Counted from the whole stretch's first letter, positions 1-57,322 are shown. The stretch is 57,322 bases of DNA, filler included, from Sphacelaria rigidula (GCA_964200075.2; 5 parts of 5 records of this genome joined end to end with filler, not necessarily neighbours in it); one strand, 5' to 3'. Numbers and translations: made by a program. The notes: a model not told the origin generated them from the letters alone.

Positions 1-822
1 GTGTGGGGAAAGCACTGTTTTAGGCTTGAGCCTCATCTCGAAGTGAAACCTCAATTCGCACAATTTGTTGTTATAACCAGAGCATGTCGGTGGCGTTTAT
101 TTCATGCATATCCATTTTTGAACTGGTACGGGATAATCGTTGGTACAGCACGGAGCATGCGGCAGTACTAGATCGGAAAACTGGTACACCACACCTCCAA
201 GTGTCCTAACGATGGACTCGTTCGCTGGCATTTCTTCTGCGTGCTTTCGAATGAAGCGTCATGAAACATGACGAGCAATATCCTGACGGGCTGCCACAGG
301 GGAGTACAACGCTGTAGTGCACAATTGCGTTGGCACGGTGTCGGCAACACAGAAACGCTAGCGCGCGTGCTGCTTGAAAATAACGCGCTCCGCCAGTGTA
401 ATGTAATTGAGTGCTATATATTGAACTTCAATGCAAAGGTTACCCTTCGGGTGTGGAGCCGATACTGTGTACAACCGCGGCGTGACACCTGTGACGGTAC
501 TACCTGCTCACTGCACAGCGGTAGGGTGCGGGGTGACAAAGCAAACCGCAGAACGTCACATCCTTAGCCTATCCCTGTTCTGCATTGATTTCGCGTTGTC
601 CTATGCCGTTCACCACATCATGAGTGCAGCCGTTGTATCGCGGTCAACATGTACGCAGGATCGCCACGCGCTATATTGCTACAACATTGCGACGTCACAT
701 TTTGTTAAGCTGTCCGTGTTGCAGCTACAGCATGCGTTTGCCCCAGGACGCGCACGCAGGAGTGAAAGGCCGCCTCCGCCGCTGTAATGGCTGCTTGTAT
801 CTTGGGCGAAGCTGTATGGTAA

Positions 823-905
823 CACAGTCGCGGCTGGTGCGCCCACATATACCGAAAGGTGGAGACCTGCGTCCAGAACATGTGGGACGACAACACACAG
901 GACAC
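823..905 (+). mobile_element. 3'-end fragment of the same SINE family
   Basis: GCGCCCACATATACCGAAAGGTGGAGACCTGCGTCCAGAACATGTGGGACGACAACACAC matches the SINE tail. Confidence 0.6.
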
Positions 906-1134
906 TCGACGTTGCGCAGTACACTTTCCACATCGTGTTCGTACTGTCTGTAGATTTGTTTTGTCCACGGTTGGGTATATTTCCAAATATAATGCAGGGT
1001 CTGGTACATCTCGTCTTATAATGAAACGGAGGGTCTGGTACGTTTCCACCTGTACATGTATGTGATGTTACTCGGTGATATCGAGAAACAATCCGCTGGG
1101 CGAACAGCAGGTGAGGAAATCGCCGAAATATTCA

Positions 1135-1652
1135 CCTGTAAGCTCTGCTCCAGTGCACTGTAAGTTGATATCGCTAGAAGGACACTACCATAACCACCTT
1201 GCCGGCTGCCAGACTGTCACAGACTGTCAGGACGTAGGATCTGCTAGCATTGCTGCTACTGTCTGTACGGGGCTGTTGCCCCCTCATCAGGTACGTTCCG
1301 GAGCATGGTACTTGATGTAGATCATCCTTGTACATGAGCACCAAACGCTGGGGGTTCTTACTCAAGACTTAGATTTGGAGGATGATACTAGGGGGCAGCG
1401 GCAATTGCTATTTGTCCAGGTCCCCCTTGGAGCAGGATGCGTTTCGTGTCCGTTTGACGAAGTGATCCCCCCCCAAAAGAAATCGATAGGGGTTTGAGAG
1501 TGGAAGAATCTAGCAAAAAAACTATCGCAAGAATCCGATCGCAAGAATCAGGTCGCAAGAACCCTGACACAGAAACGGAGTCGCAAAAAACCAGTTCGTC
1601 GATTTTTACCCGCAGCAGAAACGAACTTCACTTCGTGAATTTGGAATTGGAA
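1135..1652 (+). repeat. Dispersed repeat; uninterrupted (empty-site) copy of the element at 34545-35632
   Basis: CTCTGCTCCAGTGCACTGTAAGTTGA..GAAGGACACTACCATAACCACCTTGCCGGCTGCCAGACTGTCA..TTGGAGCAGGATGCGTTT..TTTACCCGCAGCAGAAAC is shared between contigs 1 and 4. Confidence 0.9.
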
Positions 1653-3432
1653 TCATTCCGAGAGAGTTGAAAACAAATCCGGAACAGGTTTTGACGAAAC
1701 CCGAAGGAAGCCGACGAGGGCATCCTCCTCTCACCCGGTGAGTGCCGTTTAGAATGTGTGAAGGAGATACAAACGTCCTCTTACACCAGGGCAACAATGC
1801 GCGGCAACGTAAGCTGGGAGGGGGAAGTTTCAACACACAAATAAAATTCTCGGTTGTTTTTGCAGAACTGCTTCACGTAACATGTGACATTTTGGACGGC
1901 CACTTCAATCCTATCTCAGTGTTCAACCTCATTTTTCCAGCATCCTTCGTTGTATCCAGTCATCCGGGGGCAAATTGTCAGACACCGTTTTATGTGAGGC
2001 CTTGTGTTTATTTCGAGAAAAAATGTTCGAAAAATGAAACACTTGCCGACGAAAGCCAGTTTTCGGACAAAACTTCGAGAAAAGCCCCCACTTTTGAATG
2101 TGGATCAGAATTGTCGACAAAATCATGGTTGAACACGACTCCATATATGCGGCGGGGGACGGATCTGGAGTCTGGGGATTATGTGTATATGTCTAACGAG
2201 GACCTCGTACCAGTTGGGTCGGCCATTATGCATCAGCTTCACAACAACACTGCGACGGTGATGAATCAGATGGTCGCCGATGATGATATCATCATGATCA
2301 TATTGATGGTGAGGAATCATCGGAGACTGACAGTGAAGGTCTTTCAGAGGACGAAGCGCCGGATAATTCGGATCTGCCTCCTGTCCTGGCGATGCCATGT
2401 CCTCACCGCTGTGCCACAGTTCCTCTGGGAGACATGATGTCAAATCCCTTTTTCCTCTTTCACTGTTTCAGCGCAGTCTATAAGTCCGCAGTCAGTGACC
2501 AAGAAGTACAGTCCCGCCAAAAAACTTCGCGCCCGCCAGCTGACATGCAAGACTTGGTAAGAGACGGTTTTCAAAACCCTCTCGTTTGAAAAGAGTGTTC
2601 AAAAACTCAGATCGTTCTTCTTCTTCTCATCAAGCTAATGCATGTATCAAACTGGGTAAGAAGCGACCTAACCGCCAGAAACAGCTACACTAAAAAATCT
2701 TGCGACTTATGCTATTCGACTTTCTTTTAGGTAACCTGCAGAAGAAAAATATGTTCCCTTCAACCACGTGCTCCTTGGCCGTGCTGCGCATCTCTGTCGA
2801 CGTCCTGCAGTAGTTCTTCAACTCTCCTAAAGCCAGACGCTATAACTCCATACGGCTCAACTTCAATCCCATCGAAACACACGTCGCGCTGCATGACCCC
2901 ATCGTCTCCCACACACGCACTGGTTGTGCAGGTGCGAGACTGTTGCCCTGTGTCCTCTCGGCCACACAAAACACCGGCAAACAAGTGGCACTGAAGCTAG
3001 CAGTGCCTACCTCAAGCTAGCAAGATGCCTATCCTAGTCGGCGCTGCCTGTTACGCTTGTGTTTGGGCGGGAACTGCGGTTGAACAGTTTTCCTTGCCAC
3101 CGGTGCCTCGGCCGAACTGAATAGTTTGACCTTGCCGCGCTTGGCGGGGAAGTTTCTGTTGTTCATTCATCGAAATATCGGACCAAAATAAAGCAGCGAG
3201 AGAGACAGGGGAGAGAGAGATGCAGCAACGACAAGCGATCGGGCAAAGGCGGGTGGTTATGAAGCGCCTCCGGCCGGACGGGTCAATTGCCTTCATTGTT
3301 CGTCTCGTAGAAACACACGAGTAAAGACAGTGACAAGAAACGATTCACGCATGCGATAATCAATCATGATGCGTACGATCCACCCCCGTATGAACCATGT
3401 CTGAGAAATGTGTCGATTCGATTCATGTTGTA

Positions 3433-3596
3433 CGTGTTAAGAGAGCCAAGAACCACTGAGCTCTACTGAGTCAGCGCTGACTGACTCAACAGCTAGACGG
3501 ACTTCAGACATTAGCTCTTGTTGATATGTCAAGAACCACTGAGCTACTTAGTCAGCGTGACTGAGTAGCTCAGTGTTGTTCGGCTTCATCAACACG
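3433..3596. mobile_element. Small TA-flanked MITE with internal palindromes
   Basis: TA-CGTGTTAAGAGAGCCAAGAACCACTGAGCT ... AGCTCAGTGTTGTTCGGCTTCATCAACACG-TA. Confidence 0.6.
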
Positions 3597-5702
3597 TACG
3601 TCAAACCTGCGCCACACAAGTTCCGAGAGAAAACGTATGCACGAATCACTTCTACGGACGAATCAAGGGTGGGCGAAAATGGAAACAGTCACGGTGTGCG
3701 GATTTTATGATCGGGAAAATGTTGGAAAGCGTCAAAGCGTGCGTATCAAAATTTGGTCAAATATTGAAACACTTCGTCTTATACGAATCAAGGGGGAGAA
3801 AAAATCCTTCAAGTGCTTGAACCGCACGAAATCAAAGCCGGAAACACGACGGACAGAGCCGCGCCGTGGGATTCAAGGGGTGGCAAATTCTCGGAGAAGG
3901 CCTGGGTCTGTACGTATTACGAGTTCAACACCCGTACGAATCACAAATATATAAATATTGCTGCATAAACAGTTTAAATGATTTGTGCAACATATGAATG
4001 ACGACGATTAACAAGTTGTATCGTTCCATGCACGGGAGACTTGGAAGATCTGAAGACCCGAACACTCGCCAGCCACCCTGCCCACCACCCTCCACACACG
4101 ATAGAACAGAACAGTACATCATTTTGATGAATCATGCCCGTACGTTGCTCATGAAAACAGCACCGGGTGTTAGAACCATCCTCACTAATGAAAACGTATT
4201 TCAAACTCACCACAAGAACGACATGTTGAAGCACGCCTTGCGTTACTTTGATATCGCCCACGCGATGCGTGATGGTTGATTGTGTTGTGTGCAGTTTGGA
4301 TTTGTGAATGTCGGAGGGGGGGCTGGGCCGCTTGCTATCTACTGTGCCTATTTCAGATATTAAGCTCATGTTCTCTGTTATGTTGCTGTTTTTCCGCGTC
4401 CCGGAGAAGCTGAAGAATTGTGGACTTGTGCAGTCGGAGAGTAAGAGTTGAAGAATCCAATGAAACAGCAGAATTCTGCCGTTCACAGTAAGCGCTCCAA
4501 CCCTCAAGTACACCACCCGTGTATCATCTCTTCATCAATCGATACGGCCATTCTTAGCTCACTCGCTGAGGTATTGTAACTCTTCATAAATCGGAGTTTC
4601 CAACGTATCTCGCATCTTACGTTGTCCTTCAGAACTGAGTGTAAATCTGAGGTGTGGAAACACTAGCCGCCCGTCCCTGAGACAGGGGCTTCCCTCAGCG
4701 ACCGCACGCGCAGGCATTAGTGTCTCATTCGACTGGTTCAAGTGTCGCTGGTCTTAGTGTGACCACTTCGGGCCAAGTAACACCCACCCAGCTCGAAAGA
4801 GTTCGTTCTTCGCGTTTATTCTACACCGCGAAACTACTCCTGATAGGTCCCGAAAAAAGCGTCCCAATTTACAATCGGTTATGACTCCTCAGCAAAGCTT
4901 GCCAAAGTAAAGTCCACAAGCTTCGGCCGAGCATGCCCCGATGCTGACCCCGTCCGCCCGACTGGACGCAGTGGTGCCCCAACACGTTTTGGACGTTCCC
5001 CGACGAGAACACATTTATTACGACTGACTGTACGGAGGCCAGCGTACCATATCGGGACTTTGTTCGCGTCGAGTAGATAGATCCATCCATCTTTGGGCAT
5101 AACCAAAAGAGATGGGAAATAGTCATACGAATCAAGGGTGCAAAACATGCTTGGGATCATACCGAAGGCGGGAAAAATGTTGGAAAGGGTCATACGTAAG
5201 CCGTAGGAATCGTTAGTTTTGAAATTCTCCGAAAATATCGTAGCGTACGAAATAGCGGTGGGAAACTGTTTAAAACCGTAATACAACGCCTTATGAATCG
5301 AGAGCGATAAACGAGTTGGAATATTACGTCAGGTTCACCATGGAGATGCTAGCATCTCAGGTGGCGTCAATTTGGAATAGTCCAGCTACAGATGCTCTTC
5401 CCAAATGGAAGTGACCTCTCAGATGGACATTTTAGATTAAACTTTCACATGGACATCTCAGGTGGACATACCATGTCCCAGATAGATACCCTTATCCCGA
5501 ATGATGATCAAAGATGGCGGGTTTACAGGACGGGTATGGCACAGAGATCAGCTACAAGCAGCAAAGGGGCGGGGAAAACGGCAGCGCGGTCCTGGTGTTG
5601 TGTTTGAGCCTCTTGCTTTGGTGATGCAATTTCCTCTACTGCACACACAAAAGGCAGTGATTCCAACAATCACATTGCTTTTGTGAGGCGAATACTCCAT
5701 AC

Positions 5703-6190
5703 GGCCATATCCTCGTGAGGTAAATTCTTCACGAGATCCAGCAGTTTTTCGCCGTCAAGTCGAGAGGAATGCCTTTCAGAGTAGTGAAAAAAAGCAAAGA
5801 CGCACTCAATTCTTGTGGAAGCGAAACACAAGAACATGGAAATAAGACAACGGAGTCCAACACTCCCCCCCTCAAGAAACGGTCGGCGTGGCTGCCGTTA
5901 GCACATGGAACAGACATACTGCGGGGGTCGTCCAAAAACACCCATGTCTAGATGGCCTCATGCGCGATGGTCGAACTATCGTGCTGTACTCACGTCTGAG
6001 ACTTGAGTCCCATCATGTACACAAGGTCTTCGCCCATGCTCTCTGTCACCACGAGCTCCTCCTCCTCTTCCTCCTGGATTCCGGCCGAAGCTCTCGCCGC
6101 CCTCTTCTCCGACTCCTTCTCCATTTTTTGCCGAATCTGAAATGACGCCCCCAGAAAGGGAAGAGTAACGTTTGTAGAATGCACAACAAT

Positions 6191-6254
<64 letters not shown>

Positions 6255-9200
6255 CCCGAGAACATGTAATAAGGTCACCACAACAAAAACAACCCCGTCT
6301 GCTACCATTTTTTATTTCTCCAATTTCTCCCAATCCTTGCAGTTCATCGACGTGCAGGAAAAATAGTAAAGACCACACAAAACAACAGAGCGAGCGAAAA
6401 AAAAGCACAAACAAAAAATATCACGGGAAATTGAATCACAGCAGCAGCGAAAACAACCACAGCAATAGTATCGACAACAGCTTCCGCCATTGAAAAAAAA
6501 AAAAAAAAACGTTTTTTTCTCACGATCCTCTCTTCTTTCTTGAGCTTTTGCTTGTCTTCTCTGCCGGTGGCCTTGGTAGCCTGGATCCTCTTCAGTGCTC
6601 GCTCCAACGGGTCGCCGGCGCCCCACTCTGATTCAAGCTTCCATGATTAACAAAAAAGACAAAACAGCAACAACGACGACGACGACGACGACGACGACAA
6701 GTTGTTGGGTGTCGATGAAACCAGGGACTTTGACCATTGATGATAATTTCACCCCCGTGAACAATGTGTGTTGCCATAGATAGGAGTGTATCAGGTACAG
6801 TGTAGCCCATAGCGACCACTGAATAGTTGCAATATGAAAAGGTGGACTACGTAAGGTACAAACAGCCTATTGCGACTACATGAGTAGCCGCGATAGGCTA
6901 CTACACTTCACGCAATACACTTTTTCCATTGCAACTTTTGACCATATAGTGTTCAGGGTGTGGATAGTTCACAAACGCAAATATTTATATATATATATAT
7001 ATATAAAAACAAAGCTCCGCTAGCCGGTCGCCCCAGTGTCTCAGTTGGTATCCTCGACACACACTGACGGTTGGGTCGTGGGTTTGAATCTCGGTGAAGT
7101 CACGCGATCTGCGATTTTTTCCCTCCCACCATGTCCAACAGTGGAGAGCGACCATGTCGTGGGTGCATAAAAGTTCGACTTCACAGTCGACAGGGAAAGG
7201 GATCGCTGAACCCCTCTCGCGACAAAAAAAATAAGGGAAGCACAGCAGAAGAAAGGCAGAGTACTACAGTATAGAAAACACAATAAAAAATTAATCAGCT
7301 CCTGTGTTGGCTTTCGCCCTGTGTTACCCCGGCCGGGGCGCCCACTTATACCGAAAGATGTAGACTAGCCTCCAGATATGAGATGATAAAACACACAAAC
7401 ACAAACGCAAACACAAACACACACCGCTGGCACGCAACACGTGGCACAAAATGCCGGGCACCGGGAAAAACAAATGACACAATGCACATAAAGAGTGCAG
7501 CTCCCACAACTTTGGCGGACATCGGAATCGTATTTGCGGAACAAACTTAGACGGTCCCCAGCGAAGATTGCCCGCAAAGGGGACGAATCAACCGCCGAAC
7601 CAACGACGACAATTCTTCGACCGTCCTCCGTTTACCTGGGATTTCCAAGACTAACCTCCTCATCATGCGGACAAAAACATTTCGAGAGTACTTCTAGTGC
7701 GGAGGCTCGTGCACTCGTGTTGTGGCCCAAACGAAATTAGGACGCGCGCAGCAACACGGGCCCGTGCTCCCCAGCGCATCGCCAGGGCCGAAGCAGTACT
7801 AGTGCTAAAGGGGTTCGGAATATCTCACGAGACGGAACACCCAACAGTGCAGACGTCGGGCAGCTAATGAGCTACCTCAATATTGCCTCGTAATCCATAT
7901 TTTCCAGGGATACATACGTTACACACGTGGCACATTTGAAAAAAACGGGAAATACGTAACTTTGGGTCAATTAACGCTACGTAAGGTTCGATTCTTTGGA
8001 CGGGACAAATGTGAGGTGACGTGATGTAGCGTGTGGACCTACCTTGAAGCAGTGTGTCTCGGGATTCCCGAGACGTGATAAAAAGGCTACTTTATTAATT
8101 TTTAACGTGACACGTGACACGTGACACGTGACACATTCACGAAAAAACGCATAGTTTTGTTTTCGTCCCATTTGGCAAATAGAATGCTATGATGGGGTTC
8201 ATGCGAAGCACCACACGTTGCATCACGTTCCCTTACATTTGTCCCGTCCAAAAAATCAAACCTTACGTAGCGTTAATTGGCCCAAAGTTATGCTTTTTCG
8301 AATGCGTAACGTGAAAACGTCACGTGTAACGTGTACACCCATGATATTTTCTCCCTACGTCGCTGGACGCAGATCATGGGGAGTAACGCAAAAGGTAGCG
8401 TTCTGGCCTCTCGCATCCTGCTGTCGCGTACTTCGTGGTTCTAGACAAAACATTCAAGAGTTCTCTTCGATTGAGTATTTGAGGCAGCTCAAGAGCTGTT
8501 CGACGTGTGCAAGCAACATCGCTTTCCTCGGAAGTTACGCGGCCAAGGATGTGCCATCAAGAACATCTCGTCGGTTTGTCTCCGCAACAGAACCATATGA
8601 TAAGGCGGGGTCTTGGCCACAGAGAAATGCCTGGTGTGCTCTTGCCCACGATAAATAGGCCGCCACCAAACGGCAGGTATCAACGACGACAGCTCCAGAT
8701 TATGTTGTTGGGCACTTGGAGATCACGTGAGACCGTTGACGCTTACACAGACAACCGTCCTCGTATACATGATTCAAAAAAGGCATCGTGCTGTGATTTG
8801 TAGACCTTCATCCAACCGGCATCCCACAAATCAATGTGCATGATTTCTGCCCGTGTGTAAGAAAGAATAGGTGCGTCAGAAATATGGTCGACCCGTAGCT
8901 GCCTACATGCCGCGTTCACATTCATCTTGGCAATTCAGTTTGAGGGGTGTCAACGCCGATTTTGTGCCAACAAATAACAAACAGCTCTCATTGTGTTGTT
9001 GTTGCTTCTTCTTCCTCTTCTTCTGGTGGCCATTCGCGTTTCCGTACAAAACACGGACGGAGAAAGACCTACACAATGCACCTGAAAAAATAATCAGAGA
9101 GGATGGTCAGCAGGTTTGGAACATGACCCAGTGACCCCGGCCACATACTCGACATGGCAGCAAATAGAGAGTGGGACGGAGGGGAGGAGAAGGGGCTCCG

Positions 9201-10842
9201 TTGTACCCACCAACTCATCTTCCCTTCATCAGGAAGAGTCCGCGGTCTGAAGGGATGAACTTATCCCCCTATCTCTCTCGCAGCACGCGCACTATAGTTT
9301 GGTGTCGCGGATCGAAGCGACACACTCGCATGATATCTACTCTCGAACAAACAAAAGACCATATATTTAAAAGCATAACCAGCATCTGCCCGCATTCGAA
9401 CCCGTCATCTTCCACTTGTACAGGTTCCCAATCTACCGCAAAGACGATCGGGGCGCGGCAGCAATACATACCGTGTTCATTTTTATTCAAGACGCATAGC
9501 CAGGTCAGAGTTTCCAAAAGTTGCCCCCGAGGTTTTGTCTCTGTGGAGGGTTGGCATCAGTTGGCAACGACGCGGTGAGACATGCCATTTGCTGCTTAAG
9601 TTAGGCAACCAAAAGGTTACCATCTTCATTTTGCTTGCGCTTCTTTTTTTTTGCGGTGAAGTATGTGGCGGGCGAGCTAGGTCATATTGTGCGGGGACGA
9701 GAACGCGAGCTCCGCGCGAAGGGGGTGATCATACTACGTAGGGTTCATATGGTGAGACATCCATGAGGCAGTGTGCAACCCGTGGCGGTTTATGGAAGTA
9801 GCGACACTAGAAAATAAAGCAACTCATTGGAGGCTGTCACTCATATGCAAGATAATCAGTAGGCTTCGGGCCGAACAGTCTCAGCAGGATACAGCTCACC
9901 CTTCACGCTACTCGCCCAACGCTTGACGGCGCTTCGCGCTTGGTGATTGAGTGCGAGTCTGATTCGGCGAAAGCCCGGCGTGCTCCGCCCCGGCTTTGTA
10001 GGGATGCGAGGTCAATGGTATCATGACTATGGCATGCAAGGTCGTGAGTATACCCCCGAGACGTGCCCAGTGAGTAGTACTGCGGTACGGCTCGACACAC
10101 ACGCAATATTTTCACAACCGCTCATATACCGAGCAGTCTCACCTTGTCTATCAAGGCCTGGCGATTCTTGCGCACCAACTCGTCTCTTGCGCTGTCCCGC
10201 GGAAAAAAAAAAAAACGGCCGAACACCAACGCGGTACAGTGCCACACGGGAGGGACATGAAAGGCGAAACATTAGCGCGCTCGAATTCATTTCAATGCCC
10301 GTATGATTATCCCGCTTCCTGGGTTCGTAGCTAGGCAGTTCGAGTTCCCCAACCACGACGATAAACTACGATCGAGACTCCTACAAAAAAAAAAGACTCA
10401 GGAACAATAGGTGCAACCCCTGCCGTAGCCTTGTTCATAGCCAGGCTGCTGCTCAGCTACACACATGACGATGTTTGGCAGGCAATCTTACCAGTATTTC
10501 GGGAACTGGAACACATCCGAGTCGGGTGCGAACAAATATGTTTTCGCATTCCCGCTGCCGCGCCCGGCGGTCTAAACTGAAATGGACCGATTTGTCACAA
10601 TTAGGGTGGAGCGAGCGTGGATTCGATCCCTGCTATATGCGTTGGGTTTTTCTCTTCAAAGCATTTCATTTCCATCGTCGAAAGCAAGTGTACGTAAGTA
10701 GGCAAAACACAGAGTATAATAGTTGATTGAGTTTCGTTTGACGAGAGTTGACGCGGTGAGGGAGTGCTGTTGGTCATGATCCAATCCGCGAGACCAAAAT
10801 GCAAGGCGTGTGCGTACCGGGGAGAGATAGATGGGTCCATCC
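5703..10842 (-). CDS. Multi-exon gene of unknown function (charged, coiled-coil-like segment), partial model
   Basis: Exons 10818-10842, 10143-10191, 9402-9432, 6524-6627, 5994-6136, 5703-5772 splice in compatible phases to MDPSISPRARDELVRKNRQALIDKIGNLYKWKMTEWGAGDPLERALKRIQATKATGREDKQKLKKEERIIRQKMEKESEKRAARASAGIQEEEEEELVVTESMGEDLVYMMGLKSQTHSSRLDGEKLLDLVKNLPHEDMA. Possible further exons at 3055-3155 and about 2765-2826. No family recognised. Confidence 0.55.
6183..6254 (+). repeat. (CAA)n microsatellite
   Basis: Directly visible; intronic in the contig-1 gene model. Confidence 0.95.
7023..7423 (+). mobile_element. tRNA-derived SINE, near full length
   Basis: Head with A-box-like TGTCTCAGTTGG and B-box-like GGTTTGAATCTC; body shared with 38835-39206; (CAAACA)-type tail. 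Confidence 0.75.
7905..8342. mobile_element. MITE with ~130-bp inverted termini
   Basis: TAACTTTGGGTCAATTAACGCTACGTAAGGTTCGATTCTTTGGACGGGACAAATGT (about 7957-8012) is the inverse of ACATTTGTCCCGTCCAAAAAATCAAACCTTACGTAGCGTTAATTGGCCCAAAGTTA (8235-8290). Confidence 0.8.
9721..10057 (+). mobile_element. ~335-bp dispersed repeat with GGGGG...CCCCC ends, full copy
   Basis: Colinear with the reverse complement of 32332-32666; partial copies at 22971-23118, 32230-32331, 33324-33397, 36484-36572. Confidence 0.85.
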
Positions 10843-11385
10843 CTTGTGACCGTTAGATCACGGACTGGTCCCGAGGAAGGAGAGGGATTCAAAGTGTGAC
10901 CACGAAGAAAAAAAATATATATATATATGTATCGAAAAACAAAAAAAACGTCCGGCTGTGAACTACCACAGACTGTGGCGAAAATGCTCGAGACATCACG
11001 AAGTGAGTGTACGTGGCTCGAGTGTGCTCGACTATTTAGTGCAGCACACACGAGGCAGACGCCTGTTTTCGTGTCACTGTGCGGTCATTGCTCTTGCAGT
11101 GTGTCATGCGGTACGGGCGTCATTTATTTGATTGGTTGCAATGTTCGGTTAAATATTTTGATCGGCTGTTTTTTTTTTAATGCACTTGTTGTTTCAGTAG
11201 TTAATTGATAACGATCGCCGGACCCGCCGCGAATCATCAGGTGGGTGTGACCAGCTAGCTTGAGCGAACGGAACAGTTGCTGAAGACGCTCGGGGGGGGG
11301 GGGGGGGAAGAGGGTGAAGAAACGACCCGACAACAAACCAAGAAGGGATGACCAGAAGAGAAAAAAAGGGGGGTTTGGATGGATG

Positions 11386-11485
11386 NNNNNNNNNNNNNNN
11401 NNNNNNNNNNNNNNNNNNNNNNNNNNNNNTTAATTAATTAANNNNNNNNNNNNNNNNNNNNNNNNNNNNNNNNNNNNNNNNNNNN
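11386..11485. other. Artificial contig spacer (N44-TTAATTAATTAA-N44)
   Basis: 100-bp block with a six-frame stop linker; identical at four positions about 11,484 bp apart. Confidence 0.97.
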
Positions 11486-11579
11486 CAGTTTATTTTTTTT
11501 TTGTCACCTCTCCCGTTTGTTGTTTTTTTTCACGTTTCTCCTTTAATGGCTCCACCCCCCCCCCCCCCCCCCCCATTAC

Positions 11580-14090
11580 GAAACGTTCCACTCGAATATG
11601 TCCCCCCTGCCGCCGTTGCCTTGGACGCAGCTCACGGATCACCAGTTCATATTTTCGGGTTTATCGAAAATCTCCTGTCCTTCAGTGGAACCACATGCGC
11701 CGTCACTGTACTAGTAGTTCCATCTATCGGCCCCGAGTCTATACTCGCGTACAACCAAATCATATCTGAGTTGAGTTGGGAGCAGTGCGCATGAGATTGG
11801 GAAAATCAAACCCCATATTTTGCGTCTGCGGGTCTTTCGGTTCCAGCTGTCCATCGAACAAATACCGCTGTTACACAACATACCCACCCTTGCTCTGCAG
11901 CTTCTGTTCACAGCGACGCGGAGGCCATTGCCGCCACCCTTTGCGAGCGTGTTGGTTTGAAACAGATGCACGAAGCCCTTGGTGTAGCGTTTAGCGATTG
12001 TCTTCCGCCGCGCGATTGTACCGTCACTGTAGAACCACGGATGTTAACTGATGATGAAATGACGGACGACACAAGTCGCGCAGCATTCAGTCATGTCGTT
12101 ATCGCACGTACCTTATCTGTTTGGACGGCACTTGATGGATCAGTAGCAGTACAAATTGCTAGCCCATCCTCGAATGGGGTTGCAATACCTGCTAGTTTAT
12201 GCCTTGGTGATCTGTTGACGGTTTCTGTCGCATTCCCAGACCAACTCCATGCCAAAGCTGTCGCGAATACCCTCCAGTCAGCAGAAGAACTCAGCCGCTA
12301 CGAGCTGAACTTGAAAGTTCCCTGCTTGAAGTGTTTAATGATACTACACTGATTACTGACGAACACGCATCTGTCTTATATGTATTTGCAAACTTCTCAC
12401 CTGCGTTTTCATAATTTACGTCAGAATCGGGTCGCAGCACTATCGAAGAGGCAATTTTCCCGGTTCCGCCAGATATTCGACTGGTGAAACGGCTGCCGTA
12501 CCGGGTCAATCCATGTACGTCTGCTGTCATTGACAGACGTGTTGATGACATGCTTGAATGGGACATTATCGAAGAACGGCCTAGCCCACAGGGTAGTCCA
12601 TGCACTAATGTCGCTGAACGCAGTTGCAGTCAACGCTTCTGTGTTGATTACCACCACATCCCTGACCACAATGTCATCGAAAAGAGTTGGCCCATGCCAA
12701 CTGTGACATCCTGCCTGAACGTAGTCGGTGAAGCTCGATACATGTCAGTGTGCTATGTCCTCAGCGCGTTCTGGCAGATCCCGGTGGCCTAGAAACATGT
12801 AGACCGTACAGTATTCGTCACACCAACCGGCAAGTACTGTTTCGAACGCATGTCGTTTGAAGTTTGTCACGCGCCTTGATATCTCCCGGACATCTTGACC
12901 CGACAGTTCTGTAATCCCTGGGAGACGTTCTTACCGGTACCCGATATTTTTTCACGTTCTGTAAGGAATGTCATACCCTGCAGAAGATACCCGTACCCTC
13001 CAGAAAACAGCCTCACAACCTTGTGCTGAAATCACAGCTCAACTAGTGGACCTTCATCGACAACACGTTATTCTCTCGGGAAATTTCGAGTCCGCGTGCG
13101 GTCGTGATGAAGAGGCATCCCTCGCGCAAATGAAGCAAGTGCTAGACTCTACTCTTGTCATTCGAGCTGGGCCAGCTGACGGTGATTTTTGAACGTTTTC
13201 GGGTCCGGCGGTGCTAAATTTGAGGCCTTGGGCGATTAACTTTTGACACGGCATTTGAATCATCAACGCGCGCAACATTTCTCGGGATGCCAAAAGGAAC
13301 AAAAGAAGACGTTAGAGCGATTTGAAATTTCATTGCAAATCGGGGGAAAATGTCGAAACTCGATAGGAAAAAACGAAAAACGGCGGTATCCCCTGAACAG
13401 TTGTACACACTTGCGTGCAGGACGTCCTGGTCATGATTGCGCCCAAACTCCCAAAATCGAGCCCAGCCTGGCACTGTGTGTGTGACACCGCTGTACCCCT
13501 GTTATCCACGCGATATGGGAGACTCCAGATATGGAGGTCACGAGGTTGAATCCCGACATCTCCTCTCTTTTTTTCCATTCGATCGTCAAGGTCACGTACT
13601 ATGCTGTACTTTTTTTCATTTGTATTTGTTTAGCGGCAAAACATGCATGATCAGGTTGGTCTGCAGTTCCCAGAGATGGGCTTGGATCGGGCTGATTCGG
13701 GACACTCGAGAATTGTTGTGTGAAGTGCGTTTGTACGTTTTACAACTTGTGCGGCTCGTACATTTTCCTGGCTTCTCAGAACTTGGCGTGGGAGCTTTTC
13801 TGGCCCAAGCCCGCGAAGACAGTGTCGACAGAATATAAGTCGATATTGTGACGTACTACAGCGAGCGCTTATCGAAAAGTCAACGCCACTATGGTCCAAC
13901 AATGAAATGGTGTCTTGCTGCCGTTCGGTCTTTCGTTCATTTGCACCCATATCTACGGGGTAGCCACTTCACTTGTCATGCCGACCAAAAGGCTCTGACC
14001 AACCTGTACCACATGAAGATACTTCCAACGTGTTACACCCTGGGCTATCGCTCTTCAGAATTTCGTTTTCACCGTCAAACATGTCCCGAA
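11580..14090 (+). mobile_element. Degenerate Ty3/Gypsy LTR retrotransposon pol (RT and RNase H fragments), interrupted by insertions
   Basis: LPYRVNP..IDRRVDDMLEWDIIEERPSP..RFCVDY..WPMP..SAFWQIPVA*..RTVFVTPTGKYCFERMSF (12484-12880) and YYSERLSKSQRHYG..LHPYLRGSHFTCHADQKAL (13848-14093), with stops and frameshifts. Confidence 0.88.
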
Positions 14091-14127
14091 TGAAATACTA
14101 TCGTACCCGAACGGAACGTACGTCACC

Positions 14128-14226
14128 TCAAAATATCGGGGGAGTCACGATCGCGGAACGATTTCCCCCACTTTTTCTGAAATATCGGGGGGTACCGTTC
14201 CAAGATCGTGACTCCCTGATAATTTT
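14128..14226. repeat. Short inverted repeat / hairpin element
   Basis: AAAATATCGGGGGAGTCACGATCGCGGAACG versus CGTTCCAAGATCGTGACTCCCTGATAATTTT. Confidence 0.65.
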
Positions 14227-15239
14227 GCCCCCGATTTGGTCCAAATCCGTGTCCATAAAATGCGCCCCCTGATTTGACCCCGCCTCCCCTCCCCCCGATT
14301 TCGAAGAAGTCGAGATTCGTGCCTGCCATAAACGTGCGTCTGATAAGTGATGGTACATGTAGCCTTGGGCGTGCATCAGTGGTTGCTAGGCTGACGCAGA
14401 CAACACATGCTCTGTGTTGCAGACATTGCTGCGCACAGACTGTCCCGAAAAAGAAGCTATTCCAAAAAGAAGCTATTCCAGAACGGCAGATCATTTACAA
14501 GATTTCGTCGTGGGGAATCAAACGCTGCCGGATCCTTCGACAAGATTGCAGCACGGCAGGAAGGATTTTACCATCTCGTGATATTTTGGGAAGGTACGGT
14601 AATGTAGCCATACTCCATGTTGAGGAGGCCGGTCCGGATTTTTCAGATGGTATTGGAAGTTATCCGGCAAACCGGCTCCTACACCCCGTTTATGACCATC
14701 ACTATACTCCACGACGTAGGATCCCGACATAATCGTGTGCACTGATTCATTTTATTCGTGTTTTTCTTCTGTGTCGTATCTGCGTGAAATGTTCCTGGGT
14801 CCGTTTTACTTCACTATTCTCTTTTACCCTAGCTTTGAGTAATTAGCCTGTGGTCACGAATAGGGTCCACATCAGATGCCCACTACACAGTACTGCACAG
14901 ATATCATAAGGTTCTTTTATGTGAAGACAACATAAAAGTAAACAACGAACTGAACCATGAAGGTCTGGGACGGGGAGAGTCGTTCCTCAGAGAACATCTT
15001 CGAGCGCTTCGAGGCCGGGGACAGGGCATGACCTTGGGTCATTGTATTTTTTCATGCGACCAAAATGGAGAGTGGTTTCCGCCTCATCACCAGCTTCACT
15101 GACTCGGAAAGTAACAGGTGACGGTCACGTTCGAAAAAAGTACGAGCCATGCAGTAAAGCTTAGGGTTGGGGCCGTCAGTTGCATGATACTGACGATGTA
15201 TCAACACTGCATCACCTGGTTCAAAACTGGGGAACGTCA

Positions 15240-15660
15240 GTTTTTCATTCTCAAACCGCTTACCTATCCGCTCGCGTTTTGGGAGTTCGGCGGGCTAACT
15301 CGTCGGCTAGTTGCAAGTTATGGACGGTTTGGCGAAGGTAAATCAAGTTGGATATTAGTGCGGTTGTGGCTGGAACTCCACATGTGAAATTGACATGAAG
15401 TATGGCTGCGCCACCGGCACGTTTGAGTAAGGTTTCCTCAAGACTCGATGAATACGCTGTATTATACGCTAATTCAACAAAAAGTAGCAACTCGGCCAAG
15501 TTATCACAAACCGGGGTGCTGTACATGGCCAGCATATTGTGGACAATTCTGTGAACACCCCCCGCCTGTATTTTCGGCCGATAGAGCCTGTCCCGATCGT
15601 ATATTTGGAGAAGTAAAAAGGCTTGTCTTAATAAATTCCACTTACTCATCGCACTAGCGC
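15240..15660 (-). mobile_element. Degenerate Gypsy integrase fragment, opposite orientation to the RT fragment
   Basis: HNMLAMYSTPVCDNLAELLLFVELAYNTAYSSSLEET resembles the end of the integrase core (W..LP.V.FAYNT..HSS...TP). Confidence 0.7.
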
Positions 15661-16634
15661 CGACAAACTATGTTTCCCGGTCAACAACACCCTCCTGAGA
15701 AATGGAGTATGTACTCGTGTCGCCCGACAGTGCTGGAGCCCTGCCTTGGCGTCGAGTGGCTCTAGGTACTAACCAGAGTTTTTCTTCGGTAGGTGTGGTT
15801 CCTGTCGACCGCAGCGCAGAATGTTTGCGCGCTGATCTATCTATACCCGGTTCTGTTGCTTCTTTTTTGGCTCGCGTTTTTCTCGAGTCTGGATCAGCAA
15901 TCACATCAATAATATCACGAACGCGGGCAATGTGTTTTGAGGAAGACCTGTCTATCGGACCTTAATCTGCCGACGCTGGCACTTTTGAGTTCTATCGAAG
16001 AGTAGTCCACGATAATAACCCCCGAAACAACCTGTGCTGCTTTGAAGTTGAGGTACTCCGGGGTGGTATCTCTAAACAGCGCGCGACAGTATGCTGAACA
16101 CGTGATGAATTGGCGTATGCTGCCCACCTCTACATGATCCCCAGCTGGTATGAGCTTCTGGCGTCAAACGTCAATTGTTGAGGGATATCACTGACATGAA
16201 GTGACAGTCCAGCCTGTGTATTCTCCACATCCTGGTCAACAGACGGCATCTATTGCGATAGCAATAGAATCTGCTGCAGTAGATGCCACTATTGTCGTCC
16301 GTCATGGCCATCGATCGGCATGTTTATCTTTCTACTGTCGTTGGCAATGTCTATCGATGGACCAGTTTCCCACACTCTTGTCTGGGCAGCAGTCTGCTAT
16401 GGGCCTACCCCGAAATCTGTTGCGGCCGACCAAGTGCATCGATCGATAGCTTTCCAGCTCCATTGGTGACGACAATGGCTACAAATCGGTTGATGGCGAC
16501 GATGGCTATCGACAGATTGTATACCAATTTGTTTGATGACGGCAATAGCTATTGATAGATTGCGCGTAAATCCATGCATGACATCAATGAACATCGATAG
16601 ATACATGACAGAATCAACTGTGTTATATAATGCC

Positions 16635-16697
<63 letters not shown>
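16635..16697 (+). repeat. (TGT)21 microsatellite
   Basis: Directly visible. Confidence 0.95.
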
Positions 16698-16988
16698 AAT
16701 GCCTACCGACGGGGTTTCTCTGTCGTCTATTGCCACGCCTACATCACAACATACAACGTATAGAGTATATTATACTCCGTTAAGGTACGGTAGACAAGCC
16801 GCAGGTGGACATGCAGTGGGTATATAATGATACTGCTTGCGAATTTATGACATCATGTTCCTACAACTTTGGAACGCTTGTATTTTGTAGGAATTCGCAA
16901 CATGTGTAGACAAAAGTTGTACACTGATGGTTGTCCCTCTGATGGACATGAGCGCTTACGGTACTTTAGTGTGTGGTTGAGATGTGCT

Positions 16989-18075
16989 TATACTCTGGAC
17001 AATGGACTACGTTATAGCACATTGGCGCTGCATTAGCCCCGAAATTTTGACTGTCAGTGTTCATTGTCAGTCATAATCGACCGGCATCAAAGTCTATCGA
17101 TAGCTATTGTAGCTGACAATACATTCGCGGCAAGGGACATGATGTAACGTTGCCGTGACAATGGAGGGGCCCAGGTGCCTATCGATACATTTTATTTGTT
17201 GCAGTAGGCCCTGAATTTTGGCCACCGATGTTTATTGCCAATCACAATAGGATCCATCACGTGGCCACCAGTACATATTGTTGGTCACAATAGGATACCA
17301 ATTGCGCCCACCGATGTTTATTTAGGATCACAATAAAATTGAATCGCGGCCACCAATGTCTACCGCTGGTCACAATGCAATTTGAAGCACGGCCACCAAT
17401 ATCTATTGTTGACCACAAAGTTCGCTGAATGGCGTCGATCGCTGGCGCTGTGTATGCACAATATTTTTCGATTTCATGTTTCCGCCTTATTCCACAGAGT
17501 CTATGGCCCGCTATCGCCTCAGGTCGTTGCGTGTTCATGTGCAAGGGGTATTGCCGTTGATATTATGACACCACTGCCGTGAGCAACCTATTTTCCAAAA
17601 CCTATCGGCGTCACTGGATGTCGATAGATGCTCCCGAGAGCAATCGGTTGTTGACGGCAATGCCCAGATTGGTGAATACCAAAAATGCATTGTTGGCGGC
17701 AGAGGCCACCGATAGACCGCTCACCAAATCTTTTGATGACGGTAATAGGTATTGCTGGATAACTCACTTGATCTATTGATGACGGTAATGACTATCGATG
17801 GATGGCTCACCAAACCTAATGATTACAGCAATGGCTATCGATATATACAACCCAAAATGTATTGCGATACACGATGTCCATCGATGGCGAGCGATATTTA
17901 TCTATTATAATTGCCGAAGGCTGTCGATCGACTATTGCAACATCTATTGTCCGTTGCACTGCATATCAATAGATGTGTTTCACCATCTATCGCGTTCGAT
18001 AATATATATCGGTAGATCTTTCCCCGTGTCTATTGCTGAAACAATGAACAACTATTGCCCATTGTCCAGAGTGTG
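16989..18075. mobile_element. Non-autonomous TIR element with CACAC-type ends (CACTA/CMC-like), filled with ATCGAT-rich repeats
   Basis: Left end TATACTCTGGACAATGG versus right end CCATTGTCCAGAGTGTG; internal degenerate ~40-bp units TTGATGACGGYAATRGCTATCGAT. Confidence 0.6.
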
Positions 18076-18609
18076 GTATTCTCCCAATGCGAGGTACATG
18101 AAGCAGAGTAGTCGTTGGGGCGACATGTTCCGAGTCGATCTGATGGGTGAAGAAACCATGCGAGCGACCTTGACACTTCAGATATCTGTGCAGGTTTAAA
18201 GTTCAACATATCTTTCTTTGCTTCATCCGTCCCGACCCGCTGGATCACTGCTTCATTTGCTTTAGTCGTCCCGCCGCGCTGCAATCACGGTATCGGCACT
18301 ACGCTTCTTATTAGTAACCCCCCACCCCCCCTGCATCGACCGTCCTGCAGCAGCGATCCTAGTAATCTGATGACTCCACGACCATTCGCACCCATAGCAT
18401 GATGACCATCTACCCACGTTTCACATTGGCACCACCTCAGGTTATTTTTGCTGGTTGATTGTCGCAGGCTGCTGCTGAATTTGGAACGGTGCAGGTCGCA
18501 GCAGCAGCAGAGAGACTACCGCGGCCGTGACCCCGTCACTGGTGTTGTCTTGGGGAGGATGCTTTTTGGTGGCACCCACACTGATTGAAACACGACGGCA
18601 CCATATATC

Positions 18610-21405
18610 GTGCCGTGCAGCAGGAGAGTGGAACGCTGCGCCTCACACGTGTGGGCGGGCATGTTCGATATGGTAAGCAGGCGGTCTGGCGAGGTGGGCT
18701 GCTCCACACCATCATCGTCCGGTGCAGCCGGTGGTGGGGGGCCGGAGTTCTGCGTCGCACAAGCGGGCATGGTCGATGTAGTAGGGAGACAATGCGTTGA
18801 GGGAGGCTGCTCCAAACAACCGTCGTTCGCCGAGGCCGGTGGCAGGAAGGCCGAGTTCTGCGCTTCACACGCCCGAGCAGGCATGGTCAATGTGAGGAGG
18901 AAGCGGTGTGGCGAGGAGGGATGCTTGACGAAATCATCGTTCGGCGCAATCAGTAGCAAGAAGGCGGCGTTCTGCGCCACACACGCCCGAGTAGGCATGC
19001 TTAATGTAGCACGCACACGATGCAACGAGGAGGGCTGCTCCAAATCACCATCTTTCGGTGGACCCGTCAAGAGAAAGGCGGAGTATTGCGCCACACACGC
19101 CCGTGCGGGCATGGTCAATGTAGTGAGCAGGCGGTGCGGCGAGGAGAGCTGCTCCGAACACGCACCGTTGGGAACCAGTGGCAGGCCTGCGGAGTTCTGC
19201 GCCACACACGCCCTCGCGGGAAGCAAGCCGTGCGGCGAGGAGGGCTGTTTCACACAACCATCGTTCGGTGCAGCCGGAAGCACAAAGGCGGAGTACTGCG
19301 CCATTCACGCCCGAGCGGGCATGGTCAACGTAATGAGCAAGCGGTGCGGCGAGAAGGGCTGTTTTAAACAATCATCGTTCGGTGCGGCTGGTGGCAGGAA
19401 GTCGGAGTTCTGTGCCACACACGCCCGAGTGGGCATGGTGGACGTCAGAAAGAAACGTTGCGGCGAGGAGGGCTGTTCCACGCTACCATCATTCGGTGCA
19501 GTCGGTGGCGGGAAGGGAGAGTTCTGCGCCACACACGCCCGAGCAGGCATGGTCAATGTGAGGAGGAAGCGGTGTGGCGAGGAAGGATGCTTGACAAAAC
19601 CATCGTTCGGCGCAATCAGTAGCAGGAAGTCGGAGTTCTGCGCCACACACGCCCGAGCAGGCATGGTCACTGTAGTGAGCAGGCGGTGCGGCGAGGAGGG
19701 CTGCCCGAGACACCCATCGTTCGGTGCAGCCGGCGGCAGAAAGGCGGAGTTCTGCGCCACACACGCCCGCGTAGGCATGATCAACGTCAAAAGCAAGCGG
19801 TGCGGCGAGAAGGGCTGCTCCAAACATCCTTCGTTCGGTGCACTCCGTGGCAAACAGGCGGAGTTTTGCGTTACACACGCCCGAGCAGGTATGGTCCATG
19901 TCACGAACAAGCGGTGCGGCGAGGAGGGATGCTTGACGAAACCATCATTCGGTGCAGTCGGTAGCAGGAAGGCGGAGTTCTGCGCCACACACGCCCGAGG
20001 AGGCATGGTCAACGTAGCACGCACGCGTTGCAACGAGGAGGGCTGCTCCAAATCACCATCTTACGGTGAACCCGTCAAAAGAAAGGCGGAGTACTGCGCC
20101 CCACACGCCCGAGCGGGCATGGTCAATGTAGTGAACAGACGGTGCGGCAAGGAGGGCTGCTCCAAACACGCATCGTTGGGAGCCAGTGGCAGGCATGCGG
20201 AGTTCTGCGCCACACACGCCCGTGCGGGCATGGTCAACGTACTACGTAGGCGGTGCGGCGAGACGGGGTGCTCCGTGCGACCATCATTCGGTGCGGCTGG
20301 TGGCAGGAAGGTAAAGTTCTGCGCTGCACACGCCCAAGCGGGCATGATCAGAGTGGTAGGCATGCCGTGCGGCGAGAAGGGCTGTTCCACACGACCATCG
20401 TTCGGTGCAGCCGGTGGTAGGAAGGCGGATTACTGCGCCACCCACGCCCGAGCGGGCATGGTCAACGTAGTGGGCAGGCGGTGCGGCGAGGAGGGCTGCT
20501 CGACACACCCATCGTTCGGTGCAGACGGTAGCAGGAAGGCGGAGTTCTGCGCCACACACGCCCGAGAGGGCATGGTAGACGTCAAAACGAAACGTTGCGG
20601 CAAGGACGGCTGCTCCACGCTACCATCATTTGGTGCAGTCGGTGGTAGGAAGGGAGCGTTCTGCGGCACACACGCCCGTGCAGGGATGATATCCACGAAC
20701 GGCAACAAATACCCCACGCAGCGCTGTTCGAACCGGGTGGGGAAGCAGCAGAGTACCAGCCATCTTGCTGATGAAGATCCTACTATCGCGTCCGATGTCG
20801 CAGGATATGTCCGAGAGGAGAAACGCCCGAGCTATGACTTGGCCTTAGAACAGACTGGTATCAGTATCGATAGACGAGGTGAAGAATCCATTCTCCCACC
20901 AAATGCCGGCCCCAACACGAGCGATGGTGGCCGTGATTCGAGTTCGCGGCCCCGCTCGCGTGTCAGTCGTTCTAGGCGCCGTAAGGCGATTTATACGACC
21001 ACATCGCTTGCCTCCCCAGGTCAGTCCCTCGGCGAGGCGGCAGCAAATGGGGATCCCCTAGGTGCGACAGAGATGCGCATGAACATGAAGATGGAGACGA
21101 CGGTTGCGCCTACGCGACTCGATGATGGGATACGAAGTAGTGAAGTGCTTGCTGTGCGATCCAGCAGCTCCGACGGCATGGCTCATGCCGGCTTCAACAG
21201 CACTATCGAAAACGAGAGCTACGGTTGTAGAATCACGAATGGAGGGAACACAAAGCGGCTACGCCGGACAGCGCAGATGGAATCAGCTCTCGATGTGGCA
21301 GCGTGGAATACCGTAAAATCTGAAAAGATGGAACCCGACGTTAAGTGTGAATTGAATGTGCCTCCTCCCTCTTGTCCCGTGAACCCGTCGTTCCCACGCA
21401 CGTGA
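18610..21405 (+). CDS. EsV-1-7 cysteine-rich repeat protein (18 tandem ~38-aa CCCH repeats plus low-complexity C-terminal tail), single coding exon
   Basis: 931-codon ORF (first ATG at 18661). Repeat consensus GMVNVxxRRCGEEGCxxxPSFGAxGxRKAEFCATHARA (C-x4-C-x16-C-x2-H) matches the EsV-1-7 motif of the brown algal IMMEDIATE UPRIGHT family and Ectocarpus virus protein 7. True start uncertain (18661, 18670 or 18769). Confidence 0.92.
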   Translation: MPCSRRVERCASHVWAGMFDMVSRRSGEVGCSTPSSSGAAGGGGPEFCVAQAGMVDVVGRQCVEGGCSKQPSFAEAGGRKAEFCASHARAGMVNVRRKRCGEEGCLTKSSFGAISSKKAAFCATHARVGMLNVARTRCNEEGCSKSPSFGGPVKRKAEYCATHARAGMVNVVSRRCGEESCSEHAPLGTSGRPAEFCATHALAGSKPCGEEGCFTQPSFGAAGSTKAEYCAIHARAGMVNVMSKRCGEKGCFKQSSFGAAGGRKSEFCATHARVGMVDVRKKRCGEEGCSTLPSFGAVGGGKGEFCATHARAGMVNVRRKRCGEEGCLTKPSFGAISSRKSEFCATHARAGMVTVVSRRCGEEGCPRHPSFGAAGGRKAEFCATHARVGMINVKSKRCGEKGCSKHPSFGALRGKQAEFCVTHARAGMVHVTNKRCGEEGCLTKPSFGAVGSRKAEFCATHARGGMVNVARTRCNEEGCSKSPSYGEPVKRKAEYCAPHARAGMVNVVNRRCGKEGCSKHASLGASGRHAEFCATHARAGMVNVLRRRCGETGCSVRPSFGAAGGRKVKFCAAHAQAGMIRVVGMPCGEKGCSTRPSFGAAGGRKADYCATHARAGMVNVVGRRCGEEGCSTHPSFGADGSRKAEFCATHAREGMVDVKTKRCGKDGCSTLPSFGAVGGRKGAFCGTHARAGMISTNGNKYPTQRCSNRVGKQQSTSHLADEDPTIASDVAGYVREEKRPSYDLALEQTGISIDRRGEESILPPNAGPNTSDGGRDSSSRPRSRVSRSRRRKAIYTTTSLASPGQSLGEAAANGDPLGATEMRMNMKMETTVAPTRLDDGIRSSEVLAVRSSSSDGMAHAGFNSTIENESYGCRITNGGNTKRLRRTAQMESALDVAAWNTVKSEKMEPDVKCELNVPPPSCPVNPSFPRT
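18658..20682 (+). repeat. Coding tandem array of 18 units, mostly 114 bp (EsV-1-7 repeats)
   Basis: Unit starts at 18658, 18766, 18880, 18994, 19108, 19219, 19318, 19432, 19546, 19660, 19774, 19888, 20002, 20116, 20227, 20341, 20455, 20569. Recurrent DNA core TTCTGCGCCACACACGCCCGAGCRGGCATGGTC. Confidence 0.95.
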
Positions 21406-22870
21406 GGAAGGTACGTTGATGAGAGGACGGATGCACACGTTTTTCCGTGTGGCTTCCGGGAAAGTGATCGGGAAAGTGATTGTGCAAGTGAGGTGCCTGT
21501 GCCCAAGGGGTGGGCGGTATCATAGCGCATTATCTTTTTCGTTAACCTCGAAGCAATGCATATACGCCTTTCAATTATCTTCCCGAAGTGGGAAGCTAGA
21601 AAGGGAAAGAGGAGACAACGGCAGATACGGTCATGTTGGTTGATGATCCAACAATACAAGGGGGGGGGTGAAATGAGAGGGAAAAGGGTGGGCGGTGATG
21701 GGTGTTCCAAAACAACGAAGGAAAAAATGTCTGTTCGAGAACCACGATGAGGGGGAGAGACGGCGTTTTTATCATGTGGGAGTCCCATCCTGTTGATGTC
21801 GATTGAATTTCCCTCCACAGCCGCGTGGGGCAAGTGTTGTTGGCTCCCGGTCCATCCACTACATCGTGTGCGGGTTGGGCTGTTTCGACATTTTAGATGG
21901 CGACGAGATGGACGACTATGAACTACGCGGGGTGCTACATACTCGAAGCGCTGTATTCCTCATATCCCGGCCTCACGCGAGATCGCTTCCGACCTCGAAC
22001 GAGGGCTGCGTGGGCGTTCAAGGAGGGCAGGAGTTAATCAGACAGATTGAACATCCGCATGGAGTTTACTCGATTGCAGGAAGCAACGAACACACTTTCA
22101 ACCCATGTTCATGGTTTTTGTCGTACGTGCAGTAGCTTATTTCGTCTTGTATAGGCGAGAATTGGAGAAAAGACGTATGTCGCTCTTGACGTGTACATGA
22201 ACCATCACAAGCAGAAATGTGTATCTCCTCCTTCACTGGGCCTGCACCGCAAGCACAACGAAGTCGTATCGCAGCGAATTTCCGAAAATAAGTACTCGAC
22301 AATACTATGCACCTAGGTGACTTTCTTTTGCAACTGTTTCGCTGTTCTGCTGCGAAAAAACGTCTCGCGTCAGGGTACGCAAGGGTCTTCTGAGGTAATA
22401 TTGCCTCGCAATGAATCGAGGTGCCCCATTAATCCGTGCAGTAGTGATTGAAGTGGTGGTGGTGGTGGTGGTGGCGGTTGCGCCATTTTGCGCCGCAGGT
22501 TGACGACGAGTCGAATATCTATCCGAAAGATGATCAGTTGCACCTTTTCAATTATTGGGCGGAACGTTCACGTGTCGCATAGCAGAAATTCCTGCCGCCG
22601 CTCGCGTGGATATTTCAGCTGTTCTTGTGTACAGACTCGGGAGGAGGGCATGAAGAAACTTGGAAAATGTTCGTAACACTGAACCACAGACTGTACTTTC
22701 CAAAACGTGTACTGCGAACAGTATCGACTATAAAGTAGTTCATTCGTGAAGTGAATAGTAGACAACGACTGAAGAGTCATCCTACGATAGGGGGGGGGGG
22801 GGTTTTGGGCTATTTGTTGCTCGAAATTTCGAGTCAAATCGTCGTTGAAAGCAGCAACGGTTGTTCGGAC

Positions 22871-22970
22871 NNNNNNNNNNNNNNNNNNNNNNNNNNNNNN
22901 NNNNNNNNNNNNNNTTAATTAATTAANNNNNNNNNNNNNNNNNNNNNNNNNNNNNNNNNNNNNNNNNNNN
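22871..22970. other. Artificial contig spacer
   Basis: Same N44-TTAATTAATTAA-N44 linker. Confidence 0.97.
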
Positions 22971-24769
22971 CTCGCCGAACACACCACGGCGCTTTGCGCT
23001 TGGTGATAGAGTGCGGGCCTGGCCCGGCGAAAATCCGGCGTGGTCCGTCCCGGTTTTGTAGGGAAGCGAGGTCAATGGTCTTATGACTGTGGCATGGATA
23101 ATCATGAGTACACTCCACCGCCCCCCTCCCAACAGCCCGTCCAACTGGCGGCCAACTGACGACTGGATGGCAAGAGGATCAACCAATCCTAGAGCCTGAA
23201 GTCATTTGCTCCGAGAATTTGGCATCGACGATTGGCCATGTTTTGGAGGATGGCAATCGTGTCGGCGTTGATGACCGCTATTAGAGCAGGCCACGTGCAC
23301 GTTAACATTCATGTCTCGATTTTCTTTCTTTATTTTCGGTCAATGAGATTGCGGCAACCTAGGACTTGGTGGTATTTTTATTGTGTATTTTGACATTACT
23401 TAGTCTTAGCTAGGCTTGTCAGGGACGAAGTCTTGGCACGATAGCTGCACCCGGTACAATTCTGTACATGCCATACGACGTGACCCAGGGGCACGATCAT
23501 CGGCCATGATCATACACAAGCATCAGTATGTGCTGCTTGCTGGTCATGGTTATACACCAAACCCCCCTGTTTGCACGTTCATCTCTTCCACTCAACACAA
23601 CTATTACCAACTTCCCAAGAACAGGCGGTCATCTGCTGACTGCGCACGTGAAGGATTAACCTCTCGACCGCCAGAGTAGGTCATCTGGGTCTTCAAGTCA
23701 TATTTCAATTGAAAATAATGCCGACTTCACAATCCCGTGGTGGTGAATAGGGCAAGTTTTCCGAGCCCGGTCTACTTGAGAAGCAAGAACCCGCATTCCC
23801 ACAAGATGCTGTTTATAAAAACAATTCTTGATGGAATAGATCTAATCAATCAAGTCACATGGGCCTCCGCAGTTTTCCAAAAGATCGAGGTTTGAAAAAA
23901 CTAATTACAGGGGGTGCTATACATCGTCACCTGGTATGCTGTGTAACACGGGATGTTATGACTGCACCGACGGTTGTGTCCTCTACTGTAGCGTAGCGTA
24001 GAACTACGACACCTAATGACTTTTTCGTTTCATTGACAGAAATGTCAACAACTGTAAACCTGAAATTGAAGTACAGCACAGCATAGTACACAGGGCACTG
24101 AAGTACCGTGAACGCAGCCTGCAGCCTATGCAGCCGCACACCCAACCAAGATCACAGGACTGAAGGAAACGCAACAGTAGTCACTTGACTCGGTTTTTGT
24201 GGCTTGCAAAAGCTGGCAAGATACACGAGAGAGCTAGCAGTACCACACTGTCCTGTCCTGCCCTATTGCACTGCAGGGCAGCATATACCTCACAGCAGAG
24301 TGAATCGTATGCAGCGACAACCAAGCAGAAGTCAAGCGTGAGCTGTCAGCTCGGACAGCACAGCACACAGCGCATCATCTACCCCCAAGATCTCACCCCT
24401 CGAAACAGCTCGTGGCTGAGTCCCATAGCCTGGAAGCTCCCAATCTTGGGCTTGGCCGCCTGCTTCATGCTACCACTACTGCTCTTACCTCTAACCCCTC
24501 CAACTAATCTTTTACTCATGCCACCATCCTCCATGGCTGCACCGCCTTTCATCAAGCGCCCTTGTTGCTGGACAAGTACGCCTCAACTTGCCAGAGAGAG
24601 AGTGTGCGGTGGAAAACGTACATATTCAATTATGGTCGTACTTCTTCCTTTCGCATATGCTATTGCCATGCAATAGTTTCCTCCAGGGCGCTGGTCAGCG
24701 CCACAGCAGCTGTTGCAGCAGCACGTGAGGCAACGACAGAGAAGTTTGGTACTCTGAGCTATTGCATCT

Positions 24770-27700
24770 ATGCATCGTGCCCAGCATTCGATCGTCCGGC
24801 TGGGTTCCACGCCAGTAGCGCGTCGGGGTTTGAGCCCGTCAGCATGCTTCGGACGCTCAGGTAGCAAAGGAGCAGTGACCAGCACAGCGCAGCGGCGTGC
24901 TTCGACAAGACGACATGCTAGTGCTGTTGCTGGAGGGTATGGGCGCCGTGAGGAGGGTCTGGCAGGTTCGACGGGTGAACTTGTTTGTGGTGTAGATATA
25001 TCGGTGTCGTCGACAAACCGGTGGTCCACTACTTCGTCCTTCCAGTCTCAGGTGCGCGCAACGCAAAATATCAAAATTCAATTTGCCCCTGTACTGACGG
25101 TACTGTACCGTACTGTACAACAGTACTGTTGTTGTGATGTTTTGACTGTACCCTACTCTTACTGTACCGCACGTGATGCTTCAGCGGTAGACGATAGCGT
25201 TCGCACCAGTGCTGGTCGCGTCTACCCTACTACATTGTACTGCCTCTACTGACAGACCATAAAATGCTGACCTACTGTACAGTATAATTAGAGCAGTATC
25301 GCAGGAGCACGTGAAGTCATTGTGAAGCCCATCCTATTGCCTGATTTATCGGTGTTGAAGAGAAGGAGATCTACTTATTTTGCCCGTGACCAGGGCACGG
25401 GCAGGGATTGAGGGGCGCAGTGCATGATGTCATGATGTCCTCTGAAATATGTCCCATGTCTACTCAAATGTTGAGTCAGCGGGATGCTCTGCAGTTCGTG
25501 GACTGTTTGCACAGATGTGGGCACTTGGGGCTTCGCAAAATTACAATGCCACATCTTGTAGTGTCGTCTTGCGGAGCTTATCATTGTGCCGCTGCGACTG
25601 TCGCTTTGGCCCCGGCAGAGACTTTTTTTTTTTTTCAACTAGTACGTGGCAGCTCGCTTACGATACTTTGAGACAGGCACCTAGCTTTTGCAGCATGTTC
25701 AGGACCCCGTAGCTGTCAACTTGGGGACGCTCGAAATATGTACAGCAGCCTCTTGGTGGCTTTGTTTTCAAGCGGGACCGGTATCTTCGGCATTTGGAAA
25801 ATATTTTTTCCCATGCTATACTCGCTTCATGTGTCGGAGCATTGCGAATCTCGAATCCCAATTCAAACCAACTCATGGAGTCGAAGCGGTGGCCACACCT
25901 TGGTTACGATCCCACAGCTTGAGTGCTGCCGCGCATCGCAGCATCCGCATACTGCCCGAGCATGACGACGCTTTACACTTTCGCGATGCCTTCAAATCAG
26001 TCAGCCCCACTCCCATGCCTCAAAAGTTGTGCCCAACAGTACACATGCAGCACAAGAACATACAGCCCTCGCCCTCTATTATCGCACAGCCGGTGGAAGC
26101 CACAGAGGCAGCATCTTCAACGGAAACACCCTCAGCAACGGAGCTGGAAACAGCACCCATACCGCCTATCAACGGCTCGCAGGCTACACCGCTATCAACG
26201 TCGTTGTTGGTAGATACCAGCGCCGGAACTAGTCTCAACTCTCGGCCGCGACCGCCTCAGCCGCCGCCGCCACGGCACCAATATCAGCGACGCCATCAGA
26301 CGCCATACCAACGAAGAGAGCACACTCAGCACCTGAAGCAGCTACGAAAAGAGGAAGCGGGGGCAGCGGCCGCGGCCGCGCGACGCAAGTCAGGGCTGCT
26401 GAACGAGAGCTCGCAGGCACCACCGCTGTTGATAACTCAAATCGCCGGTCGCCAGGTCCCCGCCACCACCCGAGAGGCCGTCGCGATCAATTTGGAGGCC
26501 CGTCAGAAGATCGAAAACCCACCGCGGCAGCAACGGCAACAACAAGCAAAGCTAAAGCGGAAGCAGAAGCTGCAGTCGCCCCAGACCTGCCACGAGGAAT
26601 CCCCGCCGTCCCCGCCGACACCGGCATTCCGCTTTGTCACCGAGGCACACAAGCAGCAGCTGGGAAGGGCCGGTGGCAAGAGGGGGCAGCGGGAGCAGGC
26701 CAATGGTGGCGGTGTCTCAGATAGTGTTGTTCATGCTGATATTGATCTTGCTGCTGCTGCTTCTGCAGGAGTGGTAGGGGTTCCCGCGTGGGGTATGGTG
26801 GACGGGGGCGATGCGGTCCCGCGAAAGGCGGCCGGGCTAACCAGCGGCTGTTCTTCCGGTGCTGGTGTTCCTGATGCTGGTGCTGGCCCTGATGTTGCCA
26901 AAGCGGCGATACGGCCCGCGTGGGAGGTGGTGGAGAGCGGCGACGTGGAGGCGGCGGCCGGTCGGGGGCGAAGAAAGCCGCTGTTTTTCTTAAAGCCGAC
27001 TGCGCCCGCAATGACGAAAATGCCGCCGCCGAGGTTAGACTTCAACGAGCAGATTGAGCTGTTCACAAAGAAGCGGCAACTACTCGACGTGGCAAACGTT
27101 TGGGAGGTCAGTCAGTCAGTTCGTCAGTCAAGCAGACAGGCAGGCCTGCCAGATATGAAGTGTGGCGTACTTGTGTACACCTACATATAGTTTCGTTTCC
27201 CCCGAGATTCGTTTATTTTTGGTAAACATAACACCGTGTGTACGAAGGCTGGTCTAACATTCGCATGAGGGTTGTAGATTTCCTGTTCGTGGCACTTTTT
27301 TTCGGAAACAGCGACGACAGATTCCATGAGTTAATGTGGGGGCCCCAGCAACCATTTCGTGCCCGGGCTACAAAGGTTATTCCCCATAATTTGTTTTACT
27401 AGCATAAATAGTGGTGTGCGAGATGCCAACTGATTCCATCGTGAGGTTTACAATGTTGCAACATTCACACGGCAGTGTAACATTAGCGATATGGCAGTGT
27501 AGCAAGATGAAAATAGGGCACTCGACAAAAACGGGTTTACCCACCCTTTTTCAGCCAAGAAGTGGGTACAGGTGAACACGAAAGTTGGGTGCCCGTGCTA
27601 GGCTGAAAAAGGGTTGGGTACACACATTTTTTTGTACTGCCCGTTGGTAGTACATATAATATATAAGCAACAACCGATGAATTACCCCCTCTCCTTCTAC

Positions 27701-30700
27701 GCGTATGCACACCCCCACGCCTCTCTTGGAACGCTCATTTTCAGGATATCGTGCGAGACGAGGAGCAGGGGAAGGAAGTGACCCTCTCACAACGCAGCTA
27801 TCGGAATCTCATGAGGGCGCTGGTTGACAGCGTGAGTAAGAAACGTCAAGAAAACGATAATCCCTTATCGCCTGTATTATCTTGTTGCATTGGGTGTGTG
27901 AGTGATTTTTTTCTCACGAGTCTTTTCATGTCTGGTAAGATATGTATGTTGTATGCGGAGGATATATATATATATATATATATATACAGGCTGGGCCTGT
28001 TAAGACGCGAATTTGTGCTTCGCAGACCCCGTCTCACCTCAATTTTGCGAGTTAGACTTCGAAATTTCGTACGGAGGAAGAATAGGGCATGCCAAAACGC
28101 TGTCGCTCGAGACGCAGATTTTTTTTTCGTGAGTTGAAGGCAATAATCAGTATCTAGATATCAGGAAAATACCGTTAACTCACGTAGAGAAAAAAAAGTT
28201 TGCTTCCCAAGTCTTCCTTCGTACCAAATTTCGTAGTTTAAGTCGCAAAATTGAGGTGAGACGGGGTAATTTTAAAAGCGGGCCGGGCGAAATTCGGAAC
28301 AGTACGTTTCCAGGCCGTTTACCGGCCCAGGTTTTGGTACTTATGCCTTGAATCTTTGTGTGGGACCTCGCTAGGTCATAACTTGCTTAGAACCCTCTAT
28401 CACAGTAAAAACCATGTTTTCACGAAAAGGCCCGTACCTCTCCAAGAAAAGAAAAGGGCCTTTTTTTTTTTCGGCATACCTTTGCAACTCTCCATGATGA
28501 GTTTCAAATCTTGATTGTTAAAATTACGCTGAAGAGCTGACATGAGGTCCGAGAGCATTGTCCATTTTCCCTTAGACTTCCCGTAAAAAACAAAAACAAA
28601 ATGAATAAAAATAGAGAAAAACGAGAAACGATGATTTTTTCTTCATTATGTAGTACGAGCTGGGTCAGCCACCAATGGGTGGTCTTCTCGCTCAGGCGAC
28701 GCACGCACGGCGTGATGTTAGGAGTTGGATGCTGAAATTTTGACAGCAGCTTTTTATGATCGGCATGCAGAACATCAAGTGAGCAGCAAAGAAAAAAGAA
28801 ACAAGAAGTTACAGGGATTTAAAATTTCAGCAAAAAGTGAGAATCTGCAGCTGTTCACGAAACGTATCATTTCCTTGGGTGCAGAAGGTCTTGGTGAAAT
28901 TTTAGCTAAGAGTCGTAGAATTGGGCCGTGCGTGCGACGTTTTGCGTGACGCTGCTGCACCTCACCATTACCCATTGCGGGGTGATTTGACGTGAACCCA
29001 CCGCATTAAACAAAAACAAAAAAAACACTCCGACACGCCACCCCTCAATGATGTGAGGCGCACCCCGTACTCTATGCCGTACAATAACGTCATCGGCAAT
29101 ACGACGCCAATCGAACAGCGACGCAGGCCTTTCTTATCAGGTGGGTCTGCAGGTCACAGTGATGCAGTTACATCGGGTTGATTCGGGGAACTGGGAAAGC
29201 TGTGGTGTGAGCAACTTTGAGCCGCTTTTAACCCTTAGACCGCGAGATTCGTCTTTCTGGACCATGCATACTTTTTTTCATTCGAAATTGATGCCGATTC
29301 AACAGAAGACTTACCTCGCGGTCTAAGGGTTAAGCTGACCCAGCTTGTGGCGATTCTCCAAAGGAAATTTCAAAGCACAACTCTCAAAAACTGAGACACA
29401 ATATCATAGATTTAGTGCATCAAGTGGATGGGTAATGACCCCTCTTTTGTCATCCCTTTTCCTTTTTCCCATGTTCCCCGTCATGTCGATTTTTCGTCTA
29501 GTGAGTGTTTCTTTTCATCCATGTGTGCGGTGCCTATCTTTTGACACCGACTGTTATTCGAGGCGGATCAGCTGATGCTGAGATGACTTGATAGCCAAGT
29601 CAATACATGGCAAAACCGGTAGACAGGCGAGGTAGTAGGTGGTAGGTGGGTGGGGTTACGATGGGCAATGTCAGAACGTGTCACACCCTGGATGAATATG
29701 TTCGATAGTTGCATACACCAAAAATACACTGCGTAAAGTACAGGCTTATTACAACTTTTGTCGGCCGCACAATATTTGCAATAGGCCTGTACTGTACGCA
29801 CTATATGTTTTTTGCCAACTGCAACTATTGACCATATATGGTCATTGTCCGGGGTGTGGAACCTACTGAAAAAGTGAACTGAATTGAAAGCACGTGCACG
29901 AGAAAGAGGGAGAGAGAGAATTTTACGGACTATCTGCCACGAAATTTGAGAGACGCGTACTGCTTACGTTTCTTGTAGAGGAATGACCGGTAATCATCCC
30001 GATATATCGGCAATTGGTATCTGTGTTCGCTCAGTGCACGACCCTCACACCAACAGTCTCTGTCTGTTTCCTCGGCCGTCCTTATCCTCTCGCTTCTTCC
30101 CAATATATGTATTATGTTATACACCTGCGCATCTTGTAAAGAGACTGGTCACGCACCACACAGCATATTCACCGCGCGAAGACACCTGAAATTCCTTCCT
30201 TCTCTCGCTTTTTTTTTTCCCCACCCCATCCCAACCCCTTTCCCCGACTGGGGTAATTAAGCATGCAGAGTGAATACATATTGAGGTCAATTGTCCTTTT
30301 TTTTTTTTGCTTCTCTTGTCAATCATCTGGCGGACTTACAAACTCGCCGACAGAGCGACATCATGGTGGTGAGGAGATCGAAAGAGGTGTACGACCACAT
30401 GAACAAGCGCCGGGTGGAGCCTGACACGCAGACGTACCAAGACTACATGAGGGTAAGCCGCGAGTTTCATCTGCGAAAGCGTGTACTGTACCTTTTTCGG
30501 TTCGCTGCAGGCGCCGGACCTCGTTTTCACAACAATATCGACGGCCGTGACTTGTACGCCGTATATTATCCCGATACCGTGCGAGTATCACAGCTCACCC
30601 TACCCCGTGATCCCTATCGCACGTTCCACTTGCAGGGGCTTATCGGCGAACGGTAGTGCTGTATTTGGCCACCCTGCAAATATTAGTAGGCTTACGGAGA

Positions 30701-33293
30701 TGCTAGCTACATCAGCAGGGCAACGGGATATTTTTTTTGTACCGGAAAGCAATTCTTCTGATTGTTGTGATTTTTCGCCTTCTAGATGAACGATAGCAGT
30801 GCTGGTGTATGGGTCAGACTACGAGTATCTTGTACACTGTATTCGCTACCGTGTGTGCCCCCCTTCCCCTCCCGTAGTACTATTGATGAAGACGAACACG
30901 CACACATGGCGCGTTTGCCGTTTCTCGATACGTTACATCTCGTGCGCGTGCGTGAGTGCGTGCGTGCTTTCAAGGTTTTGGTCCATCACAGGCAGTGAGG
31001 TACTGTAGGTCATGACCCTTGAACCACCAGGGGTGGGTCATCGGGATTCTACATCAGGTTTTCATGTAAGAATGATGCCCATTCCGACACGTCACCTACC
31101 TACCCTGGCTTTTTCTCTCTTCGCATGTTTTCCGTTGTGTGCGAGTGTTACACGCACAACACACACACGCACACACACATGGAGATGCAAGCGGTATATG
31201 CGTCAGTTGTACCTCATTTCCGTTTCGGAACAATTTTCGGTGAGGCCGCATGGGGGAGGAGGGCAAGGTGCTTGCGGGTGCTCTTGATTATATTCAACGT
31301 TGAAACTGTTATACGAGGCTCTTGCAAAGCTCTCGTTGCGGTGACGTGTCTTGAACATGTGAAGAACCTTTCGAAAAATTGGTTCGCCGAGCCCTCAAAT
31401 GTATCGTGAAAAATTGTGGAGCAAAAAGAAGGTTCATCTGAAAATGACTGTCACATACTTAACACTACTATTAAATATTACCGTTTTTTTATCGGCATGA
31501 GCCCCGGCCCGGCCGCGATAGGAGAGGATTGACTAGCGTGCTCTTGCTGTCGTTACGCTTTCGTTGCGACCATGGTCCTGGTTTTTTTCCTTTGTCTTTT
31601 ACTTTTTCTGTTTTTTTTCACCATCACTTTCCCCCCCCCTTTTTTGCTCTTCTGTTTGTTTTTCTTGTTTTGGGTTTGTGTGTGCATGCCCTGCTTGCGT
31701 CTGTGCCCGACTTCCTTTGTTCCCTCTGTGTGTTTAAGTGTGTGGGGGTGTGTCCTATTTCTGTGCTATTGTGTCATCGGCTCATCTGTTTATTTTTTTT
31801 TATTTTTCCTGTTTTTTGGCGACTTTTTTTTTTCTTGTGCAGGCGTGCCAAGTGACGGGGATGGGCAGGCGTGCGGTAGACGTCATGAACCGACTGAACA
31901 GCTCCCTCACGGACAACAAGGTCAGTATCATTTAAAGACATTTTGTGAAGAAATTCGCGTACACATGTAAAATTATGTACATATGATCGATTGACTAATT
32001 GATTGATTCGCGCTTTAACTGACCCCCCAGGGATCCAGCCGTGGTCACGTGATAGCCATATATATATATTTATGCTATACCCTCCCATTCCCCCCTCGCC
32101 AAGAGAACATTCCGCTCCTAGCTTGCCAAATCAGTTGGCCATCATGTGTCGAACTGGGCAGGAGGGTGTATCTTTTGGAACAAAATCGCTGGCCGACAGT
32201 ACGGCCGATTAGTTGTTGAACAAGAGGAAGGGGGGGGTGTAATCACGATCTTGCATGCCGTTAGTCAGAAGGCCATTGACCTCGCATCTCTAGACATCCG
32301 GGACGGAGCACACGGGATTTTCGACGGACTAGGGGGTACCCATGATCTTGCATGCCATAGTCATGTGACCATTGACCTCGCATCCCTACAAGGCCGGGAC
32401 GGAGCATGCCTGCTTTTGGCCGGACCAGGCTCGCAATCAATCACCAAGCGCGAAGCGCCGTGCTGTGTTCGGCGAGTCGCATGACGAGTCAGCTACATCT
32501 TGCTAATATTGTTCGGCCCGAAGCCTACTGATTATCCTGCATTTGTATGACAGCCTCGAATGAGTTGCTTCTTTTTCTGGTATGGCCACTTCCAGGGACA
32601 GCCACGGCTTACACGCTGCCTCATGGGTGTCTCACCATTTGAACACTACCTAGTATGATCATCCCCTGTGCGACTTCAACGTACAAAATTTTACACATGT
32701 GCATGTCAGTTTTGTGCCAAAGCTTCACCATGGCTGCATCGACTCCCTCTCCCAGGAGACTGCGGTGTAATGCTGGTTATTTAACTACGGTCGTACTGTA
32801 CCTGCCCTTGTCCTCTAGGTAAAGGGGCGCGCCGGGGGGGGTAGGTACAAGATAATCTCAACACCACCCCAAGTAAGAAAAAAAAAGAATGTGGAAATCC
32901 GAAAAGAGAAAAAGTAGTGCTGTTGCACACACCCGGTCTGAAAAATGATCCGCGTCGTGTTTTGTGCTTCTTGAGTCATACTGATATTCAGGTTGTACCC
33001 CTAACGTCAAGTCTCGATTCTCCCTAATTTTTCTTCTCTCTTTTCCTCAACCCCCCACTTCCATGTGTGTGGGCATGTTTTATGTCTATCCTTGTGCTTG
33101 TCTCGTGTGTGTGTTCCCCCCCGTTTGTTTTCAGCCGTTCCGACCATCGAGCGTGTTCATGTACAACCTCCTGCTCGCCGCGAGCAAAGAAGGCTTGGTG
33201 GAGGATGTCAAGTCTTTTTACGACCTGTCGAAGACCCTGGGCATCCCGCCAAATGCCAAAGTCCTGAACTCCCTTCTTCAACTCTTCACGGAG
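24770..33293 (+). CDS. Pentatricopeptide repeat (PPR) protein, probably mitochondrial; 5' part, gene runs off the contig
   Basis: Exons 24770-25051 (R/S/A-rich transit-peptide-like start), ~25694-27106 (acceptor uncertain), 27745-27831, 30354-30452, 31843-31920, 33135-33293, with GT-AG boundaries that join in frame. PPR-like helices: KEVYDHMNKRRVEPDTQTYQDYMRACQVTGMGRRAVDVM and MYNLLLAASKEGLVEDVKSFYDLSKTLGIPPNAKVLNSLL. Confidence 0.8.
28027..28268. repeat. Inverted repeat (MITE-like) next to a (TA)n tract in a PPR intron
   Basis: CCCCGTCTCACCTCAATTTTGCGA..CGAAATTTCGTACGGAGGAAGA versus TCTTCCTTCGTACCAAATTTCG..TCGCAAAATTGAGGTGAGACGGGG. Confidence 0.75.
28918..29222 (+). repeat. Dispersed repeat shared with 54135-54400
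   Basis: GGCCGTGCGTGC..GCGTGACGCTGCTGCACC..CACTCCGACACGCCA..TGAGGCGCAC..CAATACGACGCCAATC occurs in both contigs 3 and 5. Confidence 0.8.
29232..29329. mobile_element. 98-bp piggyBac-type MITE
   Basis: TTAA-CCCTTAGACCGCGAG ... CTCGCGGTCTAAGGG-TTAA: perfect 15-bp TIR, CCC/GGG ends, TTAA target duplication. Confidence 0.85.
29682..29858. mobile_element. Short MITE with related CACAC ends
   Basis: CACACCCTGGATGAATATG..ATAGTTGCA ... TGCAACTATTGACCATATATGGTCATTGTCCGGGGTGTG; a related sequence lies at about 6810-6963. Confidence 0.6.
32230..32666 (-). mobile_element. Same ~335-bp dispersed repeat: full copy (32332-32666) plus adjacent partial copy
   Basis: CATGATCTTGCATGCCATAGTCATGTGACCATTGACCTCGCATCCCTACAA..., reverse-complement match to 9721-10057. 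Confidence 0.85.
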
Positions 33294-34354
33294 GTAAAAG
33301 AGAAACGGTCGGGGGGCCATGGGTGGGGGGTGTACCCATGATCTTGCATCCTCTGGTCATGAGACCGGTGACCTCGCATCCCTACAAAGACGGGACGAAT
33401 GAGAACGAGACCACTCGCTTCACGCTTGATGAAAAGCAGAATGTACCCCCAACCCATCGCCATGTTCCATCTTGAAGAAAACTTGTTTTGGTGCTGGTTT
33501 GATAAATGTGATCGTCGCACATGAACTGATCGTCCCCAAGTAAGGGGCTCAGCTGTAGTCACGAGATGCATGTACCGCAAGTGAACAAGAGAGTAACGCT
33601 CGTGAAAGATGAACGATTGGAGCGGAGGGGAGGGGGGGGGGGGGGGGGGGGGGCGGGAAACAAAACATGGAACAAACAGTAGGGGTACTGTTGACTCAAG
33701 AACAAGAGCGAGAGTATAGGTAAAGGCAAAAGCAAGCAGCAAGGGAGTTGAAAGATGCGGACCATCACCTTCGGATCTTCAGGGAGAGGGGAACGGGGGG
33801 CAGTCCTACGTGCTCGTCAGCGTGTCCAGCGCACGTTCCTGCCATCATCGGCGCCACAGGCGGCGATTCGAGCTCTGCCAACGCCCTCTTCGCCTATTAT
33901 AGAGCACCCCTCTGCATCCTACTTGCCTCAAGGTTGTCGGTATGCCTTCGGTGAGGGTTGGGGTTAGGGTGACAGTTACAGTTTCGATGAGGACGAGTGT
34001 CGCTTCAGGATCATCCGAGAAAATTTGACCACGTGTTGGGGTGAAGCGACTATTCCCCAATGCAGTAGAACTAGTATCGCCACTAACTTCACACGTCGGA
34101 CGGGTCACTACTCGTCGAAACGAGTGCACTCGTGGATGTTTCTTGAAAACACAACGACCATGACTCATGACTCGTGTGCTCGAGTCACTTTTTTTTCAAT
34201 TTCACAACGAGCAGTGACTCGTGTGCTCGAGTCATTCATTTTCCCACAACGAGCAATGACTCGAGTGCTCGTTTTATAATTGTACTATAGTAGTCAGCGT
34301 CAGAAGTTTTCAGAATTCGTAGTCGTCCTTTTTTCTGAGTTTTTCTGGAGTAAC

Positions 34355-34454
34355 NNNNNNNNNNNNNNNNNNNNNNNNNNNNNNNNNNNNNNNNNNNNTT
34401 AATTAATTAANNNNNNNNNNNNNNNNNNNNNNNNNNNNNNNNNNNNNNNNNNNN
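34355..34454. other. Artificial contig spacer
   Basis: Same N44-TTAATTAATTAA-N44 linker. Confidence 0.97.
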
Positions 34455-34544
34455 ACCAAATTTCAGGGCCCAACTCTAAATGTATAAAAGAGCACGGGCC
34501 TGCAAACTTCAAATCCGCCTCTAGGCTGGCCGAAATATTTACCT

Positions 34545-35632
34545 ACAAACTCTGCTCCAGTGCACTGTAAGTTGACATCGCTAGAAGGACACTACCATAA
34601 CCACCTTGCCGGCTGCCAGACTGTCAGATTCTCAGGGCGTAGGATCCGCTAGCACTGCTACTGTCCGTACTGGGGTGTTGCCCCCTTGTCAGGTACGTTT
34701 CGAACACGGGATCTTACATATTGGGGATGGATCTTTTATTGGGGATGAGAAACCCGGAGAATTAAAATCTTCGTATCCACAGTACATCTTCGAAACATGG
34801 TTCCGTTTCTTCACCTACTGATAGCCATTGACAACTGCTACACACCATACAAATTTGGATTTCGATCACCGACATGTTGAGGTCCTTAGTGAAAAAACAA
34901 ATTTGGGGAATTTCGGGTGTCCGAATGGACGCCAAAATGGTTCCGAGGTTATTTTTTTTGCCTAGTATCTCAACTTTTCGGTGATCGAAACTCAAATTTC
35001 TATGGCGTGCGGCAGTTGTCAATAGCTATCAGTAGGTGAATGAATGAAACCATATTTTGAAGATTTGATTTGGATACGAAGATTTTAATTCCCGGGGTTC
35101 CTCATCCCCAATTTGTAAGATCCCGTGTTTTTGGAGCATGATACTAGATCATCGTTCCTTGTACATGGGCACCAAACGCTGGGGGTTCTCACTCAAGCCT
35201 TCGATTTGGAGGATCATACTAGGTCGGCAGCCGCAACTCCTGTGTATCCAGGTGCCCCTTGGAGCAGGATGCGTTTTGTGTCTGTTTATCCCCCAAAAAC
35301 CGAGATCGATAGGGGTTTTAGAGTGGAAAAATCTAGCAAAAAAAGTGTTGCAAGAATCCGATCGCAAGAATCTTGGCGGCGCAAAAACGGAGTCGGAAAC
35401 AAACAGTGGATCGAATTTTTACCCGCAGCAGAAACCAACAAGAATCCGATCGCAAGAATCTTGACGCAAAAACGGAGTCGCAAACAAACAGTGGATCGAA
35501 TTTTTACTCGCAGCAGAAACCAACAAGAATCCGATCACAAGAATCTTGACGCAAAATCGGAGCCGCAAAAAAACAGTTAGTCGAATTTTTACCCGCAGCA
35601 GAAACCAACTTCACTTTGTGAAATTGGAATTG
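34545..35632 (+). repeat. Second copy of the contig-1 repeat, carrying a nested foldback insertion and a 3-unit minisatellite
   Basis: Colinear with 1135-1652 except for the insertion at 34703-35129 and the triplicated ~87-bp unit at about 35352-35610. Confidence 0.9.
34703..35129. mobile_element. 427-bp foldback MITE with long terminal inverted repeats and a probable 4-bp TSD
   Basis: AACACGGGATCTTACA...TGTAAGATCCCGTGTT ends; inverted similarity extends over most of each half; flanks TTCG / TTTG; absent from the paralogous site at about 1295-1302. Confidence 0.85.
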
Positions 35633-37584
35633 AAACTGGGAAAAACTTACTGTATTGTGTGCTTGATGGATAAGCTAAGGTATGTATGATGCACCTACGT
35701 TGAGAGCTTGGTCAGCTGGAACCATGGTATCTCCTGGTGCTCATACTGAGAGACCCCAGTCACTGCATTAGCTATACACTCCATCTATATCGTAGTTGGC
35801 ATCGACGGTAGGAGTTGGTGTGCGTACCATACAGGACCAAATCCCGCTCGGAGAGAGGAAAGGAAGTCATCTGGCCAGGCATGGGCAGAAGAAGGAGCAG
35901 CTTCATTCCGTCGAAAAATACCTGACTAATGCAATGCACCGTCTTTACCGGAACGGCACATAACAAGGTTTGGGCTGTGGGGGCGCACACCGGGAGCACA
36001 CGAGCAGAGCGAGACCATAGCTCGTGGCTGCAAATGCAACCCATGAATTAATTCGCCCTCCCCCCAATGATTCCTTTGTGGCTCCATGTTTCATTGCATA
36101 CTGCCTACTGAGTGCAAAATGAATCGGATGGAGGAACGCTCGCTCGCCACACGACGAAAAACACTCGAGAAAGTTACAAGTAGGCAAGCACATTTTACCG
36201 CGCGCAGAATCTAGTGCTGAAACAGCGTACACGCAGACACACACTACAGGTGTCTACTTCGTTTGGGGAGCCACTTCCGTGTCCATTCTACCTGGTCACT
36301 CTCTCTACGTACAAAAGGGATTCTACGTTGCCCCCCCCCCCTCCACCCACCCCCCTCCCTCCCCCGCCGAGAACATTGTCGAAGGTCTCTATTAGGAATA
36401 GGAACGGTGCTCCGTCTCGAAAGGGATGCATGCTCGATGATCAAACGACTAAGGCAAGCAAAAAATGAGAACGCCTCCCGCCGAGAACACGGCGTGCTCC
36501 GTCCCGGCTTTGTAGGGATACGAGCTCAATGGTCAAATGACCATGGCATGCAAGATCATTAGTACACCCCCCCGCCCCCGATGCTCCGTCTCGCGAAGGA
36601 TGCGAGATCAATGATCAAACGACAAACTATTGAGTACGCCCCCCCCCTGCCCGAAAACTTCCAAGACGTCTTTTCCGTAGGTGCTGCCCCAAGTACTCTA
36701 GACGTGTCCATGGCGTCAACACGGAAATACAACAGAGAAGCCGACCGATAAGTTGTTGCCAGTTCCCCCACATGAGACCCCCATGCAAGCAAAACCGCCA
36801 AGTATCAGCTGATGAAGTATTTTGTAACTTCCCGCGTGCACTATTTCAGATTGAAAAGTGTTACAAGCAAACATGTGCATATATACACATGGGTCACAAC
36901 TGCCGACACAAGCGAGAAAAACCAAGAAAAGTTGTAAGCTGCGGCTCCTCTCCGCTTCAATATCCTCACCATCCGTAAATACGATAATAACTAGTGTGTC
37001 GAAAACGCTTGTGCTTTCGATGTTTCGGTACAGTGGCACCTCACAGAACAAAGGGAGAACCGAGAGTGGTCAGAAACTGTCCACGCAACACAACCATAAT
37101 ACACTCTGGCTGGTTCAAAAGGCCAACTCCTGCATCTCACAGTGCTGTGCATCCTGCAGTACATGTGCTTAGATTTTCTAGGGACGCACGATACCTACCG
37201 CTCACTACAAAAACACGATGGGACCCTATAGTCAAAATACGCACGGCTCGCGTTGACTGATTTAATTGTCGCACGTTGACCTATCCGCTAAGAATCCAAC
37301 TGTGGTCACAAGATTGCTTTCCCCAAGATAATCAAGCCGAGCACTCGCAGAAAAAAAACTCAGAAAAAGGGTGAAATCGAAAAGAGAGGGGGAATTAAGC
37401 ATTGCCAGGTGGAAAGGGGAAAAACGGCAGAGAAGGAAAGGGAAAAAGACGAGAGGAAATACTGAAACAAATAAAAAACGTCAGGCTACTATCTAGCAGC
37501 AATCTCAAGAATAAATGGCAGGCCCCCGCCCGCATGGGCTTCCGGTATAAGGAGGCGATGCACAAAAACGATACAATTCAAAAC

Positions 37585-37787
37585 GAAACAAGCCAGGCCA
37601 TGAAAATTTGCATTCATCACGCTGTCTTGCTCAAAACAGGCATTTCATCCTCCAACTATGGGGATTCAACACGTCTGTAACCCAAGACGAGCAAGGCTAT
37701 GAAAATTTACATTTGTCACGCTGCCATTGCTCAAAATAGGCAGTGCATTCTCCAAGTATGGGGCAGTTGTTTCACACGTCTGTAACG
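37585..37787 (+). repeat. Diverged tandem duplication of ~100 bp
   Basis: AGGCYATGAAAATTTRCATTY.TCACGCTG..TTGCTCAAAAYAGGCA..CTCCAA.TATGGGG..ACACGTCTGTAAC occurs twice. Confidence 0.75.
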
Positions 37788-38276
37788 TGCGTAAAAAAAT
37801 ATACATGCAACAAACGTCCCCCCCATCTACTGGCTGTTCCGATCAAAGATTATACTGCGTTCGCTTCGGCTGTCACGCATGGTGTCGGCATAGCTTCTAA
37901 GGGTTACTATTGTGACGCGCACCTCACTTTTTTTCACAATTTCTTACTACAACCAACCGCGCAGCAGCAGACAAAAGTTCTTGGTAGTGCGGTGAAGTAA
38001 GCCTGTGTTGGCTTGCAAACGAAGCCTCCGCAGTTTCATGACGGGAGTACATGTATTCGAAAAGTAGTGTGATTGACAAATCATGATTGACGTATGACGG
38101 TCATCACGGGGCGAGGTACCCTTGAGGAACAGGATAAATTTTGCGCTTGTCGATCGATAAGGTGCCTCCGTTATAATACACGCATGGACCGGAGAACCGC
38201 AGGTGCGAAATCCCTCTTCCTGTCTCTCCATCTCTCTGTCGCTTGGAAATGCCTCCTGTTTTGTGGCACACGTAGT

Positions 38277-41200
38277 CTACGTGTGGTAGATGGTACGAGG
38301 GAATGTCAGGCTGTGCCAGTAGGGTGAGATATTCCGCCTCCGGCTGAACTTCTCCTCAAGCGGGTCTCCCCACTGTTGGCGCGACACGGCAGATTGCAAA
38401 ACGCACACCGTCGAAATACATTGCAACATAGAGAGGACGGGTGTGGCACAGGAGTCAGAGGGTATCATCGACAGCAGGCGGGGGTGTTGAGGACAGCAAG
38501 CAGGAACAACAACTTTGATGCATTTTCAAATCAACGAAGCATACCATGCACTGAGTGAGTATGTTCAACTGTTGTGTGGTGCATGAGGTTCATCTACAGA
38601 ACTCGGTACTCTGAAAGGGGGATTAGGGTACTCGAGACTGTCATCAAATGTATATCGGAAAGTTCTAGTAACTCTCTTCTTTTCACCTTGTTCATGAGCG
38701 CGACGTCTCTGGTCGGGTCAATGTTGTGGAGAATCATCTGTAAGTTGTGGTGTGCCCCGCCTGCATTAGACCGAAAAAACGAAGCACATGACAACACCGT
38801 GCAAGGAAGATGGGGACGTATAGGTACACAATGCGTGTTGTTGTGTTGCCATCCCATCAATTCTGGACGCCAGTCTATTCCATTTGGTATGTGTGGGTGA
38901 TTCAGCTAGGGTCACACAGGATGTAGGCCAACACAGGAACGGTTTTTGCGCTTTCTTTATTTGTTTTAGTTGTTCACCTTGCTTCTGCGGTGTTCGCCTT
39001 ATTTTTCATCGCAAGAGAGGTTCAGCGGTCCCTTTCCCTCGTCGACCGCAAAATCGAATTTTGTGTACCCACGACATATTCGTTCTCCACTGTTGGGCAT
39101 AGTGTGAAAAAAAATCCCAGATCATGTGACTGCAGCGAGGTTCGACCCCACGATCCAACCGTCACAAGGTTTCGAGGTTTCCAATTGAGCCACCGGGGCG
39201 ATCGGCTTGGCTGAAAAAATACTCAAAGACGCAGCTAGTGTAGTGTACTTACCCTACCGTGCTGGTGTTGGTAGATTGGGGCCCATGTACAATACACACG
39301 ATATGCCCTGCCTTGGTTGGCAAGTAGTAGAAACACAGGCGGGACAATGATCTGTGGTTTCTTACTGACACGGATACATAATTGCATGTTCGGTGCAAAA
39401 CACCAGCCATGAACAATAGGTTCCACCGTGCAATACTACAAGCCAGTGTAGGATAAATATGACCTGTGCTATGCCTCGCGTAACATGGTCCTCCACGGTA
39501 CTAGATGCACACGCCACAGAAGACTCAAGATACGTTATCAACAGCACAAACTCAGGGGGGTCAGATCCAATTGGTAAGACAACACGTGCAGGCTACCGGG
39601 CACCCCTCGTCCTGTATCTTCAGACGGAAGCCACTAGTAGCAGCCTTGATTCCTGACATTGAGGCAACTGATTCGAGAATCAGTGCAGATGGCTTCACGC
39701 CAAGTCCACACAGTACCTGAGCAGAAAATCATTGAGATTGGCTGGGGCGTGCTAATCGAAATTCAGATTTGTTTGAAATCATCACGCGTTCATTGTTTAC
39801 GTATTCTGCGCAGAGTGCAGCAGCAGCGCATCGACCGACTACTTACCGCTGTTCTTCAGCATCTTCTTCTCGACGAGGTGCTTGTTGCTAAGGCTAAGCT
39901 CCACTCCCATGTGCCTGAACCCACCCGTAGTGATGAACCAGAACCAGTCGGGAGGCACTGCCCAGACATATCGTCACAATATCAAACAACGAGAAAATGA
40001 ACCCAGGGCGGACAAAATTCAGGCTTGGCAGAGAAACGCGGAAGACTGTTCTCAAGCGCAGTAAAGTGTCAGTGACGATGAATGGTGGAAGTTCTGAAAC
40101 ACGCGATGTTAAATGTAACGGACTACAACACAAATACTATGAAGTGAGGCACGAGCGGCGAGCGTTGGCGATACACCGCTTCGACTCCATATATCTTGGT
40201 GTAGGACATGACAATCATTTGATGATGTCGGCATGTAGAACATAGGTACCACCAAGCTTGAAGATTGGATAAAATCGGACGAAAGACTTCACACTCGGAA
40301 GCAAGCTCGACATACTGCATGTGCCAGTTTAAGTACTCGAGGTTATGCTTTCGTAATACACCATATTCAAAATTCGTGTGGCGCGATCCATGCGATAGGT
40401 AAAGGTTGGACTCCAGTATCACGACTTTATGTGTGATTCAAACGCCCGATTCGCTGAAGCAAGCAAAGACGCAATTTACGATTGAATCGCGAGATGTTTA
40501 GGTTGTGCGGTGAGGAAACGTGACACTCTTGAACGCTCACCATCAGTCAGGTTCTTCGAAGTAGCCCACGATTGAATCCCGAGATACGTAAATTGTGCGC
40601 TGAGACAAATCGATGCTCTGTAACACATGTTACCATCCGCCACCCCTTTGTGTTATTTGTTCTTGATGTCCGATCCCGTTGCCTAGCTGTTGCCCCCCTC
40701 AGACGTTTGACATCTGCATGCGCGTGATCCACGCAAGCTCAAAAAAACAAATTTCAAGGTACCCGGAACAGAAACCCGAGCTTACTCCTCCTCTTCAACA
40801 GTTTTGTTTTGATCCCATATTTGCACCAGGACACGACGGACGGCGGAAAGAAGTCACTTCGTGGCTTTTGGTGACCTCCCCTTCCCCTGATAGTGCGTAT
40901 TACAGCAGGAGATTGACCCAACACACTCGGAACGATCAGTACCTCTCACCCGCCCATAAGAAGTAAAATGAAAACACCAAGCGGCGGACAATGGTCGAGC
41001 ATTACTGCCGAGCCCGCACAAACGTTTCCTCTCTGTATTCAGACTTAGAGCCAACAAGGTACAATGCGAACCCTGGAGGCGGCAATCGCAGAAAGAAGTA
41101 TACTCGTCCGGAATCAAAACAAGAACAGTCCCCCCTTTATACTGGAAGAACTAAGTTTCTTCGCCATTTCCCCCCTCCATCACTCACAATGGACAATCAA

Positions 41201-44200
41201 CTTTTCCCGAATTGGGGGCGCCATTCGTGTAATAACCCAATACGAGTACCATTTTTTCTTCTGCGATTGCCGCCTCTAGGGTTTGCAATATACCCTGTCG
41301 TCAGAGCTTGAGTCAAGAGAAAAACATCTTGTGTTGAGCCGGCAGTACAGCTCGACCGGTGTCCATCGCGGGGTGTTTTCGGTTTCACGTCTTGAGGTGG
41401 GTGGCACACACTGGTTCGAGCACCCTTGTCGCCTCTGCATGCAGAACAAAACCACCGCACCCCAACGATCCCCCCCCGAAGTTTCGAGGACAACCGTTAC
41501 GGTTACGGTTACGGTTCAGGAATCGAACCCTCAACTTCATCGATGAAAATTGTGTTTTGCACGCATCTCAAGGACCGCAGGACGCGCGGTCTCTCATGGT
41601 TAAAAACACCCGTTGGTTGAAGCAAGGTACGGTCGAGATGCGTGGCCAGCCCGGCAAGACCGCCGTATGGTCGCACCCTGCACTACACGCACCGGTAGAA
41701 AATCGCACGTTTCAAAGGATCGCACTTTGGTGGGCGCTTCACCGTTACGCAGTTACACGCGATGATCATTCTCTCTTTCTGGGGCACACCGTATTCAAAG
41801 CCACGTGTCTTGCTACTATAAACACAAAACACGCTCACTGTTACAGATGCTGTCGACCGGGTTGGTGAGTCTCAACACACGGAGCTTGGGGTGGAGTGTC
41901 GCCGCCCTTTCCGCGAATCTGGCGTTGCCGACCTTTGGAGAGGCGAAGGCGATTGCCGTCACGGGAACATCGCCTGACACACCGTGATGTGCCAGGTCCA
42001 TAGCACAAAGCTGCGCAATGGCTTTGAATGTAAAAGTAAAAAAGAGGGAAAGTGGGCGGTAGGGTGCACTATCGGACGATGGATCGGCGGGAGAAGAGAA
42101 CGTGGAAGTATAATTCGATCCTATGGGTGTAGCCTTACAATCAGTCATGTAGAATGAAACTCTCTCGAGACGACCGTGGCTGCAGTACTTCGAAACACAA
42201 TAGTGAGCACTGGACGGGGAAAAGCAACCGTGGCCGCGAGCGTTTTTGAAAGAGGCTATTCAAGTGCGCGCGACACTGTGTACGTGAAATTCAAGAAACA
42301 AGGACCACACGCTGACGTACATTGGAAAAAGTGATGACTTTGTATTGGCACCCGCAGCACTAAAGATGGAACACGACTTCTATCAAAGGCCTCGGTGACT
42401 GCAACTCATACATTTGCACGACAGTTACTCAACTATTCCGACCCAAAGCTCAATTGATACCAGTATAGGGCAACTTATTTTTCGGTCCAACAAGTGCGAT
42501 CAGCTGCGTTGGATGATACGCATCTCCAGCCAGCACTACAGCGATTTCCTCCGTACTGACAGCATCGGGAAAATTTCAGGAAGACGACCACAATCCCCCA
42601 CGACTCGTTGTCGCTACATGACTCTTCGTCTCAACATTTGCCATTCGGCAGCTCGAGCTTGCCTCGAAAGGTGCGCAGGAATTCTGCCGGCTATGTTTGA
42701 TGCAGATTGTTTCCGTGGTGCCAAACACTCACCCCCACCGAGGCTGTGACCAACACAAGTGATTTTGTCGAGGGTGTCCTTGTGCTCCTCCACCAGACGG
42801 CGAACCGTAGTTTTGGGACTTTCCTTGCCCTCGGGGGTCTCTTCGTATAGCTGTTGGAAGCCAGCGTGTACCATCAGATCCTGCCAGAGTGTTCCGAGTA
42901 CAGAAGGCCGAAACGCGCGAATCAACGTTTCTCGTGGCGGACGAATATTCTCGGGAATATTTCCTCATATTCCCGGGTCAAATGCTTCAGACTCCCTTCG
43001 CTGTGGGGAAAGGACAAAAGGAAGCACCTATATCCATATGGGATGCGCATGTAAAGCGGGCATCCGGCTATGATTGGGGTCAGTCTCGTCCAGTAAAAAC
43101 ACCCTGAGGGTGAGCGATCTTGAGGGGTTTTGACAGCGAGTAGAGTACGGTAACACTTGACCACACATATCCGTAGGACTCGCGCGAGTAGGTCGTGCCA
43201 TCTGTTGCACACTCCGCGGAGAGATGAAGGAGCCAAGCCAATAAATCTGGAAAAGAAGGTGTGTAGTCAGCGTGAAACCGCGTTTAACCCAGCGAACTTC
43301 TGCGGCATGGGAAAGGTGCCGAAAGGCACGGGAACACCATCACAAGCACAGTTCGTCGCCACCCCTGGTTGCGTTAATTGCTACTGTACTGTGTTTACTG
43401 CTACTGCTGGGTGCCGATGGTGGTGTGTGTGCGCTCCACGGAGACTGTTCACACTTTGGCCGCGATCAGAGGCCATCTGTTGAATGAGCATCAACGACAC
43501 TTGAATCATGATTGAATGACCGGATGATCTTCCCCCGTGGTCAAAGGGCCAAATAATGGTGTACTGCGGATTGTTTTGTGCTTGTACCCGTCTGTAGCGA
43601 CGTACTCCGCATTCACGTGCATGTACCGGACACGAAGAAGTGGTCAAAGATATGAATGCCAACCCCAACTCTTGCACGCGTACGGGGGCCCGACAGTTCC
43701 GCATTTTGACGGAAGTGTTTCACGAAAATACCAACCATACCTGCATCGAAAAATGTCCACTAATATTCGTGACCCGAAGATGTGCTCAGATACGACACGG
43801 TAAAGCCTACTCTATTACTCTTCGTTTGCGGAGAAATCTACCAATATCAAGACAACTACGGCGGGACACATCAGGGGGGGTAAATGAAGCACGCCATGAC
43901 CTCCGGGTCGAACGGAGGAACAATGGAAACGTCAACAGTCGTCACTCTCCGTTATATCGTGCGCCGCATTTTGCGGTCCCCGTCTTATCAGCGCGCTGGC
44001 GATGCCCACTCTCCAACCTCGAAGTAGCTCGGTTCCATTCCACCACGTCGCCAATTAACACACCACTTTCAATCTTCATGTGCTGTATACGACTGCTTCT
44101 CGGCAGTGAAGATAAGACCCGAAGTATTCAAGGTCACAGATGATCCGCTGTGTGTGCGGGCGTACCCTCCGCCCCTTGCACCCACATTTCGCAGCATCGC

Positions 44201-44999
44201 ATTCACAAAAGTAAGGTACAGTAAAAACAAGAGTGAGAGAACACTTCTGCCTATTTACCTCCCAGTCGCTCCCGCAGAATCTGAGCATGCATCACCCACC
44301 CGTTCTCACCTTTCTGTTCCAGATTTTATCCCAGCCTTCCTCTGCCACCGTGCCCCTCAAGTGTTCCATGGTACAGGTGGCATTCTCGATCCATTCGAAG
44401 GTGGTTAGCGTGCCTCGGAATACGATCACTAGCTACGACGAGCCCCACGGTCCACAGGGATGTATCATGTAGAGCATGTATGCAAGAGGATGTGCACCCA
44501 ACGGCAAACGGGTCTGTCAACGTCGATTCAGTTGGTGTACGTTTTTTCATCACTTATTGGCTCATAGGCAGTCTCAGTTCATTAATCCGCAACGAGCCCA
44601 GCCGCGATAACAACATAGGCGCGCCAAGGCTAATGGGCTTCCCTTCATAAAACATAGTGTGGGGGAATATGCGTGCGTGCGTCGTCCCTCTGTGTTGTGG
44701 ATGATATCACGCTCGAGTGCATCGATGACAGCGACAATAGTGCGCATCTTTACTACGGTGACACGCGCTGCACAAGAAGAAAAATCATTTAATGCCACTG
44801 AACATGCATAATGCGCGTTACCCATTTGTTGACACGCATTCCGAGATGGACGAACACAACCGCCAACGGGTGGTTCTACTAGGGTTCCGCATATCGTGTG
44901 AGTCACCTCAGTTTTGTCGTTGGAGAGAGCTACGAACCCGAACCAGTTGTCCTCGTTTCCAATGAAGAAGCTGCTCGGGCTGGCGATGATCATGCCCAC
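38277..44999 (-). CDS. Class 3 lipase / phospholipase A1-like protein (5' end not identified)
   Basis: Phase-consistent exons 44907-44999, 44310-44432, 42733-42880, 41839-42021, 39847-39957, 38687-38760, 38277-38372. Motifs: NWFGFVA, IVFRGT..EW, VHAGF, VGHSLGGA (nucleophile elbow), FASPKVGN, TNPVD, HMGVEL, HHNLQ, RDVALMNK; ends in TAG. Confidence 0.9.
38835..39206 (-). mobile_element. tRNA-derived SINE, second copy (in a lipase intron)
   Basis: Reverse complement reads GCCGATCGCCCCGGTGGCTCAATTGG...GGGTCGAACCTCG and is colinear with 7023-7423. Confidence 0.75.
41054..41298. mobile_element. MITE with ~55-bp inverted termini (lipase intron)
   Basis: ACAAGGTACAATGCGAACCCTGGAGGCGGCAATCGCAGAA versus TTCTGCGATTGCCGCCTCTAGGGTTTGCAATATACCCTGT. 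Confidence 0.75.
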
Positions 45000-45434
45000 C
45001 TACACTCAGTAATGAAGACGAAAACAAGATGCGTGAGCAAGGGGCCTTACAGACTGCAATACGTTATTCACCGCCCCCGATTCCCGAAAACCTCATTCTG
45101 GGCGACGGCGACGGCGGGGGGGGGGGGGTACCCCACTTCGGAGGGGTAGGTACCCCCCTGATCAGATGTAAAATGACGATAGTAGGTACTGTACAGTGCA
45201 GCACGTTCATGAACGGCTTTTCCCGGCTTGTGCCAGACCTATATACAAGTTGTGTATGCTATCGCTGCACGGCAGGTGGTAGGAGTACGTCGAGCCTTGG
45301 CTGAGCAACGTTTAGGCAAGTCGAGAAGAACATGTCCGCATACTCAGGCAGTGGCAATGAAAGCGCTGGGGGTACAGGCGCTGGAAGTGTGCCAGAGGTC
45401 TCGCAAGAATTACAAGGGGTGAACGCAAATTTGT

Positions 45435-45660
45435 TGTGTCTGTGTTTGTGTTGTCATCTCATCTGTTCTGGACGCCAGTCTACACCTTCTGGTATATATG
45501 GGCGCACGAGCCGGGGTCACACACGAGGAAGGCTAACACAGAAGTTTTTTTCCTTTCTATTTGTTATAGTTCTCCACCTTCCTGCTGCGTTCCTTCCCTC
45601 ATTTCTCTTTTATCGACACAGGGGTTCAGCACTGCCCCCTCGTCGACGGTGAAGTCCAAA
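45435..45660 (-). mobile_element. 5'-truncated copy of the same SINE
   Basis: Shares the 3' part (GTCGACGAGGGGG..GCTGAACCCC..CCCATATATACCAGAAGGTGTAGACTGGCGTCCAGAACAGATGAGATGACAACACAAAC). Confidence 0.7.
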
Positions 45661-45838
45661 TTTTTTTGAACAGATTACGCCAGCATGGAAAAGAGTACAG
45701 AACTGTGACTTGTTGGCTAATTTCTGTAGCGACACCATCTTCACAAGATTCTCATTTGTCGCTTCTACCTGTGTTGCTGTGCAGTACGCCGACCTTGAGA
45801 GATTGCCCCTCGACACAGCTGTCCGGACGCGGGCACTG

Positions 45839-45938
45839 NNNNNNNNNNNNNNNNNNNNNNNNNNNNNNNNNNNNNNNNNNNNTTAATTAATTAANNNNNN
45901 NNNNNNNNNNNNNNNNNNNNNNNNNNNNNNNNNNNNNN
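45839..45938. other. Artificial contig spacer
   Basis: Same N44-TTAATTAATTAA-N44 linker. Confidence 0.97.
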
Positions 45939-46035
45939 CAAAACAAATTTGGACAATCATTGAGAAACTAGGAAATTACGGATTTTGCATACTTCTGACC
46001 CTGACTACTGTAATCCGGAACAAGTACTCTCGTAC

Positions 46036-49000
46036 CTGGCAGCCTCGGCCGGTGTCTGGAGACGATCTGTTGCCTGCGCTCGTGCCTCGTACGCGAGCTC
46101 CTGTCATGTCCATGTTTGTAGATGAAAGTGAACACCACGAATCTAGCAAGTGGTGCACGATGAGTCGAGACTACGGTGCAATGCATGATGCGACATAAAA
46201 GGAGCGCTGTTGCAGTGGGTCATGGCACCTGGCCGGTAGCCAGTGAAGGGCACCAGGGACCGAAAGCAACAGCCCCCGCATGACCCTTGCAAGCATGTCA
46301 AGGCAGCAATGCTGCAGTTGCGGTTGAGTTGCGACCATCTACCCTTCTCCACAATACAATGTCTTACCCTCATGATAAGATCATAGTCGTCTGACTGGCC
46401 CTTCTGACTAGCAAGCGTGCTCTTGCTAGGCCTTCGGTTGAGTAAATCCAGCAGCTCGCCCATGCCCTCGTCAAGTCGTTCGCGCTCGCTTTCTTGCTCT
46501 TCCTTGCCCCTTGCCTTTTCCAGTTTCCTCTCCTTGCTTTGAGCAATGATTTCATTTAGCAGCTCTTGGCGCGTCTTTTCTCCCTGATTAATCCCGTGTC
46601 AGCAGTTGTGCATGAGACAGCGAAAGGCATGTCTGAATCATGTTGAACAAGTGTCGAGCTTTCTCTCATGGTCATGGATCAATTTGACTGGCACATCCCC
46701 ATTGCGGGCCCCATATTAAGCCAGTCACGACGGGAACAACTTGCTAGGCATGCATGCTGGAACTTTTGAAGAAGCTTACCGTGGGTTGAGAATAAACGAG
46801 TACAGCACCGAACGACATTACGATCGTCATGACTTCACGGTCCATGGATACCATACCTGTTGGGCATGACGCCTGTCTCCCGCATCGCCGCCAAAGTGAA
46901 GCCGGTCCACCACTTCTGCGTTGAGGTCGTCGTCTTCGTCAGATCGCTGGTAATCGTGCAAGTCATTGCCCAAAGCTCGACCGCGGTGTGTCAGCGTTTC
47001 ACCCTCTTCTGTGTCGTCGCCCAAGTTGAACATATTCCGACTTCGACTGCGCTGGTTCCTCTCTTTTTGCATCCTTGCCCACATCTTTTCCTCAAGCGCT
47101 AAATTGGCATCATCCTCGCCGAACCTCAGAGATACAGGACAACCCCAGGAACAAAGCACGGCGCGAATTGCAACGGGCGACGCTTCATGGTGCGCACATG
47201 GCACACGAACCCTTTACAGCCTCGGGCTCACGGAGGACCAAACGCGCAATTTTCCAGTCGTGAGTGTGGAGAATGACCCAGTTAAACAAAAGCGTGAAGT
47301 CAGTGTGGCTTATCTGCTATATCAATTACAATCCAGTCCCGTACAGCAGAGTAGAGCAGAGCAGAGCAGAGCACAGGACTGTACAATATAGTACTTACTA
47401 CATATGCTTCTGTGTCCGGACTTGTCATCGATTAGGCGTGATTTCCACGACGATGTCAAAGCAGCAGCGACATGTCTTGGCGCGTATTCGAGTCAAAAGT
47501 ACAACGGGCCGACAACAAGCGTATCTATCCGCAGAGATATGTGCCAGTCGAATCCATGTATCTTAAGGCTTTACCCCGGCCAGGTTGCTACCAGTGGAGG
47601 AGGCACAAGCACGAGCGGTGGGTTATGCCGTTACTGTCTCTAAGTTGTCGCGTGAGCGTAGTTCTCCCCTTCTTTTCCCTACTGCTTCTTAGCGTGTCTC
47701 CCACATTGATGTGTTTTACAAGTGCGTTAGCAAGGGATGGATGCGGAAGACATACCCGGGGAGGCCTGAGATTTTGCGATTTCGGCGGACTGATTTGCAG
47801 TGGGACAAAACTTATTTGGTAATCACCGATCAGATCGCTTTATTCTACTTGGGAATTGTCAGGGGAGTAGTCGAAAACCCAATGTTCGTGCGGTTTAATC
47901 TCACGGCCAATGACGCCCGCACTCACATGTTGCACTACAATACAAAACAGTACAGTATTCTGCCCGGGCGCACAGCACCAGCCAAGTGTAGCAGCAGCGG
48001 GCAGCGCCTTGCTCGTTTTACGCAAGACGAAACAGCCAACAAACCATGAAGTTTTCAACAGTGTGCAGCCAGCACTGCGTGCCGACGAACATTATTTCTG
48101 CAGAGACGAACACAACGACAATATCGCAGCTCAGGCAATCCAGCCCGTCTTCGCAATGCGTCAACACATCACAGCATAGTGACAGCTCTAACACATGAGA
48201 GAGGGCGAACGTGTTTTTTCTGCGGTACAGTGAAACAGGACACGTCCCATGTTTTAGTCATTCCATGATTTGAACAGGTCCTCAATTTCGGGCGGGTGTC
48301 GAGTTTGAACGCTCGGCCATAGTCGTACTTCTTTCAATTCACTTTGGGTTACCCCAATCTGTGTGTGGGAGATCTGGCTTATGTTGCGGGCTTCGCCCAC
48401 TAAATCAATCAAGTATATTCTGCCCCGATACATGGTCAGATTGCCGCGATTTTCACACTAAAAACGGGGCACAAAAAAATGCATGTAAAGTAGATTCAGC
48501 TTTCGAATAAGCGTTTTTTGCCACGCAAAACCTGAGCTACTCTCAACACGTGCCGCCTTTTGAAGGGTAGTGGCATCAGTGACTGGGAACTTTTCCGAGA
48601 GAAGCGAAACCAAATAACCGACTAGATTTTAGTGGCTGCTCGCTCGGTCTCTCGCCGTCCACCGATATGATTGGCTCATCAGCCGAAAAAGTGCAGACAC
48701 CTCATCGACTGGTGTACAGTATTGGACGCCTGAACTATTTTCTTTCATAAGGATTCTTCTCGCGACTACTATTCGATTGAACTCGAGAGTGCTAGCGTCG
48801 GTAGATTTTGGTAAAATAAACAGATCGTCTTCCCCTCCCAGTGCCTAAGTAGGTGTTACTTAGCGTTATCGGGCGATACGATAAAATATGCCGTTTATGA
48901 GGAGGGTGTTAGTGACAGTGAAACACAGTTTTTCAAGAAAATCGCCTGTTACAAATAATTTACCAAATGAAAAAATAGTTCATGCGCCCACTACTGCAGT

Positions 49001-49824
49001 GAAGGTCCCAGGCTCCACAATGGAGGGTTGAACCGGTATTGGAGATAATCCAGAACCCAGCTGTCAAAAATCACATGTGTCCTCGGACCACGTCCGCTGA
49101 ATAGGTGAGCGGGCTGCGAACACCGTTATGTAGATACCATATATCGAAAGAGGATGAGTGACCGTGAATTACGGGATATAACACCCCCCGTGGTGAGTAT
49201 CTCACTGCGTGTTTTTCGACATCTGAATCCAGCACGCCGCCAAAAGCTACCTGGTTGAACGCATCCCGTCGTAGTTCTCCTAGGAGTAGCATCTTCCGAA
49301 GGTGTAGGGTTTCGGTATCTCGAGAAATGCGATCCCGAAAATCCATCGCGTAGCGTGTTGTACTTACTGTACTGTGTTGTAAGGACCGAACGAACATGAA
49401 GCGTTACACTGGAGACTACAGGAGAGCACAACACAAAATGGCGTGGCGCAGCGCAGGGCGGGGTGCCTTGCCTCGTTTTTTGAAACGAATACGGTATACT
49501 ACAACTACTACATCTCATAATGGAATGAAATATAGTGTAACAACTCTCACAAGCAACTCCCAAAACGGAATATATCGGGCACCTTCGGTCCCGGAAAGAG
49601 TTGGCCTTGTGGCTGCGCTCGTAGTCCACAAGGAGGGTTTTCTCTCTGCGCTGGGTGGCCTGACCGCGAGCCCTGGCCACGTTCCTCTTTTCGCCCTTGA
49701 CTTTGCGATTGAAGACATCGTGTTTCTTGTGAGTGATCCCGCGAGACTCGAAAGGGTTATCTGCAACAATCTCGAGCGACTTGGCAGACTTGCCCACCAC
49801 GGATTTCCGGTGGGCACTCATCAT
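46036..49824 (-). CDS. NOP14: Nucleolar protein 14 (SSU processome), 5' four exons; the rest lies beyond the contig edge
   Basis: Exons 49583-49824, 46857-47124, 46368-46583, 46036-46100 join in frame: NPFE..KKHDVFNRKVKG..RREKTLLVDY..KANSFRDRRFGEDD..EEKM..FNL..LTHRGRAL..KTRQELLNEIIAQSK..DDYDLIMRELAYEARAQATDRLQT, the Nop14 N-terminal signature. Confidence 0.9.
48717..48996. mobile_element. Tc1/mariner-like MITE in NOP14 intron 1
   Basis: TA-CAGTATTGGACGCCTGAACTATTTT ... AAAATAGTTCATGCGCCCACTACTG-CA. Confidence 0.6.
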
Positions 49825-51283
49825 ATTTGGGCACTGGTGGATGCTCGAAGTCTGCAAGCTGATGCTTGACTATCGCAGATGGTGACACCAGTGCTATCCC
49901 TGATTTAGTGTCACGTTGTTTATCACCTTACAAATTACCAAGAACAGTGGAGTTAATAAACTCGATGAAGCGCTTGATCACAGTATACTGGGGGGAAACT
50001 ATAAGCCATAACTAAATGTTCCTCGTTCGAGAACTCCGACTCAATGTTGTTCACCGCAGTGCACCAACGGACAACGGATACTTTCCCCCCAAGGCGGCAC
50101 AGAAAATACACCAGTTATATGAAGTAGATTGTCGTTTTCCATCCCGACATCTGATTCTTAACGAGCCATGTACTGATAGAGTGTCCTGCACTGTACAGTA
50201 TCATCCTAGGGTATCAAGGTACGACACTGCACTTGAAGGATTAGTCAGCGCCTGCCTGCTTTTCGGATTCACACACGAGTACGCAGCACCACAGTCATGC
50301 AGAAAATGACTGTCTGTGTACAGAATTGTTTCGTAAATCTGTTACACTGTGTCTGTTCCATAAAACGGTCCCCCCCATTTTGAGTTCGCAAACTGTAGCG
50401 AATTATTTGAGTCTTCCCAGGATATCTTGAAAATCGGAGTCTAAATGAAATTGGTCTCAGATTCTATCTATACAGAGTCAACCAACGAGCGGCAAATACT
50501 TTTGCACAAATGGTACATGAATACCTATTCAGTGAGTGCCTTGGGTGCGTAATCTAGAATCGGTGCGGGGTACCGTACCCCGGTATCGATATTATCCAGG
50601 GGATGAGATTGTCTCACACCACACTATGCTTGCATTCTCGGACCCGCGATGTCGAGTCTGTTGTCACCATAATCCGCGGTTCGCGGGGAGACGATGAGGG
50701 GGGGGTGAAGTTACCTCATCTGCAGTGGTAGTAGTCCACCGTTCCTTTTCAACGCGACTAATCGTTTCACCTGAGCAAAATTTCTGGGAAGAATGCTACT
50801 TAAATTTGGAGGAGGCAACAAGCTCGAGGTTGGTATTTCTACTGGTCCATTTTCTCATCAGGGGCGAGCTCTGTAAGGCCTCGATCTTCAATACAACCTC
50901 TTATGTTTTACACCAAAAATGTTGAACAACTAAAGAGGTAGGTATACTAAAACATGTAAGACTCTTCGCCGGCGACGTACACGATTGGCGGACCAATTGC
51001 ATAATTCCCGTAACATTGCGGCCACACGAGAGACACCCCGACAAATGCAAATTTCGTGTGCGAACGGGAACTTACTGGCACACATCAACCGACGGTTTTA
51101 TTATGATATGAAGGCAAGTTTTGTTCGAATAGAAAATGACATGCCGGGAGCGTGGGTTGAACCCAATCCGGCTTCTCATACGCACTCTCTCTGCATTCGC
51201 CGTGTGATTACCCGATTCCGATCCTCGTCCAACTTCTGTTCCCACTTCTATCGTTACCCACACCTTCCGGCCGTCTACCTATC

Positions 51284-54200
51284 ATGAAGACTGTATTCGC
51301 TTTGCTCGTAGCCCTGGTGGCGAGCACATCGGCGTTCCACGGTGGGTTCGATTGTCGAGTGCACAGTAGGGTAGGCCTCGTAAGCTAACTTCTTTCTCGT
51401 CGTGCGCATGAGATCATCTCCCGGCGGTAATCCCACGCCAAGCATACCGTGCGTTCGATTCGGTTGATTGTTGTTGGTAGGAGTATGAAGGATGCTGTTA
51501 CGACGGCGCCAGTGGTTTGTTCGCGAGAGAACGATGCAAAATAAATCTCCGTTCAAGATTCATTAGAGTCGTGAAATCTCCCCTGTTCACGTTCATGGTT
51601 TGCGCCACCCGCAAAACTGCGTCAGTGACTCCACAACCCGCTGATGTCCTTTCGTCGCGTTCTGCATCGATGCAGTTGCTGTCCCGCCCGCACGCGCGGT
51701 CGCTCGTTCCTCTACTACCACAATCGCGGCGGGCTATGTACCGGACGGCCTGACCCCTCAGCAATATGAAAAGATCAAGAAGGAAAAGGCGGACGCTGCC
51801 GCCAAGAAGAAGAAGTTCTTCAAGGAGAAGAAGTTTGAGGTGAGTACATGAGTGAGGTGCATCACCATCAGTGAGGTGCATGTACCACTGATGCAAAGTT
51901 GAAGATGCCTTCCCCAGTGCACCACCTTCCTTCGGTGGACGATCTAATGATGTGTCGTGGTGTACGGAGCAATTTAGGGTGCTTCACGAGACAGTTGGGA
52001 ACTCTACATGAGCAGGTGGCTTGCGCACCGACACCGAATGGTCAGTTGTGTAGGTGACAAAAAGTACCGAGTTGAAGCATGTGTTGAGATGTAAACGGTG
52101 CGCTCATGTTTCGAAACAGTTGAACTACCCTCCTTCGAAAGGAACATGACCCGTTTCTAGAAGCCTTAAAGCACATGTTCCTAGTCGAATATGATAAACC
52201 TGATCTTGAGTCAACTTCTGATCATGATGATCTGGTTGACAAGGAAAGCCCACCAAAAACGATTGTGGCGGGAGTGACGAGATTCATTTCAGTTCGTCCT
52301 TCCGCCGTTCAAGCCCCCGTTTTTGAACGTGACACCGGGTTGGGTGTCCCCTCCCTCATCATCGATGAGGGCTTGTCGAGTTTGTTGCGGGGGTCACCGC
52401 CTTACCACGTCCCGTTGAAAAATAGATTCCGTATTCTGTACACAGCGAATGTTGCTTGGGAGCTCCACCTCATAGCCTAGATTTTAGTATCCCGCCGCCG
52501 AGGGTGTTTTTCGCAGCTGTCGGGTGGTACGGACCCACATGTATGTCCCACTAAGAACCCTTGAGCCGGGTGTCCGTCAACTTTGGCACTACAATTGACG
52601 GTATATGTGCGTTCCTGTAGACGTTTGAAGGAATCTCACGACAGCACCAGGGCATGGTACACCATTGTGGGGAAGAAGCTCCAAAGACCCCTTCTGGCTG
52701 GTGAGCACCTGCTTTTACTGAGGGGTGCCATCATTCACGATCTGTCGGCGGTGGGCTTTTTTATCGTGACGAGTTCCCGTGATGTACTCACGGTAGTAGT
52801 GCGTATTCAAACATGGCAGTGTTTACTGGGAGCCAGAATACCACGGGCCCCCTCGAATAGCCCGATTTGTTCATGTCACGACGAATGGAACTGAGACTCT
52901 GTAGTGATCGACCACTCGGCTTGATATTTACACCAGTCGATGCCTGTAAAAATTATCCGTCAGTCACACCCGCAGTCGAATCATGGGAACACTCTGAAAT
53001 GGTATTTTCACCTGTGACGGGAAACATGCCAACATGCGCAAGTTCAGATAAAGGACCCAAGCGAGGGCAAACTGATGATGAAAGGAGTCACGAGCGAACA
53101 CTCAGCAAGCTATTCAACACGGGAAAAGAAAATCTTGTAGAGGATGTCGAAACAACGGAACCGTCGAAAAGTCGCCCCCGATGAGTTGTCTCGGCTTTAG
53201 TTGGATCATCTTCCGTGCGCACTTGACAGCTCGTACGAAATACACCAGCCTACAAACACTACCGTAAAAAGTAGGTGATTCACCAACTTGAACATTGCAG
53301 GTGCGCTCTGAAAGTTGGTACTAAAAATCTTGGCGGCACACAGCAGCACGACCTGGTGATGGTTGAGGACGAATTTCACGGTGATGTTTTCCAGATATAC
53401 CGCTGACTGAAATAAAACTTTTCTGACTCGATATCATTTTCTTGTAGCACAAGAAGAATTAAGTGGGGGGACGCATTTCATGAGCACCGAGGTCGTAAAA
53501 ATCGGGGTGTCACGATATTGGAACAGTTTTCCCCCGACTACTCCGTTTTTCCTGAGGTGACGTATGTGCAGTGACGTGTAATGGTGAAGCACAAGTTTGA
53601 TACTTCGCAACCGCAGCAGACAATCTCCTGCAGTCTTGTGACGGCGCAGATCGTGCACGCTGAAATCTGCTCGCGCACTGGTTGCTCACTGTCTTCGCAA
53701 TACCGACTGTGCCATCATGTACCACACGGCATCATGTGCTGTCCTGGTCGGGTGTCCTGCAGTCGAAAATACCCGAGGGATTATTGACCGCCTGCCTGCT
53801 CATCGAATTCATGCACGAGCACGCACTTCCACACTCCGCAACAATGACCGTCTGTGTACGAGCCTCATCCATCAACGAGAGGTTTTCTCGCTCATGAGAC
53901 GCACGGCGCGATATCAGGAATTGAACGCTAAAGTCTTGGCAGGAGCTTTTATGATGGACATGAAGAACATCACGGGAGCAGCAGAGAAGAAAGAAGAGAA
54001 ATATTTGACAGACTTGAAATTTGGCAAGAACAAAGAACTGTCATGAGTCCAGGTGAACATGGAACCCTGCAGCCTCTCACGAGAAGTGCTATTTTCCTGG
54101 GTGCAGGAGGTCCTTGTCGAATTTCGAGTTCTTTGAATTAGGCCGTGCGTGCAGCATTTGGCGTGACGCTGCTGCACCCCACTAACACCCTTTCCGGGGC

Positions 54201-55584
54201 GGTTGCTGACGTGGGCCTATTGCATTACAAGACTAGCACTCCGACACGCCATCGTTCAACGATATGAGGCGCACTCGGTTCTCCAAGCAGTACGAAAACG
54301 TGGTCGACAATACGACGCCAATCAAACAGCAATGCAGTACTTGCTCATTAGGCGAAAAGATTTGATGCGGAACTGGGGAAACTGTGGTGTGTGAAACTTT
54401 TCGCCTTTTTCAAGTCAGACTAGGTGGCACCGATTTCGGGGTCTCGAGAAGGTCGAGATTCGTCGCCACGGAAGTTGGTCCCAGGGCTCGTCTTGTCAAC
54501 TATGCCTCGATTCGAACGAGTTCGTGCGGCGGAACTGTTTCAGTTTCCTCTGCCGTGCTTGAGTCGGGGCAAAACTGTCGAATCGAAAAAGCCAAAATTT
54601 TTTGTCGACGGGTACTTTTCCACTCGAAAACATTGACGTTTATGAGGTACAGATGATCCGACAGAGGCGGCGTGTACTGTTACGTAGATGGCGTGTGTGT
54701 CTCGCAAAGCATTCAGGCGAGATGTGCGAAGGAAGCACCGACGGGATCTAGACAGCACAGCTTTCTCACTCTCTTGACACAAGAGGAAGCGAAGCAGATT
54801 TGAACCACGTGCAGCTTTGCACCGCCCGTGATGTCATCTACGTGTTGGCCTTTCGGTTGCTTACCCAACACGCGACTCCGTCTGTGGACCCTGCCATGAA
54901 CAAGCCAACAAGAAAGGAACACATGATTCCGAACAAATGGTGATGTCGGTTTCATAATACTGCAGTGAACGAGGGCCCGTGCTCAGTTTGTGATTTATGT
55001 TGCAGGGTTGAGTAGGTGATTGCTAATGAACCATTTGGGTTCTGCCTAATTCTGTGGAAATTGGTATCTGGCAAGGTTGTTTGCAACGTGAAAGTTAGGT
55101 GCCGCTTCCTTTATTCGGCCGTTCCTTTCGGAGGAAAAAGCCAAGCTCCAACCATGTTTCGGATCTTGCCCATCGTGCGCATCTAATGATGATCTGGACT
55201 TAAGCCATCTGAGAACAAAAGTGCCGTGGACGTATCTGATACGGCCTCGTCGCGACCAATTCGTCTCGACCAGATGCTCTGAGTCATTTTTTTTCCGATG
55301 AGACACGGTTTCATAACGGGAACAATCCGCTCGTTTCCCCGTCATCATACATTCATGAATCAGGATGAAGAACCCCAAGTGTCATCCAGCGATCACTCGG
55401 CAGGCGGAGTGTAAGGAATCGCTCACCCCCCTCTCTTTTGCTCTCGAATGTTCCTCAGGAGTTGGACTCGTTCATGAAAGGCATGGAGAAATCAGGAAGG
55501 AAACACACATTCGCGAAGGTTGACGACACATTGGAGAAACTCATGCCGGCTGGTGCACGGGGGGTGAAACAGAGCAAGAAATAG
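51284..55584 (+). CDS. Small (~115 aa) plastid-targeted protein of unknown function (GYVPDG motif)
   Basis: Exons 51284-51341, 51676-51839, 55459-55584 give MKTVFALLVALVASTSAFHVAVPPARAVARSSTTTIAAGYVPDGLTPQQYEKIKKEKADAAAKKKKFFKEKKFEELDSFMKGMEKSGRKHTFAKVDDTLEKLMPAGARGVKQSKK*. Signal peptide, SA|F cleavage motif and transit peptide are typical of heterokont plastid targeting. Confidence 0.8.
54135..54400 (+). repeat. Dispersed repeat shared with 28918-29222 (intron 2 of the plastid protein gene)
   Basis: Colinear match to the contig-3 copy. Confidence 0.8.
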
Positions 55585-56769
55585 AATCCGATACTGCTGG
55601 GAGTGCGAGGTCGCGGGTATAAAACGATGGTGAATTTGCCGCAAGATTGCTCCAGTGTTGAGGTTGGAGCTTTCGTTCCCAAGGGTCACGACGAACCGGA
55701 AGAAGTTTCGTGCTGGACAGGGGGCGGTGGCTTCGTGTAAAAAGATACGGGAGATTGGTTGTGCTTCAGGGGAAGCGGACGCATGGTTGTGGACGACAAT
55801 TTTGTGAACACACACGACATGGAGTGGTCGAAATCGCCTTGCCGATTTGAAAGTGTGGGAGTTGGTAGCATGATGGGTGCGAGATGAAAGCTCGTTGCTT
55901 GCGCCCGTCATGTAATGATATAGCACGTGTGTAACTCGTCCAGGATGGAATGTGAGCCGATCTACGCTGTGGTTTGAACATCGATAATGAGATCCGACGA
56001 GTGGGTCATGAGTGCTTGAACCCATTGCACCGTTTGAGATATATATTGTCGCACCCTGCCTGTACGGTGGGCGGTCCACCTTCTGGGACGGGTATTCACA
56101 ACAAACACGAGAGTCACGCATATAAGCAAGTGACAACCTCCGTAACCCCGTCCTACGAAAAATGATGTGCACTTGTCCACGGCGACTTATTTGTATGAAG
56201 GAATGAGCAACAGACATGGATAGTAGCCACCTCTTGGATCCCGACTATTCGAGTAAATATGTGCGGACCGTATCCTCATTCTGAGGATTCGGATTTTGTG
56301 CGCAGCAAACCTTCATGCGCGATTAACTCACTCTCTCATCAATGACCATGGAAACTCCCTCGGATAGCATGCGTACACGCGAGGTTCGCGGTTAATGCAC
56401 TTACGTCGCGAAATCGTCAGAAGGGCGTGGAGCCCGGTTCGTATACCACGGACTGTTAGAGGGAATTTTTCTGGTGATACATGAAAAAGACACAGGAACA
56501 AAACCTGTACGTGATAAATTTTGACGTGATGCTCAGTTGTAAACTCATGGGAGATGATATCCCATAGCTTTAGTGGACACATGAACGTCAACTCCCATTC
56601 TGATGGAAAATCATTCTTGCAGTAACGGTTGAAATTGTCTCGAAAACGATATTTTCTGGAGTCATTTGAACTCGGTGAGGACCTGAAAGAACATCTGGAA
56701 GTCACGGCATTTGTTGACAATGATCACGAATGTCCTCGAATGTTTTTTCCGACGACCAAAATATTTCAC

Positions 56770-57322
56770 ACTGAGCAGCAGCACGTCATTTCTAACCCCC
56801 CTGGCGTTACCGACACCGCCACGAAATCATCCGAACATGTGTGATAATATATAATACTTGACTCCGAGCGTTGCTGCTTCTATTGCGATCGACCATGGTC
56901 ATTAGTACCTACCTCCGTTTCGAAAAACGATAAACACCCTCGTGGAACTCCTTGTAAAATATGTGAGGATACTGATATTTCCCCAGTTATCCTCACTGTA
57001 CTATTGGCACACTCTGTCATCTTCACCATTCTCCATGTCTTTCCTCTGATCCAAGTTTCCCACGTGTTCACAGCCCATTTCTCCATGCGGTATCATTAGC
57101 CTTTGGTACGCCCAGAGAAGAAACGCCTGGAGTCTTTCCTACCTTGAACAATATTGCCTAGTGTGTTCTCATGGTCTAGACAACTACTAACAGTGTTTTC
57201 GTGAGATTGAGAGTAGATAATACGATTGAGAGCGGCTTTGATCATTCGCTTCAAGTGAGTCAGTTTTTTATTCCACGTGTGCTGCTCTACCGCCATCACT
57301 TGCGTGTGCTTACAGCTACACG
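56770..57322 (-). mobile_element. Degenerate non-LTR (LINE) reverse transcriptase fragment
   Basis: Across frameshifts: SCLDHENTLGNIVQGRK, PKANDTAWRNGL (D..KAYD.VWR.GL), VRITGEISVSSHILQGVPRGCLS (GVPQG motif), SDDFVAVSVTPGGLE (ADD motif). Confidence 0.8.

What the first reader, a model, noticed from the sequence alone, without database searches (positions are those of the whole stretch)
18658..20682. EsV-1-7 array looks like a modular recognition protein: fixed CCCH scaffold with hypervariable positions
Seen in sequence: 18 tandem units share a near-invariant scaffold (GMVxV...RC.EEGC...PSFG...K.EFC.THAR). Variation concentrates in the triplet after Cys2 (STP, SKQ, LTK, SKS, SEH, FTQ, FKQ, STL, LTK, PRH, SKH, LTK, SKS, SKH, SVR, STR, STH, STL), the residues before the RC (VSR, VGR, RRK, ART, MSK, RKK, KSK, TNK, VNR, LRR, KTK) and the loop after FG. 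The residue just before PSF is mostly Q/K/H/R/S, side chains that commonly contact bases, and the array is strongly basic. Established: EsV-1-7 repeats are an expanded brown algal family (IMMEDIATE UPRIGHT), are shared with Ectocarpus virus EsV-1 and have been proposed as zinc-finger-like; I know of no defined ligand or recognition code. Inference: this may be a repeat-coded nucleic-acid-binding system analogous to TALE RVDs, C2H2 fingers or PPR codes, used in development or antiviral/anti-transposon surveillance.
Basis: partly seen in the sequence, partly recalled or inferred. Interest (0 to 1): 0.85.

Follow-up and report, generated by a model that had tools for sequence, protein, structure and literature searches.

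The report
Long EsV-1-7 zinc-repeat gene, brown alga
This is an intact gene for a very basic protein made of 17 good copies (plus one decayed copy) of the known but functionally unexplained EsV-1-7 zinc-binding repeat; it most likely binds DNA, but nothing here shows a TALE-like reading code.

Summary
Window 18658-20682 holds 18 tandem 38-residue units. Seventeen have an intact Cys3His pattern. Pfam PF19114 matches with E 1.6e-226. The units lie in one open frame, with a likely coding sequence at 18661-21405 (914 aa).

Codon site models place 18 of 38 positions in a neutral class and find no class with omega above 1 (LRT 0). Repeated triplets come from recently duplicated sister units.

This is a new member of a known family. 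Its nearest relatives are Sphacelaria rigidula paralogues that share its C-terminal tail.

DNA binding gains indirect, family-level support:
- In giant-virus contigs, 74 of 105 EsV-1-7 array ORFs carry a C-terminal domain with a conserved PD...ExDExxH motif. A model of one such domain has a PD-(D/E)xK nuclease-like fold.
- A published Ectocarpus transposase carries the repeat at its N-terminus.

This scan had already noted the viral fusion on other DNA. The window's gene has no nuclease. A unit-by-unit code remains untested and has no support here.

The parts
18466..18660 (+). Leader in front of the coding sequence. Public-run contigs lie on the window from 18466 onward. An AG sits at 18466-18467 behind a T-rich stretch, so this may be a splice acceptor.
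   Evidence: table 8: 456-letter contigs of X5, X6 and X8 match 18466-18895 without gaps, and their first 26 letters do not match the window. Searches give the sequence. This is only a weak hint.
18559..18588 (+). Short upstream ORF of 9 codons, in frame with the main ORF and closed by TGA at 18586-18588.
18661..21405 (+). Likely coding sequence, 914 codons plus stop. It begins at the first in-frame ATG after the in-frame stop.
   Evidence: The stop-to-stop frame runs 18589-21405.
18658..18765 (+). Unit 1, degenerate: no Cys1, and Gln in place of His.
18766..20682 (+). Units 2-18: 17 EsV-1-7 repeats with an intact Cys3His pattern and a 114-bp period. Sister units are u3/u9/u12, u4/u13, u5/u14, u8/u18, u10/u17 and u6/u16.
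20683..21402 (+). C-terminal tail of 240 residues with no Pfam family. It is shared with a set of Sphacelaria rigidula EsV-1-7 proteins.
   Evidence: 0 families; 23 relatives at E<=1e-3.
20944..20985 (+). Ser/Arg-rich basic cluster in the tail, partly conserved among the tail relatives.
21250..21267 (+). Conserved T-K-R-L-R-R motif. That it resembles a nuclear localisation signal is recalled, not tested.
   Evidence: the K-R-L-R-R core is exact in 8 of the 11 aligned tails, this one included, and differs by one residue in the other three.
21340..21354 (+). Conserved V-K-x-E-L motif. That it fits the hydrophobic-K-x-E SUMO-site consensus is recalled, not tested.
21406..21943 (+). Downstream flank, covered by the same 1407-letter public-run contig as the end of the coding sequence. 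It may be 3' UTR.
   Evidence: table 8: 20537-21943 in X1, X5 and X6. The ends are the same in the run that may be DNA, so this gives no transcript end.

Best explanation
The locus is an intact cellular gene of a brown alga, with its nearest relatives in Sphacelaria. It encodes a 914-residue, strongly basic protein: one decayed and 17 intact EsV-1-7 repeats, followed by a lineage-specific 240-residue tail.

Inferred: each 38-residue unit folds as a small zinc knuckle around one Zn ion held by C10, C15, C32 and H35. The units are joined by short basic linkers (positions 6-9) into a flexible string of beads.

Inferred from fusions of the same repeat elsewhere: the array is a nuclease-less DNA-binding module that lies along DNA. 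Conserved basic residues (R9, R27, K28, R37) would hold the backbone. The variable polar positions give each unit some individuality.

Shown: the variable positions evolve at or below the neutral rate, not under diversifying selection. The array grew by duplication of single units and blocks.

Inferred: the tail carries basic, NLS-like motifs and presumably the effector or regulatory function.
For: Membership and anatomy:
- Pfam PF19114 matches at E 1.6e-226 in 17 stretches.
- There are 17 Cys3His motifs, all in one 931-codon frame.
- The AF2 model of units 7-12 has pLDDT 78.1, with only small beta bridges and a 3-residue helix at C-x-x-H.
- Its best viral match is EsV-1-7 of Ectocarpus virus 1: E 8.9e-25, TMq 0.67, 46% identity.

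Selection on the units:
- M1a fits much better than M0 (LRT about 31). It gives 46% of sites at omega 0.155 and 54% at omega 1.
- My M0 likelihood equals IQ-TREE's, -1082.05.
- All four zinc ligands are kept in 17 of 18 units here, against 25 of 43 units in 11 tail-sharing relatives.

Charge: pI 9.54, K+R 107 against D+E 52.

DNA link by fusion:
- These hold 105 ORFs with 2-16 units.
- 74 of the 105 carry a PD...ExD[EG]xxH motif.
- All 73 tails of 150-270 residues form one BLAST cluster.
- One tail, modelled with a 29-tail alignment, has pLDDT 87.8 and pTM 0.78.
- That model matches PD-(D/E)xK nucleases in the PDB: McrC E 2e-4, R2 endonuclease 1.7e-3, Hjc 3.6e-3, Vsr 0.03.
- BFVD hits with E<=1e-3 include 4 named 'Endonuclease' and 1 named 'DNA primase' among 28.
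- PMC12477816 (passage) reports a transposase with an N-terminal EsV-1-7 domain.
- PMC12629598 (passage) says the family has been hypothesised to be zinc-finger transcription factors.

Unit individuality is maintained in viruses.

Cellular context: a Nop14-like exon lies at 49129-49869 on the - strand, and the viral nuclease-tail HMM has no hit in any of the six frames of the window.
Against: - No zinc or DNA binding has been measured for any family member in the papers I could read.
- The window's gene has no nuclease. Its tail is unrelated to the viral one (hhalign probability 0.2), so the DNA-binding argument rests on homology of the repeat alone.
- There is no solved relative by sequence; the best is a chance cytochrome c3 match at E 0.11. 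There is none by fold for the array either: 0 of 18 listed matches reach E<=0.001.
- pTM of 0.41 means the relative placement of units is not predicted.
- Half of each unit fits neutral evolution.
- Many paralogous units have lost zinc ligands: 18 of 43. This shows the subfamily tolerates decay.
- Expression is not shown.
- The viral nuclease assignment rests on a predicted fold with modest TM-scores (0.37-0.45). Sequence hits are sub-threshold: Hjc E 0.89, MTES_1575 E 0.011 and Hjc 0.25, each in 1 of 29 members.
Confidence: 0.55

Rival explanations
1. One reading: a repeat-coded reader. Each unit would recognise one base or short step of DNA or RNA through the residues at 16-18, helped by 6-8 and 24-26, as in TALE RVDs, C2H2 fingers or PPR codes.
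For: - Position 18 is Q, K, H, R or S in 15 of 17 units.
- Family-wide the same position is mostly R, Q, H or T, in 277 units. In 307 viral units it is R, Q, I or T.
- Arrays are fused to nuclease-like domains in viruses.
- Close viral relatives differ by whole-unit gaps of 38-41 residues.
- Variable positions are conserved between corresponding units of related viral proteins, with dN/dS 0.31.
Against: - There is no omega>1 class (LRT 0). dN/dS of the nine positions is 0.86 over all pairs and 0.53 over sister pairs.
- 18 of 38 positions vary freely, not one or two.
- Family-wide, positions 11-13, 23, 34 and 37 vary as much as these.
- In one viral pair, L022 and L026, the units within each array are nearly alike and whole arrays differ at the same positions. 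This is concerted change, not unit-wise coding.
- pTM of 0.41 gives no regular superhelix.
Confidence: 0.13
2. A zinc-stabilised scaffold for protein-protein contacts or another polyanion, not for sequence-specific nucleic-acid binding. This would resemble LIM, RING or PHD arrays.
For: - The only PDB fold matches of the array, all non-significant, are zinc-binding or Cys-rich modules of varied function: nsp13 zinc-binding domain, PHD, LIM, hevein repeats.
- Gene models in other algae join the repeat to unrelated domains: MFS transporter, ETF, SIR2, methyltransferase, RdRP (Pfam column).
- The conserved tail could be the working part.
Against: - The dominant fusion partners seen here act on DNA: the nuclease-like domain in 74 of 105 viral ORFs and a transposase.
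- The net positive charge is very high.
- The algal fusions may be errors of gene prediction; I did not check them.
Confidence: 0.17
3. An RNA-binding Cys3His array.
For: The Cys3His ligand set and strong basic charge are also typical of RNA-binding fingers; this is recalled. One hit joins the repeat to an RNA-dependent RNA polymerase family (PF05183).
Against: The spacing C-x4-C-x16-C-x2-H is not that of the classical CCCH finger, and no Pfam zf-CCCH match appears at E<=0.01. The fusion partners found here are DNA enzymes.
Confidence: 0.08
4. A recently expanded, functionless or decaying family copy. The ORF would be open only because the array is young.
For: - Paralogues show many broken units, 18 of 43.
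- Half of the sites fit omega 1.
- The gene is flanked by very high-copy repeats.
- Expression is not shown.
Against: - The frame of 938 codons has no stop.
- 17 of 18 units keep all four ligands although synonymous divergence between units is high (pS 0.41 over all pairs).
- 46% of sites sit at omega 0.155.
- The tail has conserved islands across 11 aligned sequences.
Confidence: 0.07

Closest known systems
EsV-1-7 cysteine-rich repeat family (Pfam PF19114 / IPR043822). Includes Ectocarpus IMMEDIATE UPRIGHT and gene EsV-1-7 of Ectocarpus virus 1.
   Same: Same repeat, same Cys3His spacing and same tandem 38-residue period. The predicted fold matches viral EsV-1-7 at E 8.9e-25. The family is greatly expanded in brown algae and has no known biochemical function (passages).
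   Different: It has 17 intact units, more than in any of the 74 relatives (at most 13) or the 105 viral ORFs (at most 16). There is no N-terminal non-repeat domain, so it is not an IMM orthologue as defined in the methods passage. It has its own C-terminal tail, shared only with Sphacelaria proteins among the named hits.
Giant-virus EsV-1-7 array fused to a Vsr-like / PD-(D/E)xK nuclease domain. For the nuclease half, compare the 'EDxHD' homing endonucleases such as I-Bth0305I (PMC3239194, abstract read).
   Same: Homologous repeat array with the same 38-residue period and a similar per-position variability profile (Spearman 0.57).
   Different: The window's protein has no nuclease domain, is more basic per unit (+3.8 against +1.9) and lies in a cellular genome. 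The link of the viral domain to I-Bth0305I itself was not reproduced here: 3r3p was not among the listed hits. Only Vsr appeared, at E 0.03, along with other PD-(D/E)xK nucleases.
C2H2 zinc-finger arrays, TALE repeats and PPR repeats (modular nucleic-acid readers).
   Same: Tandem small units with a fixed scaffold and variable surface positions. Whole-unit gain and loss occurs between relatives.
   Different: There is no sequence or fold relation. Variation is spread over about half the unit rather than two to four code positions, and there is no sign of diversifying selection. No ligand is known.
Plant WRKY19-type zinc finger repeat (Pfam PF24906, Zf_WRKY19).
   Same: The stretch around Cys1-x4-Cys2 resembles the start of that profile. 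A relative, P0005, passes the family's cut-off (35.3 bits against 27) on the same repeats that match PF19114.
   Different: The window's own units do not reach it (E 5.9, 7.3 bits).
TcMar-2_Ec32 transposase of Ectocarpus with an N-terminal EsV-1-7 domain (PMC12477816, passage).
   Same: The same repeat family, used next to a DNA-acting enzyme.
   Different: The window's gene has no transposase. I did not see the transposase sequence.

Membership tests
EsV-1-7 cysteine-rich repeat family (PF19114) | Match to the Pfam model above its gathering score | tested here: met
   732.2 bits against a cut-off of 25, E 1.6e-226, 17 stretches.
EsV-1-7 cysteine-rich repeat family (PF19114) | Cys-x4-Cys-x16-Cys-x2-His pattern in tandem units of about 38 residues | tested here: met
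   15 units have x16 and 2 have x15. One unit is degenerate. The period is 114 bp.
EsV-1-7 cysteine-rich repeat family (PF19114) | Fold like the viral founder protein EsV-1-7 | tested here: met
   Foldseek against BFVD: Q8QNQ2, E 8.9e-25, TMq 0.67, 46% identity. Both structures are predicted models.
EsV-1-7 cysteine-rich repeat family (PF19114) | Zinc binding (proposed for the family, not shown) | not testable with these tools
   Only the conserved ligand set and the model's knuckle-like secondary structure speak for it.
IMMEDIATE UPRIGHT orthologues | IMM-specific N-terminal domain in front of five repeats (definition in the methods passage of 10.1101/2024.02.19.579948) | tested here: not met
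   The coding sequence starts inside unit 1, an in-frame stop lies 72 bases upstream, and there are 18 units. The IMM sequence itself was not compared.
Giant-virus EsV-1-7 array nucleases (Vsr-like / PD-(D/E)xK C-terminal domain) | C-terminal domain of about 200 residues with the motif R-P-D ... E-x-D-E-x-Q-H ... N-P-D | tested here: not met
   An HMM of 29 viral tails has no hit in any of the six frames of the window at E<=1. hhalign of the window's tail against A2 gives probability 0.2.
TALE / C2H2 / PPR-like coded repeat | Few code positions that vary against an otherwise constant unit | tested here: not met
   18 of 38 positions fall in the neutral class. Entropy exceeds 1.2 bits at 14 positions.
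TALE / C2H2 / PPR-like coded repeat | Diversifying selection or unit-specific conservation at the code positions | tested here: inconclusive
   There is no omega>1 class within the array. In viral relatives, corresponding units keep these residues (dN/dS 0.31). No orthologue of the window's gene was available.
TALE / C2H2 / PPR-like coded repeat | Sequence-specific nucleic-acid binding that scales with unit number | not testable with these tools
   Needs binding experiments.
Classical CCCH (C-x8-C-x5-C-x3-H) RNA-binding finger | The spacing and a Pfam zf-CCCH match | tested here: not met
   The spacing differs. The only other Pfam match at E<=0.01 is zf-primase, which is below its cut-off.
Zf_WRKY19 (PF24906) | Match above the gathering score of 27 bits | tested here: not met
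   7.3 bits, E 5.9, on two of the window's units. The relative P0005 reaches 35.3 bits.

The most novel reading that the evidence does not exclude
EsV-1-7 arrays would be a further natural class of modular DNA readers, in which each zinc unit contacts a short step of DNA. Giant viruses would use them to aim Vsr-like nucleases. Brown algae would have kept nuclease-less arrays such as this 17-unit one as long-site DNA-binding regulators, or as decoys against the viral nucleases. The variable residues after Cys2 and in the linker would set the target.
Probability: 0.12. Interest if true: 0.85.

Novelty: new member of a known kind. Interest (0 to 1): 0.4.

Why it matters
EsV-1-7 proteins form the largest orthogroup across brown-algal genomes. 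The family includes the developmental regulator IMM and counts 2018 members in 31 genomes. No biochemical function is known for it (passages). If the repeat is a DNA-binding module, as its fusions to nuclease-like domains and a transposase suggest, hundreds of brown-algal genes per genome become candidate DNA-binding regulators. This gene has 17 intact units in a single exon and no other domain, which makes it a convenient test piece. In itself the locus is an ordinary, though long, family member.

Tried and rejected
- Whole-genome search: no genome is held for this window.
- Earlier notes on this genome: none.
- PDB by sequence with units 7-12: only a chance cytochrome c3 match, E 0.11.
- PDB by fold with the array model: 18 matches at E<=10, none at E<=0.001.
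- ESM Atlas, leaving out PF19114: no usable hit.
- The search for related loci in viral contigs with one protein: one pattern match, no relative confirmed. With alignment A1 it gave an error because no stretch was conserved enough. I then scanned with a degenerate DNA motif.
- Pfam on the viral tails: no significant family. MTES_1575 E 0.011 and Hjc 0.25, each in 1 of 29 members. The PDB profile search gave only weak hits, RING fingers at E 0.036 and Hjc at 0.89.
- Expression: no RNA holder listed. Three runs of one study that the tool only guesses to be RNA have contigs on 18466-18895 and 20537-21943 and almost no depth on 18132-18392 and 22308-22568. A run that may be DNA is even at about 67. 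This cannot count as evidence of transcription.
- The many 'joints' inside the array also occur in the possible DNA run. I read them as assembly paths between similar units or paralogues, not as splicing.
- Summed depths inside the array are no copy number.
- Positive selection: tested and not found. One start of the M2a optimiser ran to infinity and was discarded. One search repeated it with bounds.
- Viral insertion as the context: no viral nuclease tail in the window, and the only Pfam hit among 10 other long ORFs is cellular Nop14.
- Macaisne et al. 2017 (doi 10.1242/dev.141523) is not held. I know it only through citing passages.
- Supplementary tables, such as Table S17 of 10.1101/2024.02.19.579948, were closed. 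They may list repeat numbers or this gene's relatives.
- No paper in the held library joins 'EsV-1-7' with 'endonuclease' in the viral sense. One paper holds both terms, the Ectocarpus TE paper. 'PF19114' or 'IPR043822' occur in two papers only.
Full report
WHAT IS THERE. Window 18658-20682 is a tandem array with a 114-bp period. Tandem Repeats Finder gives 17.1 copies at 73% matches, and a 342-bp super-period at 77%. It lies inside one long frame on the + strand: 931 codons from 18610, or 938 from stop to stop at 18589-21405. An in-frame TGA lies at 18586-18588. The first in-frame ATG is at 18661, so the likely coding sequence is 18661-21405, 914 codons.

Pfam PF19114 (EsV-1-7 cysteine-rich motif) matches at E 1.6e-226 in 17 stretches. 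Cutting at the G-M-V anchor gives 18 units. Seventeen have C-x4-C-x15/16-C-x2-H, and no further copy of the motif exists in any frame of the 57 kb. Unit 1 has lost Cys1 and His.

WHERE THE VARIATION LIES. In units 2-18, G1, M2, V5, C10, C15, C32, H35 and A36 never change. Entropy is highest at positions 24, 18, 6 and 7, followed by 17, 8, 4, 13, 16, 25 and 26.

The 18 triplets are only 13 different ones. The repeated ones sit in units that are recent copies of each other:
- u3/u9: 94% DNA identity.
- u5/u14: 91%.
- u4/u13: 90%.
- u8/u18 and u10/u17: 89% each.
- u3 or u9 against u12: 87%.

The variability profile follows that of the whole family. Spearman correlation is 0.59 against 277 distinct canonical units from the 74 database relatives and 0.57 against 307 units from viral ORFs. 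Several positions that are constant here (11-13, 23, 36-37) vary family-wide. Part of the 'scaffold' is therefore a feature of this subfamily rather than of the fold.

SELECTION. I built a codon alignment of units 2-18 and an IQ-TREE codon tree, then fitted M0, M1a and M2a with my own code. My M0 likelihood equals IQ-TREE's, -1082.05.
- M1a gives 46% of sites at omega 0.155 and 54% at omega 1, lnL -1066.17.
- M2a gives the same likelihood with omega2 at 1.0, so the LRT is 0.
- Eighteen of 38 positions have a posterior above 0.8 for the neutral class.

Over six independent sister pairs the values are 0.53 and 0.43. So there is clear purifying selection on about half of each unit and no sign of diversifying selection on the rest.

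Caveats: the alignment has only 38 codons, gene conversion between units is possible, and branch lengths were fixed up to a scale factor.

STRUCTURE. AlphaFold2 on units 7-12, with shifted copies of the array and 18 relatives as the alignment, gives pLDDT 78.1 but pTM 0.41. The units are locally confident, with small beta bridges and a three-residue helix at C-x-x-H. Their mutual arrangement is not defined.

The bridges pair the M-V-x-V strand that follows each C-x-x-H with the S-F-G strand before it. This fits Pfam's register (Cys1 to V5 of the next unit) and makes positions 6-9 the linker. I therefore could not test whether the variable residues share one face.

No solved structure is related by sequence or by fold. 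In the viral model library the top match is EsV-1-7 of Ectocarpus virus 1, at E 8.9e-25.

RELATIVES AND CONTEXT. The best full-length relative has only 47% identity over 58% of the query and is a Sphacelaria rigidula protein. The 240-residue tail has no Pfam family. It does have 23 relatives at E<=1e-3, the best at 7.4e-31 and 39% identity.

Of the 10 I looked up, 8 are named, and all 8 are Sphacelaria rigidula. They carry 3-7 units in front of the same tail. The tail has conserved islands, including T-K-R-L-R-R and V-K-x-E-L. That these resemble a nuclear localisation signal and a SUMO site is recalled, not tested. In those relatives only 25 of 43 units keep all four ligands, against 17 of 18 here.

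The window also holds a Nop14-like exon and no viral nuclease domain. This fits a cellular chromosome. The gene is flanked by very high-copy repeats.

WHAT THE REPEAT DOES ELSEWHERE. Four of the 28 significant viral fold matches were named 'Endonuclease' and one 'DNA primase', so I scanned viral contigs with a degenerate motif. The results were:
- 105 ORFs with 2-16 units.
- 74 of the 105 carry a PD...ExD[EG]xxH motif.
- All 73 tails of 150-270 residues form one BLAST cluster.

Twenty-nine representative tails align with invariant D70, R81, D83, E96, D98, E99, H102, R113, R130, N132, P133 and D134. Pfam and PDB sequence searches give only sub-threshold hints, Hjc and MTES_1575. One of these tails, modelled with that alignment, has pLDDT 87.8 and pTM 0.78. 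It matches PD-(D/E)xK nucleases: McrC at 2e-4, the R2 endonuclease domain at 1.7e-3, Bax1, Hjc at 3.6e-3, BstEII, EcoRI, and Vsr at 0.03.

Twenty-three of the 99 other stored proteins also carry this tail (HMM E<=1e-28). None of them bears a brown-algal name.

Close viral relatives differ by gaps of 38-41 residues, that is, by one unit. So in viruses these residues are kept, not free.

In one pair, L022 and L026, each array is internally homogeneous and the two arrays differ at the same positions in every unit. That is concerted change rather than unit-wise coding.

After these steps I found that this scan had already described the viral array-nuclease fusion on other genomes. Those notes name the EDxHD homing endonucleases as the closest nuclease, and one note saw no fixed-position code. 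I read the abstract of that paper (PMC3239194). I did not reproduce a match to I-Bth0305I itself.

LITERATURE. From passages read:
- It forms the largest orthogroup, and in Ectocarpus it has no other Pfam domain (10.64898/2026.04.27.720984).
[quoted passage not shown] Macaisne et al. 2017 was not available. Supplements were closed.

VERDICT. The locus is a new, unusually long member of a known family, intact and under purifying selection on its zinc scaffold. The most likely mechanism is a flexible, basic, multi-zinc-knuckle array that binds DNA. The DNA-binding step is inferred from fusions of the homologous repeat to DNA enzymes, not shown. Roles in development or defence remain open.

Noticed in passing
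window 11386-11485, 22871-22970, 34355-34454, 45839-45938: Four pairs of 44-base N runs, each pair split by 12 bases, recur every 11484 bases (352 N in all). The even spacing looks like masking or a construction artefact, not biology.
   Followed up: no
window 15522-18131 and 22569-22800: The flanks of the gene collect summed contig depths of 10^4-10^5 in a public run, where unique parts sit near 67. They are very high-copy repeats, probably transposon-derived. A 43-bp tandem repeat lies at 17720-17842.
   Followed up: partly
window 18516-20717, - strand: Several long antisense ORFs (262, 248, 109 and 95 codons) run through the array. They follow from the repeat's biased codon content and are not evidence of genes.
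   Followed up: no
window 49129-49869, - strand: ORF fragment matching the N-terminus of Nop14 (Pfam PF04147, E 6.2e-15). It is a cellular nucleolar gene exon.
   Followed up: no
window 25685-27187, + strand: A 501-codon open frame in a GC-rich kilobase (0.62). It is rich in Pro, Gln and Ala, of low complexity, and has no Pfam family.
   Followed up: partly
window 35351-35609 and 32247-32429: Tandem repeats of 85 bp (3 copies, 91% matches) and 96 bp (1.9 copies).
   Followed up: no
P0005 (database relative): Its EsV-1-7 repeats also pass Pfam's cut-off for the plant WRKY19-type zinc finger (PF24906, 35.3 bits against 27). This hints that the two repeat families are related, although the EsV-1-7 family is described as absent from land plants.
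   Followed up: partly
viral loci, e.g. L028 vs L070 and L017 vs L108: Closely related giant-virus array proteins (85-92% identical) differ by a single gap of 38 residues, exactly one repeat unit.
   Followed up: partly
L022:743-1990 and L026:7403-8650: These are two viral array-nuclease proteins of equal length. Units within each array are nearly alike, while the arrays differ from each other at the same unit positions. This is concerted evolution of the array. At the nine variable positions there are 24 non-synonymous and 3 synonymous differences, against 67 and 51 in the scaffold (Fisher p 0.0017).
   Followed up: partly
one search hits P0021, P0031, P0049, P0063, P0075: Gene models in green algae and other protists join EsV-1-7 repeats to MFS transporter, ETF, methyltransferase, SIR2 or RNA-dependent RNA polymerase domains. 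I did not check whether these fusions are real or prediction errors.
   Followed up: no
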